Source: an uncultured Ruminococcus sp. | GTDB taxonomy: Bacteria; Bacillota; Clostridia; Oscillospirales; Ruminococcaceae | Assembly (NCBI GenBank): GCA_902787825.1 | Contig: CADAHS010000001.1 | Span: forward strand, 74,063-138,062 | Direction of reading: 5' to 3' | DNA: 64,000 bases | Shown: piece by piece, positions 1 through 64,000 of the stretch | How the letters are laid out: each line of letters starts with the position of its first letter | Numbering within the stretch: the first letter of the stretch is position 1 | The notes under the pieces: generated by a model | Told to the model about the DNA's origin: nothing | Seen by the model: only the letters and a program-made list of their open reading frames with translations | Databases searched by the model: none | Program-made: the position numbers and the translations under genes

Positions 1-19
1 CATTTTAAACATAATTTTT

Positions 20-1234
20 CTATTTTTTTATAAAAAATTCGGCTTGTTCACATACGTTTCCATGGAGCTTGTAGGTGATCTCGATCTTTACCGAGTCATT
101 GCCTTTAAGCTTTTTGACTTTTTTATCCCTTATCTCATATTGTTTCAGAAAGTTCGTTTCGTATTTTTCCGACTTTTTCAAAGCAAGTTCATATGCCTGT
201 TCCTGCGAGTATTTTACAGGCTTGAAGTCGTATTCCTCCAGAGTGAGTGTCCTTATACCCACCGGTATCTGAGTGCCGGCAAGCTCGATGCAGTTCAGCT
301 TCTGCGAGCTGTAGAAGCTGCCGACCTTTGCACTGAAAAACAGAGGGATATCCGCCGAGAACAGGTGGAAATATCTCTGCTTGAATATCTCTCCTGTTTT
401 CTGCTTCACGATATCGTCAAGCTTTTGCTCGAAAACGACCGTCCGTTCAAATGTTCCCTCGATCTCAGCGATAGAGCGGGCATATCGCACAGATTTCTCA
501 ACTATCTCCTTGCCGTCCACCCACTTGGATCTATTCTTTTCAACAATACCACTGACTACTATTTCCCCCTTGCAGACTCCGCTTCCGACTGCTTTCTTTA
601 GTTGACCGTCCACTACTCTCACGTTGTCTATAACAGCATTTTCTGTTGCTACAAGGTTGCTTGGAAGCCTGTTCTGGCTGCCTTTGACAGCCGGGATATT
701 CTCTATCACATCTATTATCAGGCTGTTTCCCTTTCGGGTGATGCCTGCCCAGCTTATACCTGAAACACGCTGCTTTAAAGCTCTTTCCACCACAACAAGG
801 TCGATGTCCGGGATATATGTTCCCACCTTGATGTTTTCCTGATTGAGCACATTCATTATATCTTTGCGGATAGTTTCGTCCTCAATGATTATATCAAATC
901 TCAGCACTATATTTTTCAGATATATTATCAAAAGTACTGCGGCGAGCATTCCTATGATTAGCCCCGGGCGGTGGATCAGTCGTTTTACCATCCTTACAAC
1001 ATCGCCGTCACGCAGCTTTTTTACATTGAATCCGTTTTGCGTACATATCCTTTCAAAGTACCCCGATGAATAAAAAGGAAGATTAAGCAGAACTTTTTCT
1101 CCCTGTTGTCTGATACTGCTTGCAGGCAGATCATACTCATCTATCAGCTTGTACAGCTTCTGTGCGTTGTCACATTTTACTTCGTAGGCAGTCTTGAAAA
1201 ACGGGATTTTTATATTTTTATTCTTGTCTGCCAT
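20..1234 (-). CDS. yqfD: Sporulation protein YqfD (stage IV)
   Basis: 404-aa ORF with a central TM segment and a WAGITRKGNSLIIDVIE...NLVA..VID..V.DG YqfD-like pattern; directly downstream of a yqfC-like gene. Confidence 0.85.
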   Translation of the reverse strand: MADKNKNIKIPFFKTAYEVKCDNAQKLYKLIDEYDLPASSIRQQGEKVLLNLPFYSSGYFERICTQNGFNVKKLRDGDVVRMVKRLIHRPGLIIGMLAAVLLIIYLKNIVLRFDIIIEDETIRKDIMNVLNQENIKVGTYIPDIDLVVVERALKQRVSGISWAGITRKGNSLIIDVIENIPAVKGSQNRLPSNLVATENAVIDNVRVVDGQLKKAVGSGVCKGEIVVSGIVEKNRSKWVDGKEIVEKSVRYARSIAEIEGTFERTVVFEQKLDDIVKQKTGEIFKQRYFHLFSADIPLFFSAKVGSFYSSQKLNCIELAGTQIPVGIRTLTLEEYDFKPVKYSQEQAYELALKKSEKYETNFLKQYEIRDKKVKKLKGNDSVKIEITYKLHGNVCEQAEFFIKK

Positions 1235-1522
1235 TTAGTTCTCCTTGGCTGAGAAGCCTTTCATTATCAGCTTAACCGAGTCTATCACGCCGTCTATGGA
1301 AATACTGTCCTGTGTGTATTCCGACATTTTCAGATCTTTTCCCCAGATCTCTATGTAATAGTTGCCTGCACATACTTTTGCCATTATATCACTGCATTCA
1401 CATACTCTTGAACAGTTTTCCACCAGTACGGTGCTGTTGTTTTGTATTGTGACGAATGAACTGAGATGAGCAAGGTCTTTGAGCTTACCCACAAAGCTTA
1501 GTTTTGTATTTGATGCTGACAT
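1235..1522 (-). CDS. yqfC: YabP/YqfC family sporulation protein
   Basis: 95 aa, ITIQNNSTVLVENC...IEIWGKDL....ISIDGVIDSV pattern; AGGAGG RBS; abuts yqfD. Confidence 0.8.
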   Translation of the reverse strand: MSASNTKLSFVGKLKDLAHLSSFVTIQNNSTVLVENCSRVCECSDIMAKVCAGNYYIEIWGKDLKMSEYTQDSISIDGVIDSVKLIMKGFSAKEN

Positions 1523-1674
1523 ATGATACCTCCTGTTTAAATGCGTTTCACGCTTTGTACAATTATATTACAACGATCAGCGACATATACATAAAAGTAT
1601 CTTCAGACATCACTGTACAAAGAACATCTTACCTCTTTGTGCGGTATTGTACTTATCATTGTGAGGTAGCGGTT

Positions 1675-2754
1675 ATGAAAGGGTATATAAAAGAGCTTGG
1701 TTATTATCTGCTTGCAGGACTGATGTTGTGGTACTGTTGGATCATAATAGTTGACAGCATAAACATTCGTGAGGGAATAATCCAATCGGTAAAACGTTGT
1801 ATGGATATTCTGATCCCGTCATTGTTTGCATTCATGGCAGCATCGGGGATAATTGTACGCAGCGGACTATATGCTATATTGTCAAGACCACTCGGATTTC
1901 TTGCGAAATGGGTATTTGCAATGCCCGGTGAGCTTTTCAGCGTTTTTATTATTTCTAATGTTGCGGGTTATCCTGTCGGAGCAAAGCTGCTTTGCGAACT
2001 GACCGAAAAGGGAAGTATAGACAAACGCACTGCAAGCACTATGCTGTGCTTCTGCTGCAATGCAGGACCTGCATTTATAAGCGGAACTATTGGCCTTGCA
2101 GTGTTTGGTGATACAAGGATCGGTCTGATCGTCTTGCTTTCCTGCATAATAAGCAATTTTATGCTTGCCGCAGTGATGTGCCGCATCAGAAGATCGAGCG
2201 CAAGCTTTAAAGAACAAAAGCCGCATATCTCCGCAGATATCCTGACAGAATCTGTGCTGTCGGCAGGAAGGTCGCTCTTAGATATATGCCTTCTCGTGGT
2301 ATTCTTTTCAACTGTTATGTCGGTGCTTGCACATTATGGGATACTATCTGAAATGAGCATTCGGCTTGGGATCCCATATGCTGAGCCGATCTTTGCATCG
2401 GTGCTTGAGATAACATCTATAACACAGCTTGAAAATGCATCTTTCGGATATATCCCCGTTATATGTGGTATCTGTTCGTTCGGTGGACTTTGTGTGCTGC
2501 TTCAGATCATCGTTGTTGTTAAGGATAGATTCTCCCTCAAACCATTCCTGCTCACAAGACCTGCTGGCGCAATGCTCAGTATGCTCAACAGCCTCTGGCT
2601 TTGCAGGCTTCTTTTGCCAAGCGATATTCAGGCTTCTTCCAACCATCAGCAAATTTTCGTTAAAGTGAACAATTTTGTACCCTCAGTTTGTCTAATATTA
2701 ATGATTTTCTTGTTGAAAATAAAAAAAGGGGTAGCATTTTCAAAACGAATGTGA
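1675..2754 (+). CDS. ylbJ: YlbJ-like sporulation integral membrane protein
   Basis: Multi-TM protein with LIPSLFAF, GYPVGAK, CNAGPAFI and FGGLCVLLQ motifs. Start moved to ATG 1675 (GAGGT RBS); divergent from yqfCD. Confidence 0.8.
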   Translation: MKGYIKELGYYLLAGLMLWYCWIIIVDSINIREGIIQSVKRCMDILIPSLFAFMAASGIIVRSGLYAILSRPLGFLAKWVFAMPGELFSVFIISNVAGYPVGAKLLCELTEKGSIDKRTASTMLCFCCNAGPAFISGTIGLAVFGDTRIGLIVLLSCIISNFMLAAVMCRIRRSSASFKEQKPHISADILTESVLSAGRSLLDICLLVVFFSTVMSVLAHYGILSEMSIRLGIPYAEPIFASVLEITSITQLENASFGYIPVICGICSFGGLCVLLQIIVVVKDRFSLKPFLLTRPAGAMLSMLNSLWLCRLLLPSDIQASSNHQQIFVKVNNFVPSVCLILMIFLLKIKKGVAFSKRM

Positions 2755-2808
2755 TATAATTATTGAAATAAAAGATTTATCACTTGATATAAAAGGAGTT
2801 GCGTTAAA

Positions 2809-3021
2809 ATGGCAAAGAAACAGTATTTTGGTAACGGCATAGATCCTTCCTGCTCTTATTGTGTGTACGGAAATCGTTCAAGAGAAGGAAACAAGGTCCT
2901 TTGTGAAAAAATGGGTCTTGTTGATGCGGACTATTCCTGCAAGAAGTGGGTGTACGATCCGATCAAGAGAGTGCCCAAGAAACAGCTCAACATTCCTAAT
3001 CAGGAAGACGATATTATCTGA
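2809..3021 (+). CDS. Small Cys-containing hypothetical protein (CxxC...C...C)
   Basis: AAGGAG RBS, 70 aa, upstream TATAAT and downstream terminator. Confidence 0.75.
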   Translation: MAKKQYFGNGIDPSCSYCVYGNRSREGNKVLCEKMGLVDADYSCKKWVYDPIKRVPKKQLNIPNQEDDII

Positions 3022-3037
3022 TCTTAATATCAAAAGC

Positions 3038-3074
3038 AAAGAGTCATATACCGTTTGGTGTATGACTCTTTTTT
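3038..3074 (+). terminator. Intrinsic terminator
   Basis: AAAGAGTCATATACC-GTTT-GGTGTATGACTCTTT followed by a T run. Confidence 0.8.
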
Positions 3075-3085
3075 CGTGCAAATGC

Positions 3086-3119
3086 AAAAAAGCATCCGCC
3101 TTTATCTGACGGATGCTTT
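3086..3119 (-). terminator. Intrinsic terminator of pcrA
   Basis: AAAGCATCCG/CGGATGCTTT stem with a U tract on the minus strand. Confidence 0.75.
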
Positions 3120-3122
3120 AAC

Positions 3123-5504
3123 TCATATCTTTGTTACTTTGGCGTAATTAGCCATTATCTTCTTGGTGCCCTTGCTGTCAAAGGCAATTTCCAGCAGCGT
3201 ATCATTGCCCATAGGTGTTGCACTGATAACAGTACCCTCGCCGAAAATTTTGTGCTTTATCCTGTCACCTGCACTGAAAGTCTGAGAAACAGCAGATGCG
3301 GAATTTTTTTCTGTCCTGCGGATATTCAGCTGCTGCCTTAAAGTCATGCTCTTTACTGCGCCGACCTCTCCGTGTGTTGCAGAAGATGAATAAACGCTTT
3401 GTACAAGCCCCTCCTGCTCCTGCTTTTGGATATAGTCCTTAGGAAGTTCTCTGATAAAGCGTGATTTTCTGTTGCGGTCAGTGTGACCGTAAAGCATTCT
3501 TTCGCAGGCACGGGTCAGAATTAGCTTATTTTTGGCTCTTGTCATCGCAACATAAGCAAGGCGGCGTTCTTCTTCAATATCTGCCTCACTGTCCATGCTT
3601 CTTGATGACGGGAAGATATTCTCCTCCATTCCGACCACAAACACCACAGGAAATTCAAGTCCCTTTGCAGAGTGCATAGTCATAAGTGCAACGTAATCCT
3701 GATCGGGATCAAGATTATCTATGTCCGTAAACAGCGAGATCTGCTCCAGAAACTCTGAAAGCGAAGGCTCCTCGCTGTCCTGCTCATACTGAGCCATAGT
3801 AGTTTTAAGCTCGGCAATGTTTTCAAGCCTTGCTGCACCCTCATCGCCCTGAAGTCTCAGATATTCACCATAACCACTCACATCAAGCAGTTCGTCGAGC
3901 AGCTCTTCAAGAGTATGCTGCTGAGCAAATTCTCCAAGCTGAGTGAACATATCTGCAAGACTTGTGAGCTGTTTTGAACGCTTTTCTATCGGCGCAAGGT
4001 CAGCAGAGTTGCTCATTACCGTAACGGGATCCTCACCGAGATCTGAAGATATCTGCTCCAGCAAAGCAACTGTTGAATCACCAATACCCCTTTTTGGCTC
4101 ATTGATTATTCTTTTGAGCCTGAGCATATCAGCGTTGTTGTTTATGACCTGCAGGTATGCAAGCACATCTCTGATCTCTTTTCTGTCATAGAATTTCAGT
4201 CCGCCGAATATCTTGTAGGGTATACCGCTTTGTACAAGAGCACGCTCGATACTGTTTGACTGAGCATTCATTCTGTACAAAACAGCGTGATCGTTATATT
4301 TTTCGCCTTTTTGAATATCTTCAAGGATAGTTTCAGCAATAAACTTTGCTTCTCCTTTTTCATCTGCTGCTTTGTAGACAGTAATCTTACTTCCGTCGCC
4401 TCTGTCCGTCCAGAGATTCTTTCCCTTTCTGGCTGAATTGTTCTTTATAAGCTCGTTTGCGCAGGTAAGTATATTCTGCGTAGAACGATAATTCTGTTCA
4501 AGTCTGATAACGTCTTTTTCGGGATCGCAGCCAAACTGCTGCTCAAAACTGAGGATATTCTCGATCGTAGCACCTCTGAAACGATAGATGCTCTGGTCAT
4601 CGTCACCAACAACGCAGATGTTGTTGTTCTTGCTTGCAAGCAGTCTTACAAGCCTGAACTGTGCTGTATTCGTATCCTGATACTCATCGACCATAATGTA
4701 CTTGTAAAGGTTCTGATAGTGATCCAGAACATCGGGATAGTCCTCAAACAGCCTGACAGTGTTGAAGATTATATCATCAAAGTCCATGGCGTTTGCAAGC
4801 TTCATTCTGTGCTGATACTCGCTGTATACCTTTGCAATGGTCACAAGCCTGTAATCCTCACCGCAGCTCATCTCAAATTCCTTGGCACCCACCATAGAAT
4901 CCTTCTGTCGGGAGATCTCCGCAAGAATAGTCTTAGGAGGGAACATTTTATCCGAAATATCAAGATCTTTGAGTATAGCTTTGACCGATCTTTGTGAGTC
5001 GTCGGCGTCATAGATCGTGAAGTTGCTGGAATATCCAAGGTTAGCGCATTCACGGCGAAGTATCCTTACGCAAGCCGAGTGGAATGTAGAGGCATTAACC
5101 TGCGTGCCCCTTTCGCCAAGCATTGCTTCAAGTCTTTCCTTTAGTTCGTTTGCAGCCTTGTTGGTAAATGTGATAGCAAGAATATTCCACGGGTTGATCG
5201 GCTTTGCTTCAATTATCTCAGCAAGCCTCTCATGGTCATCGGACTTGCCGTTTGCATAGTCCTCAAGGAAAACACACTCATCTTCGGTGACATTGACCAT
5301 ATCATTTTCATTATTATATGAATCACCGAAAAAGATCATATTAGCGATACGGTTTATAAGAACAGTAGTCTTTCCGCTTCCGGCGCCCGCAAGGATAAGC
5401 AGAGGACCGTTTATCTTGAAAACAGCCTTTTGCTGCTGAGGATTCATTCTGGAAAAGTACTTTTCCAATGCCTTTCTTTTAAGCAATATTAGATCTTTAG
5501 CCAT
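3123..5504 (-). CDS. pcrA: ATP-dependent DNA helicase PcrA/UvrD
   Basis: LAGAGSGKT, VDEYQDTN, VGDDDQSIYRFRGA, LEQNYRST, TMHSAKGLEFP, EERRLAYVAMTRA motifs. Start at 5504 or 5525. Confidence 0.97.
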   Translation of the reverse strand: MAKDLILLKRKALEKYFSRMNPQQQKAVFKINGPLLILAGAGSGKTTVLINRIANMIFFGDSYNNENDMVNVTEDECVFLEDYANGKSDDHERLAEIIEAKPINPWNILAITFTNKAANELKERLEAMLGERGTQVNASTFHSACVRILRRECANLGYSSNFTIYDADDSQRSVKAILKDLDISDKMFPPKTILAEISRQKDSMVGAKEFEMSCGEDYRLVTIAKVYSEYQHRMKLANAMDFDDIIFNTVRLFEDYPDVLDHYQNLYKYIMVDEYQDTNTAQFRLVRLLASKNNNICVVGDDDQSIYRFRGATIENILSFEQQFGCDPEKDVIRLEQNYRSTQNILTCANELIKNNSARKGKNLWTDRGDGSKITVYKAADEKGEAKFIAETILEDIQKGEKYNDHAVLYRMNAQSNSIERALVQSGIPYKIFGGLKFYDRKEIRDVLAYLQVINNNADMLRLKRIINEPKRGIGDSTVALLEQISSDLGEDPVTVMSNSADLAPIEKRSKQLTSLADMFTQLGEFAQQHTLEELLDELLDVSGYGEYLRLQGDEGAARLENIAELKTTMAQYEQDSEEPSLSEFLEQISLFTDIDNLDPDQDYVALMTMHSAKGLEFPVVFVVGMEENIFPSSRSMDSEADIEEERRLAYVAMTRAKNKLILTRACERMLYGHTDRNRKSRFIRELPKDYIQKQEQEGLVQSVYSSSATHGEVGAVKSMTLRQQLNIRRTEKNSASAVSQTFSAGDRIKHKIFGEGTVISATPMGNDTLLEIAFDSKGTKKIMANYAKVTKI

Positions 5505-5651
5505 GCATTCGGCACTCCTTTCCATCTTATTGGCTCTATTATATCACAAAAAAACTGATTTGAAAAGGGGGTAAATGCAAAAACACTAAACATTTGTTTA
5601 AATATCCCTCACGAGCCAATAATACTAACAAATAACACATGGAGGGATAAA

Positions 5652-7778
5652 ATGAACGCATTGATTTTTACATCAGCAAACAAACAGCTTGAAAGCACGA
5701 CAGGAAAACCGGTTATTCTGACAGATATCTGTGGGAAAACACTTATGGAGAGATGTGTCCAAAGGCTTATTGCAGCAGGCATTGAAAAAGCAGTTGTCGT
5801 GTCTGACAGCAGAGAAGTTAGTGAGGCTGTGCAGTACTATGAAAACAGTGATAAGATATCACTGAAATGCTTATGTACAGTCGTTACAGAGCCAAGCAGC
5901 GATGGACTTTGGCTTGTCTGCGATGCCTGCTCCAGTTATGATCTGGATATCCGTTCAGCACTCAAAGAGATCCCCAAGGACAAACTGCGCGGAACTGCTT
6001 TCCGAGCTTCCGCAGATAATGAACTGGTGATGTGTATAATTGATGACAGCAATGTTAAGCTTATTGACTTTACAAGTTCAAACAACGTATCGAAAGCGTT
6101 ATCACGCTGCTTGACCAGCGAAGTCATTGCCGACGTTGAACTTCCGAGGATCGGCTCTGCTTCTGATATTGTTGCGTGTCAAGAGAGAATGCTTTACAAG
6201 ATCCCTGGCCTTGTTACAAAACTGACGGACAGTAATTTCAATGGTGTCACGCTGATACCTCCTGTGTATATCGGCAGAAATGTTGCGATAAGTCCCGGGG
6301 CTATTATTGAAAAAGGCTCTGTCATAGCTGATGACGCTCGGGTCTGCGATGGCGCAAGGGTAAGTGGTTCATATGTCGGAGAATACGCTGTTGTTGGTAA
6401 GAACTGCACGCTCAACAAAACTTTTCTTGCCCGGGATTCAGTACTGATGAACAGGGTCAGAGCTGCCAGCGGTTGTGTTATTGGATATAAGACAGGTGTG
6501 AAAGCCAATACTACGCTTGTTGAAAATACATTTGTTTGCGCTGAAAACGATCGCAGCGCAAATATTTTCAGCAGAGGAATGAAGCATCTTGAATTTGATG
6601 ATGACGGAATATGCAGTCTGTCTGAGGCTTCGGCAGATGTGACAGCCTATGTTGAGCTTGGAAAGGCTGTGGGCACTGCATTGCCTCTTGGCAGCACTGT
6701 AATTGTCGGCTGCGGAAGCTTCAAAAGTTCGCAGACGCTTTGTGATGCAGTCTGCTGCGGCGTGGTCAGTACGGGCGCAAATGCGATTGATATTGGTGAA
6801 TGCTCTCTTTCACAGCTTGCTTTTGCTATGGGAAGGAGCAGTGCTCAGATCGGGATATACACAGCACTTGATAAAAACGGAGATGTCAGGCTTATACAGC
6901 AGGGTGGACTGCCTCTTCTTACAAGTCTTGAACGCTGTATCTGCCGTTGCTTTGATAACAAGAGTTTCAGATCTGCAGCAACAGCGTGCATGGGCGATCA
7001 TCTTCATTCGCAGGAGAGCCTTATCGAATACTATAATTATCTTTCACAGCTGCTCCCAGCAAGCCTGTATGGGATCAACGCTTGTGTACGAACTTCTGAT
7101 TCCGTTACTGCAATGCTTTGTGACAAGCTGTTTAAACCTGCCAATGACATTGATGGCGAACGCATAGTTTTTCAGCTTTCAAGCGATCTTTCGTCGGTAT
7201 GTGCATTCAGCCCCCTGACCGGCAACGTACACTGGGAAAGGCTTTGTCTTCTTGGCTGCAAGATATTGTTTGAAGCTAATAAACCTGTATGTGTGCCTTA
7301 CAGCCTTCCATCATCAGTTGATGAGCTTGCAGCTAAATATCAGGGAACACTTATGAGATACTGCACTGTGAATGTTGACGATACAGATACTAAAGCCCGT
7401 GAAACTGCGGCTTTGCCTTACAATTTCTTTGTACGGGACGGACTGCTTCTGAGTGTAATGATCTGCAGGTATCTGAATGAACAGAGAATAACGCTGAAAC
7501 AAGCTCTGGAAGACATTAAGCCTCTTTTTACAACGCAAAGATATATTTGCTCACATAAACGATCATTCGTGGAGCTTCAGAAGCTTGAAAACTCTGTTGC
7601 TGTTGGCAGTGAGGGCTTTGAGGTCAGCGATGAGCGTTCAAGAGCGTTTATAAGACCCTCCAAAAATAAGCAGGCTGTTATGATTTTTGCCGAGAGCGTA
7701 AATTCTGAGTTCGCAGCGGAATTCTGTGATAATTTGATCGAAAGGATCCGGAATTACGAACTTTTCGGACATGAATGA
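5652..7778 (+). CDS. Mannose-1-P guanylyltransferase / phosphomannomutase-like fusion with degenerate catalytic motifs
   Basis: NTP-transferase-like N-terminus, hexapeptide LbH repeats (PPVYIGRNVAISPGAIIEKGSVI...), PGM/PMM-like C-terminal half; GGAGG RBS. Confidence 0.7.
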   Translation: MNALIFTSANKQLESTTGKPVILTDICGKTLMERCVQRLIAAGIEKAVVVSDSREVSEAVQYYENSDKISLKCLCTVVTEPSSDGLWLVCDACSSYDLDIRSALKEIPKDKLRGTAFRASADNELVMCIIDDSNVKLIDFTSSNNVSKALSRCLTSEVIADVELPRIGSASDIVACQERMLYKIPGLVTKLTDSNFNGVTLIPPVYIGRNVAISPGAIIEKGSVIADDARVCDGARVSGSYVGEYAVVGKNCTLNKTFLARDSVLMNRVRAASGCVIGYKTGVKANTTLVENTFVCAENDRSANIFSRGMKHLEFDDDGICSLSEASADVTAYVELGKAVGTALPLGSTVIVGCGSFKSSQTLCDAVCCGVVSTGANAIDIGECSLSQLAFAMGRSSAQIGIYTALDKNGDVRLIQQGGLPLLTSLERCICRCFDNKSFRSAATACMGDHLHSQESLIEYYNYLSQLLPASLYGINACVRTSDSVTAMLCDKLFKPANDIDGERIVFQLSSDLSSVCAFSPLTGNVHWERLCLLGCKILFEANKPVCVPYSLPSSVDELAAKYQGTLMRYCTVNVDDTDTKARETAALPYNFFVRDGLLLSVMICRYLNEQRITLKQALEDIKPLFTTQRYICSHKRSFVELQKLENSVAVGSEGFEVSDERSRAFIRPSKNKQAVMIFAESVNSEFAAEFCDNLIERIRNYELFGHE

Positions 7779-7815
7779 CCGGCGTTGTTTTTTTGCACTC
7801 AGATGTATGTATTGC

Positions 7816-7844
7816 TTGACATTATCGCTTGATTGGAGTATAAT
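7816..7844 (+). promoter_or_regulatory. Sigma-A-type promoter of rnj
   Basis: TTGACA(7816)-17 bp-TATAAT(7839). Confidence 0.85.
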
Positions 7845-7991
7845 GTAATTTAGATATTTTTTGTGCGTGAATAAATGCAGAAAAGATGCTGTCAAGTCTT
7901 ACCATTATTATCTTAAAGGCGTATTTGCACGCTGTGACGCATCTTTCTGCCTCATAATCAAATTGTCAAATCACAGAAAGGAGATTATCAG

Positions 7992-9905
7992 TTGCTTTGC
8001 AGTGTATCTTGCTGTAAAGCCGATAATGTATTCATGAGTAATAATACAAACGAAAAATCAAAAAGAACTGTTTACAGACGCAGAAGACCCGAGAACCAGG
8101 CTGCCGAACAGCCCGTAACAGCTGAGGAAAAGCGTAAGAAAAGCGCACGCACTGTTGCTGCGAGAACACAGAAGACACAGTCTGACGGTCGCAGGACCTC
8201 AGTTAAGCAGGCGAGTGCACCCAGACAGCCAAGAGAGCCATCAAGAAAGACCCCTGTCAGGATAATCCCGCTTGGCGGACTCAATGAGATAGGAAAGAAC
8301 TGTACTGCTATCGAATGTGCAAACGATATGCTTATTATCGACTGTGGTATGGCGTTTCCTGACAGCGAGCTGCTTGGTGTTGATATTGTTCTTCCTGATT
8401 ACAGCTATGTTGAAAAGAACATAGACAAGCTCAGGGGAGTTGTGCTTACTCACGGACATGAGGATCATATTGGCGGTCTTCCGTATTTCCTCAAAAAGTT
8501 CAACGTTCCTGTGTACGGCACACGGCTTACTCTTGGACTTGTGGAGGGCAAGCTTGATGAGCACGGCATTCTTGCGGGTGCAAAGCTGAATGTTGTAACT
8601 CCTCGTCAGACGGTCAAGCTTGGCTGTATGGCTGTTGAGTTCATCAGAGTTAACCACTCGATCCCGGATGCTGTGGGAATGGCTATCCATACACCTGCCG
8701 GTGTGCTGATCCATACAGGTGACTTCAAGGTGGATTATACTCCGATAGAGGGTGGGATAATCGACCTTCAAAGATTTGCAGAACTTGGCGGCAGAGGTGT
8801 ACTTGCGCTTATGTCTGATTCCACCAATGCTGACCGACCGGGTTTTACGATGAGTGAACGAAAAGTCGGAGAGAGCTTTGAAAAGCTGTTTGTACAGGCT
8901 GAGGGCAGAAGGATCATTATTGCAACCTTTGCTTCAAATATCCACAGAGTTCAGCAGATAATCAACAATGCCGTGTCAACAGGCAGAAAAGTTGCTGTTT
9001 CCGGGCGCAGTATGGTAAATGTAATAAGCATTGGTATTGAGCTTGGGTATCTTAAAGTTCCGGACGGAGTACTTGTTGATATTGAAATGGTATCAAAATA
9101 TCCGCCTGATAAAATGGTCATCGTTACCACAGGAAGTCAGGGTGAACCAATGTCTGCCCTTACAAGAATGGCTAATAATGAGCACAGACAGGTTTCCATA
9201 ACACCGATGGATTTCATTATAATATCAGCTAATCCTATCCCCGGCAACGAAAAACTTGTAACAAGGGTAATCAATGAGCTTATGAAGCTTGGTGCCCATG
9301 TGGTATATGAAAACATTTATGATGTACACGTTTCGGGTCATGCTTGTCAGGAGGAGCAGAAACTGATCCTTTCCATAACAAAGCCTAAGTTCTTCATACC
9401 TGTTCACGGAGAGTATAAGCATCTGTATCAGCATAAGGCGACTGCTATGGCTGTGGGAATACCCGAAAGCAATATTATCCTCGGTGATAACGGCTTTGTT
9501 ATTGAAACCGATGGAGTTGATATGAAAGTCACCGGAACGGTGCCTGCCGGCAGAGTGTTTGTCGATGGTCTGGGCGTGGGAGATGTCGGTTCGATAGTCC
9601 TGCGTGACAGAAAACATCTTGCCGAGGATGGTCTGATAATCGCAGTAGCGACGATTGACCGTGAAACAGGCGTGATACTTGCAGGACCTGATGTCGTTTC
9701 AAGAGGCTTTGTTTATGTAAGAGAAAGCGAGGAGCTTTTGAATGAAGCTAAAAACCTCCTTGCTGAGTCTTTGCAGGACAGCCTTGACAGGAACATCAAG
9801 GACTGGAATACCATAAAAGGAAAGATGAAGGATAACCTTTCGGAGTTCATATTCGCCAAGACAAAGAGAACGCCAATGATTCTTCCGATAATAATGGAGC
9901 TTTGA
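7992..9905 (+). CDS. rnj: Ribonuclease J
   Basis: IIPLGGLNEIGKN, THGHEDHIG, HSIPD, GDFK, HVSGHA, PVHGE motifs; basic N-terminal extension. Start TTG 7992 (RBS present) or ATG 8034. Confidence 0.96.
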   Translation: MLCSVSCCKADNVFMSNNTNEKSKRTVYRRRRPENQAAEQPVTAEEKRKKSARTVAARTQKTQSDGRRTSVKQASAPRQPREPSRKTPVRIIPLGGLNEIGKNCTAIECANDMLIIDCGMAFPDSELLGVDIVLPDYSYVEKNIDKLRGVVLTHGHEDHIGGLPYFLKKFNVPVYGTRLTLGLVEGKLDEHGILAGAKLNVVTPRQTVKLGCMAVEFIRVNHSIPDAVGMAIHTPAGVLIHTGDFKVDYTPIEGGIIDLQRFAELGGRGVLALMSDSTNADRPGFTMSERKVGESFEKLFVQAEGRRIIIATFASNIHRVQQIINNAVSTGRKVAVSGRSMVNVISIGIELGYLKVPDGVLVDIEMVSKYPPDKMVIVTTGSQGEPMSALTRMANNEHRQVSITPMDFIIISANPIPGNEKLVTRVINELMKLGAHVVYENIYDVHVSGHACQEEQKLILSITKPKFFIPVHGEYKHLYQHKATAMAVGIPESNIILGDNGFVIETDGVDMKVTGTVPAGRVFVDGLGVGDVGSIVLRDRKHLAEDGLIIAVATIDRETGVILAGPDVVSRGFVYVRESEELLNEAKNLLAESLQDSLDRNIKDWNTIKGKMKDNLSEFIFAKTKRTPMILPIIMEL

Positions 9906-9937
9906 TCTTTCAGAACAAAGTAAGGAGATGTTGAGAA

Positions 9938-11908
9938 GTGAAGAGATCCAACGGATTATCATTAGTGGTCAGGATAACGATAGCAGCTGTTGCTCTTTCC
10001 GGCCTTATCTCTGCATATCTTCTGAGGAAATCGCCGGATTATTCCGGAAGCGGTAAGGTACTGCTCACTATATGTGTGATATCTGTTCTGCTTCTGATAT
10101 TTGAAGCGATCGTTTTTCAGAACCATACGAAAAGAAGTATAGCCAAGCTCGCTACGCTCATTTCAAGGACCGAAAAGAACTCACTGATGAATTTTCCTGC
10201 CCCGGCAGTGATAATTGATTCCAAGAAAACTATTCTTTGGTATAACAGGCGCTTTGCTAAGGATATTCTGGCAATGGAGGAGGCTTACGGCTGGAGCATA
10301 ACTGATGTCGGTAATATTGATCTTGATAAGGTCTTTACGCCTTCAGGAGATCTTGTGTGCCTGTCTAAGCGCTTTTATGAGGCGAAGGCGGTACATAACG
10401 ATCAGAAGAGTTCACTTGCACTTATCTACTTTAATGATGTATCAGAGTTTATTGAGCTTAAATACGAGACCAGACAGTCACATAAATCAATCATAATCAT
10501 CAGTGTTGATAACTATGATGATATGATGGCAAATATCAGAGAGAGCGAAAAGGCTCACATAGCTGTTGAGATAGAAAAGCTCATAGAGAATTTTGTTGAG
10601 GGAACAACGGCTGTAACCAAAAAGACCTCATCAGACAGATTTTATATATTTATGGAAGAAAGACATCTTGCTCCGAAGATAGAAGCAAGATTCAAGATAC
10701 TTGAAGAAGCAAGAAAGATCTCTATCGGTGACAGAAGCAATATCACCCTGTCGATCGGCGTTGGCAGAGGCGGCGAAAATCTTGCAATCAGCGAGAAGCT
10801 TGCAAAGCAGGCATTAGAGCTTTGCCAGGGCAGAGGCGGCGACCAGGCTGCTGTTCATGAGGACGGAGAGTTCAAGTTCTTCGGCGGCGTTTCCAATTCA
10901 AGTGACAAGAACAATAAGGTCAAGGTCAGAATGGTAGCAAAGGCTATGCTTGAAAGGATATGCTCGTTTGATAAAGTCCTTATCATGGGACACAGATATG
11001 CAGATCTTGATGCTGTGGGTGCTGCAACCGGACTTTGCTGTGCTATAAAACCATTGGTGAGGGAGGCTTATGTCGTTGTTGACCCTGTAAATAACCTATC
11101 AGGCTCTCTTATCGAATATATGAATAATAATGAGATCACAAATTATTATATAACACCACAGGAGGGTATTGAAAAGCTTGACTTCAATACACTGCTTATC
11201 GTTGTGGACACACATAATCCAAAGCTTGTTGAATCATCGGAGATACTGCAAAGAGCCAAGGAAGTCATTGTTATCGACCACCACAGAAGAATGGTCAATG
11301 CTATCGAACCTACGATAATGACCTATCTTGAACCGGGTGCGTCATCAGCAAGTGAACTTGTTACCGATCTTATCGAATATTTCGGCGAAAAGAGCAGGAT
11401 ATCTGTTCATGCTGCAGAGGCATTGCTTGCTGGAATAATGCTGGATACCAAGAACTTTGTTATGAGAACAGGTGCAGGTACTTTTGAAGCTGCGGCTTAT
11501 CTTAAACGTATCGGTGCAGACAGCATCGAGGTCAAAAAGCTGTTTGCAAACTCAATAGAGACATATCACCAGAAATCTGTTATAATCAATTCCGCAGAGA
11601 TCTATCACAAGTGTGCTATCGCTGCAACAAAAGAACAGTTTTCAAATATAAGGATAGCTGCTTCTCAGGCTGCGGACGATATGCTTGGAATAACTAATGT
11701 TGCTGCATCGTTTGTGATGTATGAATCAAATTCTGTGGTGAATATCTCAGCACGAAGCATGGGTGCGGTCAACGTTCAGGTTATAATGGAAGCTCTCGGC
11801 GGCGGCGGACATCACACAATGGCTGCCTCACAGCTGAAAACTTCACTTTCTGATGCAATGAGACAGCTAAAAAATGCAATAGATGATTATATAAGAAATA
11901 ACAGTTGA
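9938..11908 (+). CDS. gdpP: c-di-AMP phosphodiesterase GdpP (2TM-PAS-degenerate GGDEF-DHH/DHHA1)
   Basis: [25 protein letters not shown] motifs; upstream of rplI-dnaB as is usual in Firmicutes. Confidence 0.93.
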
Positions 11909-11925
11909 GAAAGGCGTGTATAATA

Positions 11926-12372
11926 ATGAAAGTTATTCTGATAAAAGACGTTAAAGGTTCGGGGAAAAAGGGCGATGTGCTTAATGTTGCTGACGGATAT
12001 GCAAGAAATTATCTCATTGGTAAGGGCTTTGCGGTTGAAGCAACACAGAAAAATCTCAATGATCTTCAGGGGAAAAAATCTTCCGAGCAGCATAAAATTG
12101 ATGTTGAGATCGCTGATAATAAGGCGATTGTTGAGAAGATCAAGGATAAAGAAATTGTTATCAGGGCAAAGGCAGGACAGGGAGGAAAGCTCTTTGGCGC
12201 TGTGACAGCTGCTGCTGTCAGCGACGAGCTCAAAAAACAGTTCGGCGTTGACGTTGATAAGAAAAAGATCAATCTTTCTTCGGATATAAAGACTTTCGGA
12301 GATTTCAGTGCAGCTGTAAAGCTTACACACGGGGTTGGCTGTGAAATAAAAATAAAAGTTGTAGAGGAATAA
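11926..12372 (+). CDS. rplI: 50S ribosomal protein L9
   Basis: [37 protein letters not shown]. Confidence 0.98.
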
Positions 12373-12376
12373 TAAA

Positions 12377-13738
12377 ATGCCCGAACTTAAAGATTATCCT
12401 TCGGTGGATATGCTTGCTTCAGGAGCACAGTATAATCAGGAAGCTGAGATCGCTGTTATAGGTGGTATGCTGTTTGATCCTAAGTGTATAGATAAAGTGG
12501 CAGAACTGATCAAGTCGCCTGATTGCTTTTACAATCAGCTGCATCAGGCATTGTTCTCGATCATTATGCGATTTTATTCTGTCGGAAAGGCAGATGATAT
12601 CGTTTCGATAATAGATGAATCGGTAAAAGCAAATCTGTTTACAAGCTCACAGATGGCAAGAGAATACCTTATGGGACTTGTAAAAAATGTTACCAGCGTT
12701 GCAAATATCGAGAGCCATTGTAAGATCGTGCTTGAAAAGTCGCTTGTGAGAAAGCTTGTATCAGTTTCTGAGTATGCTATAAAGACTGCAAGTGAAAATT
12801 CGGTCACAGCCGATCATCTGCTTGATGATGTTGAACAGAAAATATTTGATATCCGTCAGGGAAGAAACCTTGAAGGACTTACACATATTCAGGAGATCGT
12901 TGTTGATACGCTTGGCCATCTACAGGATATTACAGGTGCAGATGCTTCAGAAAATCTTGGCGCAAGCTCGGGCTTTTCTGACCTTGATGCAATAACTACC
13001 GGTCTTAACAAAACCGACCTTATTATTGTTGCTGCAAGACCTGCAATGGGCAAATCTGCTCTTGCTATAAATATGGCTGTAAACTGCTGTAAAAGCACAA
13101 ACAGAGATATTGCAATATTCTCGCTTGAAATGGGTAAAGAACAGCTCGTTTCCAGAATACTTGCTTCCGAGGCTCGTGTGAATAACACAAACCTCAGAAA
13201 CGGACAGTTAAGTGATGATGACTGGATCAAACTCGCCGAAACTTCCGATATTATCTCGAAAATGCCAATTTACATAGACGACAGCGCAGGAGTTACTGTT
13301 CCGCAGATGAAAGCTAAGCTCAGAAGAATGCGTAATCTCGGACTTGTTGTCGTTGACTATCTTCAGCTTATGGAGTCGCCAAATAAGCACAGCAGCCGTG
13401 TCAACGAGGTATCAGAGATCACAAGACAGCTAAAGCTTATGGCAAAAGACTTGAATGTACCGGTCATTGCCCTTTCACAGCTTTCCAGAAGCTCTGAAAA
13501 GAGAGAGGATAAGCGACCGATGCTTTCAGACCTGAGAGAATCAGGTTCCATAGAGCAGGATGCCGATATCATTATTTTCCTTTACAGAGAGGCATATCAT
13601 GACAAAAATGCCAATCAGTCGTCGGCTGAATGTATAGTTGCAAAGAACCGTCACGGCAGGACCGACAGTGTCGAACTTGGCTGGTGCGGAGAGTATACAC
13701 TGTTTACATCTATCGAAAGATTTGCTAAGTATGATTGA
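12377..13738 (+). CDS. dnaB: Replicative DNA helicase
   Basis: AARPAMGKS, FSLEM, VVDYLQLM, SDLRESGSIEQDAD, AKNRHG. Confidence 0.97.
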   Translation: MPELKDYPSVDMLASGAQYNQEAEIAVIGGMLFDPKCIDKVAELIKSPDCFYNQLHQALFSIIMRFYSVGKADDIVSIIDESVKANLFTSSQMAREYLMGLVKNVTSVANIESHCKIVLEKSLVRKLVSVSEYAIKTASENSVTADHLLDDVEQKIFDIRQGRNLEGLTHIQEIVVDTLGHLQDITGADASENLGASSGFSDLDAITTGLNKTDLIIVAARPAMGKSALAINMAVNCCKSTNRDIAIFSLEMGKEQLVSRILASEARVNNTNLRNGQLSDDDWIKLAETSDIISKMPIYIDDSAGVTVPQMKAKLRRMRNLGLVVVDYLQLMESPNKHSSRVNEVSEITRQLKLMAKDLNVPVIALSQLSRSSEKREDKRPMLSDLRESGSIEQDADIIIFLYREAYHDKNANQSSAECIVAKNRHGRTDSVELGWCGEYTLFTSIERFAKYD

Positions 13739-15074
13739 CAATTTTCTTGACAAGGTATCAGATACCATTGGAAAATTCAATATGTTTGATAAGAGTGAAC
13801 GTTTGTTGGTCTGCCTGTCAGGCGGTGCTGACAGCGTTTCACTCCTTTTGTGTTTAAAAAAACTTGGATATAGAATCCTTGCCTGTCATATCAATCACCA
13901 GCTGAGAGGTGAGGAGAGCGAACGAGATCAGCAGTTCTGTGAACACTTATGTAAAAGTCTTGAAATCGAGCTCAGATCATTTCGTATCGATGTTAAAGGC
14001 TTTTGCACTCAGCACTCTCTTTCTGTGGAGGAGGGAGCAAGGCTGATGCGGTATGAGATCTTTGCGGGTATCCCATGTGATAAGATCTGCACTGCTCATA
14101 CGCTTTCTGATTGTATCGAAACAACAGTTTTCAATCTTGCCAGAGGTACAGGATTAAAAGGACTTTGCTCCATTCCACCAAAGCGTGATAATATCGTAAG
14201 ACCGCTGATCGAGTGTACCAGACAGGAGATAATAGGGTTTCTTTCCGAGCTTGATCAGGAATATGTTACTGATTCAACAAATCTTGAAGATGAGTATACA
14301 AGAAACCGCATAAGGCATAATGTGATCACACAGCTTGAAAGTATAAATCCATCTCTCCTCAAAAGCTATTCAATGACGCTTGAACATCTCAGACATGACG
14401 AAGCTTTTTTAGAAAAGACAGCTCGTGAGGCATATGAAAAATGTTATTCAGAGTGCGGACTTATTCTTTTGGAATTCTGTAAGCTTGATGAATGTATAAA
14501 AGACAGAGTCCTTATGCTTTGGCTGAATGATGAAAAAATAGCCATAACTCACGAAAGACTTGCACTTTTGCGTGAAACTGTTGCTAAAAGAGGAAAACTC
14601 AATATTGCGTCGGGAAAGTTTATTATCGTTGAAAACGGAAAGATAACTGTCAGCAGCGGTGTATCTGTCAGAAAAGAGATACTTCCTGTTAATGTCAGCG
14701 AAAACGGAGATCATACTTTTGGCAGTAGGAATATCCGTATTTGCACAATGAATATTGATGATATTGATACAGATATTTCAAATGTTCATAAAATGTTTGC
14801 AAATTGTTGTCTCGATTATGATAAAATAAAAGGCGGATTGGTCATTCATAAACGTGGCGAAGGTGATACGATCAGACTGGTCAACAGAGGATTTGCTTCT
14901 TCTGTCAGAAAGCTCGTCAATAAAGCCTTTGATCTGAGTCACCGTGATAATGCGGTTATAATGTATGATGATGAGGGTACAGTTTTCGTTGAAGGTTATG
15001 GTGTTGACGAAAGGGTAAAAATCACCAGCGATACCAAACGAATACTTACCTTTGAGATAACCGATATCATATAG
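13731..15074 (+). CDS. tilS: tRNA(Ile)-lysidine synthetase
   Basis: LSGGADS, HINHQLRG, TAHT, RPL, RNRIRH; start ATG 13731 overlaps the dnaB stop. Confidence 0.95.
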   Translation: MIDNFLDKVSDTIGKFNMFDKSERLLVCLSGGADSVSLLLCLKKLGYRILACHINHQLRGEESERDQQFCEHLCKSLEIELRSFRIDVKGFCTQHSLSVEEGARLMRYEIFAGIPCDKICTAHTLSDCIETTVFNLARGTGLKGLCSIPPKRDNIVRPLIECTRQEIIGFLSELDQEYVTDSTNLEDEYTRNRIRHNVITQLESINPSLLKSYSMTLEHLRHDEAFLEKTAREAYEKCYSECGLILLEFCKLDECIKDRVLMLWLNDEKIAITHERLALLRETVAKRGKLNIASGKFIIVENGKITVSSGVSVRKEILPVNVSENGDHTFGSRNIRICTMNIDDIDTDISNVHKMFANCCLDYDKIKGGLVIHKRGEGDTIRLVNRGFASSVRKLVNKAFDLSHRDNAVIMYDDEGTVFVEGYGVDERVKITSDTKRILTFEITDII

Positions 15075-15162
15075 TTATCACATTGATATTATATAATCCT
15101 GATTTGTAAGGAATAATTGTAAGGAAAGTTAACTCGAGAAATTCAGAAAAGGTTGTGATATA

Positions 15163-17106
15163 TTGAAAAATAGCGGTGGAAAGACTCTTTTGATCTATTT
15201 CCTTGTTTCACTGTGTATTGTGGGTGGAATAGTGTTCATGCTCACAAATATGAGCAAAGGCTCGGGAGATAAGAAATATTCGGATATCATGAAGGAGTTT
15301 GATCAACTGAATGTATCTGAGTTTTCCCTTGACCTGGGAAGCGGTGAGCTGAAATATAAGCTCAAAGGCGAGAGCAAGGATACTGCAAGTCACGTTTATA
15401 GTGTCCCGAATGTTTCTCTGTTTGCTAATGAGATCCTTGGCGGAGAGTCAGAAAGCAATTATAGAAAGCGTTATGATGCTGAGAATAAAAACGAACCGTT
15501 GAAATATGACTTGATACCTATATCAGATAATAGTTTCATACTCAGTATGATCCCTACGCTGCTGATGGTCGGAGTTATGATATTCTTCATCATTTTTATG
15601 ATGAAAAGTGCAAACGGCGGAAAAATGTCATCATTCGGTAAATCCAATGCTAAAGTGGCTGCAAACAGCAAAAAAGCGACATTTGCCGATGTTGCAGGTG
15701 CAGATGAGGAAAAGGAAGAACTTCAGGAGATCGTTGATTTTCTGCGTGATAACAAAAAATATATTGAGATCGGCGCAAGGATCCCTAAAGGTGTTCTTCT
15801 CGAGGGTCCTCCGGGTACTGGTAAAACATTGCTTGCAAGAGCTGTCGCAGGCGAAGCAAAAGTGCCATTCTTCTCTATCTCGGGCTCTGATTTCGTAGAG
15901 ATGTTTGTCGGCGTCGGTGCATCAAGAGTCAGAGATCTTTTTGAACAGGCAAAGAAAAATTCACCATCTATCATATTCATAGATGAGATAGATGCCGTCG
16001 GTCGTCAGCGTGGTGCTGGTCTTGGCGGCGGACACGATGAGCGTGAGCAGACACTTAATCAGCTGCTTGTTGAAATGGACGGTTTTGAAGATAACACCTC
16101 TGTTATAGTTATGGCTGCTACAAACAGACGTGATATACTTGACCCTGCGCTTCTCAGACCGGGAAGATTTGACAGACATATCGTTGTCGGCAGACCTGAC
16201 GTTAAGGGAAGAGAAGAGATACTCAAAGTTCATACGAGAAATAAGCCTCTTGGACCGGATGTAGATCTGAAGGTCATTGCAAAGACTACCGCCGGTTTTA
16301 CCGGTGCCGATCTTGAAAACCTTGTAAATGAAGCTTCACTGCTTGCTGCAAGAAATAACAGGAAAGCAATTACTGAAGACGATATTGAGGAAGCTTCGCT
16401 GAAGGTAGTAATGGGTCCTGAGAAGAAATCAAGGATCGTTACAGAAAAGGAAAAACGCCTTACAGCATATCACGAGGGTGGCCACGCACTTTGCCACTAT
16501 TACTGCAAGACTCAAGATGATGTTCATTATGTAACTATAATCCCACGAGGTCAGGCAGGCGGCTTTACAATGTCAAGACCTGAAAAAGATGATATGTTTG
16601 TCAGCAAGAATCAGATGGCAGAAAGCATCATAGTGCTTCTTGGCGGACGTGTTGCTGAAAAGCTTATTCTCGATGATATTTCCACCGGCGCTTCAAATGA
16701 CCTTGAAAGAGCTACTGCAACTGCAAGGGCTATGGTCACAAGATACGGATTTAGTGACAATCTCGGACCTATAGTTTACGGCAGAGGTGAACATGAGGTG
16801 TTCCTCGGAAGAGACTATAGTTCAACTCCTGATTATTCTGATGCAGTTGCTGCTGAGATCGACCACGAGATCAGAACTGTTGTTGAGGACGCTTTTGAAA
16901 AGTGCGAATCTATCCTTAAAGAACATGTTGATAAGCTTCACCAGCTCGCTAATTATCTTATGGAGCATGAAAAGATCGATGGTGAGACCTTTAAAAAGCT
17001 TATGGAAGGAGCCCTTGACGTAAGCAGTGAACCTGTTAAGCTTGATGAGAAAACTGATGTCAAGCATGAGATCAAGGACGAAACTAAGGCTGAGACTGAG
17101 GATTGA
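15163..17106 (+). CDS. ftsH: ATP-dependent zinc metalloprotease FtsH
   Basis: Two TM segments, [38 protein letters not shown]. Confidence 0.98.
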
Positions 17107-17121
17107 TCAAATAATATTATC

Positions 17122-17150
17122 AAAGAGGAGCATTGCGCTCCTCTTTTTTT
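17122..17150 (+). terminator. Intrinsic terminator of ftsH
   Basis: AAAGAGGAGC/GCTCCTCTTT stem plus T run. Confidence 0.85.
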
Positions 17151-17216
17151 GAATCTCCACTTGCAAAAAAGGGAATAATAGTGTATAATCAAAATAAAAG
17201 AGCAAAGGAGAAATTT

Positions 17217-17984
17217 ATGAAGCTTTTGTTTGTCGGAGATGTTGTCGGTGAAAGCGGCTGCAATATGCTTGCCTCTCATCTTTATAAGCTGAAAAAAGAA
17301 TATGAGATAGATATCACTGTTGTCAACGGTGAAAATTCCGCACAGGGAAACGGTATCACTCCACATTCGGCAAACAGGCTGTTTTCAATGGGAGTCGATG
17401 TCATTACCACTGGCAATCACTGTTTCAGACGCAAGGAGATAATGGAGCTTTATGAGTCAAACAATGATCTTCTGCGTCCGGCGAATTTTCCAGATGAAGT
17501 ACAAGGTCACGGAGTTGCGGTCATTGACCTGTTTCCGGTTAAAATTGCTGTCATAAATCTTATAGGTACAATGTACCTTGAACCGGTAGACAACCCGTTC
17601 AATATGGTCGATAAGCTTATAGATGAGCTTGATACACCAAATATTATTGTGGATTTCCATGCTGAAACGACAAGCGAAAAGAAAGCACTTGGCTTCTATC
17701 TTCAAGGCAGGGCAACCGCTGTGCTCGGTACACATACCCATGTTCAGACGGCTGACGAAACGATACTTGCAGATCATACTGCATATATCACTGATGTTGG
17801 CATGACAGGTCCTGAACTGTCGGTACTCGGAGTCGATAAGGATATAGTGATAACAAAGTTCAAAAAACATATTCCTGTAAAATTTGAAGAAAGCAAGGAG
17901 AAGAGCTTTATTAATGCGGTCGTGGTCGATTTCGATGAAAAAAACGGAAAGGCAAGAAGTATTCAAAGACTGATAGTCAGGTGA
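17217..17984 (+). CDS. ymdB: YmdB family (TIGR00282) metallophosphoesterase
   Basis: LFVGDVVG, VNGEN, TGNH, VDFHAETTSEK, GTHTHVQTAD; promoter TTGCAA(17161)-17-TATAAT(17184). Confidence 0.93.
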   Translation: MKLLFVGDVVGESGCNMLASHLYKLKKEYEIDITVVNGENSAQGNGITPHSANRLFSMGVDVITTGNHCFRRKEIMELYESNNDLLRPANFPDEVQGHGVAVIDLFPVKIAVINLIGTMYLEPVDNPFNMVDKLIDELDTPNIIVDFHAETTSEKKALGFYLQGRATAVLGTHTHVQTADETILADHTAYITDVGMTGPELSVLGVDKDIVITKFKKHIPVKFEESKEKSFINAVVVDFDEKNGKARSIQRLIVR

Positions 17985-17999
17985 AAAGGAGGTAATTAA

Positions 18000-18260
18000 A
18001 TGGAGATATTAAAGGTATCATCACGCTCGGTCCCGAACTCAGTTGCAGGAGCTATCGCAGCGGTAGTCAGAGAAAGCGGCAGCGTTGAGGTACAGGCGGT
18101 CGGCGCAGGCGCAGCAAATCAGGCAGTAAAATCTATCGCCATCGCAAGGGGATACCTCGCACCGGCTGGGATCGATCTGATATGCATTCCTGCATTCGGA
18201 CAGGTAATGATAAATGATGATGAGCGAACAGCAATGAGGTTTATTTGCGAACAAAGATGA
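18000..18260 (+). CDS. spoVS: Stage V sporulation protein S
   Basis: MEILKVSSRSVPNSVAGAIA...QAVGAGAANQAVKSIAIARG. Confidence 0.96.
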   Translation: MEILKVSSRSVPNSVAGAIAAVVRESGSVEVQAVGAGAANQAVKSIAIARGYLAPAGIDLICIPAFGQVMINDDERTAMRFICEQR

Positions 18261-18291
18261 AAAAAGGAGATGCGTTTTGCATCTCCTTTTT
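18260..18291. terminator. Bidirectional terminator
   Basis: AAAAAAGGAGATGC-GTTTT-GCATCTCCTTTTT between convergent genes. Confidence 0.85.
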
Positions 18292-18297
18292 GCTTTA

Positions 18298-19446
18298 TCA
18301 GTTTATTGTCCATATCATTGAAGAACGTTTAGGATCAAATTTTGTGATCTCCAGTCTGCCTGATGGCGTGCAGCCGAGTACACGCTTGAAGTCCTTTGAA
18401 CCGACAGTGATAATAAACTGCCTTTTGCCAAGTGAAATAACTCTGAATTTTGCAGGTTCGTGTTCAGAATCAGGATCGATGTAGCCCTTGAGATTCTTTG
18501 CTACAAGGCTTGAGTCAGCTGTCTTCAGACAGAAGCTTCCATCGCTGTTCCAGATAACTTTCATTTTCTGTTCAAGATCCTTGTCCAGCTCAGCAAGGAT
18601 AAGTCCCTTGCTTGAAACTGTTATGCTCAGTCCACTTACAAAACTCTTGAATGAATAGTTTTTGTTTTCAACAATGAAATTACCGCTGTCTGTATTGCAG
18701 TCGTTGTAGAATCTTACCATAAGTGCCATGACATTTTGCTGGGTGTGGATAAGAGTGTTGCTTTCAACGTCATCAAATCTCAGCGGGTCAAGTGATCTGA
18801 CCTGCTTTACAAACTTTGCGGAATAATTCACAAGCTTGTTGAGTGCATCCTGAAATGTATCCTTCTCATAAAGCTTAGACAGCCTTCTGTCAAATGTCTC
18901 TGCCGTGTATACGGTGCAGGTGGTTTTAGCGTGATTTTCAAAGGCGTTGTGAATATTTCCACGTCTGTCCATGCATCTAATGTTAGAAACGTGAACAGGG
19001 CAGCCCATATCAGAAACAAAATGAGCAGCTCTGGCAAAGCACGTCATTGCTTCGTTCTTTTTCCCGCATTTATAAAGTGATACAGCCGAAGCGTAGTTTT
19101 GTTCCATCAGAGTTCTTGCGCTTGGCAGAAATCTTCCGAGCCTGTCTTTGTAATAGCCGTTTGTCTGCGACAATTCTTTCCCTCTTGGTTTGCAGCAAGA
19201 GTAATAATGCATACCTGCACCGTGATCAATGTCTCCGCTCGAATCGGGGGCGGTACAGCCGTCTTCAAGTGTTTTTGTGTAGTCCTTGAAGAATGCAGAT
19301 ATCTTATTCTTCTTTTCCTTGTCAAGCAGTAAAAGTGATTTCTTTATGATATCTCTGTGCGTAACACCGCACCATGCACTTGCTTTTACTGATGTAAGTT
19401 TAAGACAAAGTGCCGCAGCACCTGTATAGGCTAATACTTTTCTCAT
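18298..19446 (-). CDS. Zn-dependent phospholipase C family protein with C-terminal beta-rich domain
   Basis: Leader ending ASA-W, then WCGVTH, PD, HYY, HFVSDMGCPVH, HNAFE (Zn ligand pattern of the PLC/P1 family). Confidence 0.8.
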   Translation of the reverse strand: MRKVLAYTGAAALCLKLTSVKASAWCGVTHRDIIKKSLLLLDKEKKNKISAFFKDYTKTLEDGCTAPDSSGDIDHGAGMHYYSCCKPRGKELSQTNGYYKDRLGRFLPSARTLMEQNYASAVSLYKCGKKNEAMTCFARAAHFVSDMGCPVHVSNIRCMDRRGNIHNAFENHAKTTCTVYTAETFDRRLSKLYEKDTFQDALNKLVNYSAKFVKQVRSLDPLRFDDVESNTLIHTQQNVMALMVRFYNDCNTDSGNFIVENKNYSFKSFVSGLSITVSSKGLILAELDKDLEQKMKVIWNSDGSFCLKTADSSLVAKNLKGYIDPDSEHEPAKFRVISLGKRQFIITVGSKDFKRVLGCTPSGRLEITKFDPKRSSMIWTIN

Positions 19447-19453
19447 ACAACAA

Positions 19454-20053
19454 CTATCCTTTTTTGCTTGATTTTTTCTTTTTCTTTCTCACTGAGTACC
19501 CGAAAGATCCGAGCTTTTTGCCCAATCCGAAATACTCTCCGTGAGAATATGCGAGCAGTCCTGCTTTTTCAAGAGCAAGTCTGCCATTTTCATCTATTAG
19601 TTCATTAGCGATATCAAGTGCAATGATATCAGCTATGAACATATCGTGAGTTCCCAGTTTTACTGTTTCTCTGACTCTGCACTCGATATTTACGGGAGAC
19701 TGAACGATTATCGGAGCCGTAACTTTGCTTGCGCTGTCCGTTGAAAGTCCGGTAAGCTCAAATTTATCGACCTTTCTTCCGGATTTGACTCCGCAGATGT
19801 CCACAGCACGAACCATTTCCTGTGTTGCAAGGTTGATGACAAATTCTTTGCTTTTGCTGATAAGCTCATATGAGTATCTTTCGGGCCTTACGGATATGTA
19901 GGTTACAGGCGGCTGGGTACATAATATACCTGTCCAAGCAACCGTAAAAACGTTTTTTATATCACCATAAGCGCAGCTGACTAATGTCGGCGGTACGGGA
20001 GAAGTGATAACACTGCCTTTCCATGTCTGTTTGGTATATTGTATCATAGCCAT
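19454..20053 (-). CDS. Flavin reductase-like (FMN-binding split barrel) protein
   Basis: PVPPTLVS, NVFTVAWTG, SKEFVINL, SGRKVDKF, IECRV, GTHDMFIA. Start 20053 chosen from the GAGGA RBS. Confidence 0.88.
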   Translation of the reverse strand: MAMIQYTKQTWKGSVITSPVPPTLVSCAYGDIKNVFTVAWTGILCTQPPVTYISVRPERYSYELISKSKEFVINLATQEMVRAVDICGVKSGRKVDKFELTGLSTDSASKVTAPIIVQSPVNIECRVRETVKLGTHDMFIADIIALDIANELIDENGRLALEKAGLLAYSHGEYFGLGKKLGSFGYSVRKKKKKSSKKG

Positions 20054-20054
20054 A

Positions 20055-20408
20055 CTATTGATCCTCTTGTGAGAAGCCATATACCTTGCGGTACATCTGG
20101 TCGTAGTACTTATATAAAAGCTGTACGGAGTTTTCAAGAAAATAGTAATGCTTGATATATGGGATAAGCAGTGCTAAAAGCAATACAGCCAGAGGAATAA
20201 GCGGCAGTGTCTGCCAGATAACTATTGCAAGTATGGTCATTACCGTGCACACTGCAAAAAGGATCATCACAAGAAGGTGTACAAGTCTTTCGTGGGAAAA
20301 GAAAGCTATCTTGTCACGGTGGTAATCCAGCAGCTGCTTCAAATCACAGTTTTCATCGTTAAGACACCGCAGGATATACTCCTTGTATTGTGTCAGATAT
20401 TTAGTCAT
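20055..20408 (-). CDS. Hypothetical 2-TM membrane protein
   Basis: HERLVHLLV...YIKHYYFLENSVQ; GAGGAG RBS; tightly coupled to its neighbours. Confidence 0.75.
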   Translation of the reverse strand: MTKYLTQYKEYILRCLNDENCDLKQLLDYHRDKIAFFSHERLVHLLVMILFAVCTVMTILAIVIWQTLPLIPLAVLLLALLIPYIKHYYFLENSVQLLYKYYDQMYRKVYGFSQEDQ

Positions 20409-20712
20409 CTGCATTCTCCTCAAGCTCAAGGTCAAAGGGTATGGAGTTTTCAAGCGTGATCTTTCTAAGCTTTTCAGATCTTATGCCTTCATTTTCACGC
20501 CTTTTGGCTTCGTTTGCGGCAACGTCCTTGGCTATTGTTTTTGTTACAAGCTTGTCAATGCGTTTATAATGCTTTCCTGCACGCTGAAAAAAGCTTTTAC
20601 GCTTTTGTGGTTTCTTTTTCTTCTGATCGAAAATTATAGCCATAATTGCAGCCAAAGCTCCGACTATTATCGTTTTTTCGGCGTTAGTTTCGACCTTGAA
20701 AGGCACTTTCAT
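20401..20712 (-). CDS. Hypothetical basic protein with one hydrophobic segment
   Basis: GAGGT RBS, overlaps the downstream start by 8 nt, promoter-like TATAAT upstream. Confidence 0.65.
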   Translation of the reverse strand: MKVPFKVETNAEKTIIVGALAAIMAIIFDQKKKKPQKRKSFFQRAGKHYKRIDKLVTKTIAKDVAANEAKRRENEGIRSEKLRKITLENSIPFDLELEENADD

Positions 20713-20801
20713 CGCACATACCTCTTTTCTGTATGCATTCACTTAGATATTATAGCACTAATTATATCATTTTGCAACTGCTTTTTCAAGAAAACTGCGT
20801 G

Positions 20802-21695
20802 TTATAGTTTAAGTTTATTATGTACTGCTTTGATCTGATCCTCCGAAACCACTCCGGAATACAACAGCTGCAATATGTTGGTGAAGCCGTGTATCTTTTC
20901 TCTTGCCTCAGTGATCTTCCGAGCCTTTTCAAGCGGAAGGTCAAAAAACAGAGCAAATTCTTCCGTCGAAGCTTGATTAATGTTGAGTTCTTCAGGCTTA
21001 GGGATATCGCTCGAACTGGTGTGCTCAGAAGTAACCTCAGAGCTTTCTTTTGTAGTTGCTGTCATTCTGCGTGATTCAGCTGTATCGCTGACAGCTGATG
21101 TTTTGACGGTGCTGACAGTAGTCTTTTTAGTTTGAGCAGTTCTTTCTTTTTCAGCAGTTGTGCTCTGGATTGTTGTGATACTGTCCTTTTGACTCACATA
21201 AAGATACTGTTTAAGCTTTTGGAAGGTCTTTTCACCGATGCCGTCTACATCAAGAAGCTGTTCTATACGACCAAATTTTCCAATGCTGTTTCTATGGTCT
21301 ATAATGCTTTTTGCAGTCGATGGACCGATGCCGCTTATCGCACAAAGCTGCTGTTCGCTTGCATGGTTTATATCAATAGGAAAGTCAACAGCGGTCGTTA
21401 CGCTTGCGCTTTTTGTTGTATGAGCTGTGGCTGCCTTAGTACTCTTAGCTTCTGAATCAGCTTTCGCAGTTTTTGTCGTTTTGGTAGTTTGCGTGTTTAA
21501 CTTGGTGTCCTTGACCGAACTAAAGCTTTCGCAGCTTTGTTCAGAGATGTCAGAGTCAGTTTTCTGGATAACGATATTACCCTTTCTGTGTGATCTGATC
21601 ATCACCGCTGTAACAGTCACACCTATAACAAGAACAGCCGCTGCAGCCGCAACGATATACTTTGTCAATGAGGTCCTGTTATTATTATCCGACAT
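20802..21695 (-). CDS. comEA: ComEA-like membrane-anchored helix-hairpin-helix DNA-binding protein
   Basis: N-terminal TM; IDINHASEQQLCAISGIGPSTAKSII..R...G.F...EQLLDVDGIGEKT; second degenerate HhH module at the C-terminus; Thr/Ser/Lys linkers. Confidence 0.8.
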   Translation of the reverse strand: MSDNNNRTSLTKYIVAAAAAVLVIGVTVTAVMIRSHRKGNIVIQKTDSDISEQSCESFSSVKDTKLNTQTTKTTKTAKADSEAKSTKAATAHTTKSASVTTAVDFPIDINHASEQQLCAISGIGPSTAKSIIDHRNSIGKFGRIEQLLDVDGIGEKTFQKLKQYLYVSQKDSITTIQSTTAEKERTAQTKKTTVSTVKTSAVSDTAESRRMTATTKESSEVTSEHTSSSDIPKPEELNINQASTEEFALFFDLPLEKARKITEAREKIHGFTNILQLLYSGVVSEDQIKAVHNKLKL

Positions 21696-21711
21696 TATCT
21701 TCACCTGTTCC

Positions 21712-23991
21712 TCAGCTTCGTTGACCAAGCTCGTCATTAAGCTCACTGATCAGATTTTCAAGCTCTTTGTATGTCATTATAGGCTTGCCGGTAAAGCTCA
21801 GAACGGCTCTTATAGGCATTTCCCACATCATTGCTTCAACCATCTTCTTAGCTGCTGCTCCCATTGTTTCATCTGTCTGAGCGCTGCTGATATCGGTATT
21901 GATCTTGTCAAAAAGCTCCTCTAATTTCTTTTTGCCCTCCGGGATAGATATTATATCTCCGAATGTGCTATTGACAGTCAGTTGTATAGGAATTATATCG
22001 TCTGAGCTGATATAAACTGAACAGCTTGTGCGTATATCTCTTGATGAGGAACCAAGTGAGATAGTGAAATCGCCTTCCTCAACTATCCAATCGTGGGCAT
22101 CTGTGCAGTAAAATGCAAAGGCACGTCTGTCAAGCTTAAACATAACTTTTTTTGTTTCGCCGGGCTTTAATGAGATCTTCTCAAAGCCTTTGAGTTCTCT
22201 TATCGGTCTTGTATAGCTGCACAGATCGTCGGTGACATAAAGCTGAACGACTTCCTTGCCTTCAAACTTTCCGGTATTGGTAACGTTCACGCTTACAGTA
22301 AGCTCATCTGTCGAGCTGATCGTCTGTGATGATAGCTTCATATCCGAATACTCAAATGTTGTATATGAAAGTCCGTGACCGAATGGATACATTGGTTCGA
22401 TCTGTTTATAGTCATAATATCTGTACCCAACAAAAATACCCTCTTTATATTGAACGTCGTCCATGTGACCGGGGAAATTCAGGTACGATGGGTTGTCAGA
22501 GAGCTTTAACGGGAAAGTCTCTGATAGCTTTCCGCACGGATTAGCTTCGCCAAACAGCAGATCACAGGTCGCACTGCCCACAGCCTGTCCGCCAAGGTAC
22601 ATTTCAAGTATTCCTTTTACTTTTGCTGCAAATGGAAGCTCAACAGGGGAGCCGTTGTGGAGCACAACAACCACATTGCTGCAAACCTCGCATATCCTGT
22701 CTATAAGTGTCAGCTGATTGCTCGGCATTCTCATATGCTTTCTGTCGAAGCCTTCTGACTCGTAAATATCAGTAAGGCCTGCGAATATAACAGCAACGTC
22801 GTTCCTTTTTGCGCACTCAACAGCCTCGTTGATAAGCTTATCATCTGCCTCGTCTGTATCAGTGGCATAACCCTTTGCATAATCAACATCACAATAATTC
22901 TTAACGGCTTCAAGAGCAGAAGTTACCTTGAACGAATTGATATGTGAGCTTCCGCTGCCCTGATAGCGAGGAGTATTTGCAAATTCGCCGATAAATGCGA
23001 TCTTTGAACTCTTGTCAAGCGGAAGGATACTATCTTCATTCCTGAGAAGCACTGCGCTTTCACGAGCGATCTTTCTTGCAAGCTCATGCTGTGCCTGCTT
23101 ATCCCATGTAACAGTTTCATCACTGTTGGATTCTGCTTTGTTTACAAGCTCAAGTACGTTTCTTACAACCCTGTCCAGATCCTTTTCATCAAGCTTGCCG
23201 CTTTTAACAGCTTCAACTATCAGTGCATCGTTCACACCGTGGCTCGTAGGCATTTCAAGGTCAAGCCCTGCCTGTACGCCAAGAGGTCTGTTGTTGACAG
23301 CCCCCCAGTCGCTCATGACCAGTCCTTTAAAGCCCCACTTTTTTCTGAGCACATCAGTAAGAGTAAATGCGTTTTCTGAGCAGTAAACATTATTAAGTTT
23401 GTTATATGAACACATTATGGTGTATGGCTTTGCGTTCTTGACAGCTCCTTCAAATGCTGCTGCATATATTTCAAAGAACGTTCTTTCGTCCATGTTTGCC
23501 GAGCAGGTCATTCTTCTTGTTTCCTGATTGTTGCAGGCAAAATGCTTCAGAGATGTTCCGACACCCATGCTCTGAACGCCCTTGATATGTGCTGTGGCTA
23601 TTTCCGTTGCAAGATACGGGTCTTCGGAGAAATATTCAAAATTTCTTCCGCAAAGTGGTGAACGCTTGATGTTGCAGCCCGGACCGAGTAATACATCGAC
23701 TTTTTCAGCTTTGCAGGATTGCCCAAGCGCTTTTCCCATTGTGCTGAGAAGCTCTCTGTCGAATGAGCAGGCTGTTGCGCACGCACACGGAAAGCATACT
23801 GCTTCGATAGCAGCCTGATTGGACATATCCGCAGTTTCGTTGACCTTTCTCAGACCGTGAGGACCGTCAGATACCATTACAGCAGGTATATCAAGACGTG
23901 GGATGGGCTGAGTGTGCCATGCATCGCTTCCAGAGCAAAGCGAAGCTTTTTCTTCCAGTGTCAGTTCCTTGAGAATAACATCAATGTTCAT
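21712..23991 (-). CDS. GH3 beta-glucosidase (no signal peptide, Fn3-like C-terminus)
   Basis: SDGPHGLRK, GRNFEYFSEDP, KHFACN, MSDWG (nucleophile), SEGFDR, GKEVVQLY. Confidence 0.95.
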   Translation of the reverse strand: MNIDVILKELTLEEKASLCSGSDAWHTQPIPRLDIPAVMVSDGPHGLRKVNETADMSNQAAIEAVCFPCACATACSFDRELLSTMGKALGQSCKAEKVDVLLGPGCNIKRSPLCGRNFEYFSEDPYLATEIATAHIKGVQSMGVGTSLKHFACNNQETRRMTCSANMDERTFFEIYAAAFEGAVKNAKPYTIMCSYNKLNNVYCSENAFTLTDVLRKKWGFKGLVMSDWGAVNNRPLGVQAGLDLEMPTSHGVNDALIVEAVKSGKLDEKDLDRVVRNVLELVNKAESNSDETVTWDKQAQHELARKIARESAVLLRNEDSILPLDKSSKIAFIGEFANTPRYQGSGSSHINSFKVTSALEAVKNYCDVDYAKGYATDTDEADDKLINEAVECAKRNDVAVIFAGLTDIYESEGFDRKHMRMPSNQLTLIDRICEVCSNVVVVLHNGSPVELPFAAKVKGILEMYLGGQAVGSATCDLLFGEANPCGKLSETFPLKLSDNPSYLNFPGHMDDVQYKEGIFVGYRYYDYKQIEPMYPFGHGLSYTTFEYSDMKLSSQTISSTDELTVSVNVTNTGKFEGKEVVQLYVTDDLCSYTRPIRELKGFEKISLKPGETKKVMFKLDRRAFAFYCTDAHDWIVEEGDFTISLGSSSRDIRTSCSVYISSDDIIPIQLTVNSTFGDIISIPEGKKKLEELFDKINTDISSAQTDETMGAAAKKMVEAMMWEMPIRAVLSFTGKPIMTYKELENLISELNDELGQRS

Positions 23992-24448
23992 ATTTGACCT
24001 TCTTTCTGTATTTTATATTTTCAATTAATCCTTCAAATTTCTGCGAAAACTCTTTGTCATCATCTGCTGTTCTTTTATGAGGACCTTTTAGTTTTCCACC
24101 GCTTCTGCGTATTTTCTTTGCGACGTGCCTTGAAAACAGCAGCGAATTAATGTTTGAACTATCATAAATGAGTCCGTCCTGTGAGATACAGATTCCGTTT
24201 CTTGCAAGGCACATAGCTGCAAGTCCATAGTCCTGTGTAATGACAATGTCACCGCAGGAAATAAGATTTACAAGCTTCATATCTGCGCTGTCCGCACCCT
24301 TGTCAACCGTAATGACCTCGGCATTTATATTTGAAAAGCTGTGAGAGGTATCGCATACAAGAGTTACCGGTATTCCGTGCTTTGAGCAGATGTCAGCTGC
24401 AAGCCGTACCACAGGGCAGCCGTCAGCGTCAATAAAGACCTGCATCAC
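23981..24448 (-). CDS. YaiI/YqxD family (DUF188) protein
   Basis: VFIDADGCPV, DSADMKLVN, GDIVITQDYGLAAMCL. Confidence 0.92.
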   Translation of the reverse strand: MMQVFIDADGCPVVRLAADICSKHGIPVTLVCDTSHSFSNINAEVITVDKGADSADMKLVNLISCGDIVITQDYGLAAMCLARNGICISQDGLIYDSSNINSLLFSRHVAKKIRRSGGKLKGPHKRTADDDKEFSQKFEGLIENIKYRKKVKYEH

Positions 24449-25038
24449 TGTTTGCCTTCAATATAAAATGTGGCTTCCATATCAGCAATGTGTGCAGCCA
24501 GTGCAAGTGGGTACATTTCAAGTGCTTTGCCTATGGTATTTGTGTTTTCTTCTCCCGAGAAACCCATGTGCCACCTGATCGCCATTGCCTCCTCACGAGT
24601 GAGCCTCATAAATCCGCTGACTATGTATACCGATTTTTCACCGTGACCATACGGAAGTGTGTCGTTATACTCGTAATATGGCACCTCTATCCATTTGCCG
24701 TTTTCGTCCTTTTTGTTTCTTTTGCTTGTCTTATATAGGTTAACTTTGCAGATATCATGCAAAAGCGCAACGATCGCGATCGTCTCGTCAGAGTAGTCAA
24801 GTCCATATTCGTCCTTGACTCGCTCTCTTTCAAGGTAGCTGCAAAGGCAGTTATACACGTTCATACTGTGCTCACAAAGTCCGCCTTCGTATGCGCCGTG
24901 GTATCTGGTCGATGCCGGGGCTGTGAAAAAATCGCAGCTGTCTGACAGCAAGTATTCTAACAGTTTGTCCGAACCCGGTCTGCTGATGTGTTCTTTGTAT
25001 ATGTTTACAAAGCGTTCTTTCAGTTCGTTTATATCCAT
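24445..25038 (-). CDS. HD-domain hydrolase
   Basis: FFTAPASTRYHG...GGLCEHS, ALLHDICK, GHGEKS, AIRWHM, HIADM. Confidence 0.9.
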   Translation of the reverse strand: MDINELKERFVNIYKEHISRPGSDKLLEYLLSDSCDFFTAPASTRYHGAYEGGLCEHSMNVYNCLCSYLERERVKDEYGLDYSDETIAIVALLHDICKVNLYKTSKRNKKDENGKWIEVPYYEYNDTLPYGHGEKSVYIVSGFMRLTREEAMAIRWHMGFSGEENTNTIGKALEMYPLALAAHIADMEATFYIEGKQ

Positions 25039-25276
25039 TTCAGCCGTCCTCCTTGACTGTATCAGCATTTTGTAAATGTAAAAAAATCAAAATCATATTA
25101 TGACTTTTTTATTATAGCACACTTTGTCATTAAATAAAAGTATTTTTTATAAACTTTCAAAAAAAACTTGATTTTGTGGATTTATTATGTTACAATGACA
25201 ATGAATAGTTGCACTGCGCTATTTCAGACAGAATATATCGTTTTAGATCATATAATAATATCGGAGGTAATTGTTT

Positions 25277-27115
25277 ATGTGCGGAATAGTCGGATTTACG
25301 GGTCAGCAGCAGGCTGCACCGATACTTCTTGACGGACTGTCAAAGCTTGAATACAGAGGTTATGACTCAGCAGGTATTGCTGTGCGTGACGGCGAAAGTG
25401 ATGTTGAGATAGTAAAAGCCAAAGGAAAGCTCAAGGTGCTTCAGGAAATGACTAATGACGGTGCTGCTGTGAGCGGCTGCTGCGGAATAGGTCATACACG
25501 CTGGGCTACACACGGTGAACCATCATCTCTTAACGCTCATCCGCATTCGAGTGATGATGAGAACGTTGTTGCAGTACATAATGGTATTATCGAGAATTAT
25601 CAGGAACTTAAAGAAAAGCTCTTGAAGAACGGATATTCCTTTAAATCTCAGACCGATACAGAGGTCGCAGTCAAGCTTATTGACTATTATTACAAGAAAT
25701 ACAATGAAGGTCCGGTCGACTCAGTCGCAAGGGCAATGATGCGTATAAGGGGTTCCTATGCGCTTTGCGTTATGTTCAAGGATTATCCGGGTGAGATCTA
25801 TACTGCCCGTAAGGACAGCCCTATGATAATAGGTGTTGCTGACGGCGAAACTTATGTTGCATCTGATGTTCCTGCTATACTTAAATATACAAGAAATGTG
25901 TATTATATTGGAAATATGGAGATCGCCAAGCTTGAAAAGGGCAAGGTAACGTTTTACAATATCGACCGTGAGGAGATAGAAAAAGAACTTACCGAGATCA
26001 AGTGGAACGCAGAAGCTGCCGAAAAGGGTGGATATGAGCACTTTATGCTTAAAGAGATCCATGAGCAGCCAAAGGTTATCAAGGATACGATAAACTCTGT
26101 TGTAAAGGACGGAAAGATCGTGCTTGAGGAGTTCGGTCTTACTGACGAAGAAGTAAAGAGCCTTTCGCAGATCTATATCGTTGCCTGCGGTTCTGCATAT
26201 CATGTTGGTATGGCAGTACAGTACGTTATAGAAGAATTGACTTCTATCCCTGTCAGAGTTGAACTTGCATCGGAATTCAGATACAGGAAGATGCCGCTTG
26301 TCAGCAACAGTCTTGCTATCATAATCAGTCAGTCCGGAGAGACCGCTGACAGCCGGGCTGCGTTGACCCTTGCTAAAGAAAGAGGCGTAAAGACGCTGGG
26401 AATTGTGAATGTTATCGGATCAAATATCGCAAGAGATGCTGATAACGTGTTCTATACACTTGCAGGACCGGAGATCTCTGTTGCAACAACAAAGGCTTAC
26501 AGCACTCAGCTCATTGCCGGATATCTGCTTGCTATGCAGTTTGCTAAGGTCCGTGAGGAAATTAGCGAGGAAAGATTTGCTCAGCTTCTGGAGGAGATCC
26601 AGACTTTGCCTGAAAAAATCGAAAAAATTCTTGATGACAAGGAAAGAATACAGTGGTTTGCAGCTAAGTTTGCTAATATACGTGACGCATTCTTTATTGG
26701 CAGAGGAATAGATTACGCAGTCAGCCTTGAGGGTAGTCTCAAAATGAAAGAGATAAGCTATATCCACTCTGAGGCTTATGCTGCTGGTGAGCTGAAACAC
26801 GGCCCGATATCACTTATCGAGGATGGAACACTTGTTATCAGCGTACTTACTCAGCAGGATCTTTTTGAAAAGACAGTTTCCAATATGGTTGAGTGCAAGA
26901 GCCGTGGCGCATACATTATGGGCTTGACAACATACGGCAATTACAGCGTGGAGGATACTGCTGACTTTACTGCATATATTCCAAAGACCGATCCTTTGTT
27001 TGCAGCAAGTCTTGCTGTTGTTCCGCTTCAGCTTATGGGATATTATGTGTCTGTTGCTAAAGGACTTGATGTAGATAAGCCAAGAAACCTTGCTAAATCT
27101 GTAACAGTTGAATAA
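25277..27115 (+). CDS. glmS: Glutamine--fructose-6-phosphate transaminase
   Basis: MCGIVG, LEYRGYDSAG, GHTRWATHG, HNGIIENY, SQSGETAD, DKPRNLAKSVTVE. Confidence 0.98.
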   Translation: MCGIVGFTGQQQAAPILLDGLSKLEYRGYDSAGIAVRDGESDVEIVKAKGKLKVLQEMTNDGAAVSGCCGIGHTRWATHGEPSSLNAHPHSSDDENVVAVHNGIIENYQELKEKLLKNGYSFKSQTDTEVAVKLIDYYYKKYNEGPVDSVARAMMRIRGSYALCVMFKDYPGEIYTARKDSPMIIGVADGETYVASDVPAILKYTRNVYYIGNMEIAKLEKGKVTFYNIDREEIEKELTEIKWNAEAAEKGGYEHFMLKEIHEQPKVIKDTINSVVKDGKIVLEEFGLTDEEVKSLSQIYIVACGSAYHVGMAVQYVIEELTSIPVRVELASEFRYRKMPLVSNSLAIIISQSGETADSRAALTLAKERGVKTLGIVNVIGSNIARDADNVFYTLAGPEISVATTKAYSTQLIAGYLLAMQFAKVREEISEERFAQLLEEIQTLPEKIEKILDDKERIQWFAAKFANIRDAFFIGRGIDYAVSLEGSLKMKEISYIHSEAYAAGELKHGPISLIEDGTLVISVLTQQDLFEKTVSNMVECKSRGAYIMGLTTYGNYSVEDTADFTAYIPKTDPLFAASLAVVPLQLMGYYVSVAKGLDVDKPRNLAKSVTVE

Positions 27116-27119
27116 AGAT

Positions 27120-27146
27120 AAAAGGCGATCCTTGCGATTGCCTTTT
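27120..27146 (+). terminator. Probable terminator/hairpin after glmS
   Basis: AAAAGGCGATC..GATTGCCTTTT inverted repeat. Confidence 0.6.
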
Positions 27147-27164
27147 GCGTTTATTGGAGGTAAA

Positions 27165-27812
27165 ATGAGTAAGTATAAGTATTGTATTTTTGATTTTGAT
27201 CTGACGTTAGTTGACTCGTCAAGAGCAATTCTGAAGTGTTATAAGCATACTCTTGAAAAGTTCGGTCTTGAGATACCGGACGATAAGACTATCTATAATA
27301 CCATTGGAAAAACGCTCGCAGATTCTTTCGCTATACTTACCGGTATCAGCGATGATGAAAAAATTGAACAGCTGAGAATTGAGTATGTGAAAAAAGCTGA
27401 CGAGGTAATGGCTAAGGAATCAATATTCTATGACGATGCTCTTGCAATGCTGCAGATATTGCAGTGCGCTGGTGTTAAGGTAGGGATAGTTTCTACCAAG
27501 TTCAGATACAGGATCGAAGAGACTTTTCGCTGTCATACTTCTTCTTTGCCTGTAGATCTCATCGTTGGCGGAGAAGACGTAACTGTCCCCAAACCCGACC
27601 CTCAGGGGCTGAAGCTTATTATCAGCAGGTTTAATGCTGATAATACTGATGTGCTTTACATTGGTGACAGCTATATCGACGCTCAGACCGCACAAAATGC
27701 CGGAGTGGATTTTGCAGGTGTTACAACGGGTCCAACGCCTTACGAGAGGTTCTGTGAGTATCCGAATATTTATATCGGAAAGAGCTTGACTGATATATTC
27801 CAGCACATTTGA
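27165..27812 (+). CDS. HAD-superfamily hydrolase (phosphoglycolate phosphatase-like)
   Basis: FDFDLTLVDS, KPDP, YIGDSYID motifs. Confidence 0.92.
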   Translation: MSKYKYCIFDFDLTLVDSSRAILKCYKHTLEKFGLEIPDDKTIYNTIGKTLADSFAILTGISDDEKIEQLRIEYVKKADEVMAKESIFYDDALAMLQILQCAGVKVGIVSTKFRYRIEETFRCHTSSLPVDLIVGGEDVTVPKPDPQGLKLIISRFNADNTDVLYIGDSYIDAQTAQNAGVDFAGVTTGPTPYERFCEYPNIYIGKSLTDIFQHI

Positions 27813-27960
27813 ATTCAGGGTAAATATAAAATTAAAATATTGTTAAAAAAGCTTGATATTTCAAGCCTGAGGTGGTATAATAATATGAATATAAAAATCC
27901 GGGAAAATCTCGGGTTTTGCGGTCTTGACCGAAATAATAAATCTGAAAGGAATTAGAGCT

Positions 27961-28839
27961 ATGGTTAAAAGTATGACCGGCTTTGGAAGAGAACACATTG
28001 TCGCTAACGGCAGAGAGATCATTGTTGAGATACGCTCTGTAAACCACAGATATTACGAATTTACTGCAAGAACACCAAGATCATATGGATATCTTGATGA
28101 AAAGTTAAAGGCTTTTCTTAAAAATGGTATTACAAGAGGGAAGGTCGAGGTATCTGTTTCAATTTACAATCAGGAGGGTACTGATGCTCAGATCGAGCTT
28201 AATGAGCCTGTTGCTTCGGGATACCTGAATGCGCTGAGGGGCTCGGCAGAGAAGCTCAGACTTGAAGATGATCTGACGCTTAGCAGTATTATCAGACTCC
28301 CCGATGTATTTACCGTTGTCAAAAAGACTGACGATGAGGAAGTTATCTGGAACGAGGTCAAGGCTGTTGCTCAGGTCGCTCTTGACAGGTTCGTCGAGAT
28401 GCGTAACACCGAGGGCGTTAAAATGTATGATGACATAAGCTCCAGACTTGATTTTATCGAGCAGACTGTGGGCAAAATAGAGCAGCAGTCACCCAATGTA
28501 AGCGAGAGCTACAGGGACAGGCTCTACGCTAAAATAAAGGAAGTTATTCAGGAAAGGAATATCGACGAGCAAAGGGTGCTCACCGAGGTTGCTATATTCT
28601 CAGAAAAAGTAGCGATCGACGAAGAAACTGTCAGACTCAGAAGCCATATCTCTCAGTTCAGAGATCTTATAAATTCAAACGAACCTGTCGGCAGAAAGCT
28701 TGATTTCCTTGTTCAGGAGCTTAACAGAGAGGTCAACACCATAGGTTCAAAGGCACAGGATCTTAGCATAACCAAGATGGTTGTGGATCTCAAAAGCGAG
28801 ATAGAGAAAATAAGAGAACAGATACAGAATATTGAGTAA
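27961..28839 (+). CDS. yicC: YicC/YloC family endoribonuclease
   Basis: MVKSMTGFG, EIRSVNHRY, GRKLDFLVQELNREVNTIGSK. Confidence 0.95.
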   Translation: MVKSMTGFGREHIVANGREIIVEIRSVNHRYYEFTARTPRSYGYLDEKLKAFLKNGITRGKVEVSVSIYNQEGTDAQIELNEPVASGYLNALRGSAEKLRLEDDLTLSSIIRLPDVFTVVKKTDDEEVIWNEVKAVAQVALDRFVEMRNTEGVKMYDDISSRLDFIEQTVGKIEQQSPNVSESYRDRLYAKIKEVIQERNIDEQRVLTEVAIFSEKVAIDEETVRLRSHISQFRDLINSNEPVGRKLDFLVQELNREVNTIGSKAQDLSITKMVVDLKSEIEKIREQIQNIE

Positions 28840-28854
28840 GCCAAGGAGGAAACT

Positions 28855-29112
28855 ATGCAGCTGATCAATATAGGCTTCGGAAATATGGTATCCTCTGCAA
28901 GACTGGTAGCTATCGTGTCACCCGAATCCGCTCCGATCAAGAGATTGATCCAGGAGGCAAAGGATAAAGGTACACTCATAGATGCCACTTACGGAAGACG
29001 GACCCGAGCTGTTATTATAATGGATAGTGACCATGTGGTGCTTTCTGCGGTCGCACCTGAAACGGTCGGAAGCAGATTGACTATTGATGAGGGGGAAAAA
29101 GACAATGAATAG
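28855..29112 (+). CDS. remA: RemA/YlzA (DUF370) regulator
   Basis: [10 protein letters not shown]...[15 protein letters not shown]. Confidence 0.93.
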
Positions 29113-29740
29113 TGCAAAGCTTTTTGTGATCTCGGCACCTTCGGGTTGCGGCAAGGGTACGATCCTTGAGAAAGTTTTTGCAAAGAAAGAGTTATTCTTC
29201 TCGGTATCGTGTACTACAAGAGAGATACGACCGGGAGAAAAGGAAGGCGTCAACTATCATTATGTTACCCGAAAACAATTTGAGAAAATGATAGATGACA
29301 GGGACTTCTTAGAGTTTGCCAGGTATTCAGATGAGTATTATGGTTCACCCAAAGCACCGGTTTTTGAACACCTTGCAAGAGGCACGGACGTAATACTTGA
29401 AGTCGAGGTCGAAGGCGGATTTCAGGTGCGTGAAAAGTTCTCTGAAGCTGTGCTTGTGTTTATACTACCTCCAAGTATGAAAGAACTTGAAAGACGACTT
29501 GTCAACAGGGGAACTGATAAACCCGAGGCGATCAAAAAAAGGCTCAAAAGAGCCGGAAGTGAGATACGTTCATCCTATCGGTATGACTATGTTATACTGA
29601 ATGACGATGTTGATAAAGCCGTTGAAGACCTTTTAACGGTAATGGAGAGTGTAAGAGCGGGAGATGACAGAGCTTTCCGCTTCAGCACAAAATGTGATGA
29701 TACAATTAAATTGATAGAAAAGGTGATTACAAATGCTTAG
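29105..29740 (+). CDS. gmk: Guanylate kinase
   Basis: [31 protein letters not shown]. Confidence 0.96.
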
Positions 29741-29939
29741 ACCGGCAGTATGTCAGATTCTGAAAAACAATGAGAGCACTTATTCTTTGGTGATCGCAGT
29801 AGCTAAAAGGGCAAGAGAGATCACAGATGATGCTTTTGAAAGCAAGACAATTCTTGATGAAAAGCCTGTTAAGACCGCAGTTGACGAGTTCGCAAGCAAC
29901 GAGTACAGATTTGTGGAGGATCCCGCAGTAAGGGGATAG
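29733..29939 (+). CDS. rpoZ: RNA polymerase omega subunit
   Basis: YSLVIAVAKRAREI...KPVKTAVDE; located between gmk and priA. Confidence 0.9.
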   Translation: MLRPAVCQILKNNESTYSLVIAVAKRAREITDDAFESKTILDEKPVKTAVDEFASNEYRFVEDPAVRG

Positions 29940-29960
29940 TATTTCCCGGAGGTCAGACAT

Positions 29961-32426
29961 ATGCGTGGTGTTTTTAAGGTTGCTAAGATCGCTGTTAGCC
30001 GTGCTGCGTATGGCTTTGACAACGAGTATAGCTACACTGTTCCCGATGAGCTTTCAAGGCTTGTAGATGTGGGTGTGCGTGTTGTCGTTCCGTTTGGCAA
30101 AGGTAATAAAAAAACTATTGGATTTGTTACAAGGACGTACGAAGCAGCGGAGTATAACAGTGACCTGAAACCTATAATAAGCCTTGTTGATGAGGAAAGT
30201 CTTGTTGTCCCGGAAATGATGAAGATCATTTTCTGGCTCAAGGAAAATACCTTCTGTACCTTCTTTGATGCATATAAGACAGTAGTCCCATCAGGCTTTT
30301 CGTATAGGTTTGACCTTCATTACAGTCTTGTCAATACCTTCATTGATGAGCAGGAGCTTTCTCAGGACGAGCTGAACATCATCAATTTCATGCGTGCCTC
30401 AAAAAATCAGCGTGAGATAGATAAGTTTCTCACTATTTCCAGCGGCGATAAACGCAAAAAGGCTCTTGACAGCCTGATAGATAAGGGCTATGTGCAGCAA
30501 TCGGATCTTTTGAAAAGACGAGTCGGCGATGAGAATATCAATATGGTCAGATTGTCGCAGGAGTATCTTGATGGAAATGTAAACATTACACTTACTCCAA
30601 AGCAGACACTTGTGGTCAGACTGCTTGAAGAAAGCGGCTGTGCCTGTGAAAAGGAAGTCTGCTATATGACAAATTGTACCACCTCGATTATCAAACGTCT
30701 TGTTGATAAAAAAGTGCTGTACAAATACCGCTGTGAGCTTATGCGTGATGCCATAGGCGAGATAGTTCAAAATCTTGCACCCGAGGAGATAGTTCTCAAT
30801 GATGAACAGCAGCAAGCTTTTGATGGCATGATGAAGCTTGTTGTTGAACAAAAAGCTGCCGGGGCACTGCTTTACGGTGTTACCGGAAGCGGCAAAACTC
30901 AGGTTTTCATAAAGCTTATAGATAGTGTTGTAAAAATGGGGAAAACGGCGATACTGCTTGTGCCGGAGATCTCACTTACTCCCCAGCTGCTTAATAAATT
31001 CAAGTCTTACTTTGGAAATACTATTGCAGTTGTTCATTCTTCTCTTTCGCTGGGCCAGAGAACTGACGAGTTCAAACGCATCAAAAGCGGCAGCGCAAGA
31101 ATAGTCATAGGAACAAGAAGTGCTGTGTTTGCACCCCTAAGAAACCTTGGATTGATAATTATGGATGAAGAGGGCGAGCCTTCTTATAAGTCTGACTCCA
31201 GCCCTCGTTACCATGCAAGAGATGTTGCGATCCAGCGCTGCGGAATAAATAACTGTTTGCTCGTTATGGCATCAGCAACTCCATCTCTTGAAAGCTTTTA
31301 TTATGCAAAGCATAAAAGATTCCATCTGTTTGAAATAAAGAAACGTTACAGCAATGCAAAGCTTCCGCAGGTCAGGATAATTGATATGCAGCAGGAAGCT
31401 CTGAACGGCAATGACAGCCTGCTCAGCCGTGAGCTTGCACAGGGAATAAGGGCTGCACTTGATAGAGGTGAGCAGTCGATATTGCTCCTTAACAGGCGTG
31501 GGTTCAATACATATGTCAGTTGTGCAGAGTGCAGACAGCCTGTTGTCTGTCCTAACTGTAATATCCCGCTTACCTATCACAAGAAGAATGGTCAGATGAT
31601 GTGCCATTATTGCGGATATACGATGCCATTTGATGCACATTGTCCGAACTGTCACTCTGATAAACTGAAGGCAAGCGGTGTTGGTACTCAGAGAGTTGAA
31701 GACGAGATCGCAAGGCTTTTCCCTGATGCAAGGATACTCAGAATGGATGCGGATACGACTGCTTCAAGATATTCATATGAGCAAAACTTTTCAGCTTTTG
31801 AAAAAGGCGAGTATGATATAATGCTTGGTACGCAGATGATAGCTAAAGGCCTTGATTTCCCCAATGTAACGCTTGTTGGTGTTGTGTCACTGGATAAGGC
31901 GCTTTATACAGGAGATTTCAAAAGCTACGAGCGAACTTTTTCACTGCTTACACAGGTCGTTGGCAGAAGCGGACGAGGTGAAAAAGAGGGTGTAGCCTAT
32001 ATCCAGACCTTTGTTCCCGAGCACTATGTTCTTAACCTTGCAGCAAAGCAGGATTATGATGAATTCTATGAGCAGGAGATAGCTCTAAGACAGGCACTTA
32101 TCTATCCTCCGCTTTGTGACCTTTGTGTCATAGGGTTCAGCAGTACTATGCAGAGCAAGTGCATTGAAGCCTCCAACTGGGTGACTCAGCTGCTTTCGGA
32201 ATACATAAGAACAAATAAGGTCAGATTTCCTATGCGTGCGATCGGTCCTGCGCCGTGTACGCTTGAAATAATCAATAACAGGTATCGTTACAGACTGATA
32301 CTTAAAACCAAAAACTGTAAAGAGTTCAGAGAAATGATTCGCAATATGCTTGAGCATTTCTACAAAAACAGAAGCTTTGACAATGTGCGTATCTACGCCG
32401 ATATCAATGGTGATGTCGGACTCTGA
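29961..32426 (+). CDS. priA: Primosomal protein N'
   Basis: GVTGSGKT, VPEISLTPQL, MDEE, two CxxC-CxxC pairs, GTQMIAKGLDFP. Confidence 0.97.
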   Translation: MRGVFKVAKIAVSRAAYGFDNEYSYTVPDELSRLVDVGVRVVVPFGKGNKKTIGFVTRTYEAAEYNSDLKPIISLVDEESLVVPEMMKIIFWLKENTFCTFFDAYKTVVPSGFSYRFDLHYSLVNTFIDEQELSQDELNIINFMRASKNQREIDKFLTISSGDKRKKALDSLIDKGYVQQSDLLKRRVGDENINMVRLSQEYLDGNVNITLTPKQTLVVRLLEESGCACEKEVCYMTNCTTSIIKRLVDKKVLYKYRCELMRDAIGEIVQNLAPEEIVLNDEQQQAFDGMMKLVVEQKAAGALLYGVTGSGKTQVFIKLIDSVVKMGKTAILLVPEISLTPQLLNKFKSYFGNTIAVVHSSLSLGQRTDEFKRIKSGSARIVIGTRSAVFAPLRNLGLIIMDEEGEPSYKSDSSPRYHARDVAIQRCGINNCLLVMASATPSLESFYYAKHKRFHLFEIKKRYSNAKLPQVRIIDMQQEALNGNDSLLSRELAQGIRAALDRGEQSILLLNRRGFNTYVSCAECRQPVVCPNCNIPLTYHKKNGQMMCHYCGYTMPFDAHCPNCHSDKLKASGVGTQRVEDEIARLFPDARILRMDADTTASRYSYEQNFSAFEKGEYDIMLGTQMIAKGLDFPNVTLVGVVSLDKALYTGDFKSYERTFSLLTQVVGRSGRGEKEGVAYIQTFVPEHYVLNLAAKQDYDEFYEQEIALRQALIYPPLCDLCVIGFSSTMQSKCIEASNWVTQLLSEYIRTNKVRFPMRAIGPAPCTLEIINNRYRYRLILKTKNCKEFREMIRNMLEHFYKNRSFDNVRIYADINGDVGL

Positions 32427-32446
32427 TAAAAGAAAGGATAATTTCA

Positions 32447-32917
32447 ATGGCGATCAGAGCAATAATGAATAAGAGAGAAGAAGTGCTCCACAAGGTGTGC
32501 AAGCCTGTGGTAAGCTTTGATGAAAAGCTGTGGGAACTGCTTGACGATATGGCTGAAACGCTTGAGAAGGCTAACGGCGTTGGACTTGCAGCACCTCAGG
32601 TTGCAAAGCTCAGAAGACTTTGCATCATCAAGATCGGTGAAGAGCCTGTCTATGAACTTATAAATCCTGAAATAACCTGGAGATCTGATGAGAAACAGCG
32701 TGTCGTTGAGGGGTGCCTTTCATGCCCTAACGAGTGGGGATATGTTACAAGACCTATGAAAGTGAAATTCAAGGCTCAGAACAGAAACGGTGAGTGGTAC
32801 GAAAAAGAAGCTGAGGGCTTGTTCGCCCAGGCTGTATGTCACGAACTTGACCACCTTGACGGTCACTTGTTTACAGAGATAGTTGAAGAATTTGTTGAGG
32901 TCGAGGACGATAAATGA
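32447..32917 (+). CDS. def: Peptide deformylase
   Basis: GVGLAAPQV, EGCLS, HELDH. Confidence 0.97.
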   Translation: MAIRAIMNKREEVLHKVCKPVVSFDEKLWELLDDMAETLEKANGVGLAAPQVAKLRRLCIIKIGEEPVYELINPEITWRSDEKQRVVEGCLSCPNEWGYVTRPMKVKFKAQNRNGEWYEKEAEGLFAQAVCHELDHLDGHLFTEIVEEFVEVEDDK

Positions 32918-33849
32918 GAATTGTATTTATGGGAACGCCCGATTTTGCTGTTCCTACTCTTGAAAAGCTTTATGAGGCCGGACATGATGTTGCCGCAGTG
33001 TTTACTCAACCAGATAAACCAAAGGGCAGGGGTTATAAGCTGACTCCGCCGCCTGTAAAAGTGCTCGCACAGCAGCACTCTACACCTGTTTATCAGCCAA
33101 AGAGCCTGAAAAAAGAGCCTGAGATGTGGGATGTTATAAAGCAGCTGGAGCCTGATTGTATCGTGGTCGCAGCTTATGGTAAGCTCCTGCCAAAGCAGGT
33201 GCTTGATATACCAAAGTATCATTGCGTGAACGTTCATGGTTCGCTTTTGCCAAAGTACAGGGGTGCGGCACCCATTCAGTGGTCTGTGCTGAACGGCGAT
33301 AAAGTCACCGGAATTACGACAATGCTAATGGCGGAGGGTATGGATACAGGTGATATCCTGATGCAGTGTACTACACCGATCGGTGAGAATGAAACAGCTT
33401 CCGAGCTTTTTGACAGACTTGCCGTAATGGGTGCTGATCTGCTTATACAGACGCTTGAAAAGCTCGAAAAGGGTGAGTTGACTCCTGTCAAGCAGAACGA
33501 TAACGAGGCAACATATGCAAGTATGCTCACAAAAGATATGTGTATGCTTGATTTCAGTAAGCCTGCCAGAGAGGTACATAAAAAGATCTGCGGTCTTTCC
33601 GACTGGCCGTGTGCAACAACAATGCTCAACGGTAAAAGATTGAAGGTGTATCGTTCGGAGATCGTTTCGTCAAAGTGCAGTGATGTCGCTGTTGGTACTG
33701 TCATCGACACACAAAAGTTCTGTGTCAGGTGTGCCGACGGTGTTGTGAGATTTACCGAGATCCAGGCTGAAGGCTCGAAACGTATGAAATCAGAGGATTA
33801 TCTGAGAGGAAACCCCGTTTCAGCTAACACTGTGCTTGGTATGGAGTGA
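32914..33849 (+). CDS. fmt: Methionyl-tRNA formyltransferase
   Basis: MRIVFMGTPDFAV, NVHGSLLPKYRGAAPIQ. Confidence 0.97.
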   Translation: MRIVFMGTPDFAVPTLEKLYEAGHDVAAVFTQPDKPKGRGYKLTPPPVKVLAQQHSTPVYQPKSLKKEPEMWDVIKQLEPDCIVVAAYGKLLPKQVLDIPKYHCVNVHGSLLPKYRGAAPIQWSVLNGDKVTGITTMLMAEGMDTGDILMQCTTPIGENETASELFDRLAVMGADLLIQTLEKLEKGELTPVKQNDNEATYASMLTKDMCMLDFSKPAREVHKKICGLSDWPCATTMLNGKRLKVYRSEIVSSKCSDVAVGTVIDTQKFCVRCADGVVRFTEIQAEGSKRMKSEDYLRGNPVSANTVLGME

Positions 33850-33855
33850 CAACTT

Positions 33856-35172
33856 ATGAATAGTGCTCGAAAGCTTGTTGTCAGAACGCTGACAAAGGTC
33901 GATGATAATAATTCCTATTCAAATATAGTCCTTTCAAACGCTCTGGAAAATAGTGAGCTTTCGGCTCAGGATAAAAAATTTGCTTCTGCATTGTTTTACG
34001 GAGTTATCGAAAGGAAGCTTACGCTTGATGAGATAATAGCTCATTACAGCGTAAACAAACATGATAAACTTAGCAGTGAGATAAGAAATATTCTCAGATG
34101 CGGTATCTATCAGCTGCTTTATATGGACTCTGTGCCGGATAATGCCGCTGTTGATGAGAGTGTAAAGCTTGCCAAAACGAATAAAAATCCCGCAAGTGCA
34201 GGGTTTGTTAATGCTCTGCTTCGTGAGTTTGTCCGCAGATCAAAAGCTTTGCCAAAACGCAGCAGCCGTGTTGAACAGCTTTGCTTGGAGTACTCCTGTC
34301 CGGTGTGGCTGGTTTCTAAATGGCTGAGCGAGTATGGCGAGAAAGTCTGTTTTGATATGCTGGATACCTCTTTCGGACAGCCGCCTACAACTGTCAGGGT
34401 GAATACTGTTTTTGCACCGCTTGATGATACGTTAAAGCTGCTTTCAGACGAGGGGATAATGTTCAGCAGATCAAAAGTCCTTGAGAATTGTATTGATCTG
34501 TATTTTTCAGGTAGTGTTGAACAGACTCAAGCGTATAAAAGCGGAAGGATTCATGTTCAAGATATGTCGAGCCAGTTCTGCGCAGCGGCACTTGATCCCA
34601 GACCTTCAGAAACGGTTCTCGATCTTTGTTCAGCTCCCGGTGGAAAGACCTTTACAATAGCTGAGATGATGGACAATAGAGGTAAGGTGCTTGCATTTGA
34701 TCTGCACACAAACAGAGTAAAATTGATCCAGTCGGGTGCGCACAGACTTGGCCTTGATTGTATAACAGCTCACACCAACGATGCAAAAGTGTTCAACGAA
34801 CAGATCCCAAAGGCTGACAAGGTGCTTTGTGATGTCCCGTGTTCGGGACTCGGAGTTATCAGAAGAAAGCCCGAGATAAAATATAAAAAACCTGAGGACT
34901 TTGAAAGACTTCCTCAGATACAGTACGATATACTTGAAACATCTTCAAAGTATGTCAAACAGGACGGAGTTCTGGTCTATTCGACCTGTACACTGTCAAG
35001 AACCGAGAATGATGAGGTCGTTGACAGGTTTTTGAAAGAACATTGCGAGTTTTCAAGCTGTGAGCTTGGTGAAGCTTTCGGAAATGACAGGCATAAGTCC
35101 AGACTGACATTTACACCGTATAAATATGATTCAGATGGCTTCTTTGTTGCTAAATTCAGAAGGATAAGGTGA
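33856..35172 (+). CDS. rsmB: 16S rRNA m5C967 methyltransferase
   Basis: NusB-like N-terminus, DLCSAPGGKT, DVPCSG, YSTCT, DGFFVA. Confidence 0.95.
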   Translation: MNSARKLVVRTLTKVDDNNSYSNIVLSNALENSELSAQDKKFASALFYGVIERKLTLDEIIAHYSVNKHDKLSSEIRNILRCGIYQLLYMDSVPDNAAVDESVKLAKTNKNPASAGFVNALLREFVRRSKALPKRSSRVEQLCLEYSCPVWLVSKWLSEYGEKVCFDMLDTSFGQPPTTVRVNTVFAPLDDTLKLLSDEGIMFSRSKVLENCIDLYFSGSVEQTQAYKSGRIHVQDMSSQFCAAALDPRPSETVLDLCSAPGGKTFTIAEMMDNRGKVLAFDLHTNRVKLIQSGAHRLGLDCITAHTNDAKVFNEQIPKADKVLCDVPCSGLGVIRRKPEIKYKKPEDFERLPQIQYDILETSSKYVKQDGVLVYSTCTLSRTENDEVVDRFLKEHCEFSSCELGEAFGNDRHKSRLTFTPYKYDSDGFFVAKFRRIR

Positions 35173-35176
35173 TACC

Positions 35177-36223
35177 TTGCTTTGTTACGATCAATACGGT
35201 AAAATTGATATCCTTTCACTGCTCCCGGACGAGCTTGAGGCTAAGATCATTGATATGGGAGAAAAAAAGTTCAGAGCAAAACAGATCTTTACATGGCTCC
35301 ATGTCAGAAATGCCGGAAGCTTTGAGCAAATGACTGATATTTCTGCACAACTCAGGAATCGCCTTGATGAAATGTTTTGTATAAAATCACTATTTGAGGT
35401 CAAAAGGCTTGAATCTTGTACCGATAATACTGTAAAATATTTATATGAGCTTTCAGACGGCAATCATATCGAGTCTGTGCTAATGGAATATGAACACGCA
35501 AACACTATTTGTGTGTCAACTCAGGTCGGCTGTAAAATGGGCTGCAAATTCTGCGCCTCGACTATAGCAGGCTATAAGAGAGATCTCACAACATCGGAGA
35601 TCCTTTTGCAGATCTATGAATCTCAAAGACTCAGCGGGAGAAAGATCGGCAGCGTTGTGCTAATGGGTATTGGCGAACCGTTGGATAACTATGACAATGT
35701 CGTTGATTTTCTTAGGATCATATCGTGTGAGCAGGGAATGAACCTTTCATTGAGACATGTTTCGGTCTCGACCTGTGGAATTGTTCCTAAGATATACGAA
35801 CTGGCAGATCTGAAGCTGGGAATAACTCTATCGATCTCCCTGCATTCGGCAAATAATAAGTCCAGAAGTGACATTATGCCGATCAATAATAAATATGATA
35901 TTAGTGAGCTTATAGCTGCCTGCAAGCATTATTTTGCTGTAACGGGCAGAAGGATATCTTTTGAATATTCGCTTATAAGCGGTCATAACGACAGTGAGAC
36001 AGACGCAAAACAGCTTGCCCGGCTGCTCGGCGGGTTCAACTGTCATATAAATCTTATTCCGGTGAATAAGATCAAAGAGCGTGACTTTCATTCAGACAGA
36101 AAGTCAGCTTACAGATTTCAGAAATATCTTCAGGATCTGGGACTGAATGCTACCGTTCGCAGGACACTCGGTGCAGATATTGATGCAGCTTGCGGACAGC
36201 TCAGGAGAGAATATGAGATATGA
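35177..36223 (+). CDS. rlmN: Dual-specificity RNA methyltransferase RlmN
   Basis: CVSTQVGCKMGCKFC, MGIGEPLDN, SLHS, NLIPVN, AACGQL. Confidence 0.96.
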   Translation: MLCYDQYGKIDILSLLPDELEAKIIDMGEKKFRAKQIFTWLHVRNAGSFEQMTDISAQLRNRLDEMFCIKSLFEVKRLESCTDNTVKYLYELSDGNHIESVLMEYEHANTICVSTQVGCKMGCKFCASTIAGYKRDLTTSEILLQIYESQRLSGRKIGSVVLMGIGEPLDNYDNVVDFLRIISCEQGMNLSLRHVSVSTCGIVPKIYELADLKLGITLSISLHSANNKSRSDIMPINNKYDISELIAACKHYFAVTGRRISFEYSLISGHNDSETDAKQLARLLGGFNCHINLIPVNKIKERDFHSDRKSAYRFQKYLQDLGLNATVRRTLGADIDAACGQLRREYEI

Positions 36224-36240
36224 AAACATCAGTATGAAGG

Positions 36241-36981
36241 GTGGTGAATTGCTTGTTTATATCTTCGATAACAGACATTGGCAAGAAACGAAGTGAAAAT
36301 CAGGACAGGGTCCATGTTGAGTTCCTTGGCGATAACGTTTCATTTGCGATCGTTTGCGACGGAATGGGTGGTGCTTCCTCCGGAGGAGTTGCCAGTCAGC
36401 TCGCTATTGATTCTATTATCAGCAGGATAAAGGAAAACTATCGTGCGCAAATGAATGATAATTCGATAAGAAATATGATGCTCACATCTGTCCATTATGC
36501 CAATACTGTTGTTTATGAAAATAGTAAGGCAGACATCGAGAAAAACGGTATGGGTACGACTGTAGTTGCTTCTTTGGTCATAAATAAGAAGATCTATGTT
36601 GTAAGTGTAGGTGACAGCCGTGCATATTTACTCAACAAAGATGGAATCAAGCAGATCACTACCGACCACACCTACGTTGAGATGCTCTATCGCAACGGTG
36701 AGATAACCGAAGAGCAAAAGGAAACACATGAGCTTCGCAACGTTATTACAAGAGCTGTTGGTGTTGAAGCTGATGTAGACGTGGATTATTTTGAACTGGA
36801 GGAATACGGAAACTTTTCTGTTGTACTCTGTTCTGACGGTCTGTCCAAATATTGTTCAAGTGAATTGATATATGAAACTGTATTTGAAAAGGACCTTGAT
36901 GAGGCAGTAAAAACACTTGTTGAATACGCTAATGATAAAGGCGGAAAAGATAATATTTCCGCAGCAATCGTCGCAAATTAA
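36241..36981 (+). CDS. stp: PP2C-type Ser/Thr phosphatase (Stp1/PrpC)
   Basis: TDIG..RSENQD, VCDGMGG, GDSRAY, LCSDGL, GGKDNI. Confidence 0.93.
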   Translation: MVNCLFISSITDIGKKRSENQDRVHVEFLGDNVSFAIVCDGMGGASSGGVASQLAIDSIISRIKENYRAQMNDNSIRNMMLTSVHYANTVVYENSKADIEKNGMGTTVVASLVINKKIYVVSVGDSRAYLLNKDGIKQITTDHTYVEMLYRNGEITEEQKETHELRNVITRAVGVEADVDVDYFELEEYGNFSVVLCSDGLSKYCSSELIYETVFEKDLDEAVKTLVEYANDKGGKDNISAAIVAN

Positions 36982-37016
36982 CTTGGATTATTCAAAAAAA
37001 GTAGGAGTTGGATTAA

Positions 37017-39215
37017 ATGGATTCTAATATCGGCAAAAAGCTTGACGGCAGATATGAGATCACAGAGCTTATCGGTGTCGGCGGAATGGCTGATGTGTAT
37101 AAGGCTGTGGACGTAATGGAGGACCGTGAAGTCGCAGTCAAGATACTCAAGCCTGAGTTCGCTGAGAATGAGGAATTCCTCAGAAGATTCAGAAATGAGA
37201 GCAAAGCTATCGCAGTGCTTTCTCACCCTAATATCGTTAAGATATATGACGTTGGATTCTCTGATGAAATACAGTATATCGTTATGGAGTACATAGACGG
37301 TATCACGCTCAAGGAGTTTATCGAGCAGCAGGGAGTGCTCAAGTGGAAAGATGCGCTGCATTTTGTTACGCAGATACTCAGAGCTTTGCAGCATGCGCAT
37401 GATAAAGGCATCGTCCACCGAGACATAAAGCCTCAGAATATTATGCTGTTTACCGATGGCACTATAAAGGTCATGGATTTTGGTATCGCAAGATTTTCAA
37501 GGATCGACGGTAAAACACTCTCTGACAAGACTATCGGCTCGGTTCATTATATCTCACCTGAACAGGCAAGAGGTGATATCACTGACGAAAGATCGGATAT
37601 ATATTCTGTAGGTGCTATGCTTTATGAGATGCTTACCGGTCATAAGCCTTTTGACGGAGAGAATCCTGTCGCAATAGCTCTCAAGCATATGCAGGACGAT
37701 CTGGTGATGCCAAGAGATATTATGCCTTCAGTGCCTGAAGCACTTGAAGAGATCGTTATTCATGCTATGGAAAAGGATCCTGGCCGAAGATATCAGTCTG
37801 CTGCGGATATGATAAGAGATATTGATACATTCAAGCTCAATCAGTCGGTAGTGTTCGGGTATAAAAACGGCGCAGCACCTGTTAATACCGAATATTACGA
37901 CGATGACTACGATGACGATTATTATGACGATCGTTATGATAGCAGATATGACAGATATGACGATGATGATTATGACGATGATGATTATGACGAGGACGAT
38001 TATGAGCCGCCAAAGAAACGTTCGTATATAATGCCGATCCTTCTTGCGGTAACAGTTGCTGTCGTAATTATGGCATCAGTGATAATCTGTATCACGGTGT
38101 TTAAGTCACTTGGCGGTGCAAACGGATTGCACACAAGTTCTGTTGAAGTACCGAATTTTGTTGGAATGAGTATTGTTGATGTTGAGCAGGAGTGGAAGGA
38201 CAAGCTTCAGTTTGAGATCACAAACGAAAACAATAATGAGTATGAATCAGGTATAATCTTCTGGCAGGCTGATGCAGTCGGTAAAACAGTCAAGGAAGGC
38301 TATACATGTACCATTAAGGTAAGTAAGGGCAAACAGATGACCACGATACCCAATATGGTCAATAAGCCTAAGGAAGCCGCAGAGAGTGAGCTTAAAGCAG
38401 CAGGATTTGTAGTGTTCCTCACAAGTGAGTTCAATGACGATGTTCCAAAGGGTAATGTAACAAAGACTGAACCAGCAGCGGGAACAGAGTTCTATGTTGG
38501 CGGTACTGTAAAGATCTTCGTAAGTGACGGTCCGTTCGATACTCAGGTCAAGGTTCCGAATGTGGTCGGATATACACAGGATAAAGCTGTTCAGGCGCTT
38601 AAAGATAACAAGCTCAATCCTGTTATCAAGGAAGTCGGACACGACGGCGACAAGGGACTTGTTATTTCACAGAGCATTGAAAAGGATACAAGAGTTACTC
38701 GTGGTTCAGATGTCATCATTTACATTTCAAAGGGAGAGGTCGATGAATCCAGTCTGACATTCAGACTCCCGATACCTAATGGTGCATTCGGCTCTTACTC
38801 AGTAGTTCTTTATAATAACGCTAAGGTCGTTGCAACAGTACCTATGGATAAGGCTGAAACTGTCGCAGGTTCTTACCTTGAAGTAACTGTCAAGGGCAAG
38901 AAGGAACAGTCCTATACTATCCATGTCAGAAACAATACCACAGGCAAGTCTGTAGCTCCATATGCAGTTGTTAGCGTAGACTTTGAAAAGAAAACAGCTA
39001 AGTTCACATCAGGACCTAATACAAGCAAGCTGTTGGATATCACACCAACAACTACACGGGAGACCACAAAGGCTACGGAAACAACTACTGAGGAACCGAC
39101 CCAGACAGAGACTCAGACTTCTAAGGAAACTGAGCCAACTGAAACAAAGCCTACAGATACTGAGAAAACTAAGAAAACTCAGAATAGCGAAGATGATAAT
39201 AACAATGATGAATAA
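37017..39215 (+). CDS. pknB: PASTA-domain Ser/Thr kinase (PknB/PrkC)
   Basis: IGVGGMADVY, HRDIKPQN, DFGIAR, GSVHYISPEQ, one TM, three PASTA-like repeats, Thr-rich tail. Confidence 0.95.
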   Translation: MDSNIGKKLDGRYEITELIGVGGMADVYKAVDVMEDREVAVKILKPEFAENEEFLRRFRNESKAIAVLSHPNIVKIYDVGFSDEIQYIVMEYIDGITLKEFIEQQGVLKWKDALHFVTQILRALQHAHDKGIVHRDIKPQNIMLFTDGTIKVMDFGIARFSRIDGKTLSDKTIGSVHYISPEQARGDITDERSDIYSVGAMLYEMLTGHKPFDGENPVAIALKHMQDDLVMPRDIMPSVPEALEEIVIHAMEKDPGRRYQSAADMIRDIDTFKLNQSVVFGYKNGAAPVNTEYYDDDYDDDYYDDRYDSRYDRYDDDDYDDDDYDEDDYEPPKKRSYIMPILLAVTVAVVIMASVIICITVFKSLGGANGLHTSSVEVPNFVGMSIVDVEQEWKDKLQFEITNENNNEYESGIIFWQADAVGKTVKEGYTCTIKVSKGKQMTTIPNMVNKPKEAAESELKAAGFVVFLTSEFNDDVPKGNVTKTEPAAGTEFYVGGTVKIFVSDGPFDTQVKVPNVVGYTQDKAVQALKDNKLNPVIKEVGHDGDKGLVISQSIEKDTRVTRGSDVIIYISKGEVDESSLTFRLPIPNGAFGSYSVVLYNNAKVVATVPMDKAETVAGSYLEVTVKGKKEQSYTIHVRNNTTGKSVAPYAVVSVDFEKKTAKFTSGPNTSKLLDITPTTTRETTKATETTTEEPTQTETQTSKETEPTETKPTDTEKTKKTQNSEDDNNNDE

Positions 39216-39230
39216 TGGTGAAAGCGTTTT

Positions 39231-40115
39231 ATGACAGGAATCATTATTAAAGCAATCGGAGGCCTCTACACCGTGGAAGCCTCCGACGGTGTTTATGAAT
39301 GTAAAGCAAGGGGCATATTCAGAAAAAAAGGTGTATCACCTTGCTGTGGAGATAATGTCAGCATATCAGTTGAAAAAGATCAAAGTGGGATGATAGAAGA
39401 GATACTTCCAAGAAGATCTCAGATCATCAGACCTCCGCTTGCTAATCTTGATGTGCTTGTGTTTGTTTCATCAGTGTGTGAACCTAAACCCAATTTGCTG
39501 CTGCTTGATGAGTTCATTGCGATAGCGGAGTATAAAAAGATAGTCCCTGTTGTTGTTTTTACTAAGATCGACAAGCAGGATAGTTCACAGTATGCTGAAA
39601 TATATCGTAAAGCCGGACTTACTGTTTTTGAAGTCAACAATATGACGGGAGAAGGCAGCGGCTGTGTAAAGCAATTCCTTATGGGAAAGCTGTCAGCTTT
39701 TACGGGTAACACGGGCGTAGGAAAGTCATCGCTTCTCAACAGGATCTTTCCCGAACTTGATCTCGCTACTAATGAGATCAGTGAAAAACTTGGCAGAGGA
39801 AAGCATACTACACGCCATGTTCAGCTTTTCAAACTCGAAGGCGGAGGATATATTGCTGATACCCCCGGCTTTTCGTCGTTTGATACCAACAAATATGACA
39901 TAATCTATAAGGATAAGCTTGCTGATTGTTTCTGTGATTTCAGAGAGTATCTGGGAAAATGCAGATTCCAGAATTGCAGCCATACTAAGGAAAACGGTTG
40001 TGCAGTAATTCAGGCTGTTAACGAAGGGAAAATATCAAGATCAAGACATGACAGCTATATCAGTATGTATGAGCAGGCAAAGCTTTTGAAAGAGTGGGAG
40101 CATAAAAATGATTGA
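39231..40115 (+). CDS. rsgA: Ribosome small-subunit-dependent GTPase A
   Basis: TKID, GNTGVGKSSL, GRGKHTT, DTPG, CRFQNCSH..E.GC. Confidence 0.96.
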   Translation: MTGIIIKAIGGLYTVEASDGVYECKARGIFRKKGVSPCCGDNVSISVEKDQSGMIEEILPRRSQIIRPPLANLDVLVFVSSVCEPKPNLLLLDEFIAIAEYKKIVPVVVFTKIDKQDSSQYAEIYRKAGLTVFEVNNMTGEGSGCVKQFLMGKLSAFTGNTGVGKSSLLNRIFPELDLATNEISEKLGRGKHTTRHVQLFKLEGGGYIADTPGFSSFDTNKYDIIYKDKLADCFCDFREYLGKCRFQNCSHTKENGCAVIQAVNEGKISRSRHDSYISMYEQAKLLKEWEHKND

Positions 40116-40737
40116 CTGCGTTATATTTGCAGGTGCTGATATGAATATTTCCTGCGTAGATAAGAATAATTTTGAGAATGCTTTTATAATATGTGCAGAC
40201 AGGGGAGTTGAGCACGCAATAAAGCTTGATTTGAAGCCTGATCTGATCGTAGGAGATTTTGACTCACTCGGCTATGTTCCGGATGCAGACTGTGAAATCA
40301 TGACCTTCAGACCCGAAAAGGACGATACTGATCTGATGATCGCTGTAAGGCAGGCTGTTTGCAAGGGTAAAAAGAATATAAGGATATATGCTGCGCTCGG
40401 GGGAAGGCTGGATCATACTATTGGAAATATCCAGACATTGAGTTTTGCGCTTGATAATGGTTGTAGAGCCGAGCTTGTGTCTGAAAACGAGATAGTAACA
40501 CTGCTTGCTCCCGGAAAAAATTTTATTCAAAAGAAAAAAGGGTTTTCGCTTTCGCTGTTCAGTTATGGCGATAATGTTACCGGGCTTTGCATAAGCGGGA
40601 CAAAGTATACTCTTAATAATGGCGAGATAAACAATTCTTTCCCGATAGGTGTTTCAAATGAGATAATTGATGATGTGGCAAAAATTACATTTGAAAGCGG
40701 AAAACTGCTTGTTGTCTGTTCATCAGTAACAACTTGA
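40108..40737 (+). CDS. thiN: Thiamine pyrophosphokinase
   Basis: CADRG, GDFDS, EKDDTD, GGRLDH, GVSNE. Confidence 0.93.
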   Translation: MIDCVIFAGADMNISCVDKNNFENAFIICADRGVEHAIKLDLKPDLIVGDFDSLGYVPDADCEIMTFRPEKDDTDLMIAVRQAVCKGKKNIRIYAALGGRLDHTIGNIQTLSFALDNGCRAELVSENEIVTLLAPGKNFIQKKKGFSLSLFSYGDNVTGLCISGTKYTLNNGEINNSFPIGVSNEIIDDVAKITFESGKLLVVCSSVTT

Positions 40738-40807
40738 TTATCTCCGGAATAGTATGGTGTAAAGCGGTCGGTACGCTTTAAACTATATTTCAAACGGAGG
40801 TATACTT

Positions 40808-40894
40808 ATGAAAGTTGTCGTTGTAAAAACTCCGAAGATGTTGTCCGGATTTTTCAGACTGATATTTAAGATCAAAAAAGAGCAAGATACTTAA
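40808..40894 (+). CDS. spoVM: Stage V sporulation protein M (28 aa, absent from the ORF track)
   Basis: GGAGG RBS then MKVVVVKTPKMLSGFFRLIFKIKKEQDT*; amphipathic helix with Pro9; directly after thiN as in Bacillus. Confidence 0.85.
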   Translation: MKVVVVKTPKMLSGFFRLIFKIKKEQDT

Positions 40895-40969
40895 AACTGC
40901 GTCCGTGGGATTTTTCCTGCGGACATTTTTTTGCTATTGCAAAAATGATCGGAATGTGTTATAATCACA

Positions 40970-42016
40970 ATGAAGTATGTAATTACGGAGATTAGTATGG
41001 ATTATAGATTTGATGTTGATAACTGGGGCGGACATTTTAGCGTTCCTTGTTCTGTCGTGACTGAGTATCTCAAGATCAGTGACGGTAATTATATAAAAGT
41101 TCTGCTTTATATCCTCGCATCATCGGTCAGAACACTCTCGTCGGAGATCATAGCTGATGCGGTGGGCTGTACTGCTGATATTGTAGATGATGCCGTAACT
41201 CATTGGACAAGCCTTGGTGTGCTGAGTATTTCAGAAGGTCGTGCTGCTGATAACAGATCTCGCCAGGCTGCGGAAATCCCAAAGGTGCTTCCTGTAAGTT
41301 CGGTCGAATCAGTAAAGCCGACTGATAAAGCTGTTGACAGAAAGATCGTTGTTAATTATAGCCATAAGGAGATCCTTGAAAAAGCTAAACAGGACAGTGA
41401 GCTTCAGCATCTGTTTGATGAGATACAAAACTACTTGAAGTTTTCGATAAATGGTAAGGAACTTGGCAGACTTGTTGAGCTCTATGAACTCTATCATTAT
41501 GACGTTCCGACCATTCTGCTCATGGCAGAGTATTGCAGATCTATGGATAAAACAAGCGTAAACTACCTTGCTGCAACGCTTGAGGACTGGTACAATAATG
41601 ATATAACGACTTATGACCAGGTCGAAGCTGAGATCGTTAAAAGAACTGCCGTTTACAGTTATGAAAAGCTTGTTTGCAGATGCTTTGGTGTGACCGGAAG
41701 ACTTACCGCTTCTCAGAAGGAACTTGTTGAAAAGTGGCAGCAGGGCGGGATCGACGAAAGCCTTTTGAATATAGCTTATGATAAATGTATGGAGGGCACC
41801 GGCGGAAAGCTGCGTTTTAAATATATTGATAGTGTTATCTCATCATGGATGAATAAGGGCATTAAAACAGCTGAGCAGGTCAAAGCTGATGACGAAAAGT
41901 TCCGTGGCAAGACCACAGCGGCGACATCAGCAAATGAAAAGACCAATTCTTACAGCATCGAAAAGCTGGAAGAGCTGGACAGGAATTTTGTTTCAAGAAA
42001 TGAGGATCCCACATAA
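40970..42016 (+). CDS. DnaD/DnaB_2 domain replication protein
   Basis: Two DnaD-like repeats (NYLAATLEDWYNNDITT; KYIDSVISSWMNKGIKT) and an N-terminal wHTH-like region. Confidence 0.85.
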   Translation: MKYVITEISMDYRFDVDNWGGHFSVPCSVVTEYLKISDGNYIKVLLYILASSVRTLSSEIIADAVGCTADIVDDAVTHWTSLGVLSISEGRAADNRSRQAAEIPKVLPVSSVESVKPTDKAVDRKIVVNYSHKEILEKAKQDSELQHLFDEIQNYLKFSINGKELGRLVELYELYHYDVPTILLMAEYCRSMDKTSVNYLAATLEDWYNNDITTYDQVEAEIVKRTAVYSYEKLVCRCFGVTGRLTASQKELVEKWQQGGIDESLLNIAYDKCMEGTGGKLRFKYIDSVISSWMNKGIKTAEQVKADDEKFRGKTTAATSANEKTNSYSIEKLEELDRNFVSRNEDPT

Positions 42017-42990
42017 TGAAATATACCGAACAGGCTTATCTCAAAGCTGAGAATGAGCTTAACAACAGACGAAAAGCTGCTGAGAATGAATACCTTGACC
42101 ATTGCGCAAAAGCTTATGAAGCTGCTCCTGAGCTTATTGAGATCAATGAAAAGATCACAAGCGTAAATTGCGAGATCATTAAAGCTATAACTGACAGATC
42201 ATCCGGGAAGAAGCCAAGCGAGCTTGTTATGCAGATAAAGGAGAACAACAGGCTCGCTCATGAAAAAAAAGCGGCAATCCTCAAAAAAGTTGGTTTGCCA
42301 CAAGACTTTCTGGATCATAAGTATACCTGTAGAATTTGTAATGACAGCGGTTTTGTTGACGGCATAAGATGTAAATGCTTTGAACAGCTGCTTGAAGAGT
42401 ATTCGATCAGTGAGGTTTCGCAAGACTGTGATATCAAGCTGCATAGCTTTGATGAGTTTATGCTTTCGTACTATCCCGGCGGAAATGATTCAAACTCTCC
42501 GAGACATCAGATGGAGCTTATCCTCAATAAGTGTATAGAATATGCTAATAATTTCGGAGAAAACTCCGGGTCACTCTTTTTATACGGTAATACAGGCCTT
42601 GGAAAAACTTTTCTAAGCTCATGTATTGCTAATGCTGTTATAAACAAGGGATATTTTGTGGTATTCAGATCTATCCTCAAGGTCTTTGAAGATGCGCTTG
42701 CAGAGCATTTCGGAAAGAAAACGGGCAACACTCTTGAGAAACTCAGCAAAGCTGATCTGCTGATACTTGATGACCTCGGATCCGAGTTCGGAAGCCAGTC
42801 TGATCCTATACTTTATCAGATCCTTAACGACCGTATAAATCTGAATAAACCAACAGTAATAACCTCAAATCTTTCATTGCAGGAACTAAACGGAAGATAT
42901 AATGAAAGGATAGTTTCCAGACTGCTTGGCGAGTTCAGAAGATTTCCATTTGTCGGAGAGGATATCCGCTTTAAAATCAATCGGAATTGA
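42016..42990 (+). CDS. DnaC/DnaI-like helicase loader ATPase
   Basis: CRICNDSG...CKC Zn site, YGNTGLGKT, LILDDLGSE, ITSNL, ERIVSRL. Confidence 0.88.
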   Translation: MKYTEQAYLKAENELNNRRKAAENEYLDHCAKAYEAAPELIEINEKITSVNCEIIKAITDRSSGKKPSELVMQIKENNRLAHEKKAAILKKVGLPQDFLDHKYTCRICNDSGFVDGIRCKCFEQLLEEYSISEVSQDCDIKLHSFDEFMLSYYPGGNDSNSPRHQMELILNKCIEYANNFGENSGSLFLYGNTGLGKTFLSSCIANAVINKGYFVVFRSILKVFEDALAEHFGKKTGNTLEKLSKADLLILDDLGSEFGSQSDPILYQILNDRINLNKPTVITSNLSLQELNGRYNERIVSRLLGEFRRFPFVGEDIRFKINRN

Positions 42991-42994
42991 TACT

Positions 42995-43024
42995 AAAAAC
43001 CGCATCAACTGATGCGGTTTTTTT
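42995..43024 (+). terminator. Intrinsic terminator
   Basis: AAAAACCGCATCA-AC-TGATGCGGTTTTTTT. Confidence 0.85.
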
Positions 43025-43039
43025 GTGTATAAAATAGTC

Positions 43040-43068
43040 TTGACAAAAAAGTTAGCTTATGCTAACAT
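43040..43068 (+). promoter_or_regulatory. feoA promoter with overlapping palindromic operator GTTAGC-TTAT-GCTAAC (43051-43066)
   Basis: TTGACA(43040)-17-TAACAT(43063); perfect 6-bp inverted repeat resembling DtxR/IdeR/MntR-family boxes. Confidence 0.7.
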
Positions 43069-43104
43069 TATATAGGTAAGTTTAAAGATTTATGGAGGAA
43101 TACT

Positions 43105-43338
43105 ATGACACTTGATAAGCTCCCGGTAGGTAAAAGTGCGATCATACTGTCAGTCGGCGGAGAAGGTGAGCTGCGATGCAGACTCCTTGATATGGGACTG
43201 ATACCCAAAACAAAAGTCACCGTGAGGAAAGTTGCACCGATGGGGGATCCTGTTGAGCTCGAGATCAGAGGTTACGAGCTTACTATAAGAATTGAAGATG
43301 CTAAAAAAATTGAGATACAGGAAAGCGGTGAAGAGTAA
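43105..43338 (+). CDS. feoA: Ferrous iron transport protein A
   Basis: RLLDMGLIP.T.V.VRKVAPMGDPVEL..RGY.L.IR. Confidence 0.95.
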   Translation: MTLDKLPVGKSAIILSVGGEGELRCRLLDMGLIPKTKVTVRKVAPMGDPVELEIRGYELTIRIEDAKKIEIQESGEE

Positions 43339-45344
43339 TGGTCTTTGCACTTGTAGGAAATCAGAATTGCGGCAAAACAACACTTTTCAACAGCCTTACC
43401 GGTTCTAATCAGCATGTTGGTAATTTTCCCGGAGTTACTGTTGATCAGAAGATAGGTAATATCAACGGCGCTAAAAATGCTTCTGTGGTTGATCTTCCGG
43501 GTATCTATTCTCTTCGTCCGTATACTCAGGAGGAGATCGTTACCAGGGATTTTATAATTAATGAAAAGCCGGACGGTATAATTAATATTGTAGATGCAAC
43601 TAATATCGAGAGAAATCTTTATCTTTCGCTTCAGCTGCTTGAAATGCATATCCCTATGGTTATTGCTCTTAATATGATGGATGAGGTGCGTAACAACGGA
43701 GGGACAATTAATATTCCGAGAATAACCGAAATGCTCGGTGTTCCCGTTGTGCCCATCAGTGCAGCAAAAAATGAAGGTATACCTGATCTTGTTTCGCACG
43801 CTGTTGATGTTGCAAAAAACAAGGTGTTCCCTAAGATAATGGATTTCTGCCCTCAGGGACCTGTTCACAGGTGTGTTCACAGTGTTACACACCAGATCGA
43901 AGACCATGCTATCAAATTCGGGATATCTCCGAGGTTTTGTGCAACAAAGCTTATCGAAAATGATAAAGATTTTACTAAAGTACTTGATCTTGATGAAAAC
44001 GAAAAAGAGCTTATCGAGCATAGCGTTCTTGAAATGGAAACTGAATGTGGAATGGACAGGAATGCTGCGATCGCTGATATGAGATATAATTTTATTGAAG
44101 GCATATGTCGTGTATGCGTTGTAAAATGCAAGGAAAGCAAGGAACATAAACGAAGTGTTAAAATTGATAATATTCTTACGAATAAATATCTTGCGATACC
44201 GTTGTTTGTGCTGATAATGTGTGCGGTGTTTTATCTTACATTCGGCGTAATCGGCTCTTTCCTCAGTGATCTGCTTGCAAGCGGTATAGAAAAGCTTGCG
44301 AACGTTGTTGATAAGGGGCTGACATCTTATGGTGTCAATTCTGTCGTACATAGCCTTATCATTGAAGGTATATTTGCAGGCGTCGGCAGTGTGCTCAGCT
44401 TTCTGCCTATAATTGTAGTGCTGTTCTTTTTCCTTTCTGTATTGGAGGATACAGGCTATATGGCACGAGTTGCATTTGTAATGGACAAGCTGCTTCGTAA
44501 GATCGGTCTTTCGGGAAGAAGTATAGTACCGATGCTGATAGGCTTTGGCTGCTCAGTTCCTGCTGTTATGGCGAGCAGAACATTGTCTTCAAACCGTGAC
44601 AGAAAGATGACTATAATGCTTGTTCCGTTTATGAGCTGTTCTGCGAAGATCCCGATATATACTTTGTTTGCATCAGCATTTTTTCCAAAGAGTTCTGCGC
44701 TTGTAATGATAATTCTTTATTTTTCAGGTATATTGATCGGCATAATAGTTGCGCTCTTGCTGAAATCGACTGTTTTCAGAGGCAAACCGGTGCCATTTGT
44801 AATGGAACTTCCAAACTATCGTATCCCGTCAATCAAAACAGTTATGCTGCTTATGTGGGATAAAGCTAAGGACTTTTTGCAAAGAGCATTTACAGTGATC
44901 TTTGTTGCGACTATCATAATCTGGTTTTTGCAGAAATTTGATGCAAGGTTCAACGTTGTATCTGACAGTTCAGAAAGCCTTCTTGCTCTTATAGGTAAGT
45001 ACCTTGCACCGCTTTTTTCGCCTCTCGGTTTTGGCGATTGGCGCATTACTACTTCGCTTATATCGGGATTTACCGCAAAAGAAGCGGTCGTAAGTACGCT
45101 CGGAGTGCTTACGCAGACAGGGAATGCTGAGCTGCAAAACAATCTCAGCACAATGTTCACATCGCTTTCAGCCGCAAGCTTTTTGACCTTTACACTGCTG
45201 TATACACCGTGTGTTGCCGCTGTTGCTGCGATCAAGAGGGAACTCGCATCAAGGTCAAAAACTCTTCTGATCGTTGTTTTTCAATGTGCTATTGCCTGGT
45301 GTGCTGCTTTTGCGGTATACAATATAGGCGGATTGTTTTTCTGA
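43338..45344 (+). CDS. feoB: Ferrous iron transport protein B
   Basis: GNQNCGKT, VGNFPGVTV, DLPGIYS, NMMD, GFGCSVPA, PFMSCSAK, YTPCVA. Confidence 0.96.
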   Translation: MVFALVGNQNCGKTTLFNSLTGSNQHVGNFPGVTVDQKIGNINGAKNASVVDLPGIYSLRPYTQEEIVTRDFIINEKPDGIINIVDATNIERNLYLSLQLLEMHIPMVIALNMMDEVRNNGGTINIPRITEMLGVPVVPISAAKNEGIPDLVSHAVDVAKNKVFPKIMDFCPQGPVHRCVHSVTHQIEDHAIKFGISPRFCATKLIENDKDFTKVLDLDENEKELIEHSVLEMETECGMDRNAAIADMRYNFIEGICRVCVVKCKESKEHKRSVKIDNILTNKYLAIPLFVLIMCAVFYLTFGVIGSFLSDLLASGIEKLANVVDKGLTSYGVNSVVHSLIIEGIFAGVGSVLSFLPIIVVLFFFLSVLEDTGYMARVAFVMDKLLRKIGLSGRSIVPMLIGFGCSVPAVMASRTLSSNRDRKMTIMLVPFMSCSAKIPIYTLFASAFFPKSSALVMIILYFSGILIGIIVALLLKSTVFRGKPVPFVMELPNYRIPSIKTVMLLMWDKAKDFLQRAFTVIFVATIIIWFLQKFDARFNVVSDSSESLLALIGKYLAPLFSPLGFGDWRITTSLISGFTAKEAVVSTLGVLTQTGNAELQNNLSTMFTSLSAASFLTFTLLYTPCVAAVAAIKRELASRSKTLLIVVFQCAIAWCAAFAVYNIGGLFF

Positions 45345-45352
45345 GGTGGAAT

Positions 45353-45514
45353 ATGAAAGCTGCTGATTATGTGCTTATATTTATAATTGCCCTGCTTGCA
45401 GTTGTTGCGATCATCTGTATAATCAGACAGCGCAAAAAGGGAAACGGCTGCTGCGGGCAGTGTAAGTGCTGTTCATTATCGGAAAGCTGCTCTAAGCATG
45501 ATAAAGGACAATAG
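45353..45514 (+). CDS. FeoB-associated Cys-rich membrane protein
   Basis: 53 aa, one TM then GCCGQCKCC..C; GAGGTG RBS immediately after feoB. Confidence 0.85.
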   Translation: MKAADYVLIFIIALLAVVAIICIIRQRKKGNGCCGQCKCCSLSESCSKHDKGQ

Positions 45515-45518
45515 ATAA

Positions 45519-45545
45519 AGCCATACAGGATCATTCTGTATGGCT
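45519..45545. terminator. Hairpin between convergent genes
   Basis: AGCCATACAGGA/TTCTGTATGGCT stem. Confidence 0.65.
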
Positions 45546-45552
45546 CATCTTA

Positions 45553-46653
45553 TTATTGCTGGTTTATGTCTATCATCACAAATTCCGATTTCGTGCCGGT
45601 TTTGAAACGTATCGCCCAGCATGAGATCCCGGACGTGACTATAAATTCTGTGTTATTGCGCTTTTCATATCCATAGGTCCTGTCATTTATATTGAACCAT
45701 TCTCCAACGTGCGTAACAGGGAAGAACTGACCGCCGTGCGTGTGACCTGAAACTACCAGATCAGCATTGCTTTCTGCTTCTCTTGAATAATCCGCAGGTT
45801 GATGATCCATAACAATGATATATTTGCTTGTATCAAGTTTTTCTGTAAGTTCAACTGCGTCCTTTCTGTTTTTGTCGGACTTGTCCTTTCTTCCGACGAT
45901 ATAGAACCTATCATCTATAAGTTCATACTCATCCTGAAGAATATGCACATTGTTCTTTTTCATCTCATCTTCAAGTTCTTGTGCTGAAAAACCTCTGTGC
46001 TCAGAGCCGTAGTAACCTTTATCGTGATTTCCGTACGCAAACCATACTCCGTATTTGAAATCAGTCTTTCCTAATGCTTCACAGGCTTTTATCATGCTTT
46101 CACGATCTGTATCGTCATCAACGAAATCTCCCGGGATAAGCAATATATCAGGTGATTGCTTGATTATCTCATCAAGCCTTTCTTTGAATCCATCACCGTC
46201 AAAAGTATTACAAATATGCGAGTCAGCAAACATTGCAACTTTCAGAGTGCCGACCTGTTTATCGGTCGTGATAGCGTAATCAGTCTGCCAGATGTTGTTG
46301 CAAAGGAAATACGCAACGCATAGATATACAATGGTAGTTGTCAAAGCAAGCCAGCCGTGTAAATTGATCTTTGGTTTTTTCTTTGCGATCTTAACAGAAA
46401 TTCGTACCAATAATCCGAATAAAAGAAAGAAAATTATAAAGTGCAGCAGCACTATCACAGCGTTGACAAGTGACATTGCTATCGTTATAGAAGCAAAACA
46501 AACAGCTATCATGCCAAACGATATAAGAAGCTTTAGCCATTTTTTATCCTGTGAAAGCTTTTTTACAGCACCAAATTTTGCTACTGCAAATGTCAGATAT
46601 ATGGCTCCGCCTATTGCTGCAACGAGAACAAGACCAAGAATTATCAGCCACAT
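45553..46653 (-). CDS. Membrane-anchored metallophosphoesterase (YkuE-like)
   Basis: N-terminal TM segments; ADSH, GDFVD, GNHD, DHQP, GHTHGGQ; promoter TTGAAA-17-TATAAT on the minus strand near 46692-46720. Confidence 0.9.
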   Translation of the reverse strand: MWLIILGLVLVAAIGGAIYLTFAVAKFGAVKKLSQDKKWLKLLISFGMIAVCFASITIAMSLVNAVIVLLHFIIFFLLFGLLVRISVKIAKKKPKINLHGWLALTTTIVYLCVAYFLCNNIWQTDYAITTDKQVGTLKVAMFADSHICNTFDGDGFKERLDEIIKQSPDILLIPGDFVDDDTDRESMIKACEALGKTDFKYGVWFAYGNHDKGYYGSEHRGFSAQELEDEMKKNNVHILQDEYELIDDRFYIVGRKDKSDKNRKDAVELTEKLDTSKYIIVMDHQPADYSREAESNADLVVSGHTHGGQFFPVTHVGEWFNINDRTYGYEKRNNTEFIVTSGISCWAIRFKTGTKSEFVMIDINQQ

Positions 46654-46789
46654 AAGTGATACCTCCTTTTGGTAATGTTTTGGTTGTACTAATTATATCA
46701 CAAAAGTCAACAGTTTTCAATTACTTAATAGCTATTTATATCCATACATTTGAGTAATAACGGTTTTCTTTTTTATTATCAAAAAATAC

Positions 46790-46818
46790 TTGACATAACC
46801 TTGCAAAAATGATATAAT
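46790..46818 (+). promoter_or_regulatory. tRNA-Pro promoter
   Basis: TTGACA(46790)-17-TATAAT(46813). Confidence 0.8.
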
Positions 46819-46830
46819 ATATAGCGTCAT

Positions 46831-46904
46831 CGGGGTGTGGCGCAGATTGGTAGCGCGCTTCCTTGGGGTGGAAGAGGTCGTCGGTTCAAATCCGGTCACT
46901 CCGA
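46831..46904 (+). tRNA. tRNA-Pro(GGG)
   Basis: Acceptor CGGGGTG/CACTCCG, anticodon stem CTTCC/GGAAG with loop TTGGGGT, T-loop GTTCAAAT; CCA not encoded. Confidence 0.95.
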
Positions 46905-46910
46905 CTATTG

Positions 46911-46954
46911 AAAGGTCTATATTTGCGATTGTTTCGCAGATATAGACTTTTTTT
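46911..46954 (+). terminator. Terminator after tRNA-Pro
   Basis: AAGGTCTATATTTGCGA/TCGCAGATATAGACTTT plus T run. Confidence 0.8.
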
Positions 46955-47120
46955 GTTTAAAACAATAATACTTGTATATATAATATCATACAAAAATGGA
47001 TTGTGATAATTGTGCATTGTTCCAATTTTTTGAAAATGAGTTCAATTTTTCGACTCTTAGTGCTATAATATTATTGAAAATTGCATTATACACTATTTTT
47101 TTTTGGAAGGAGAACCTGCT

Positions 47121-49232
47121 GTGAAAAGAAAACTCATTTCAATAATCGTTTCTCTCGGTCTTCTCATAAGCTGCATCAGCACAATTTCATCAAATTCTTT
47201 TGACGCTGTGTATTCATACACTTCATATGCTGAAACGGAAGGTGACTTTGAGTATAAAATACTTGATGATGGCAGTGTTGAGATAACGGCTTTAAACTCA
47301 GATATGACAAAAGTCGAGATCCCTGCTGTAATCGCAGGCAGAAATGTCACCGCAATAAGTGACAAAGCGATCGGATATACAAAGCAGGGTATAAAGATCA
47401 CTGATTTTGTCATAAAGTGTTATAAAGGAAGTATCGGTGAGAAATACGCCAAGAAGAACGGCTTCGATTATATCTACCTACCGAAGGAGCATACGCATAC
47501 TTTTAAAACAACTGAAGTAAAGGCGAATTGCACTCAGGGTGGGGGTGTTTTGCATATATGTACGGTTTGTAATTACAGCTACTCCAGCGATGTAACTCCA
47601 CCGATCGGGCATAAATTCGGGGAATGGGAGCTTTCTCAGAAACCGGATTGCGAAAACGATGGTTTTGAATGCAGGTATTGTAAAAATTGTGAATACTATG
47701 AGAAAAGGACGGTCAAAGCGATCGGTCACAACTGGAGTGAGCCTGAGTTTTCGTGGAACGGCACATCTTCTGCGTCAGTAAGATCTATTTGTAAAAATAA
47801 CAGCGGCCATATCCATACAGATAAAGCAAAAATCACATCAAAGACTGAGCCTGCTGACTGCACAAAGTCGGGAAAGATAACTTATACAGCGTCTGTGTCC
47901 TTGGATTCAAAGACGTATACTGATACAAAGATCGTAACTATTGAGAAATTGTCACATAGCTGGGGTGAACCGTTATGGACATGGAATTCAACAGATTATG
48001 CTGCTGCAAAATTTGTTTGTACTAACAATAAGCTGCATACTACGGTAATTCCTGCGCAGATCACTTCAGTTTCAGATAAAGCAACCTGCACCAGGGACGG
48101 AAAAACTACATACACCGCCAAAGTTCTGCTTAACGGTAAAGAGTATAAGGACAAGAAATCTGTTGTAAGTCAGAGTGCAACAGGGCATAGCTATACTAAT
48201 TGGAAAACAACCAAAACCGACTATAAGAATGCTGTGTATATCCAGTCAAGAAAGTGTACTGCCTGTGGAGCTGTACAGACACGCAGCGAAACATTAACCA
48301 TGCAGAGATTTGCTGGATCGGACAGGTTTGACACTGCTGCCAAGATCTCGTGTGAAAGTGGTCTGTTCGATGAAGCAGATACAGTAGTTCTTGCTAATGG
48401 AATGAATTTTGCGGATGCACTTGCAGGTGTGCCACTTGCAGCTGCCTATGATGCTCCAATATTGCTTACCAGGGTAAACAGCCTTCCGGATGTTACTCTT
48501 GCTGAGATAAAGCGGCTGAAAGCTAAGAATATAATCATTCTCGGCGGAGAAAAAGCTGTTGGCAGGGAGGTCGAGCAAACACTTGAAGAAAATGGTTATA
48601 ACGATAAGTCGATCAAAAGGCTTGCAGGCGAAACACGCTTTGGCACAGCTGTAAAGGTAGCAAAGCAGCTTGAGAAAAAAACAGGGAAAACACCTGACGA
48701 TCTGTATTTCGTAGTCTATGATAATTTTGCTGATGCTCTTTCAGCCGGAACAGCGGCAGCTTTAAGCGGATCACCTATACTATATGTCACTAAGAATGGC
48801 CAGCCCGACAAGGATACATCAGCATATATCAAGAGCGTTAGATCAAGCATTGATATGGCGTATATAATTGGAGGAACAGCAGTTATATCCAGTGAAAAGG
48901 AAAGAATCATAAAGGAGCTTCTCTCAAAGCCTGTCGAACGTATCTGGGGTAAAAACAGATATGAGACCTGTATCGCAATAAACACTAAATTTGCAGATGT
49001 TCTTAGCGGGGATCATATATGTGCTGCAAAAGGTCTGGATTTCCCCGATGCTCTCGCCGGCGGAGTTTTTGCTGCAAAGCGAAAAGCACCGCTGATGCTT
49101 GCAGATAACGCTTTGAGTAATAGCCAGATAACGTATCTGAAAAAGAAGAATGCAAAAACAACATATGTTTTTGGTGGTATCGTTGCAGTTCCCGAGGCTC
49201 TTGCAAAAAATATCGTTGAGTATTCAAAATAA
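47121..49232 (+). CDS. Secreted cell-wall protein: collapsed BspA-type LRR caps, Cys/His repeats, three CWB2 repeats
   Basis: Signal peptide; C-terminal RFAGSDRFDTA...FADALA...PILLT...LGG repeated three times (cell_wall_binding_2 pattern). Start GTG 47121 after GGAAGGAG (track start 47103). Confidence 0.85.
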   Translation: MKRKLISIIVSLGLLISCISTISSNSFDAVYSYTSYAETEGDFEYKILDDGSVEITALNSDMTKVEIPAVIAGRNVTAISDKAIGYTKQGIKITDFVIKCYKGSIGEKYAKKNGFDYIYLPKEHTHTFKTTEVKANCTQGGGVLHICTVCNYSYSSDVTPPIGHKFGEWELSQKPDCENDGFECRYCKNCEYYEKRTVKAIGHNWSEPEFSWNGTSSASVRSICKNNSGHIHTDKAKITSKTEPADCTKSGKITYTASVSLDSKTYTDTKIVTIEKLSHSWGEPLWTWNSTDYAAAKFVCTNNKLHTTVIPAQITSVSDKATCTRDGKTTYTAKVLLNGKEYKDKKSVVSQSATGHSYTNWKTTKTDYKNAVYIQSRKCTACGAVQTRSETLTMQRFAGSDRFDTAAKISCESGLFDEADTVVLANGMNFADALAGVPLAAAYDAPILLTRVNSLPDVTLAEIKRLKAKNIIILGGEKAVGREVEQTLEENGYNDKSIKRLAGETRFGTAVKVAKQLEKKTGKTPDDLYFVVYDNFADALSAGTAAALSGSPILYVTKNGQPDKDTSAYIKSVRSSIDMAYIIGGTAVISSEKERIIKELLSKPVERIWGKNRYETCIAINTKFADVLSGDHICAAKGLDFPDALAGGVFAAKRKAPLMLADNALSNSQITYLKKKNAKTTYVFGGIVAVPEALAKNIVEYSK
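47727..48188 (+). repeat. Two tandem ~76-77-aa repeats within the CWB2 protein
   Basis: HxWxEPxWxW...C...H...A.IT...A.CT..GK.TYTA.V.L..K.Y.D.K.V starting at 47727 and 47955; the next His is at 48186. Confidence 0.8.
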
Positions 49233-49244
49233 ACGAACTGATAC

Positions 49245-49490
49245 AAAAACTGCACAGGAAGCATATAAGTGCTGTACTTATACAGAAGCATTATAAGTGT
49301 TTTTTGGGGAAAACCCTTTTGCAAAAGGGTTATTCCCCAAGCCCCTTTCCTAAAACTCTTAATATCGGGGTTAAAAAATAGTTATGGTCAAAAAATGCGG
49401 CTGTGAAACAGTACTTCGCAATAAAAGATATTACTCAAAATGATTTATATAACTTCTATATAGGTACTACCCTTATCCTGTGCGGTTTTT
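49245..49490. mobile_element. Putative MITE-like / interspersed palindromic element
   Basis: 15-bp terminal inverted repeats, 14/15 identical (AAAAACTGCACAGGA at 49245; TCCTGTGCGGTTTTT at 49476), and a central near-perfect palindrome at 49304-49340; no convincing gene inside. Confidence 0.45.
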
Positions 49491-49521
49491 TTTGTTATAT
49501 ATTTATTTTTAATAAAAACTG

Positions 49522-49550
49522 TTGAAATTGTGTTGAATTTGTGTTATAAT
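49522..49550 (+). promoter_or_regulatory. Promoter of the GGDEF/EAL gene
   Basis: TTGAAA(49522)-17-TATAAT(49545), overlapping an imperfect 11-bp tandem GTTGAAWTTGT. Confidence 0.7.
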
Positions 49551-49636
49551 CATACTATAATAGATAAATGTATCTAATTGTATCTCTTTAAAAGGGGAGC
49601 TTCAAACAATGACCAATTATCCTGCGGAGGTAGGCT

Positions 49637-52600
49637 ATGATTGAAAATGATGCAAATTTAATCAAAATATCTCAAGCGCTGCTTGATGAATATGCGTGCG
49701 TATGCAGTGTTAATGTTGTAAACAACGAGTATCAGTGGTATTGGATAGATCCATCTCTCGATGCAATGCAAATAGAACCTGCTGGCACTGATTTCTTTAA
49801 AGACGTTGTCGGTTTTGTTGATCGTGTTGTTTATGAAGAAGATAGACAAGCACTTCTGGAAAACTTTAACGATAACAGCTTTCTTGAAAAACTAAGAAAT
49901 AATTCGGCATTAAACAATGTATTCAGACTTGTTATTGACGGCAGGCCTGTGTATCATTCGCTGCGTCTTATCAGAGATACCGGCGATGATCATTGTTTTA
50001 TTTTTGGTGCTGTTAATATTGATAAAGATTATCGCTGTAAGCTTGAGTCTGATAACGCTGTGAGTGAGCAGTCGTTATTTGACCAAATTGCAGAAAGTCT
50101 TGTGTCACATTATGATGTTATCTATTATGTAGATTTTAAAAGCAACTATTACACTAAATATGTTTCTAAAAATATTTATGGTAGTTTTGATATCAACTCA
50201 GCAGGAGATGACTTCTTTGAAGAAGCCAGGCAAAATGGTGCTCAGCTTATTCACCCTAAAGACAGGGATAGGATCCTTAATGTGCTTGAAAAAGAATATC
50301 TTATTGCTGTACTTGAAGACAGAAAACGTTACATTACCGAATACCGCTTGATAGTTGATGGTAAAACACAGCACACCAGAATGACAGTGATGTGGTCAAG
50401 CGATAAGATCCACATTATTATAGGTGTGGAAAATATCAATGAACAGGTAAGAAAAGAAAAAGAACAGTTCAGAGCTATGAGTATGGCTAATGAACTCGCA
50501 AGATGTGATGAGCTTACAGGTGTTAAGAATAAAAAGGCATATCATGAGCTGGAGGAATCGGTTAACAGCAATATCTCCAACGGACTTGATTATCTGCCGT
50601 TTGCGATAGTCGTTTGCGATGTAAATGATCTGAAGCGTGTGAATGATACTCAAGGCAGCAAATCCGGCGACGAATATATACGTTCTGCATGCCGTTTCAT
50701 ATGTAATACCTTTAAACATTCACAGGTCTTTCGTATCGGAGGAGATGAGTTTGTCGCTTTTTTAGGAAGCGGCGACTTCTATACAAGAGAAGACCTTGTG
50801 CAGAAATTCAAAAGTATTGTATTCAATAATATAAAAAACGGTGAGGGCGCTGTAGTTGCAATCGGAATGTCTGTTTTCGATCCGGCGACCGATAAAAATG
50901 TGATAGATGTTTTTGAACGTGCAGACAGCGAAATGAAATTAAATAAGGCAAAACTGAAGTCATATTATAATAATTCAGATGATACGCCATATCTGCACAG
51001 AATAGATGTTACTATCCCGCCTGAAAGGAAAAAATTCTTAGAGGGCCTGTTTAATGCGTTTTCTGTTATCACTGAAGGAACATATGTGTATCTTTGCGAT
51101 ATGAAATATGACTATTCTATATGGTCTAAGGCTGCTGTTGATACATTCGGACTGCCTTCTGAGCATATGTACCGTGCAGGAGATATCTGGGAGGAACATA
51201 TTCATCCCGATGACAGAGCAACTTATCATCGTGGTATCAATGATATATTTACCGGAAATGCGGCTGGACACGATATGCAGTACAGAGCAAGACGTCTTAA
51301 CGGAAAGTATGATGTGTGCACCTGTCGTGGTATAGTGCTGAGAGATCAGAACGGCGATCTTGATTATTTTGGCGGTTCGATAAGAAATCACGGCTTGCAG
51401 GGACAAGCAGATGCACTCACAGGTCTCAGAAATCTGTACGGCTTCTTTGAAGATCTCCAGTCGTATATGAATAAGAATACCAGTATAAGTGTTTGTCTTG
51501 TAGGTATCAGTAAGTTTTCCGAAATAAATGAGATCTATGGATATCATTTCGGAAACAGAGTGCTTCAGGGGTTTGGAAGATTCCTCTTTGAACATGTTGG
51601 AAATCTGGGAAGTGTTTATCGCCTTGACGGTACTAAATTTGCTGTGTTAAGCAACAGTCAGACTGTTGAGGATATTAAAGAAAAATATGAGGACCTTCGT
51701 GAGTATTTCAGAGAGAAATTTGTTGTTGAAAACAAAAATATTATTCTTGATCTTAACTGTGGATTGTTGTGTGTTGATAATTTTGATATTGACTATCAGA
51801 CAGTCTATGCGTGTCTCAACTACTCATACAGTGAGTCAAAACTGCGTAAACACGGGGAAATCGTAGAGTTCAGCAATGATATAAATGATGAGAATAAGCA
51901 TATTATTGAAAAACTCCATGTTATAAGAGATTCTATTATGCGGGATTACAAGGGCTTTTTCCTGCTGTATCAGCCGGTTGTCGATGCACAGACAGAAAAG
52001 CTTGTTGGAGCAGAAGCTTTGCTCAGATGGCGAAATGACGAATATGGTACTGTTCCGCCGGACAGTTTTATTCCTGTGCTTGAACGTGACCCGCTATTTC
52101 CTGAACTTGGTGAGTGGATAATTCGTACAGCAATAAAAGCGGCTAAGAGGATAATGCAGTACTATCCGGATTTTATTATTAATGTCAATCTGTCGTATAG
52201 CCAGCTTGAAAAACCGGAATTTGTGGAAACGGTGCTGAATATTCTGAGAAAAGAGAATTTCCCGCCAAATCACCTTTGCCTTGAGATCACTGAAAGATGT
52301 AGGCTGCTCAATATGGATCTGCTGAAAAATATTGTTGTAAATCTGCGTGGCAGAGGGGTGCTTATGGCACTTGACGACTTTGGTACAGGATTTTCTTCAG
52401 TCGGACTTGTTAAAAATCTTGAGTTTGATGTTATCAAGATCGACAGAAGCTTCGTCCTAAAGATCGAGGAAGACGAAAAGGAGAGAAAGCTTATAGAACA
52501 CTTCGTAGGTCTTGGCTCGATTTTTGGAGCAAGCATATGTGTTGAGGGCATTGAAACCTCACAAATGCGTGATGTTCTCAAAAAATATGGCGTTAGCGGA

Positions 52601-52672
52601 TTCCAGGGATATTATTATTCAAAGCCAATTTTGATCGATGATCTGCTAAAGTGGAAAGATCCGGATAAATAA
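49637..52672 (+). CDS. Diguanylate cyclase/phosphodiesterase: 2x sensor-GGDEF-PAS-degenerate GGDEF-EAL
   Basis: Intact RIGGDEF; PAS-like HIHPDDR; second GGDEF-like domain reads RLDGTKF; intact EAL motifs (AEALLRW, EITE, DDFGTG, IKID, EGIE, QGYYYSKP). Confidence 0.93.
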   Translation: MIENDANLIKISQALLDEYACVCSVNVVNNEYQWYWIDPSLDAMQIEPAGTDFFKDVVGFVDRVVYEEDRQALLENFNDNSFLEKLRNNSALNNVFRLVIDGRPVYHSLRLIRDTGDDHCFIFGAVNIDKDYRCKLESDNAVSEQSLFDQIAESLVSHYDVIYYVDFKSNYYTKYVSKNIYGSFDINSAGDDFFEEARQNGAQLIHPKDRDRILNVLEKEYLIAVLEDRKRYITEYRLIVDGKTQHTRMTVMWSSDKIHIIIGVENINEQVRKEKEQFRAMSMANELARCDELTGVKNKKAYHELEESVNSNISNGLDYLPFAIVVCDVNDLKRVNDTQGSKSGDEYIRSACRFICNTFKHSQVFRIGGDEFVAFLGSGDFYTREDLVQKFKSIVFNNIKNGEGAVVAIGMSVFDPATDKNVIDVFERADSEMKLNKAKLKSYYNNSDDTPYLHRIDVTIPPERKKFLEGLFNAFSVITEGTYVYLCDMKYDYSIWSKAAVDTFGLPSEHMYRAGDIWEEHIHPDDRATYHRGINDIFTGNAAGHDMQYRARRLNGKYDVCTCRGIVLRDQNGDLDYFGGSIRNHGLQGQADALTGLRNLYGFFEDLQSYMNKNTSISVCLVGISKFSEINEIYGYHFGNRVLQGFGRFLFEHVGNLGSVYRLDGTKFAVLSNSQTVEDIKEKYEDLREYFREKFVVENKNIILDLNCGLLCVDNFDIDYQTVYACLNYSYSESKLRKHGEIVEFSNDINDENKHIIEKLHVIRDSIMRDYKGFFLLYQPVVDAQTEKLVGAEALLRWRNDEYGTVPPDSFIPVLERDPLFPELGEWIIRTAIKAAKRIMQYYPDFIINVNLSYSQLEKPEFVETVLNILRKENFPPNHLCLEITERCRLLNMDLLKNIVVNLRGRGVLMALDDFGTGFSSVGLVKNLEFDVIKIDRSFVLKIEEDEKERKLIEHFVGLGSIFGASICVEGIETSQMRDVLKKYGVSGFQGYYYSKPILIDDLLKWKDPDK

Positions 52673-52677
52673 AAGTT

Positions 52678-52714
52678 AAGGAGCTGTTGTCAGATAAACA
52701 CAGCTCCTTTTTTT
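52678..52714 (+). terminator. Intrinsic terminator
   Basis: AAGGAGCTGT/ACAGCTCCTT plus T run. Confidence 0.8.
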
Positions 52715-52766
52715 GATAAAAAACACTTGAAAATGAAAAAGAAATATGTTATACTAAAATAGTGAT

Positions 52767-52838
52767 GCAGATATAGTATAGCGGTCATTACTCCAGTTTC
52801 CCAAACTGGTGATGCGGGTTCGACTCCCGTTATCTGCT
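52767..52838 (+). tRNA. tRNA-Gly(CCC)
   Basis: Acceptor GCAGATA/TATCTGC, anticodon stem CCAGT/ACTGG with loop TTCCCAA, T-loop GTTCGACT; promoter TTGAAA(52727)-17-TATACT(52750). Confidence 0.95.
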
Positions 52839-52996
52839 TAAAACCAAAGTCCGTAAACACGATGTTTGCGGGCTTTTTCTCATGTTTAGAGGAGCATCTG
52901 ATCTATTTTGGCAAGAGATAGGTCTTCTTTCTGATACATCACAGTTCGTTATCAAGTGTTTCACCGGCGGCGTGCTGTTGGGCAACGGCACAAATT

Positions 52997-53030
52997 AACC
53001 CACCCGACACATTGCTGCATCGGGTGGGTT
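52997..53030 (-). terminator. Terminator of the TasA-like gene
   Basis: AACCCACCCGA/TCGGGTGGGTT 11-bp perfect stem, U-rich on the minus side. Confidence 0.75.
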
Positions 53031-53071
53031 TGGCTATTATTAGGTTTCGCTAAGATAGCGTTTTAAGCTTT

Positions 53072-53869
53072 TTAGTTGCTTCCAGGACCGTCTACGTTAA
53101 ATGTAAGTGTAATGCCTTCTGCTGTCTTGCCAACGATCTTTGTAAGGTTAGATGTCTTAACAGCTGTAACATCACCGTCATAGTATACATATACATCAAC
53201 GTCTATAACATTGTCACCTGAAATTGTATTTGCAAGTACTACTGTACCGGTTGCATTTGCCTCGAATTTCTGGAAACCTGTTGCAGTAGCTACAACTACA
53301 CGAGTAGGATCGCCTTCGATACCGTCTGTAAGGTTAGAAAGATCAACCTTAAGGTTTGTAGCATCTTCTGAATCTTCTGCCAGACAGATATGAAGTGTCT
53401 TCTTCAGAACTCTTTCAGAGAAAATTGTGGTGGTATCTGTTGCACTCTTAGGAGTTGTTTCGTTGAATTCAACCTTAGTTCCGGTCTTGAGAGTACCGTC
53501 ATCGTATCCGGTACCTTCACCAAAATACCAGTTATTAGCTGTTGTCGGATTTACAGAAGGGTTAACCTCTGAAGTGCCATCTTTTGCAAGTGCTGCAGGA
53601 TACAGTTCTGCACTGTTGCTTGCAGCAGCAAATGTTACACTGGTCTTATTCTCTGTTCTGATGTCAGATGCGGTAGAATACTGCTCACTGATAAGTAAGT
53701 AGGTCGTATCAGCCTTAGCAGTGATGTTAAGTGTCTGAGCAGTAACATTTTTGTTCAGTGAGAACCATGCGAAGGTTGACGAAACGAGCATTGCTGCTGA
53801 AACTGTGAGCATTCCTACTGCCGATAACAGTTTCATCTTGTTTCCGTGTTTCTTCTTTGTATTAGTCAT
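53072..53869 (-). CDS. Secreted SipW-dependent protein (TasA/camelysin-like fibre subunit candidate)
   Basis: Basic N-terminus, hydrophobic core, SSTFA|WF cleavage motif of SipW-cognate signal peptides; Thr/Ala/Asn-rich beta-type mature domain. Start ATG 53869 after GGAAAGGGG. Confidence 0.8.
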   Translation of the reverse strand: MTNTKKKHGNKMKLLSAVGMLTVSAAMLVSSTFAWFSLNKNVTAQTLNITAKADTTYLLISEQYSTASDIRTENKTSVTFAAASNSAELYPAALAKDGTSEVNPSVNPTTANNWYFGEGTGYDDGTLKTGTKVEFNETTPKSATDTTTIFSERVLKKTLHICLAEDSEDATNLKVDLSNLTDGIEGDPTRVVVATATGFQKFEANATGTVVLANTISGDNVIDVDVYVYYDGDVTAVKTSNLTKIVGKTAEGITLTFNVDGPGSN

Positions 53870-53988
53870 AATAAATTCCCCTTTCCAAGAATTTAATTTA
53901 CTGTGACCTGTGTTTATAGCCGAAACCAAGGTCACCGTTCCTCTTTAGGAAACCCAATAATAAATAGTTTTCCGTTTCCTTGAATTAA

Positions 53989-54017
53989 AGTATACACAAC
54001 TTGTGCTAATTTGTCAA
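53989..54017 (-). promoter_or_regulatory. Sigma-A-type promoter of the TasA-like gene
   Basis: Minus strand TTGACA(54017-54012)-17-TATACT(53994-53989), TG upstream of the -10. Confidence 0.8.
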
Positions 54018-54205
54018 TAGTTTCAGTGTAATTAGTTTATTTAACAAAACAAATTTGGAGAAAGTATACTTGTTCGGTTCTTGTTTTTGTGCAAAAAGTC
54101 TAAAAAACGTTTTCGTGAGTTGTTGCTTGTGTTTGATTTGTTTAAATCTATCGACTAATTCTTCCTAAAAATATCGTATTTTCGTGATATTTGTTCTTAA
54201 TTCGC

Positions 54206-54234
54206 TTGACAAAAGAAACAAAATATCGTATAAT
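54206..54234 (+). promoter_or_regulatory. Consensus sigma-A promoter of the EAL*-sipW-AAA operon
   Basis: TTGACA(54206)-17-TATAAT(54229). Confidence 0.85.
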
Positions 54235-54278
54235 AATTACGAATAAATTATGCATTCTTAACTTATGCATAAATCGAG

Positions 54279-55070
54279 GTGATAGGATTGAAGCTGAAAA
54301 ATAATGCGACCGTCGGCGGCTTGCGTGCTTTGGAACAGTACTTTCGTCCTATCGGTAACGTGCTCTCCGGTGAAACGATCGCTTTGCAGACTGCTTTTCG
54401 CATGAATAGTCCCTCAAGAGGGGTTATTTTTCCCAACGAGTATCTTCCTGTCCTGGAAGCCTATCCGGATCGTGCCGCAGATTTTATGCCACTTATATTC
54501 TACCATTTATATGATGCTATTGAAAATTTCAAGAAAAGAGATATTGAATGCAGGTTTATTACTCTGCCAATGCCGGTAAGCTTTCTTAAACGTGCTGATG
54601 CAGTTACGGGTACTGTAGAGCTTGCAAAGGCTTTTCATATCCACTCCGACAACATCTGCTTTGAGCTTTCTTCGGCATTGTACGGCGAAACGGACGATAC
54701 AGCGTCAAAGGCAATGTTTGCATTGCAAAGAGAGGGCTTCACGTTTATGCTCAACTCTTTCGGCGGTGAGGATAGTCCGACGATGCTGCTGTCGAGCTTT
54801 CCGGTAGACTATGTTATGATAAATGGTCTTTATACTACCGAGGCGATGCTTGGCGAACGCCACGAAGGCTGGGTAAGATCAGCTTTGAGCTATATTACGA
54901 GTCTGAACTGCTCTGCTATTGCTACTGAGGTCGTTAATTCGGCGCAGGGAGATAAACTCTCCTCACTTGGATGCAGCTATTGTGTGGGTGATTATACCGG
55001 AGATTGGGTCCAGAGAAAATATGTAAGACTTAGAACAGGAGACGAGCAAGACGATAATCAGCAGGAATAA
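54279..55070 (+). CDS. Stand-alone degenerate EAL-domain protein
   Basis: EAL-like layout (YFRPI...RG.I.P.EY.PV.E...FELS...PVDYVMIN) with EAL->QTA, DDFG->NSFG, QGY->VGD. Start GTG 54279 or TTG 54288. Confidence 0.75.
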   Translation: MIGLKLKNNATVGGLRALEQYFRPIGNVLSGETIALQTAFRMNSPSRGVIFPNEYLPVLEAYPDRAADFMPLIFYHLYDAIENFKKRDIECRFITLPMPVSFLKRADAVTGTVELAKAFHIHSDNICFELSSALYGETDDTASKAMFALQREGFTFMLNSFGGEDSPTMLLSSFPVDYVMINGLYTTEAMLGERHEGWVRSALSYITSLNCSAIATEVVNSAQGDKLSSLGCSYCVGDYTGDWVQRKYVRLRTGDEQDDNQQE

Positions 55071-55123
55071 TTCTTTATATAATATAATGATACAAGTTTT
55101 GCGGAAAGGAGGTATATCTGCTT

Positions 55124-55942
55124 ATGAGTAAGAAGAAAAAAGAAGCTAAGCAGCAGGCTGAACTTGAAAACCAGCAGCTTGATGAAAGCACTGAAGCAGC
55201 TGTGAAATCAAGTTCCGATGACAAGGAGAAGGAACAAGCTCTCAGAGATGTCCTGCATATAAGGCGTACAGCTAAGGAAGTTAAGCGGTATACTATCCTG
55301 ATGCGAGTTACAGGACTTATAGCTGTGGCTCTGATAGCGCTGATAGCGATAGGATATGCAATAGCTTATTTTTATAACAAATACGGAAGCTTTACTATTA
55401 AGGTCAACAAATATGATATGGTCAACCAGGGACTTTCACTTTCTGAAACACCCGAATTTGACAGGACCATTTCAGTATTGACCGCTGATATCGTCTATGA
55501 TATGACCAACATCAGCGGAAATGATCTTCCTGAAAATATAGACAAAGTCAACGGAAACCATAACGGCAGGAATTATATCGCCTATACATTCTATGTGCAT
55601 AACTCAGGTAAGGATACAATAACATATGAAGGCGATCTTACTATTGAAAATGTAACTAAGAACGTTGACGAGGCTATCCGTGTGGCTGTTTATACCAATG
55701 GTGAGAAGCAGGTCTATGGTAAGACAAAGTCTAATGGAAGCGGTAAGGAAAGTGACTGCGATAAGGAATTCCTGACCAGTACTCAGGTGATGCATACAAA
55801 CGTTACTGACTTTGAACCGGGCGATACGACCAAATACACTGTGGTTATCTGGCTCGAAGGAAATGACCCTGACTGTGTTGATTCGATAATCGGTGGTGTC
55901 ATAAAAATGCAGATGGATTTCAGGATCGTAGAGAATACGTAA
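55124..55942 (+). CDS. Single-TM protein with extracellular TasA/camelysin-like domain
   Basis: Charged N-terminal region, TM ending YAIA-YF, YTFYVHNSG and YTVVIWLEGND motifs; GGAGG RBS. Confidence 0.7.
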   Translation: MSKKKKEAKQQAELENQQLDESTEAAVKSSSDDKEKEQALRDVLHIRRTAKEVKRYTILMRVTGLIAVALIALIAIGYAIAYFYNKYGSFTIKVNKYDMVNQGLSLSETPEFDRTISVLTADIVYDMTNISGNDLPENIDKVNGNHNGRNYIAYTFYVHNSGKDTITYEGDLTIENVTKNVDEAIRVAVYTNGEKQVYGKTKSNGSGKESDCDKEFLTSTQVMHTNVTDFEPGDTTKYTVVIWLEGNDPDCVDSIIGGVIKMQMDFRIVENT

Positions 55943-55962
55943 GAATTAAGGGGAGAAAATTT

Positions 55963-56664
55963 ATGAAAAAAGCGTTGAAAATTGCAGGCAGTGTTCTTGC
56001 GTGGATCTTGCTGATATTTGCTCTGCTGATTACTATAATGGTTTTTACCTCGGATAAGAACAACGGCGTTCCGAGCCTTTTCGGACGAATGCCGATGACT
56101 GTTGAGTCTGCGTCAATGGAACCTACCTTCAAGGAGGGCGACCTGATCATTTCAAAGGAGATCGACGATATCAACGATCTTAAAGTTGATGATGTTATCT
56201 CTTTCTGGACAAATGAGATCGTTGAAGGACAAAATGTTGTCAATACCCACCGAATTGTTGAGATAAAAGACGATAACGGAACAAAAGCTTTTGTTACAAA
56301 GGGTGATAACAACGAAAACAATGACTCTTATCTGGTTTATCCGAGTAAGATAGTTGGAAAGTGGACAGGCACAAGGCTCGGCGGAGTCGGAAAAATATTA
56401 AAATTCCTAAAGACAAAAACCGGATTTCTTGTATGTATCCTGATCCCGATGGCGATATTCTTCCTGTTTGAGCTGTTTAAGCTTATAATGGTCATCGTTC
56501 AGATGAAACAGCCTGCAAAGCTTACAGAAAATGATGAAGAAGAGATCAAGAAAAGAGCGATCGAGGAGTATCTTGCAGAGCAGCAAAAGCTTAAAGAAAA
56601 TCAGCCGCAGCAGGATCCCCCGCAGCAGACTCAGCAACAGACATCGACTGATAATGCAGAGTAG
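55963..56664 (+). CDS. sipW: Signal peptidase I, SipW (ER/archaeal-type), copy 1
   Basis: VESASMEPT (Ser), GD, NTHRIV (His), TKGDNN..ND; N- and C-terminal TM segments. Confidence 0.9.
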   Translation: MKKALKIAGSVLAWILLIFALLITIMVFTSDKNNGVPSLFGRMPMTVESASMEPTFKEGDLIISKEIDDINDLKVDDVISFWTNEIVEGQNVVNTHRIVEIKDDNGTKAFVTKGDNNENNDSYLVYPSKIVGKWTGTRLGGVGKILKFLKTKTGFLVCILIPMAIFFLFELFKLIMVIVQMKQPAKLTENDEEEIKKRAIEEYLAEQQKLKENQPQQDPPQQTQQQTSTDNAE

Positions 56665-56708
56665 TTTGACTGCCCTGTAAATCCGATAGAAAGGAAAACA
56701 AGGAAAAC

Positions 56709-58283
56709 ATGAGTAACTTTTTGGATTGGTTCTTTGTTTTTATTTCTGAAATTCTTAAAGGCTTTGCAAGTATATTCAAAGGATTTTGGGAAGGTATAAA
56801 GCAAATTTTCAATATCAAGAATTATATCAACATTTTCAAGGCTCATTCCGAAAGCTTCGGTGTGCTGGAGTGGATACTTGCGATCTTGTCGATAATTCTT
56901 GTTATGGCTATTTTCCTGCTTATCATTTTCATGATAGTGCTGGCAATAAGAAAATACATTCGTTTCAGGCATTCGCTTGTCAGCGATGAGGATCTGCTCG
57001 AGGAGATCGGTGTTCTTCAGCGCCAGGTCATTAAAATGACTAAGGAAAAGGACGAAATTATGGCGATGAAGGTCGCTCAGATGGGCGGCGGTCCTATGGC
57101 TCTTTCAGGAGCAATGGGTGGAACGCTGTCGCTCGGAGACGGCGAGACAGGAGAACAGCCTCAGGGAGAAGAACAGACACAGGAAGGCGTTGTTGTTACG
57201 ACTGTCAAACGTTTCTCCAAGCTTATCGAAGTGGACAACTTCTACAAAACTTATACTCCGCCAGAATATGACAATAACTGTACGCTTGAGCAGATTTGTG
57301 AGGATTACAGAAACTTTGCCTGCTCCAGAATGCATCTGTTTTACGATATAAAGACAATACGTCTGTTTATCGCAGGTATGGCTTCAACAAAGCTGATAAT
57401 CCTTCAGGGTATCTCAGGTACAGGTAAAACATCACTTCCGTATTCGTTCGGTAAGTTCCTCGGCGTTGATACGACCATTGCTTCCGTTCAGCCTTCGTGG
57501 CGAGACAGAACCGAGCTTTTCGGTTTCTTTAACGAATTCACCAAGAACTTTAACGAAACAGAAGTACTTAAAAGAATTTATGCATCAAGCTTCAATAATG
57601 ATGTAAACTTTATCCTCCTTGATGAAATGAACATCGCAAGAGTTGAGTATTACTTCGCTGAGATGCTGTCCATACTTGAAATGCCTAACGCAGACGAGTG
57701 GAAGCTCGACCTCGTTCCTAATGTATGGAGCACTGACCCTGAAAACCTTGACAAGGGTATGATCAAGATACCGCAGAATGTATGGTACATTGGTACAGCC
57801 AATAACGACGACTCAACATTTGCGATCTCTGATAAGGTTTACGACCGTGCTCAGCCTATCAACCTCGATGCAAAGGGTATTGCATTTGATGCGCCTGATA
57901 CGCCGCCGATGTGCCTGGGATATGATCATCTCAATGACCTGTTTGAGGAAGCTTTCAAGAAGTATCCTATCAGTGATGAAAACCTCAAGAAGATACAGCA
58001 TCTGGATCTGTGGGTAATTGAAAAACTCCGTGTGGCTTTTGGTAACCGTATTATCAAGCAGATGGGTCTGTTTGTCCCTGTTTACGTTGCCTGCGGCGGA
58101 GATGAACTTGATGGAATCGACTATGTGATGGCTACCAAGATCTTCAGAAAGTTTGAATCTCTCAACCTTTCAATGCTTCGTGACGAGCTGAAGGATCTGT
58201 GTACATACCTTAAAAAGACCTTTGGTGCAAACAGCATGAAGGAATCCATCGCATACCTCGAACGTCTGCAAAAGCTTTATTAA
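56709..58283 (+). CDS. Membrane-anchored McrB-family AAA+ NTPase
   Basis: Amphipathic helix, TM and coiled coil, then GISGTGKT (Walker A), LLDEMNIARVEYYF (Walker B), GTANNDD (NxxD), SDKVYDRA, FGNR. Confidence 0.85.
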   Translation: MSNFLDWFFVFISEILKGFASIFKGFWEGIKQIFNIKNYINIFKAHSESFGVLEWILAILSIILVMAIFLLIIFMIVLAIRKYIRFRHSLVSDEDLLEEIGVLQRQVIKMTKEKDEIMAMKVAQMGGGPMALSGAMGGTLSLGDGETGEQPQGEEQTQEGVVVTTVKRFSKLIEVDNFYKTYTPPEYDNNCTLEQICEDYRNFACSRMHLFYDIKTIRLFIAGMASTKLIILQGISGTGKTSLPYSFGKFLGVDTTIASVQPSWRDRTELFGFFNEFTKNFNETEVLKRIYASSFNNDVNFILLDEMNIARVEYYFAEMLSILEMPNADEWKLDLVPNVWSTDPENLDKGMIKIPQNVWYIGTANNDDSTFAISDKVYDRAQPINLDAKGIAFDAPDTPPMCLGYDHLNDLFEEAFKKYPISDENLKKIQHLDLWVIEKLRVAFGNRIIKQMGLFVPVYVACGGDELDGIDYVMATKIFRKFESLNLSMLRDELKDLCTYLKKTFGANSMKESIAYLERLQKLY

Positions 58284-58294
58284 TAATACCTAAT

Positions 58295-58331
58295 GACCTG
58301 CCTTGCCATTAGCCAACGGGCAAGTCAGGTC
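58295..58331 (+). other. Intercistronic stem-loop
   Basis: GACCTG-CTTGCC / GGCAAG-CAGGTC pairing, followed by GCTTTT. Confidence 0.6.
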
Positions 58332-58425
58332 GCTTTTATATGTTTGATCCTATAATGATATGAATTCAGCTAACGATTGCTTATAAAAGAGTTATCTATT
58401 AATTTTTCTGAAAGGAGGGGAATGT

Positions 58426-60573
58426 GTGGACGAGTTTTATGACAAGTGGTATTCCAATTTTACTCAGACTATGGACGGTATGGAAGATAACGAGCTGTTC
58501 GATGCTATGCATTCCCTGATAATGTCAAGTAAGAACACCTTTGCCGTCAACCGCAAAATAATGGAAAAATCTGTTGACGTTTCGTGGGTAGATGCTATTG
58601 AGGAGGGTCTGAAGCACCTTGATACGGTGCTCAGAACACCGAGAGTTACTATCGAGGATGTTGGAGAGGTCGTTCCGATCGCACTTTCAAGAAAGATCAC
58701 AGTTGAATCTGTAAAGCATCTTGCTCAGCATACCGATCTTATTCAGGACTACGACCCTGTCACAAATACTATCACTCCTTCAAAAGTACTTAATGTACAT
58801 AAGGAGGAGAGTATGATGACCTATGAGAATAAGTTTATCAATACCCTCGTTGACAGGTTGTATGTGTTTATTATCAGACGATATGAAAAGCTTCAGGAGG
58901 TAGCTAAAGACGAAGAAGTGTTCTCTCTTTCCTATAATACCGATGTTGACGATAAAATGGGAAAGCAGATGAGCGTCAGCTTGAAGCTTGAAACTACCGA
59001 CAGTCTTGAAACTGTCAACGAAAGTGGTCTTACTGTCTGGGAAAGAGTTGAACACCTGAAAAAAGCCGTTGAAGGCTATAAAGGATCAAACTTCTGCCAG
59101 GCAATGGGCAATGTCTATATAAGACCGCCTGTAATGAGAACTAATGCTATCATGAAAAACGTGGACCTTAAAGCCTGCCTTACACTCTGGCAGTTCATCG
59201 AGGGCTACGATAAAGTCGGATATGAGATAAACGTTGTTGATACAGCTCAGAAGCTTGACGAGGACTATATGATGGATTTCTATAACCTTGTTGCTCTGAA
59301 TTTTCTGCTTTTCCGTTCGTATACTCATAAACCGACTAAAAAGGCAAATGAACTAAAAACCGCAAAATCTAAGGCGTTTCTCCCTAAGTTCCTTAAAAGG
59401 TTCAATAAGGATGATATGTCAAAATATGATGTTATGGCTCAGCCGCAAAGCCTTGGTGAAACAGTATATGACCACCAGGGAGAAGCTGGCGAGCTGAATA
59501 TCGGTCTGCTTAATGAGATCGACCAGGTCTTTGCTCTTGAAAAGGAGTATATCCGTGTTGAGCGTATCAGGACAGAGGTCGAGCGAATTGAACGTGAAAA
59601 GGCTGAAAAGAAGCGAGCGGAGGCAGAAGAAAGACGTCTCGAAGCTTTGCGTCGTGAGGCGATCAAGAAAGCTGAAGCGGAAAAAGCAGAGCGTGAGCGG
59701 ATACAGCGTGAAGAAGCTGAGCGGCTTAAAAAGGAATGGGAAGAAAGACAGCGTGCTGAAGCCGAAGAACGTGAAAGGCTTGCTAAGGAAGCAGCTGAGC
59801 GTGCTGAAAGAGAAAGACAGGAAGCCGAAGAGCGCAAGCAGCGTGAATATGATAACTTCCGCCGTGCTCAGCTTACTGCCGAGAGAATTGAGCAGGAGCG
59901 TATCAAAGCCGAGGAAGAAGCAAAACGTCTTGCAGAGGAGGAGGCAAATCTTACTCCGGAGCAGATCGCAGAAAGAGAGCGTCTGAGTGCAGAAAAGCTT
60001 GCTAAGGAAAAGCGGGAAAAGATTCGTGCAGACAGACTCCGTGAGGAAAGAGAGATCTACCGCAACAGAGATTTCCATACAATATATCTGGAATACTCAA
60101 GAAGTCCTTGGTGCGTGATAAGAAGATTCTTTATCACACTGTGGTGCGTGATCTTCCGCAAGCCTTATGTTCCTGATGTAGATCCTAAGTATTACAGAGC
60201 CGAATATCCCAAAAAGCATTGGCTCGAAAGACCTATGGAAACAGCTGCCGAGCGTGACGAGCGTCTGCAGATGAAGGTCTACTATAATAAATACGCTACT
60301 ATGTTCCCTTATGACTTCAAACGGTTCATTAAAGATATCAAGTGGAAGATGAAGAAGAAAAAACCGCTTACTGATGCACAGAAGCAGAAGATCAGACAAT
60401 CACTGCCTGTTATGACTCCGGAAGAGGTGAACGCAGAAAATGCTCGGATCAAGGCTTTGTTCAAGGAGTATCATGTAAGTGTGTTCACCAAGATAAAGAG
60501 AAAGTTCAAAGAGTGGCGTGAAGATAAGAAACTAAAGAATGAAAGGGTCAATGAAGAAGATGATAAAAAGTAA
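58426..60573 (+). CDS. DUF2357 (McrC N-terminal-like) protein with long E/R/A/K coiled coil and no recognisable nuclease domain
   Basis: TYENKFI motif and MRTNAIMKN..LKACL.LW segment; charged helix about 59539-60060; AAGGAGG RBS before GTG. Confidence 0.7.
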   Translation: MDEFYDKWYSNFTQTMDGMEDNELFDAMHSLIMSSKNTFAVNRKIMEKSVDVSWVDAIEEGLKHLDTVLRTPRVTIEDVGEVVPIALSRKITVESVKHLAQHTDLIQDYDPVTNTITPSKVLNVHKEESMMTYENKFINTLVDRLYVFIIRRYEKLQEVAKDEEVFSLSYNTDVDDKMGKQMSVSLKLETTDSLETVNESGLTVWERVEHLKKAVEGYKGSNFCQAMGNVYIRPPVMRTNAIMKNVDLKACLTLWQFIEGYDKVGYEINVVDTAQKLDEDYMMDFYNLVALNFLLFRSYTHKPTKKANELKTAKSKAFLPKFLKRFNKDDMSKYDVMAQPQSLGETVYDHQGEAGELNIGLLNEIDQVFALEKEYIRVERIRTEVERIEREKAEKKRAEAEERRLEALRREAIKKAEAEKAERERIQREEAERLKKEWEERQRAEAEERERLAKEAAERAERERQEAEERKQREYDNFRRAQLTAERIEQERIKAEEEAKRLAEEEANLTPEQIAERERLSAEKLAKEKREKIRADRLREEREIYRNRDFHTIYLEYSRSPWCVIRRFFITLWCVIFRKPYVPDVDPKYYRAEYPKKHWLERPMETAAERDERLQMKVYYNKYATMFPYDFKRFIKDIKWKMKKKKPLTDAQKQKIRQSLPVMTPEEVNAENARIKALFKEYHVSVFTKIKRKFKEWREDKKLKNERVNEEDDKK

Positions 60574-61279
60574 GCTCAAGCTTGCGGCAAAGATCACTCT
60601 GATCTCATTGATCGCAGTAATGTTTTTTATCGTTGTTTATGTTTTTGTTTGCAATATCCGTGGAAAGGTCGCAAGTATAGGCGGATACAGCATTATGAAA
60701 GTCCTTACAGGAAGCATGGAGCCGTCTATTCATGTGGACGATTATATCCTGATAAAGAAAACAGATGTTTCGCAGCTGGAAATAGGAGATGTCATAACAT
60801 TTTATTCTGACGATCCTCAGATCAAGGATATGCCTAATTCACATAGGATAATTGCTAAAAATAATGACGGCTCATTTACTGTTAAGGGAGATGCTAATCC
60901 TGTTGAAGACACCTATAAGGTCAGACCCGACAGAGTGATCGGAAAGTATGTCAGAAAGATCTGGATATTCCGGTTTATCGGCTCGTTTGCGTCATCAAGA
61001 AAACTGCTGATGATACTGTTTATCCTGCCTACAGTTTGTATCTGTATCTATGAATCAAGGACTCTTGTAAGGATAATCAGAGGAACTGACGGCGATGATG
61101 AGGATAATGACGATGAGGATAGTAACGATAATACTCTAAGTGATGAGCAAAAGAAACAAAAACTTATCCGTGAGGCTATTGAGAAGGAAAAGGAAAAGCT
61201 AAGACAGCAGGATAAGATCAATGAAAGTGAAGTGATAGTCAGTGGGTCAGGAAAAGATAATGAAAAGGAAGATGATTAG
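60551..61279 (+). CDS. sipW: Signal peptidase I, SipW, copy 2
   Basis: VLTGSMEPS (Ser), NSHRII (His), KGDANPVED; start overlaps the DUF2357 gene end. Confidence 0.9.
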   Translation: MKKMIKSKLKLAAKITLISLIAVMFFIVVYVFVCNIRGKVASIGGYSIMKVLTGSMEPSIHVDDYILIKKTDVSQLEIGDVITFYSDDPQIKDMPNSHRIIAKNNDGSFTVKGDANPVEDTYKVRPDRVIGKYVRKIWIFRFIGSFASSRKLLMILFILPTVCICIYESRTLVRIIRGTDGDDEDNDDEDSNDNTLSDEQKKQKLIREAIEKEKEKLRQQDKINESEVIVSGSGKDNEKEDD

Positions 61280-61700
61280 CGCTATAATCTGGTCGCTGAT
61301 ACTTCTCATTGCGTTGCTGGTGTTTATTGGTCTGTATATTGATAAGACTAAGGAAAACAAAGAAAGATACCGCACTCAATATAAAAACTGTATTTCTGAT
61401 GCAGCGGAGGAGATAGATACTTATCTTGACCGCAAGATAGACTATGATCTTCATTATAATATGGTGATCTCTTATCTGGGTTCGGCTCGGTCCTTCATTT
61501 TTCTGATGGAGGACGAAGAGATGACAGAGAAGCAAAAGTCGATAAATGAACTGCATTATTGTTTTGTCAAATACCCCGAACAGATGAAAACAAGACTCGA
61601 AGCTGTAAGCACCGCTTTAAAGGACGTGTACGATAATCTTGATAAAGGATACGATGAAATAAATGCCGTCGTTGATTCGGTAGATAAAATGGGTAAATAG
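61260..61700 (+). CDS. Hypothetical single-TM helical protein
   Basis: N-terminal TM (ISAIIWSLILLIALLVFIGLYI); overlaps the sipW2 stop. Confidence 0.75.
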   Translation: MKRKMISAIIWSLILLIALLVFIGLYIDKTKENKERYRTQYKNCISDAAEEIDTYLDRKIDYDLHYNMVISYLGSARSFIFLMEDEEMTEKQKSINELHYCFVKYPEQMKTRLEAVSTALKDVYDNLDKGYDEINAVVDSVDKMGK

Positions 61701-61715
61701 CAGGAGGGAAAGGCA

Positions 61716-61943
61716 ATGAGTGAAAAAAGAAAATATAAAAAGGAAATAATGAAATGCCGTAAGACTATCGAGGAGATCGAGCGAAAGCGTTCTCGTTCTC
61801 AGTCGGCGTTGGTGCAGGCTATCCTTCTTCAGGAGGAGCCGCAGGAAGCTGATGTTGAGTGGTTCAATAAGTATACAGGAGAGATAGATGCGGTCAGAAA
61901 GCATATGATAACTACTCAGAAAAAGCTTGATCTTATAAAATAG
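61716..61943 (+). CDS. Small coiled-coil hypothetical protein
   Basis: 75 aa, AGGAGG RBS, followed by a hairpin. Confidence 0.75.
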   Translation: MSEKRKYKKEIMKCRKTIEEIERKRSRSQSALVQAILLQEEPQEADVEWFNKYTGEIDAVRKHMITTQKKLDLIK

Positions 61944-61949
61944 CTCATA

Positions 61950-61979
61950 GACCACAGAGTGAATTTTTACTCTGTGGTC
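61950..61979 (+). terminator. Terminator/hairpin ending the operon
   Basis: GACCACAGAGT/ACTCTGTGGTC 11-bp perfect stem. Confidence 0.7.
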
Positions 61980-62109
61980 AAACTTTTTCAGCTTTTTTAT
62001 CTTTATTGTAAAAAAAGGCTTGACAAACAGAAACTATTTTGATATAATATATAAGCACTTGCAAATGACCGTTCGGGTAAAAACCGTAAAAGGCGGCTGT
62101 AAGCGTGAT

Positions 62110-62182
62110 GAGCTATTAGCTCAGTTGGCAGAGCATTTGACTTTTAATCAAAGGGTCTGGGGTTCGAATCCCCAATAGCTCA
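62110..62182 (+). tRNA. tRNA-Lys(TTT)
   Basis: Acceptor GAGCTAT/ATAGCTC, anticodon stem TTTGA/TCAAA with loop CTTTTAA, T-loop GTTCGAAT; promoter TTGACA(62020)-17-TATAAT(62043); terminator 62185-62213. Confidence 0.96.
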
Positions 62183-62312
62183 GTAACCGTTTGTCTGTTT
62201 CAGGCGAACGGTTCTTTGTTTTTTATGGTGTATGTGCTGTTTTTGCAAGATTGCAGTTGACGAAATGCAAAAAAAGTTATATAATGTTCTCAGTTATAAA
62301 CGACTGAAATGA

Positions 62313-63521
62313 GTGATAATGATGAATGACCTGAATAAACTGCTTGTTGATGTTAAAACCCTTGTGATTTTTAAAAGTCTTAACCAAGATCCTGTTTTTA
62401 TAAAGCTTCTTGAAGCAATTAAAGCGTGCATAGAGGAAAACACAGATAACAGTATTGAAAAGTACTGTGATTTTGTGAGCGAGCTATATACATATTCAGA
62501 TGATCTGACAAGTTATATGCTCAAAATGGTGCTTGAAAATGAGAACCTCTTTATGCTGCGCAAAGGCGAGGGTAAAGCAACAGGAAGGCTGCTTGAAGAA
62601 TGTCTTGCAAGTGAGCTTGAAATAATTCAGGAGATATCCGAGATACCATCTTCCGAGATAATTTCAAAGATCAATTATGACGGCTTTTTGCCTGGGTACA
62701 AAACACAGAAAATTGATTTTTCACAGATCTACGCCGATAGGATCCACCAGATCAACAGGTACGGATACGGGATTTACTCGCAGTATCATGTGTTTGTTGT
62801 AGAAAACCGAAAGATCGTTCCTGTGGAATTTCCGGATCCTATCCGCATTCAACAGTTGTGCAACTATGAGCTTGAAAGGGAACAGGTAATTAAAAATACC
62901 CTTGCCCTTATCGCAGGAAAGCCTGCAAACAATGTGCTTTTGTATGGCGATTGCGGAACGGGGAAGTCATCAACTGTCAAAGCGATAGCGAATGAATATG
63001 CTTCACAGGGTCTCAGACTTATCGAGCTGAAAAAAAAGCAGCTTCATGAACTTCCGTCTATCGTTGAAACTGTCAGTAAGAATCCTCTTAAATTTATTAT
63101 TTTTATTGATGACCTTTCTTTCACCGAAGACGATGACGATTTTGCTGCTCTTAAAGCTATTCTTGAAGGAAGTGTTTCATCAAATGCCGCAAACCTTGCT
63201 ATCTATGCGACGTCAAATCGCCGACACCTTGTCAGAGAGACCTTCTCAGCCCGACAGGGAGATGAGATACATTTCAAGGATACTATGCAGGAGCTTTTAT
63301 CGCTGTCGGACAGATTCGGACTTACCGTAACATTCCAAAAGCCGGATAAGAAAACATTCCTCGAAGTCGTTTCAAGTCTTGCACAACAGTATGAGCTTGA
63401 TATGCCGCAGGACGAGCTTTATATGAAGGCTGAAGCATATGCACTTGCAAGGGGCGGACGCTCTCCGAGAGTTGCTAAACAGTTTGTTGAATATCTGAAA
63501 GGATGTGGAGATAATGCTTGA
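62313..63521 (+). CDS. DUF815 family AAA+ ATPase
   Basis: NNVLLYGDCGTGKSS, FIIFIDDLSF, LKAILEG, YATSNRRHLV, LSDRFG, RSPRVAKQF. Confidence 0.9.
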   Translation: MIMMNDLNKLLVDVKTLVIFKSLNQDPVFIKLLEAIKACIEENTDNSIEKYCDFVSELYTYSDDLTSYMLKMVLENENLFMLRKGEGKATGRLLEECLASELEIIQEISEIPSSEIISKINYDGFLPGYKTQKIDFSQIYADRIHQINRYGYGIYSQYHVFVVENRKIVPVEFPDPIRIQQLCNYELEREQVIKNTLALIAGKPANNVLLYGDCGTGKSSTVKAIANEYASQGLRLIELKKKQLHELPSIVETVSKNPLKFIIFIDDLSFTEDDDDFAALKAILEGSVSSNAANLAIYATSNRRHLVRETFSARQGDEIHFKDTMQELLSLSDRFGLTVTFQKPDKKTFLEVVSSLAQQYELDMPQDELYMKAEAYALARGGRSPRVAKQFVEYLKGCGDNA

Positions 63522-64000
63522 ATTCGTTAAATGTGAAACAGACCATAAATTAAGACGAACCGCTGAAATGGCAAGCGATATATGGCATGAGTGCTTTGAA
63601 GGCGTTATTTCCGACGAGCAAATTGACTACATGGTAGATAACTATCAATCTTTTGCTGCAATAAAAAAACAGGTCGGCTCGGAAAAATATGAGTATTATA
63701 ACTTTGTACTTGATGGTACAAGAATAGGATATTTTGCTTTTGCACCGCAAGAAGATGGGACACTTTTCTTGTCGAAACTATATATGTACAAAGAATACCG
63801 AGGCAACGGCTATGCTTCACAGGCTTTCCATTTCGTTAAGCAAATTGCTCATGAACGTGGTTATAAGAGCATCTGGTTGACAGTCAACAGACATAATTAC
63901 AGTGCTATAAAAGTTTATGAAGCTTTTGGAATGAAAAAGATACGTGAACAGGTCGTGGATATTGGTAACGGTTTTGTTATGGACGATTACGTTTACAGTA
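63514..64000 (+). CDS. GNAT N-acetyltransferase (3' end beyond the window, absent from the ORF track)
   Basis: MLEFVKCE...LSKLYMYKEYRGNGYA...IWLTVNRHNYSAIKVYEAFG...IGNGFVMDDY; open to the window end. Confidence 0.88.
   Translation, partial: MLEFVKCETDHKLRRTAEMASDIWHECFEGVISDEQIDYMVDNYQSFAAIKKQVGSEKYEYYNFVLDGTRIGYFAFAPQEDGTLFLSKLYMYKEYRGNGYASQAFHFVKQIAHERGYKSIWLTVNRHNYSAIKVYEAFGMKKIREQVVDIGNGFVMDDYVYS

Follow-up and report, generated by a model that had tools for sequence, protein, structure and literature searches.

Bell et al. (eLife 2024, PMC11090510) gave the name CoCoPALM to a gene arrangement of Bacillota that combines an NxD-type McrB GTPase carrying a membrane helix and a coiled coil, a nuclease-less coiled-coil McrC homologue, and signal peptidases. 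The N-terminus of the GTPase was described as an FtsB-like transmembrane segment followed by a coiled coil (PMC11090510). The arrangement is covered in that paper by one paragraph and a supplementary figure, with no experiments and with its analysis deferred, and a search of one literature library found no follow-up paper. CoCoPALM has been named but not given a function.

We analyzed a window of 64,000 nucleotides, the whole stretch examined here, from an uncultured Ruminococcus sp. An initial annotation of this DNA regarded one locus in it, a putative surface-fiber operon containing a McrBC-like motor, as a candidate undescribed system. That view is wrong: because the same architecture was named, and the same inference drawn, in 2024 (PMC11090510), the locus is not new. 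Matched to the published architecture by motif, transmembrane helix, and partner genes, it is best explained as a putative CoCoPALM-type locus. Its GTPase has a motif of the NxD branch (GTANNDDS), genes of the signal peptidase family flank the GTPase pair on both sides, and the coiled-coil DUF2357 protein is a McrC homologue without an active nuclease.

Organization and transcription of the locus

Table 1. Features of the locus, with positions counted from the first nucleotide of the window
Feature	Position	Strand	Basis or remark
Secreted subunit candidate	53072-53935	-	longest ORF, GTG start at 53935; probable ATG at 53869 gives 265 aa (53072..53869)
Promoter-like site of subunit gene	53989..54017	-	TTGACA-17-TATACT, 11/12
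Operon promoter, consensus sigma-70-type	54206..54234	+	TTGACA-17-TATAAT, 12/12
EAL-fold protein, stand-alone, catalytically degenerate	54279..55070	+	PF00563 1.3e-23
TM protein, membrane-anchored subunit paralogue	55124..55942	+	model and hhalign
SipW1, SipW-type (archaeal/ER-type) signal peptidase	55963..56664	+	TIGR02228, NF046067
Membrane-anchored McrB-like AAA+ GTPase	56709..58283	+	PADLOC PDC-M26A, motifs
McrC-like DUF2357 protein	58426..60573	+	PF09823 8e-07
SipW2, SipW-type signal peptidase	60539..61279	+	TIGR02228, NF046067
152-aa protein	61242..61700	+	ORF; one N-terminal TM and helical domain
75-aa basic helical protein	61716..61943	+	ORF
Intrinsic-terminator-like hairpin, operon end	61950..61979	+	13-bp stem, 6 GC pairs

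The nine ORFs of the initial annotation are all present, as are the operon promoter and terminator hairpin that it reported (table 1). ORF coordinates reproduce its intergenic gaps of 53, 20, 44, 142, and 15 nt and its two overlaps, one of 35 nt between the DUF2357 and SipW2 genes and the other of 38 nt between the SipW2 gene and the 152-aa ORF. The hairpin is followed by a T-rich tail (5 T among the 10 bases 3′ of the stem). Genes for tRNA-Gly and tRNA-Lys flank the locus and were the only Rfam matches; the search of the locus found no riboswitch for c-di-GMP or any other ligand.

Coverage of the subunit gene in rumen RNA libraries is 10–20 times that of the operon (depths of 17–81 vs 0–6, the latter being low enough for DNA carry-over to be possible). 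This difference fits a structural subunit relative to its machinery. The RNA-library contigs are short relative to the operon and do not span all of it; at the subunit gene their ends, at 53964/53970 and 53032, are adapter sequence.

The GTPase pair and its conserved neighborhood

In the GTPase, a transmembrane segment (residues ∼52–80) and a short coiled coil are joined by a Gly-rich linker to the GTPase domain (∼165–524), which has Walker A (GISGTGKT) and Walker B (LLDEMN) motifs. Its best profile match is the PADLOC phage-defense candidate PDC-M26A (1.5e-39), and the resemblance to Escherichia coli McrB is weak (NF008457, 5.7e-4; PDB 6hz4, 1e-3). The protein is, as first described, a McrB-like AAA+ protein with an N-terminal membrane helix. 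The GTANNDDS motif reads as N-x-D followed by D, and an ungapped alignment to the NTAD of E. coli also permits an NxxD reading. The nearest relatives without a membrane helix have NIDE or NMDD in this position and branch as an outgroup. All members of the membrane-anchored clade have a strong transmembrane segment (window-19 hydropathy ∼3.3) followed by a heptad-like segment. Pfam hmmscan found no match to DivIC/FtsB in the N-terminus up to an E-value of 10; Bell et al. used HHpred.

The partner has an N-terminal DUF2357 domain (∼1–345), matching PF09823 above the gathering score as the initial annotation had it, an E/R/K-rich coiled coil of ∼170 aa, and a basic C-terminal tail. Searches of this protein revealed neither a nuclease domain nor a conserved D..(D/E)xK pattern, nor any other domain, and a Pfam scan of its C-tail was likewise empty. 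Together with the replacement of the DNA reader of McrB by a transmembrane helix and coiled coil, this upholds the earlier view that the pair has been stripped of DNA-reading and nuclease domains. Complex prediction with the GTPase domain and the DUF2357 N-domain scored 0.00, no higher than controls, which is evidence neither for nor against the pair; one copy of each partner represents a ring-and-plug assembly poorly.

Synteny of the operon is strongly conserved. The order EAL, TM protein, SipW1, GTPase, DUF2357, SipW2, 152-aa, and 75-aa protein is retained in 80 related species-level genomes, with matches to the EAL protein in 70, the TM protein in 72 (57–90% identity), and the small proteins in 67. 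Among these genomes the GTPase is 74–94% identical and is one of the operon's most conserved products; the most conserved is the 75-aa protein (69–99%), and the 152-aa protein is more variable (33–83%). Pfam scans assigned neither small protein to a family. Within the genus, the GTPase is single-copy and near-core (32 of 39 genomes; 26 of the 29 that are of high quality), with domains 83–98% identical. A class-level sample adds 13 distant Clostridia loci from several families, defined by a GTPase at least 53% identical, in which SipW1, GTPase, DUF2357, and SipW2 genes occur with a TM protein and 1–5 subunit paralogues. Most of the distant GTPase representatives looked up are on short contigs.

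The GTPase is flanked by two SipW-type genes in 80/80 related and 13/13 distant loci, which makes the GTPase/DUF2357 pair a fixed part of an operon for SipW and secreted proteins, as had been proposed. The initial annotation also named a finding that would count against it, namely, that such pairs usually occur without sipW. Given the synteny, this refutation fails for the orthologous clade. A sister clade of membrane-anchored GTPase/DUF2357 pairs lacks SipW and adjoins Transglut_core/TgpA-like giant membrane proteins.

The first gene of the operon encodes an EAL-fold protein in which the motifs, compared with those of the canonical EAL domain encoded upstream, are QTA, P, NS, and M (replacements include EAL to QTA, DD to NS, and K to M). 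Catalytic and metal residues are replaced in 69–71 of 71 orthologues, so the description of this protein as a dead EAL is confirmed. An active c-di-GMP phosphodiesterase has a catalytic Glu, metal-binding Asn, Glu, and Asp-Asp, and a catalytic Lys, a set that this protein does not retain. Control of the system by c-di-GMP, as inferred in the initial annotation, is speculative, with the EAL domain degenerate across the orthologues and no riboswitch at the locus. We rejected the idea that the upstream GGDEF-EAL gene (49637–52672) is a conserved regulator because only 10 of 80 loci had matches, which were weak and differed in position among loci. Several of these matches are the degenerate-EAL gene itself.

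Signal peptidases and candidate surface proteins

Both peptidases exceed the TIGR02228 cut-off of 51.85 bits, in agreement with their initial identification: SipW1 scores 98.7 bits (NF046067, 6.5e-36) and SipW2 scores 88.1 bits (NF046067, 1.3e-23). SipW1 has visible SMEP, THRI, and GDNN motifs and a charged cytoplasmic tail. The two are the only such peptidases in the genome. Cytoplasmic tails are conserved in both peptidases and in the anchored paralogue described below. In 24 of ∼77 loci, including those of R. albus and R. flavefaciens isolates, the DUF2357 protein and SipW2 are a single ORF.

The putative secreted protein encoded divergently from the operon has an N-terminal membrane helix that ends in SSTFA|WFSLNK. 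The SipW-type TFA|WF motif attributed to it is present, with A-W-F invariant in 39 homologues. Its gene is the sole copy of its kind in the genome, which encodes one subunit and one anchored paralogue. In each of five genomes that lack an adjacent subunit gene, the gene is located elsewhere. The paralogue is the TM protein of the operon. It has a charged cytoplasmic N-terminal helix of ∼60 aa, a transmembrane segment ending in YAIAYFYN, and a predicted extracellular beta-sandwich with a W.EG.D..C motif (model pLDDT 83; helix 3–86 and sandwich 90–269). Profile alignment to the subunit family (hhalign, 97.4%, E-value 1.4e-11) identifies it as a paralogue of the secreted subunit; a Pfam scan found no family in its cytoplasmic tail.

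The label "TasA-like" proved to be weakly supported. PF12389 (Peptidase_M73/TasA) has no match in the subunit, its 38 homologues, or the whole genome, and neither it nor a convincing match to TIGR04088 is present in the TM protein. Pfam and NCBIfam scans assigned the 39 subunit homologues to no family, and TIGR04088 was matched by one of the 39, at an E-value of 0.033. The nearest named ESM cluster to the subunit is Peptidase_M73, the TasA/camelysin family (0.88), which we treat as a lead only. The subunit is modeled with low confidence as a beta-sandwich (pLDDT 67). Foldseek returned weak matches of this model to archaeal bundling pili 7ueg (probability 0.92) and cannulae 9h8b, which we take to be donor-strand fibers; no match reached an E-value of 0.001. 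Matches to the sandwich of the TM protein were generic. TasA was absent from the Foldseek matches of both models, the top ones being cupins, carbohydrate-binding modules, and PA14-like domains, and profiles of the two proteins, when searched against PDB sequences, had no meaningful match. Homology of the subunits to TasA is conjectural, the hints of it being weak. Complex prediction with the TM-protein domain and two subunits scored 0.00, which is neither support nor counter-evidence.

Proposed function and comparison with known systems

On balance, we think it likely that the locus encodes a clostridial system for the biogenesis of surface fibers or surface proteins, with SipW processing coupled to a McrBC-derived cytoplasmic GTPase module that does not cut nucleic acid. 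The subunit and anchored paralogue, related to each other and carrying the signal motif, would be exported by Sec and stay membrane-bound through N-terminal helices that end in (S/T)(F/Y)AWF or YAIAYF. By analogy to the processing of TasA and TapA by SipW, the two peptidases may cut at these motifs and free the subunit, which would then polymerize on the anchored paralogue or become attached to it. Homology suggests that the GTPase is tethered at the inner face of the membrane and forms with the DUF2357 protein a nucleotide-driven ring-and-plug complex like that of McrBC. The DUF2357–SipW2 fusions and conserved cytoplasmic tails indicate that this module most likely gates or times the action of the peptidases, or organizes the assembly site. 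The degenerate EAL and two small proteins may be adaptors or inputs. To our knowledge, TasA-type fibers assemble without an NTPase or cytoplasmic energy, so the role given to the GTPase is conjecture.

A more specific and tentative possibility is that the GTPase pair drives or gates an undescribed nucleotide-dependent, SipW-coupled pathway of Gram-positive fiber assembly, setting when beta-sandwich subunits of a new family are cleaved and freed from the anchored paralogue. If so, this would be the first restriction-enzyme motor that works in cell-surface biogenesis. Should the biogenesis reading hold, a type of GTPase otherwise known from DNA restriction alone would be one part of a machine for surface fibers in major fiber degraders of the rumen and gut, such as R. 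albus, R. flavefaciens, and their relatives, whose ecology depends centrally on adhering to plant particles. The eight-gene synteny, DUF2357–SipW2 fusions, anchored paralogue, highly expressed subunit gene, and transglutaminase-linked sister clade provide experimental handles for cultivable carriers.

The same genes could instead serve general maturation or quality control of envelope proteins with no pilus involved, the GTPase pair acting on several kinds of exported protein, by peptidases here and by transglutaminase cross-linking in the sister clade, with the "subunits" being wall-associated or S-layer-like proteins. The SipW-less pairs beside Transglut_core/TgpA-like proteins are consistent with this, as are subunits that are assignable neither to TasA nor to any pilin family and the lack of a predicted donor-strand complex (itself no counter-evidence to a fiber). 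However, a SipW-type motif with 1–5 subunit paralogues per locus resembles known SipW fiber loci, the structural matches, weak as they are, are to donor-strand fibers, and the anchored paralogue and the abundant free subunit would correspond well to an anchor and a shaft. We therefore regard maturation without a fiber as unlikely, but as the most serious of the alternatives.

Less probable by far is a role against phages or plasmids. A CoCoNuT-like, McrBC-derived membrane sensor would then induce abortive infection or keep DNA from entering, with the peptidases and secreted proteins serving as effectors or decoys. The match to PDC-M26A would fit, as would the occurrence of the CoCoNuT-branch NxD motif in the closest non-membrane relatives and a distribution that is patchy above the genus (6 of 166 genera of the family; 16 of 217 of the class, or ∼7% of sampled Clostridia genera). 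Yet no nuclease, HEPN, or other effector was found in the locus, no partner of the GTPase matches PADLOC, and the partners are envelope proteins, with the subunit gene abundant in rumen RNA libraries. A single-copy, near-core GTPase in strict synteny is likewise atypical of defense islands. The flanking tRNA genes could point to a chance or recent insertion of a McrBC remnant into a sipW operon with no shared function, but we give this almost no credence: gene order is retained in the 80 genomes and in distant Clostridia families, genes overlap, DUF2357 and SipW2 are fused in 24 loci, and the GTPase is among the best conserved products.

A biogenesis system, the reading that we prefer, shares parts with several described systems. 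As in E. coli McrBC, there is an AAA+ GTPase core with Walker A/B and N..D sensor motifs, and the partner has the McrC N-terminal (DUF2357) domain, which plugs the McrB ring. Unlike in McrBC, a membrane helix replaces the DNA-binding N-terminal domain, there is no PD-(D/E)xK nuclease, and the context is one of envelope genes rather than restriction-modification or defense; the two domains that define type IV restriction by McrBC, the DNA-binding domain of McrB and the PD-(D/E)xK domain of McrC, are absent. CoCoNuTs and PADLOC PDC-M26 share with the locus the NxD branch of GTPases, fusions to coiled coils, and McrC homologues in which an active nuclease is often missing (PMC11090510). CoCoNuTs, however, always carry nucleases, HEPN or others, and are not anchored in the membrane, whereas the locus has no nuclease and its partners are candidate exported proteins.

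Like tapA-sipW-tasA of Bacillus and sipW-tasA-calY of B. cereus, the locus encodes a dedicated SipW-type (ER/archaeal-type) peptidase with its candidate secreted substrates. As in these operons, signals end in a T-(F/Y)-A-x-F-like motif, and an abundant major subunit is paired with an accessory or anchor paralogue as in TasA and TapA. It differs from Bacillus sipW operons in having subunits without PF12389, two SipW with long cytoplasmic tails, and, as obligatory members, a GTPase pair, an EAL-fold protein, and two small proteins. The closest likeness is to CoCoPALM (PMC11090510), in its NxD McrB GTPase with an N-terminal transmembrane segment and coiled coil, nuclease-less coiled-coil DUF2357 protein, signal peptidase genes, and occurrence in Bacillota. 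To that account the locus and its relatives add the degenerate EAL, the anchored paralogue, the two small proteins, the fusions of DUF2357 to SipW2, and the sister clade linked to transglutaminases.

Architecture and conservation of the locus

An ORF scan and profile searches recover all ORFs, the promoter, the hairpin, and the EAL, SipW, and DUF2357 assignments of the initial annotation, and the intergenic gaps (53, 20, 44, 142, and 15 nt) and overlaps (35 and 38 nt) agree. Its dissection of the locus is correct apart from the label "TasA-like". Two tRNA genes flank the locus, and a separate promoter-like site accompanies each of them; neither an integrase nor a shift in composition is evident there.

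Features of the locus (window positions) and of related loci from other genomes (L-numbers, each with its own coordinates)
Feature	Position	Strand	Remarks
GGDEF-EAL gene	49637-52672		1011-aa protein; two GGDEF matches, PAS, intact EAL domain
Promoter-like site, tRNA-Gly(ccc)	52727-52755
tRNA-Gly(ccc) gene	52767-52838
Subunit ORF	53072-53935	-	probable start ATG 53869
Divergent promoter	54017-53989	-	11/12 consensus match
Operon promoter	54206-54234	+	TTGACA-17-TATAAT; perfect consensus match
Eight ORFs	between 54279 and 61943	+
SipW1 C-terminal tail	56539-56664		KKRAIEEYLAEQ
SipW2 C-terminal tail	61090-61279		KLIREAIEKEKE
Hairpin	61950-61979	+	13-bp stem; T-rich tail, 5 T among 10 bases past stem
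Promoter-like site, tRNA-Lys(ttt)	62020-62048		12/12, extended -10 TG
tRNA-Lys(ttt) gene	62109-62183
DUF2357-SipW2 fusion ORFs	L020:11663-14626, L027:11590-14541, L062:11613-14609		examples; 21 further loci
Genes directly 3' of the 75-aa gene	L025:15095-16060, L029:8741-9709, L037:15074-16039, L068:15175-16170		~320-aa proteins
SipW-less sister loci	L097:8145-17092, L098:9280-14814, L099:3262-12603, L083:4475-17554		GTPases 45-47% identical

A scan of species-representative genomes for the GTPase yields 80 loci spanning Ruminococcus (including R. albus AR67, KH2T6, and 8, and R. flavefaciens YAD2003), Huintestinicola, Hominimerdicola, other Oscillospiraceae, and MAGs labeled Lachnospiraceae. 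In all loci of sufficient length, scored by tblastn with the window proteins, the order EAL-like protein, TM protein, SipW1, GTPase, DUF2357 protein, SipW2, 152-aa protein, and 75-aa protein is kept; identities across the 80 loci are 74-94% for the GTPase, 69-99% for the 75-aa protein, and 57-90% for the TM protein. About half of the loci have the subunit gene next to the operon, in either orientation, and five of five genomes without an adjacent copy encode a full-length homologue elsewhere (E 1e-57 to 1e-69). Within its own genus, the GTPase is a single-copy gene present in 32 of 39 genomes (26 of 29 high-quality genomes). It is found in 8 of 201 genomes (6 of 166 genera) of the family and 22 of 399 genomes (16 of 217 genera) of the class, and at E 1e-60 a phylum-level sample gave no match except the window's own genome. 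When 20 class-level loci were scanned with HMMs derived from the 80 loci, the GTPase was located between SipW1 and DUF2357-SipW2 in all 13 loci, from several families, with an NTPase domain at least 53% identical, which bears out the recurrent neighborhood that the initial annotation proposed to survey. The TM protein and between one and five paralogues of the subunit are likewise encoded in each of these 13, and the EAL-like gene is present in most of them. The locus is a conserved system and not a chance neighborhood.

The EAL-like protein matches PF00563 at 1.3e-23 and is degenerate, as annotated: the catalytic Glu, metal ligands, and Lys are all replaced, and degeneracy is common to 69-71 of 71 orthologues. 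A riboswitch search at the locus found none, and the EAL fold is the sole basis for a link to c-di-GMP. The upstream GGDEF-EAL gene adds nothing to this link, as its conservation does not follow that of the locus; since it is matched in just 10 of 80 related loci, weakly and at varying positions, it is probably not a member of the system. In four loci from another family (L087-L090), the operon is instead trailed by a gene for a 755-aa EAL-containing protein.

The GTPase module and the SipW peptidases

The 524-aa GTPase carries the motifs GISGTGKT, LLDEMN, and GTANNDDS, preceded by a strongly hydrophobic helix at residues ~52-80, and its similarity to E. coli McrB is weak (NF008457, 5.7e-4; PDB 6hz4, 1e-3). 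Its DUF2357 partner matches PF09823 at 8e-07, over the gathering score. The partner had been described as nuclease-less, and indeed a domain search finds no nuclease domain in it, and 25 diverse homologues share no conserved acidic/Lys pattern.

SipW1 and SipW2 score 98.7 and 88.1 bits against TIGR02228 (cut-off 51.85 bits), match NF046067 at 6.5e-36 and 1.3e-23, and are the only SipW-type peptidases encoded in the whole genome. Each ends in a charged cytoplasmic tail (45-60 aa) that contains a similar helix, and the tails may serve the cytoplasmic module as docking sites. SipW of B. subtilis, at about 190 aa, is not known to have such a tail.

A single ORF of 973-1026 aa encodes both DUF2357 and SipW2 in 24 of ~77 related loci, among them loci from cultured strains of R. 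albus and R. flavefaciens; the DUF2357 domain occupies residues 2-345 and the peptidase ~765-985. The window and its close relatives have two separate genes instead, with the 35-nt overlap between them. The topology predicted for the fusion is sensible, with a cytoplasmic McrC-like part followed by the first membrane helix of the peptidase. Of all the evidence, these fusions speak most strongly for a GTPase module that acts on the peptidase or together with it.

The secreted subunit and its anchored paralogue

Judged by profile comparison (hhalign probability 97.4%, E 1.4e-11) and a common W.EG.D..C motif, the 272-aa TM protein and the secreted subunit are paralogues. The TM protein is modeled (pLDDT 83) as a single long helix, residues 3-86, that crosses the membrane, and a beta-sandwich predicted to be extracellular. 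Its N-terminus is more than a signal peptide because a cytoplasmic segment is conserved, with R47 and R61 nearly invariant. The genome encodes one subunit and one anchored paralogue, which with the two SipW peptidases make a self-contained set. Directly 3' of the 75-aa gene, some related loci have a gene, absent from the window, for a second kind of protein, of ~320 aa, whose long membrane helix ends SLAWFT(I/L)DK; these proteins may be a further family of SipW clients.

The label "TasA-like" does not stand on family profiles, as PF12389 is unmatched by the subunit family and TIGR04088 is matched by 1 of 39 members (E 0.033). With a subunit model of modest quality (pLDDT 67), the best Foldseek matches are an archaeal bundling pilus (7ueg, probability 0.92) and cannulae (9h8b, 0.80), at E of only ~0.02; among named ESM-Atlas clusters, Peptidase_M73 comes closest (0.88), a lead only. 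Predicted complexes of the GTPase with the DUF2357 protein and of the TM protein with the subunit were uninformative either way.

Two independent studies supplied four metatranscriptome runs from bovine rumen, in which word depth is 17-81 for the subunit gene versus 0-6 for the operon; depth taken from contigs is only a rough guide, and DNA could contribute to the low operon signal. Contigs from two of the runs end in Illumina adapter sequence, at positions 53032 and 53964/53970. Depth and adapter-ended contigs together suggest a defined, abundant, monocistronic subunit RNA, and they fit a length of ~935 nt and a start just downstream of the divergent promoter.

Interpretation and relation to CoCoPALM

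We consider it reasonably probable that the locus is a SipW-dependent surface-fiber or surface-protein system. A McrBC-like ring-and-plug GTPase would be tethered beneath the membrane and coupled to SipW2, and the module would gate or organize processing of the subunit, presumably by cleavage at A|WF, and its release onto the anchored paralogue. The subunit may then polymerize. We infer that the system depends on GTP and that control runs from the GTPase module to the peptidase.

Other readings account for parts of the evidence. Chance juxtaposition is extremely improbable with gene order kept across genera. A defense system is quite unlikely: although the GTPase matches the PADLOC candidate PDC-M26A at 1.5e-39, its partner is nuclease-less. 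A broader role in envelope maturation without a polymer is a lesser but real possibility, and the NTPase-domain tree bears on it. All membrane-anchored GTPases form one clade (100/100) versus non-membrane NxD relatives; within the tree, 17 SipW-linked entries cluster (90/83), and a SipW-less sister group (89/87) has GTPase-DUF2357-GTPase genes adjoining those of transglutaminase-core/TgpA-like giant membrane proteins. In L097, this group lies directly 3' of rpoA-rplQ; L098 differs in having a single GTPase and DUF2357. The next large genes in both encode Transglut_core/TgpA-like membrane proteins; in the same place, L099 has a 1383-aa ORF, and L083 encodes a giant protein of 3176 aa and one with a YDG domain. 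Because of these SipW- and transglutaminase-linked contexts, the whole membrane-anchored clade is associated with the maturation of envelope proteins rather than with nucleic acids. The pilus and cannula leads point weakly toward a polymer, and we retain the SipW-dependent surface system as the preferred reading.

The claim that the system is undescribed is not upheld because its class has been named. Bell et al. (eLife 2024, PMC11090510) reported an NxD-type McrB GTPase that carries a fused FtsB-like domain (transmembrane and coiled-coil), a McrC homologue lacking a nuclease, coiled coils in both McrB and McrC homologues, and associated signal peptidases, and named these systems CoCoPALM, putting off their analysis to a later paper; our literature search found no such paper. 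Likewise, the window GTPase has an N-x-D-D motif, a membrane helix, and a putative coiled coil, the DUF2357 protein is coiled-coil and without nuclease, and the locus encodes signal peptidases, the two SipW proteins. Pfam hmmscan gave no FtsB match for the GTPase N-terminus. The locus is real, well conserved, and by its architecture a member of the CoCoPALM class, to which we add the DUF2357-SipW2 fusions, the anchored paralogue, the self-contained set, the SipW tails, the expression contrast, and the NTPase-domain phylogeny.

Follow-up and report, generated by a model that had tools for sequence, protein, structure and literature searches.

A membrane-anchored McrB-type AAA+ NTPase of the CoCoPALM type encoded between two SipW-type signal peptidase genes in Ruminococcus

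The gene at the centre of this work lies in a stretch of 64,000 nucleotides from an uncultured Ruminococcus species (hereafter the window), where it occupies positions 56709..58283 of the plus strand within a tight operon of eight genes. The first of these (54279..55070, +) encodes a stand-alone EAL-domain protein of 263 aa (PF00563, 1.3e-23) that keeps its position in congeners, and it is preceded by a sigma-70-type promoter sequence, TTGACA-17-TATAAT (54206..54234, +), which matches at 12/12 positions and is a consensus match only. Next come the gene for a 272-aa protein (55124..55942, +; 67% identical in congeners) with a charged cytoplasmic head, a transmembrane (TM) helix and an extracytoplasmic beta-rich domain, and the first of two genes for a SipW-type (archaeal/ER-type) signal peptidase I (55963..56664, +; TIGR02228, 3e-28, 98.7 bits against a cut-off of 51.85; SipW model, 6.5e-36), in which the SMEP, HR and GDN motifs are visible. 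The AAA+ gene is followed by that for a 715-aa McrC-like partner (58426..60573, +), which starts with GTG and has an AGGAGG sequence 7 nt upstream. The second SipW copy (60539..61279, +; TIGR02228, 5.2e-25, 88.1 bits) shares 35 nt with the McrC-like gene in a different frame, and the AAA+/McrC-like pair is flanked by the two peptidase genes. Genes for a 152-aa TM protein (61242-61700, +; 53% identity in congeners) and a 75-aa helical protein (61716-61943, +; 79% identity) close the operon, with their order kept in congeners, and an intrinsic-terminator-like hairpin of 13 pairs lies directly behind them (61950..61979, +). The operon is adjoined by a divergently transcribed gene for a 287-aa secreted protein (53072..53935, -), the translation of which carries a signal sequence ending in SSTFA, followed by WF. 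The locus is flanked by tRNA genes, and a search of the window for a c-di-GMP riboswitch or other Rfam elements returned only three tRNAs. Genes for GGDEF/EAL proteins are found nearby, both here and in relatives.

The 287-aa protein is probably the major exported subunit, as suggested by an Atlas structure resembling the CPF_0494 'alternate signal-mediated exported protein' cluster (TM 0.61-0.65), and the 272-aa protein is a probable SipW client or anchor subunit. For the latter, the Atlas model of a near match resembles a 'SipW-cognate class signal peptide family' cluster (TM 0.84-0.86), which we treat as a lead only. Pfam and NCBIfam returned nothing for these exported beta-rich proteins, and their likeness to TasA comes from the Atlas look-alikes alone.

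The AAA+ gene starts with ATG behind an AGGA-type ribosome site and encodes 524 aa. More than 8000 homologues were scored, and by sequence the protein is a real one under selection. Its first 50 residues (56709..56858, +) form three short amphipathic, aromatic-rich helices (residues 2-24, 26-33 and 36-47 in an AF2 model with a mean pLDDT of 86.6) and share the conserved pattern M-x-x-FL-x-WFF...IFNI...Y...FG..W, with 69% identity among 105 cross-species homologues. In residues 1-35, a hydrophobic moment of 0.47-0.65 goes along with merely moderate hydrophobicity. There follows a single, strongly hydrophobic TM helix (residues 52-80; 56862..56948, +) with a 19-aa Kyte-Doolittle mean of up to 3.3 across residues 55-80; it contains the string ILAILSIILVMAIFLLIIFMIVLAI (residues 56-80) and is succeeded immediately, on the cytoplasmic side, by RKYIRFRH. 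In the model, this helix runs on without a break to residue 124, so that residues 81-124 (56949..57080, +) constitute a cytoplasmic stalk, which is 84% identical across the same homologues. Residues 125-160 (57081..57188, +) form a flexible Gly/Glu/Gln-rich linker, with a pLDDT below 50 at 126-152 and an identity of 26%, and the AAA+ fold begins at around residue 160. These results bear out most of what a first-pass annotation had read from the letters of this protein, i.e., an amphipathic N-terminus, although AF2 splits its residues 1-47 into three short helices, a strongly hydrophobic TM segment at about residues 52-80 and a Gly-rich linker. All strings quoted there were located in the translation, among them EDLLEEIGVLQRQVIKMTKEKDEIMAMK (residues 94-121), for which a heptad pattern had been claimed. 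This claim found no support: hydrophobic a/d enrichment in the best register of residues 89-124 was matched by 3302 of 5000 shuffled sequences. What is supported is a long conserved amphipathic helix in the stalk.

The same data support an N-terminus that acts as an uncleaved membrane anchor with C-in topology. The predicted orientation follows from relatives that carry a signal peptide, an exodomain, a TM helix and the sequence RRRKKK before the same AAA+ module. Two other readings of the N-terminus had been raised at the outset and neither was borne out. A cleaved signal peptide was ruled out because a 51-residue segment precedes the hydrophobic helix, the helix itself measures 29 residues, no cleavage motif is present, the cytoplasmic flank is positively charged and nucleotide is needed in the cytoplasm; a nucleic-acid-binding fold was ruled out by the amphipathic helices and the TM helix found in its place. 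Searches of Pfam, NCBIfam and Atlas revealed no DNA-binding domain in the protein. The earlier statement that a specificity domain has been replaced is a comparison with canonical McrB.

The AAA+ module with its lid spans residues 161-524 (57189..58280, +), and its core is 91% identical among the 105 homologues. Walker A (GISGTGKT, residues 234-241; 57408-57431, +) and the D305-E306 pair of Walker B are intact. The Walker B/DExNxAR block reads DEMNIARVEYYF (residues 305-316; 57621-57656, +), and the N-x-D(D) signature together with its Arg reads GTANNDDSTFAISDKVYDRA (residues 362-381; 57792-57851, +). In an alignment of 59 sequences, G234, G237, G239, K240, D305, N308, R311, E313, N365, D367, S369, T370 and R380 are invariant, while position 368 is occupied by D in 52 sequences, by E in five and by other residues in two. 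The signature T363-A-N365-N-D367-D-S-T aligns with MNTADRS...RR of E. coli McrB, and T-A-N-x-D-[DE]-S-T is present in nearly all of 144 representatives. When the 59-sequence alignment was compared by hhalign with E. coli McrB, a probability of 96.5% was obtained (E 7.9e-10, 168 columns from Walker A to the Arg), as opposed to 4.8% for RavA, where Walker A alone was covered. In full agreement, McrB was the sole significant match in phmmer and profile searches of the PDB (E 1e-3 and 2e-4). Foldseek also ranked McrB (6ut6/6hz4) first, but MoxR-type proteins (2r44, CbbQ, NorQ), MCM and dynein came just below, and the fold search alone cannot separate them. The highest library score was reached by the PADLOC model PDC-M26A (1.5e-39), which covers the AAA+ core only; no other gene of the locus matches PADLOC.

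The module is thus of McrB type rather than of MoxR/RavA type by sequence, as the first-pass annotation had proposed, and the identity and architecture of a membrane-anchored McrB-type NTPase can be regarded as very likely. We consider it highly improbable that the protein is instead a MoxR/RavA-type or generic AAA+ chaperone, or an FtsB/DivIC-like division factor, that merely resembles McrB. The marginal Pfam AAA_5 match (E 0.15) and the Foldseek neighbours mentioned above would fit a chaperone of this kind, but the hhalign contrast, the lack of any MoxR sequence match in the PDB searches, the McrB-specific motifs and the presence of a DUF2357 partner all speak against it; a VWA protein, the type of partner found with MoxR/RavA, is absent from the locus. 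As for a division factor, homology of the N-terminal part to FtsB has been reported (Bell et al., eLife 2024; PMC11090510). Yet neither Pfam nor Atlas yielded a DivIC or FtsB match, the best Atlas scores for residues 1-130 being uninformative at about 0.5, and the helix that follows the TM segment is predicted to be cytoplasmic here, while the FtsB coiled coil is periplasmic.

The product of the next gene matches PF09823 above the cut-off (8e-7, 29 bits against 23.3), which substantiates the expected pairing with a DUF2357 partner. It consists of a DUF2357 N-domain, a putative helix of about 170 aa rich in E, R, K and A, as read from the translation, and a basic/aromatic tail. No match to a nuclease was found in Pfam, PADLOC, NCBIfam or the PDB, PF09823 being the sole domain match, and hhalign revealed no detectable similarity between the partner alignment and E. 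coli McrC (0.25%). The AF2 model of the N-domain, built on a 15-row alignment, reached a pLDDT of 60.5, and a PDB fold search with it returned nothing below E 0.1; with a model of this quality, such a search is meaningless. Because the model is poor and neither a fold match nor similarity in hhalign was obtained, the putative McrC-likeness of the partner rests on the 29-bit Pfam match and on gene order. A predicted complex of two AAA+ modules (residues 165-524) with residues 1-270 of the partner scored 0.00, which is neither support nor counter-evidence. In many congeners, blastp and tblastn revealed homologues of 970-1040 aa with both PF09823 and PF10502, i.e., the partner fused to the second SipW-type peptidase. 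Within a single genus, the McrC-like gene and SipW are found both fused and split.

The combination found here is already in print. Bell et al. (eLife 2024; PMC11090510) named the clade CoCoPALM in one paragraph without experiments and placed it among CoCoNuT-like systems. They described an McrB GTPase with a variant NxD signature, usually followed by D or E, that is fused to a TM helix and a coiled coil described as FtsB-like, a McrC homologue with a long coiled-coil-like helix, and association with genes of the signal peptidase family, all in Bacillota. We found no experiments on any CoCoPALM member in the literature. The NxD signature with D/E and the adjoining signal peptidase genes are found at our locus, as are the TM segment and the continuous helix to residue 124, but the FtsB-like label was not reproduced with Pfam or Atlas. 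The locus is a CoCoPALM-type system and shows no difference in kind; the novelty implied by the first-pass annotation was overstated, for the clade had a name and a membrane anchor is usual rather than exceptional in this branch. At least one TM helix precedes Walker A in 84 of the best 150 cluster representatives. In a tree of 131 AAA+ modules the protein from the window falls into a well-supported set of 32, all of them TM-bearing, and the TM-bearing and TM-less states are separated by two changes compared with a mean of 42 after shuffling. Relatives with two TM helices, with four TM helices or with an exodomain have a McrC-like gene downstream in two of three cases, on contigs of 2.8-3.3 kb, within the reach of which no SipW gene is present. 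The partner HMM detects the downstream gene in four-TM, exodomain and TM-less relatives. The exodomains and long N-termini of relatives gave no Pfam match. Beyond the published paragraph, our analysis adds the conserved amphipathic module before the TM helix; the predicted C-in topology, with which the 'FtsB-like' label would be topologically inverted; the lack of significant heptad periodicity; the McrC-like/SipW fusion and fission within one genus; near-core, FtsH-like conservation in the genus; and the EAL gene and the exported beta-rich proteins as fixed neighbours.

Thirty-four of the 39 species in the genus have one copy of the gene, and so do 26 of 29 high-quality genomes. The protein is 77-78% identical to that of genomes in which FtsH is 77-79%, PriA 67% and GlmS 79-89% identical. 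Judged from these sequence identities, the AAA+ gene changes at the slow pace of FtsH, which sets it apart from typical defence genes. Synteny is kept in three Ruminococcus loci (L001-L003) and recurs in another genus at 45% identity in the order SipW, AAA+, McrC-like, further genes and SipW. Flanking genes vary between species, and serine recombinases lie upstream in one relative. In a family-wide sample of 150 genera, the window's own included, only three of 150 other genomes carry the gene, which is thus lineage-restricted. GC content shows no anomaly or compositional island at the locus. A horizontally acquired island was considered and ruled out by GC content, by the core-gene-like conservation and by the absence of mobile-element genes from the window.

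McrBC is the standard example of a restriction enzyme that depends on GTP. The E. coli system (Type IV restriction; PDB 6hz4, 6ut6, 7vsr) shares with the present one Walker A, the DExNxA block, the Asn/Asp signature, the Arg and a partner gene directly downstream. It differs in that the window protein has a membrane anchor instead of the N-terminal DNA-reading domain and the signature N-x-D(D/E) instead of N-x-x-D, that its partner is devoid of a detectable PD-(D/E)xK nuclease, and that the genes around it concern secretion and the cell surface, not restriction. Outside the TM clade, the AAA+ sequences nearest to the window protein, at about 40-45% identity, belong to CoCoNuT (CnuB/CnuC) and PADLOC PDC-M26, which share the T-A-N-x-D-[DE]-S-T signature and a long helical N-terminal extension. 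However, the CoCoNuT-like forms are TM-less, have N-termini of 300 or more residues and helicase or nuclease neighbours, and lie on the opposite side of the tree; Pfam detects neither a nuclease nor a helicase in the window's operon.

These relationships bear on whether the system could serve in defence against phages or plasmids, with a membrane-sited McrB/McrC sensor acting by way of its anchor or the peptidases in abortive infection and not by a nuclease. We regard such a role as quite unlikely. It is true that defence is the characterised or proposed role of the nearest relatives (McrBC, CoCoNuT, PDC-M26A), that the top library match is a defence-candidate model, that TM-less sister forms adjoin Upf1-like helicases just as CoCoNuTs do, and that the grouping by Bell et al. 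(2024) points in the same direction; the flanking tRNA genes, the species-variable flanks and the recombinases of one relative would suit a defence locus as well. Against this stand a single-copy gene in most species of the genus whose conservation tracks genome distance in the manner of FtsH, a core that is 91% identical across species, fixed synteny with an EAL gene and exported beta-rich proteins, the absence of a compositional island and the failure to detect a nuclease or other known effector. Moreover, the PADLOC match is limited to the AAA+ core and leaves the rest of the locus unmatched.

The context argues instead for an action at the membrane or on proteins and not on modified DNA, because no nuclease was detected, a pair of SipW genes flanks the system, congeners have the partner joined to a peptidase in one chain, and the operon encodes exported beta-rich proteins. 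The first-pass annotation had arrived at the same suggestion, which is favoured by this context. The identity of the system appears firm, and its function we infer from the McrBC paradigm and from the neighbouring genes. By analogy with McrBC, six copies of the AAA+ protein would form a ring beneath the membrane, and the McrC-like partner would plug the ring and switch on hydrolysis of GTP (or NTP). The nucleotide cycle might then be relayed through the long helix of the partner and the membrane-embedded peptidase or peptidases, and this relay could supply either the gate or the power with which exported subunits that depend on SipW are processed, released or polymerised to give a surface fibre or coat; the EAL protein might place these steps under the control of c-di-GMP. 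The AAA+ protein would accordingly be the NTPase subunit of a membrane-sited, McrBC-derived motor that works off DNA. Taken as a whole, the statement that it is the CoCoPALM NTPase subunit of a membrane motor coupled to SipW-dependent fibre biogenesis is one to which we lean slightly; for the role in fibre biogenesis as such, the chances seem evenly balanced.

The tapA-sipW-tasA operon of Bacillus subtilis and other SipW fibre operons share a dedicated SipW-type peptidase beside exported beta-rich clients. They are devoid of an NTPase, whereas in the window two peptidases bracket a McrBC-like pair, and the putative clients of the window lack the Peptidase_M73 match of TasA in Pfam and NCBIfam. 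Fibres of the SipW/TasA type are not known to depend on an extracellular energy source, a picture that would change for many rumen and gut Firmicutes if a dedicated cytoplasmic NTPase were indeed wired to the peptidase. Such fibres could matter in adhesion to plant fibre or host. The motor reading would also mean that a defence motor was turned to cell-biological use: a branch that no longer reads or cuts DNA would have relocated to the membrane and joined an operon for surface proteins as a near-core component with slow sequence evolution. In its most far-reaching form, the proposal would be a GTP-driven transmembrane mechanotransducer, in which the McrB-like ring and McrC-like plug move the partner helix and the fused or bound peptidase and thereby drive or gate the extracellular steps in which SipW-dependent subunits are cleaved and polymerised. 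Such an engine for the assembly of surface fibres, derived from the motor of a restriction enzyme and near-core in rumen and gut Clostridia, would be of a type not recognised before; we put it forward as a possible but doubtful extension.

A related explanation dispenses with force generation. The protein could be a membrane-tethered regulatory NTPase switch that controls the activity or localisation of SipW, or reports the state of the envelope or of c-di-GMP, and takes no part in assembly. The linker that joins the stalk to the AAA+ module is flexible and poorly conserved, as would be expected of a tether rather than of a rigid drive shaft; the operon begins with the gene for an EAL protein, GGDEF/EAL genes lie nearby here and in relatives, and some relatives bear a receptor-like extracytoplasmic domain on the same chain. 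On the other hand, all catalytic residues of a hydrolysing McrB are invariant, the stimulatory partner has been kept, and McrB-family rings are generally known as hydrolysis-driven machines. We deem a mere switch unlikely, noting that the present data cannot tell it apart from the motor.

As a compact and well-defined example of a named class, with eight genes, one predicted promoter and one predicted terminator, the locus has a value of its own. Contigs from bovine-gut metatranscriptomes with 95-100% identity thinly cover the operon, including positions 57629-58056, in data that come with no control for DNA contamination. Within the locus, the highest contig depth in the RNA libraries was recorded for the gene of the 287-aa secreted protein.

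The gene for the AAA+ protein is an ATG-started open reading frame of 524 aa that occupies exactly positions 56709-58283 (+) of the window and is immediately preceded by an AGGA-type ribosome site. All sequence strings quoted in the first-pass annotation were found in its translation, and the strong transmembrane segment claimed at residues ~52-80 was recovered as a single hydrophobic helix (19-aa Kyte-Doolittle mean up to 3.3, residues 55-80). The N-terminus had been described as amphipathic, in agreement with a hydrophobic moment of 0.47-0.65 for residues 1-35, the hydrophobicity of which is only moderate. An AlphaFold2 model calculated from a 59-row alignment (mean pLDDT 86.6) features N-terminal helices at residues 2-24, 26-33 and 36-47, an unbroken helix from 52 to 124, a disordered segment (126-152) and, starting at about residue 160, an AAA+ fold modelled with confidence. 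The proposed heptad segment did not hold up: the enrichment of hydrophobic residues at the a/d core positions of residues 89-124, taken in the best register, was equalled in 3302 of 5000 shuffles. This region is supported as a long conserved amphipathic stalk and not as a canonical coiled coil.

A cleaved signal peptide was ruled out for the AAA+ protein, as a pre-segment of 51 residues precedes a 29-residue hydrophobic helix without a cleavage motif. Together with the positively charged C-terminal flank (RKYIRFRH, directly following the helix), these features are those of a signal-anchor protein with a predicted cytoplasmic NTPase. The C-in orientation is fixed by relatives whose AAA+ modules are 52-57% identical to that of the window protein: ahead of the module they carry a signal peptide, an exodomain rich in beta structure (~190 aa), a linker rich in Pro and Thr, a transmembrane segment and RRRKKK. 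In P0131 and P0133, proteins of such relatives (contig L022), the exodomain is without a Pfam match, and the motor is predicted to span the membrane in type I orientation, with its head exposed at the surface. Residues 1-50 of the window protein may reside on the outer face, or helix 2-24 may form an additional span of weak hydrophobicity, comparable to that of relatives with two transmembrane segments. In line with the original proposal that a membrane anchor takes the place of a nucleic acid-reading domain, Pfam, NCBIfam and Atlas (structure-cluster) searches revealed no domain that binds DNA or RNA.

Pfam yielded no match for the AAA+ protein at E 0.01 (AAA_5 appeared at E 0.15), and assignment to a family therefore required other tests. 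Escherichia coli McrB was the only match in the PDB sequence set (phmmer, E 1e-3; alignment profile, E 2e-4). When the alignment was compared with E. coli McrB by hhalign, the match extended over 168 columns, beginning at Walker A and including the arginine, with 96.5% probability (E 7.9e-10), while E. coli RavA reached 4.8%, over Walker A only. McrB was also the best Foldseek match (6ut6, 6hz4; E 2e-7), but MCM, MoxR-type and dynein modules followed closely, such that the fold alone is indecisive. Across 59 sequences, residues G234, G237, G239 and K240 of Walker A are invariant, as are D305, N308, R311, E313, Y315, F316, T363, N365, D367, S369, T370 and R380; E306 is present in 58. At position 368, 52 of them have D and five have E; the McrB signature is thus present in its N-x-D(D/E) form. 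The MoxR/RavA placement, which had been named as the competing outcome, came out negative in hhalign, PDB searches and signature alike, and we classify the protein as McrB-type on the strength of its sequence.

When 1.84 billion cluster representatives were searched, 5805 matched the AAA+ protein at E ≤1e-10. Among the best 150 of these, 84 carry at least one transmembrane segment before Walker A (one in 26, two in 13, three or more in 45), and 53 have N-termini of at least 300 residues free of such segments. In a maximum-likelihood tree built quickly from 131 AAA+ modules, only two changes between these states are needed, compared with a mean of 42.3 upon shuffling (0 of 500 shuffles as low), and the window protein belongs to a well-supported group of 32, every one of which has transmembrane segments. 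Membrane anchoring is thus the rule in this branch and not peculiar to the window gene. Upf1-like helicases adjoin one of the relatives lacking transmembrane segments, resembling the neighbours of CoCoNuT systems. The contigs of relatives with two or four transmembrane segments or an exodomain span only 2.8-3.3 kb; a McrC-like gene follows in two of the three, and no SipW gene falls within these short stretches.

A clade of this kind has been named CoCoPALM, its analysis being deferred to a later paper (Bell et al., eLife 2024, PMC11090510). Neither the name nor a link between DUF2357 and signal peptidases was found in the other papers of the library searched. The NxD signature, the association with signal peptidases and the transmembrane segment followed by a long helix are all present here, although the homology to FtsB was not reproduced; the coiled coil of FtsB is periplasmic, whereas the stalk of the window protein is placed in the cytoplasm. 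A coiled coil is described on the McrC homologue of CoCoPALM systems, and a putative one in the partner here was read from composition only. With these qualifications, the window protein is a member of this already named class.

The AAA+ gene resides in a tight operon (54279-61943; two overlaps, other genes 15-142 nt apart) that lies downstream of a perfect match to a sigma-70-type promoter (TTGACA-17-TATAAT, 54206-54234) and is followed by a terminator-like hairpin of 13 pairs (61950-61979). Its genes encode, in this order, a stand-alone EAL protein (54279-55070, +), a protein of 272 aa that combines a charged head, a transmembrane segment and a beta-rich domain, SipW1 (55963-56664), the AAA+ protein, the 715-aa DUF2357 protein (58426-60573, +), SipW2 (60539-61279), a 152-aa transmembrane protein and a 75-aa helical protein. 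The two SipW-type peptidases score 98.7 and 88.1 bits against a TIGR02228 cut-off of 51.85, and both contain the SMEP, HR and GDN motifs. As leads only, Atlas look-alike clusters point to a 'SipW-cognate class signal peptide family' for the 272-aa protein (TM 0.84-0.86, via the model of a near match) and to an 'alternate signal-mediated exported protein, CPF_0494 family' for a divergently encoded 287-aa secreted protein (TM 0.61-0.65). The gene for the latter and its leader (53528-54155, -) had a word depth of 18-46 in four bovine-gut metatranscriptome runs compared with 0-6 for the operon, which fits an abundant structural subunit, depth being a poor measure. Contigs from bovine-gut metatranscriptomes cover the operon thinly at 95-100% identity, including 57629-58056 within the AAA+ gene. 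The operon is present in RNA libraries, but these contigs are strandless and may stem from DNA carry-over, and they do not prove co-transcription.

PF09823 was detected in the 715-aa partner with 29 bits (cut-off 23.3), and four libraries yielded no nuclease or other further domain. No relative was found in the PDB, hhalign against E. coli McrC was negative, and a poor-quality model of the N-domain matched no fold. Prediction of a complex of two AAA+ proteins with this N-domain provided no support, and equally no evidence against binding. In three Ruminococcus loci (L001:9662-12613, L003, L014) the McrC-like protein comprises 983 aa, residues 766-982 of which are the second SipW peptidase. In the window (58426-61279) and in one congener (L015:11592-14119) the two genes are separate and overlap by 35 nt in different frames. 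Each arrangement occurs commonly within the genus: homologues of ~715-750 aa contain PF09823 alone, and those of 970-1040 aa include PF09823-PF10502 fusions, some annotated as 'signal peptidase I [Ruminococcus albus]'. This co-occurrence indicates that the two genes have fused, or a fused gene has split, within a single genus, and the fusion is the strongest evidence here suggesting that the McrBC-like pair acts with the peptidase.

The AAA+ gene is present in one copy in the genome. It was found in 34 of the 39 species that represent the genus (26 of the 29 with high-quality genomes) and in only three of 150 other genomes sampled across the family (150 genera including the window's own). Identity to three congeners is 77-78%, compared with 77-79% for FtsH, 67% for PriA and 79-89% for GlmS; for a different genus the values are 45, 60, 47 and 50%. 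The order SipW, AAA+, McrC-like, ..., SipW is preserved at 45% identity outside the genus as well. Within the protein, 105 cross-species homologues gave 91% for the AAA core, 84% for the stalk, 81% for the lid, 69% for the amphipathic head, 59% for the transmembrane segment and 26% for the linker. Among the large proteins of the locus it ranks first in conservation, ahead of the 272-aa protein (67%), SipW1 (59%), the McrC-like N-part (56%) and the EAL protein (35%); only the 75-aa protein (79%) is as conserved. The surroundings are ordinary chromosome (PriA, FtsH, GlmS, PcrA, RsmB, PASTA kinase, FeoB), no mobile-element genes were found in the window, and the locus does not stand out in GC content. 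The relatedness to defence-type systems such as CoCoNuT makes a role in defence possible, but this fits distribution and context poorly; the pattern points to vertical inheritance under strong constraint and not to a shuffled defence gene.

The architecture, intact catalytic residues, anchor, nuclease-less partner, partner-peptidase fusion in congeners, fixed operon and housekeeping-like conservation are observed. By analogy with McrBC, a hexameric ring beneath the membrane would be plugged and activated by the N-domain of the partner. Judging from context, nucleotide turnover could be relayed via the long helix of the partner and the peptidase in the membrane, and would thereby gate or drive the steps by which exported subunits are cleaved, released or polymerised; c-di-GMP may feed in through the EAL protein. 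The same data fit a pure nucleotide switch, which the protein may be instead of a motor. The observations of the first-pass annotation stand, the heptad excepted, and its interpretation, a membrane-bound NTPase with a putative function on proteins or at the membrane, is upheld in direction.

A c-di-GMP theme is apparent at the locus, where a 1011-aa PAS-GGDEF-EAL protein is encoded just upstream (49637-52672, +) and an EAL gene heads the operon; one relative's locus has a GGDEF gene downstream. No c-di-GMP riboswitch was found in the 64-kb window. The AAA+ and McrC-like genes are separated by a gap of 142 nt (58284-58425), which is unusually long. It contains a hairpin (58290-58312) that lacks a downstream T-run on the + strand and may be a processing or attenuation site. 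The 75-aa protein encoded by the last gene (61716-61943, +) is basic and has no family match. tRNA genes bracket the locus (52767-52838 and 62110-62182), and flanking genes vary among species, with two serine recombinase genes upstream in one relative (L003). Just downstream, a DUF815-type AAA ATPase gene (PF05673, 4.6e-89; 62313-63521, +) has its own perfect promoter match (62020-62048) and is probably unrelated to the locus.

Follow-up and report, generated by a model that had tools for sequence, protein, structure and literature searches.

The 715-residue protein encoded on the + strand at positions 58426 to 60573 of the analyzed window, a 64,000-nucleotide stretch of DNA from an uncultured Ruminococcus sp., is probably (about 0.6) a subunit of CoCoPALM, a McrBC derivative that does not cleave DNA and is attached to SipW-type peptidases. 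The short passage in which Bell et al. (2024; PMC11090510) named CoCoPALM describes a GTPase with an NxD instead of an NxxD signature motif, fused to an FtsB-like N-terminus with a transmembrane (TM) segment and a coiled coil, a McrC homologue that carries a fused coiled-coil domain, and an association with signal-peptidase family proteins. We found a McrB-like GTPase/AAA+ protein in the operon, an adjoining DUF2357 McrC homologue and an association with signal peptidases. The architecture, parts of which an earlier note on this DNA had pointed out, cannot count as undescribed since Bell et al. had named it; the locus contributes anatomical detail to an existing class and is not a new one. Literature searches on later CoCoPALM work, on PDC-M26 and on SipW in combination with McrB returned no further description.

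The McrC-like open reading frame starts with GTG, 6 to 7 bases downstream of a GGAGGGG ribosome-binding site, and its translation has more than 1000 homologues. Pfam DUF2357 matches the protein with 29 bits (range 29-32; cut-off 23.3) over residues 63-166 (nucleotides 58612-58923), i.e., profile positions 94-197 of 251, and the domain was found in all 76 relatives examined (best E-value 7.8e-14). The AF2 model, Foldseek and the relatives delimit a conserved N-terminal module of residues 1-305 (58426 to 59340, + strand). In the AF2 model of residues 1-345 the mean pLDDT is 90.3 and every residue of 1-300 scores above 80. The top Foldseek match of this module in the PDB was E. coli McrC (6hz4_M, probability 0.90), a similarity that is weak over the whole fold (E 0.014, TM-score 0.22). 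Residues 20-336 are covered by alignments with 1360 representative relatives. The module is followed by a poorly conserved linker, residues 306-372 (59341 to 59541, + strand), recognizable from low pLDDT beyond residue 305 and from variable alignment columns. Sequence searches of solved structures, either by phmmer or with a profile of the 76 sequences, gave only chance matches to EF-Tu, and neither PADLOC nor NCBIfam contained a model matching the protein.

The motifs that the earlier note had read from the sequence could be located at residues 132-137 (TYENKF), 239-244 (T-x-x-I-x-K) and 254-255 (LW). They are strongly conserved in the set of 76 relatives, which extends down to about 30% identity: no variation occurs at Y133, N135, F137, N240 or W255, and conservation is at least 90% at E134, T239 and K244. 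R152 and R207 are also invariant, and the positions of K48, K/R136 and K244 are basic in 76 of 76 sequences. Together with the DUF2357 match and with McrC as top PDB fold, this supports the proposed McrC-like character of the N-terminus.

The absence of a detectable nuclease was confirmed as well. Profile scans with the McrC-like protein, its C-terminal parts and the 76 relatives matched no nuclease family, and past residue 166, downstream of the DUF2357 match, these sequences share no conserved D...(D/E)xK motif. The absence is judged by sequence profiles and conserved motifs, which a structural PD-(D/E)xK remnant could escape. When the operon proteins were scanned for nucleases and HEPN domains with Pfam, NCBIfam and PADLOC (the 75-residue protein with NCBIfam alone), only EAL and SipW were found and no nuclease. 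The distinction from CoCoNuT-type systems drawn earlier is upheld, since no HEPN or other nuclease was found in the operon.

As expected from the proposed pairing with a McrB-like protein, the McrC-like gene comes directly after the gene of a membrane-anchored McrB-like AAA+ NTPase of 524 residues (56709 to 58283, + strand), with a gap of 142 nucleotides. This protein consists of a TM segment (approximately residues 55-80; Kyte-Doolittle score 3.58 at 62-80), a short heptad segment, a Gly-rich linker and an AAA+ core from about residue 200. A conserved helical segment (residues 95-125) follows the TM segment, and in the N-terminus Pfam gave no match to FtsB/DivIC at E-values up to 10. The protein matches the PADLOC model PDC-M26A (1.5e-39) and NCBIfam McrB (5.7e-4), and it aligns to the E. 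coli McrB structures 6hz4 and 6ut6 (E about 1e-3) with correspondence of Walker A (GISGTGKT) and Walker B (LLDEMN). The motif G-T-(A/I)-N-N-D-D-S-T-F is invariant in five homologues of 44-65% identity; its N-N-D-D element fits the 'NxD followed by D' of Bell et al., yet aligns without gaps to N-T-A-D of the E. coli protein. Sequence identity of the McrB-like protein among relatives is 44-79%. In McrBC, McrC binds the McrB hexamer and stimulates its NTPase activity. Because McrC binds a hexamer, the score of 0.00 obtained in a 1:1 prediction of the AAA+ core (residues 165-524) with the N-terminal module is uninformative.

Beyond the linker, residues 373-548 (59542 to 60069, + strand) form a helix of 176 residues rich in Glu, Arg, Lys and Ala, as defined by composition and charge-pair statistics. 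Charged residues (D/E/K/R) make up 61% of this segment, which contains a single proline and no glycine. Hydrophobic residues account for only 15%, and at the a/d positions they do not exceed 20% in any heptad register. On the other hand, pairs of opposite charge at i/i+3 and i/i+4 are enriched, with 0.51 per residue vs 0.37 ± 0.035 in shuffled sequences. The earlier note had called this a charged coiled coil of about 170 residues; the helix is there, but with few hydrophobics, no heptad core and ER/K-like charge pairing the label coiled coil is doubtful. An ER/K single alpha-helix fits the sequence better, and the segment is a candidate for one, with a length of about 26 nm. A homodimer prediction for residues 350-560 scored 0.00, which counts neither for nor against a coiled coil. 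Between relatives the helix differs in length and sequence, and it is missing from a relative of 402 residues.

The remaining part of the protein, residues 549-715 (60070 to 60573, + strand), is a basic aromatic tail, defined by alignment, motif spacing and amphipathicity. Alignment of the relatives revealed three conserved motifs, I-Y-x-E-Y-S, Y-Y-x-K-Y-A and L-[FY]-K-E-Y-H-V-S, at fixed spacings of 64 and 56 residues. The corresponding helices (residues 553-569, 619-635 and 678-694) carry a net charge of +3 to +4 and are amphipathic (muH 0.47-0.62). Thus, the three basic/aromatic helices noticed earlier all exist. That they are loosely similar internal repeats could not be demonstrated: in pairwise local alignments compared with shuffles, two of the three pairs were not significant and the remaining pair reached a z of 2.7. 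As judged by alignment, they are family motifs, conserved and with fixed spacing, and not shown repeats. The tail has no TM segment, the top 19-residue window reaching only 1.09 on the Kyte-Doolittle scale.

The gene of a second SipW-type signal peptidase (246 residues; 60539 to 61279, + strand; NCBIfam TIGR02228 at 88 bits), referred to as SipW2, shares up to 35 nucleotides, read in the +1 frame, with the 3' end of the McrC-like gene. In fused relatives of 968-1039 residues (about 970-1040), a single chain comprises DUF2357, the charged helix, the tail, a TM anchor and Peptidase_S26, with PF09823 plus PF10502 both present, and the membrane anchor of SipW comes straight after the tail. Within the genus Ruminococcus, fused open frames of about 990-1009 residues occur in at least 11 of the 33 matching genomes, and split frames of about 711-761 residues in 17 genomes besides the source genome. 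In distant loci the DUF2357 gene and a SipW gene either overlap or lie end to end. Because relatives run on from the same protein into the downstream SipW as one chain, the tail can be recognized, on this sequence evidence, as the juxtamembrane part of a McrC-SipW protein that is split here, a point that the earlier note had not seen. When the tail and SipW of one fused relative were modelled together in AF2, the tail came out helical but at low confidence (pLDDT 46-68), and its packing is unreadable. These natural fusions strengthen the earlier idea of a tether, and they provide a concrete, testable connection between motor and peptidase.

The operon contains eight genes, in the order EAL protein, TasA-like membrane protein, SipW, TM-anchored McrB-like AAA+ protein, McrC-like protein, SipW, 152-residue TM protein and 75-residue protein. 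It is preceded by a consensus sigma-70-type promoter (12/12 matches; 54206 to 54234, + strand) and followed by a terminator-like 13-bp hairpin with a T-run (61950 to 61979, + strand). The first gene (54279 to 55070, + strand) encodes a stand-alone EAL-domain protein (Pfam EAL, 1.3e-23), in a position shared with three other Ruminococcus loci. In these three loci some gene also occupies the next position, which here encodes a membrane protein of 272 residues (55124 to 55942, + strand) with a long charged N-terminus that extends about 60 residues ahead of the TM segment. From its position and its Atlas neighbour clusters ('SipW-cognate class signal peptide family protein' and Peptidase_M73), which serve as a lead only, it is probably a SipW client with a TasA/camelysin fold. 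The first SipW-type signal peptidase has 233 residues with a charged C-terminal tail (55963 to 56664, + strand; NCBIfam SipW, 6.5e-36), and distant loci also have a SipW gene upstream of the McrB-like gene, so that both SipW positions are retained there. Of the last two genes, the first encodes a protein with an N-terminal TM segment (61242 to 61700, + strand; found as an open reading frame), for which relatives have a gene of 144-151 residues in the matching position. The 75-residue protein (61716 to 61943, + strand) is conserved in five loci, some of them distant, with identities of 42-80%.

Divergently transcribed from the operon is a gene for a secreted protein of 287 residues (53072 to 53935, - strand) with, in translation, a SipW-cognate-type signal peptide and a promoter-like site at 54017-53989. 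It has no family match in Pfam or NCBIfam and is probably a fibre subunit. Rfam gave only three tRNAs and no riboswitches in the 64-kb window. The operon was present in 26 of 29 high-quality Ruminococcus genomes. The source genome has one copy, and its only two SipW-type peptidases are both inside the operon. In Ruminococcus the gene order is constant, with housekeeping genes on either side that vary from locus to locus. The core order SipW-McrB-McrC-SipW is still retained at 30-40% identity.

The most likely role of the McrC-like protein is that of an adaptor between the GTPase ring and a membrane peptidase in the assembly of surface fibres, where the fibre part derives from gene neighbourhood only. 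The pore of the McrB-like hexamer would be the docking site of the N-terminal module, which would stimulate the NTPase like McrC in McrBC. The ER/K helix would serve as a stiff spacer of about 26 nm, and the basic aromatic tail would sit at the inner face of the membrane beside the SipW anchor. In the source genome the connection to SipW2 would be non-covalent, aided by translational coupling of the overlapping genes. In this way the cytoplasmic NTPase cycle could be linked to events outside the cell, where TasA-like surface-fibre proteins are processed or assembled, and control by c-di-GMP through the EAL protein is possible. As the 402-residue relative has neither helix nor tail, the core system can do without the spacer. 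More tentatively, the cytoplasmic ring could be mechanically coupled, via the adaptor and its single-helix spacer, to a signal peptidase with an extracytoplasmic active site, such that NTP hydrolysis gates or powers cleavage and donor-strand assembly of TasA-like fibres. If true, NTPase-driven fibre assembly of this kind would represent a new class of machine in Gram-positive bacteria, with a geometry determined by the variable length of the helix.

The separation of the McrC-like gene from SipW2 could be attributed to a frameshift error or recent pseudogenisation of a fused gene, given that the two frames overlap by up to 35 nucleotides and that fused versions are common among relatives. This is very improbable. 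The same open frame, with about 720-744 residues, is found in seven other species-level genomes whose N-terminal modules are 90-96% identical, and 14 sequence clusters that are 88-93% identical over the full length likewise have 709-715 residues. In other lineages the genes are cleanly separate, e.g., 749 and 235 residues with an 8-nucleotide gap. Both frames are intact here, and SipW2 retains its own TM anchor and its Ser and His motifs. On the strength of the same-length frames and separate genes in relatives, a frameshift artefact was rejected.

A role in anti-phage defence, with the McrB/McrC-like pair sensing infection and triggering the SipW proteins as a membrane/protease effector in abortive infection, seems unlikely. 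The ancestry of the pair lies in McrBC restriction systems, PDC-M26A is a phage-defence candidate model, and the clade adjoins the CoCoNuT defence systems in the account of the class by Bell et al. (PMC11090510). However, the operon is single-copy and nearly always present, its order is fixed and its species-variable housekeeping flanks contain no defence genes. No nuclease, HEPN or other toxin domain was found, the McrC-like protein matches no PADLOC model, and the linkage to SipW and SipW-client-type proteins is consistent. We give somewhat more weight, still as a doubtful option, to a DUF2357 module used for docking only. The McrC-like protein would then be a passive scaffold that holds the AAA+ ring close to SipW and does not regulate NTP hydrolysis, and the ring would work alone, for example by extracting cleaved signal-anchor fragments of clients. 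The cytoplasmic N-terminal extension of the 272-residue client could be gripped by such a ring, and conservation is far higher in the AAA+ protein, at 77-79%, compared with about 48% for the full-length McrC-like protein and 55-66% for its N-terminal module. Conserved basic and polar residues of the module (K48, K/R136, K244, R152, R207, N240), on the other hand, suggest an interface beyond docking, and in the McrBC structures reviewed in the relevant part of Bell et al. (PMC11090510) a conserved Arg/Lys of McrC activates McrB. We prefer the adaptor reading. CoCoPALM is a McrBC derivative with a wide distribution, and it appears to have exchanged DNA restriction for a role in the cell envelope. 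The operon is nearly universal in fibre-degrading Ruminococcus of rumen and gut, and an understanding of its function could show how TasA-like surface fibres are made in these bacteria.

Comparison with known systems places the locus as follows. With CoCoPALM it shares a McrB-like GTPase with N-terminal TM segment, here followed by a short candidate coiled coil, a long charged helix in the McrC homologue, an operon that includes signal-peptidase genes and the lack of a detectable nuclease. The McrC-SipW fusion with its split form, the ER/K-type helix, the tail motifs, the conserved 75-residue protein and the near-core status in Ruminococcus go beyond the one-paragraph account of Bell et al. 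Like canonical McrC (E. coli McrC, PDB 6hz4 chain M), the protein has a DUF2357/McrC-type N-terminal module and is encoded directly after a McrB-like NTPase; unlike it, there is no detectable PD-(D/E)xK domain or motif, the 176-residue charged helix and juxtamembrane tail being present instead. The partner NTPase differs from that of canonical McrBC in being membrane-anchored and in lacking a DNA-binding domain. CoCoNuTs (CnuB/CnuC) and the present locus would both be coiled-coil-bearing McrBC derivatives, in which the McrC homologue often lacks an active nuclease, but according to the part of PMC11090510 that treats CoCoNuTs, HEPN or other nucleases always adjoin them and RNA targeting is predicted, whereas the present operon has no HEPN/nuclease and encodes peptidases and secreted proteins. 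The fibre operons tapA-sipW-tasA of Bacillus subtilis and sipW-bsaABC of Clostridium perfringens combine a dedicated SipW with TasA-like secreted proteins (PMC11580942), and the present operon resembles them in encoding a SipW-type peptidase with such proteins. Those operons have neither an NTPase nor a McrC-like protein, whereas here two SipW paralogues bracket the McrBC-derived pair, one of them fused to it in relatives.

The open reading frame at 58426-60573 on the forward strand has a GTG start preceded by a GGAGGGG ribosome-binding site and encodes a 715-aa protein in which an McrC-type N-terminal module is present. Pfam matches DUF2357 at aa 63-166 (profile positions 94-197 of 251) with 29 bits, above the curated cut-off of 23.3, which bears out the similarity proposed in the earlier note. 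The motifs named there, TYENKF (aa 132-137), T-x-x-I-x-K (T-N-A-I-M-K, aa 239-244) and LW (aa 254-255), were found in the translation at the expected places. When aa 1-345 were searched exhaustively against 1.84 billion representatives, 1360 relatives came up at E ≤ 0.001, 446 of them at E ≤ 1e-30, and in most of the 1360 aa 20-336 was matched as a single unit. Among 76 aligned relatives, with identity down to ~30%, 14 residues are invariant, including Y133, N135, F137, R152, R207, N240 and W255, and every one of the 76 is a DUF2357 match (E-value 7.8e-14 at best). The AlphaFold2 model of the module from this alignment (mean pLDDT 90.3) is well ordered up to aa 300. Its top PDB match is E. coli McrC in the McrBC complex (6hz4 chain M; probability 0.90, E 0.014, TM-score only 0.22), and its structural look-alikes in the Atlas are DUF2357 clusters from Bacillota.

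A nuclease is undetectable in the McrC-like protein, as had been supposed from the sequence. PDDEXK_7, McrC and other nuclease families did not rise above noise in a family search of the 76 relatives, nothing similar to D...(D/E)xK is conserved beyond aa 166 in their alignment, and a nuclease domain looked for in longer relatives (838-1548 aa) was not found. The sole conserved acid-x-base triplet, E134-N-K/R136, lies at a helix start inside the DUF2357 core; position 134 is E in 75 of the 76 sequences, and position 136 is either K (44 sequences) or R (32). An inactivated structural remnant of a nuclease may lie within aa 160-305. The E-N-K/R triplet (58825-58833 in the window), together with R152, R207 and K244, offers candidates for a basic residue activating the McrB-type NTPase.

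The module is followed by a charged helix (aa 373-548, nt 59542-60069), which the earlier note had placed correctly but described as a coiled coil. D, E, K and R make up 61% of this segment and hydrophobic residues only 15%, with one Pro and no Gly. Heptad a/d positions are at most 20% hydrophobic in every register, or 38% when Ala is counted; without a heptad core, a coiled coil is therefore doubtful. Opposite-charge pairs at i/i+3 and i/i+4 are enriched (0.51 per residue vs 0.37 ± 0.035 in shuffles), and an ER/K single α-helix of ~26 nm would fit this pattern better. A homodimer prediction gave no support for pairing and carries no weight against it. Relatives differ in how long the helix is and in its sequence, and one of 402 aa has none at all.

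Three basic aromatic helices (aa 553-569, 619-635 and 678-694) lie in the tail; they are amphipathic (μH 0.47-0.62), with a net charge of +3 to +4. Their motifs are conserved in the family, and in five relatives the intervals between them stay at 64 and 56 aa. The amphipathic tail of the earlier note thus exists, but its description as repeated fails, since two of the three pairwise comparisons did not exceed shuffles and the remaining one reached z 2.7. An AlphaFold2 model of the tail, made for a fused relative, is low in confidence. The best 19-residue hydropathy window of the McrC-like protein is 1.09, and no transmembrane segment was found.

A word-indexed search gave more than 1000 homologues; where the source has a name, it is usually Ruminococcus albus, R. 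flavefaciens or Ruminococcus sp. A large number of these homologues have 968-1039 aa, carry DUF2357 plus Peptidase_S26 and are annotated as 'signal peptidase I'; in them a SipW-type peptidase, with its transmembrane anchor and catalytic domain, follows directly on the tail. In the window this peptidase, SipW2, has a gene of its own (60539-61279), which is in the +1 frame relative to the McrC-like gene and shares up to 35 nt with its end. The split is real, because an open frame of ~720-744 aa recurs in seven further genomes of the genus at species level (N-terminal module 90-96% identical), the two genes are cleanly separate in other lineages, and 17 genus genomes besides the window's own have split frames (fused frames, 11).

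The McrC-like gene is fifth in an eight-gene operon between a consensus promoter (54206-54234) and a terminator-like hairpin (61950-61979). It follows genes for an EAL protein, a 272-aa membrane protein, SipW1 (55963-56664) and a TM-anchored McrB-like AAA+ protein (56709-58283), and precedes SipW2, a 152-aa TM protein and a 75-aa protein. Three McrB references match the AAA+ protein: the PADLOC candidate model PDC-M26A, NCBIfam McrB and the E. coli McrB structures, to which it aligns with Walker motifs included. As a lead only, SipW-cognate signal-peptide proteins and camelysin/TasA-family clusters are among the Atlas neighbours of the 272-aa protein. The eight-gene order recurs in R. albus, R. 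flavefaciens and one Ruminococcus MAG with unrelated housekeeping flanks, and the order SipW, McrB-like, DUF2357, SipW is kept where McrC-like identity is only 30-40%; two of these loci retain a 74-aa counterpart of the last protein. That 75-aa protein (61716-61943) is 42-80% identical even at such distances, contains a K-R-S-R-S-Q-S-A-L-V motif, has no NCBIfam match and is part of the core system.

The McrB-like and McrC-like genes are separated by 142 nt, as against only 27-64 nt in three other Ruminococcus species. At 58294-58332 this gap holds a GC-rich 13-bp hairpin (-20.4 kcal/mol, z -3.35) with a U-rich run behind it; as an internal attenuator or terminator, the element may set the ratio of the two proteins. 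A PAS-GGDEF-EAL protein (49637-52672) lies just upstream, and the EAL protein heading the operon (54279-55070) stands alone; the window has no c-di-GMP riboswitch, so any c-di-GMP control would need to act via proteins. tRNA genes at 52767-52838 and 62110-62182 enclose the whole locus, including a divergent TasA-like gene (53072-53935, reverse strand) for a secreted 287-aa protein, a probable fibre subunit; flanks differ in other species, so the tRNA genes may enclose it by chance instead of marking an island. Beyond the second tRNA gene, a DUF815 AAA-family ATPase (62313-63521; Pfam 4.6e-89) with its own promoter-like site seems to have no connection with the operon.

Domain composition, gene order, natural fusions and conservation are the observed part of the mechanism. 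By analogy with McrC, the N-terminal module would dock in the AAA+ ring and regulate hydrolysis, with the charged helix as a putative spacer and the tail probably next to SipW2 at the membrane; what results could be processing or assembly of TasA-like proteins. A 1:1 complex prediction was uninformative. A role of the operon in defence has some support from the match of the AAA+ protein to the PADLOC candidate model PDC-M26A (1.5e-39), but distribution and gene content point the other way. The McrC-like gene is single-copy in the source genome and occurs in 33 of 39 genus genomes (26 of the 29 good ones); across the family, just 6 of 166 sampled genera have it. Such a distribution is that of a lineage-specific housekeeping or envelope system and not of a mobile defence island. 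The genome's only SipW-type peptidases are the two in the operon; two ordinary LepB-type signal peptidase I genes lie elsewhere (G000:C1:182362-182850 and G000:C35:24543-24977, in genome coordinates), so the SipW-type pair are dedicated extras.

The operon differs from CoCoNuT systems, as the earlier note held: an associated nuclease was looked for in the operon proteins and not found. Overall, the observation in that note is confirmed and its interpretation partly supported. A closer counterpart is CoCoPALM, named by Bell et al. (2024; PMC11090510), who deferred its treatment to a later paper; no such follow-up was found in the literature searched. [quoted passage not shown] Pfam detected no FtsB homology in the window's GTPase. 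Its N-N-D-D motif, invariant in five homologues, fits 'NxD followed by D', as given for CoCoPALM, but aligns equally without gaps to N-T-A-D of E. coli. In place of the coiled coil that CoCoPALM has on its McrC homologue, the window's protein shows the charged helix without a heptad core. The CoCoPALM features found in the window locus are a McrB-like GTPase, an adjacent McrC homologue and associated signal peptidases. Since the class is already named, the locus is a further member of it, with a split McrC-SipW arrangement.
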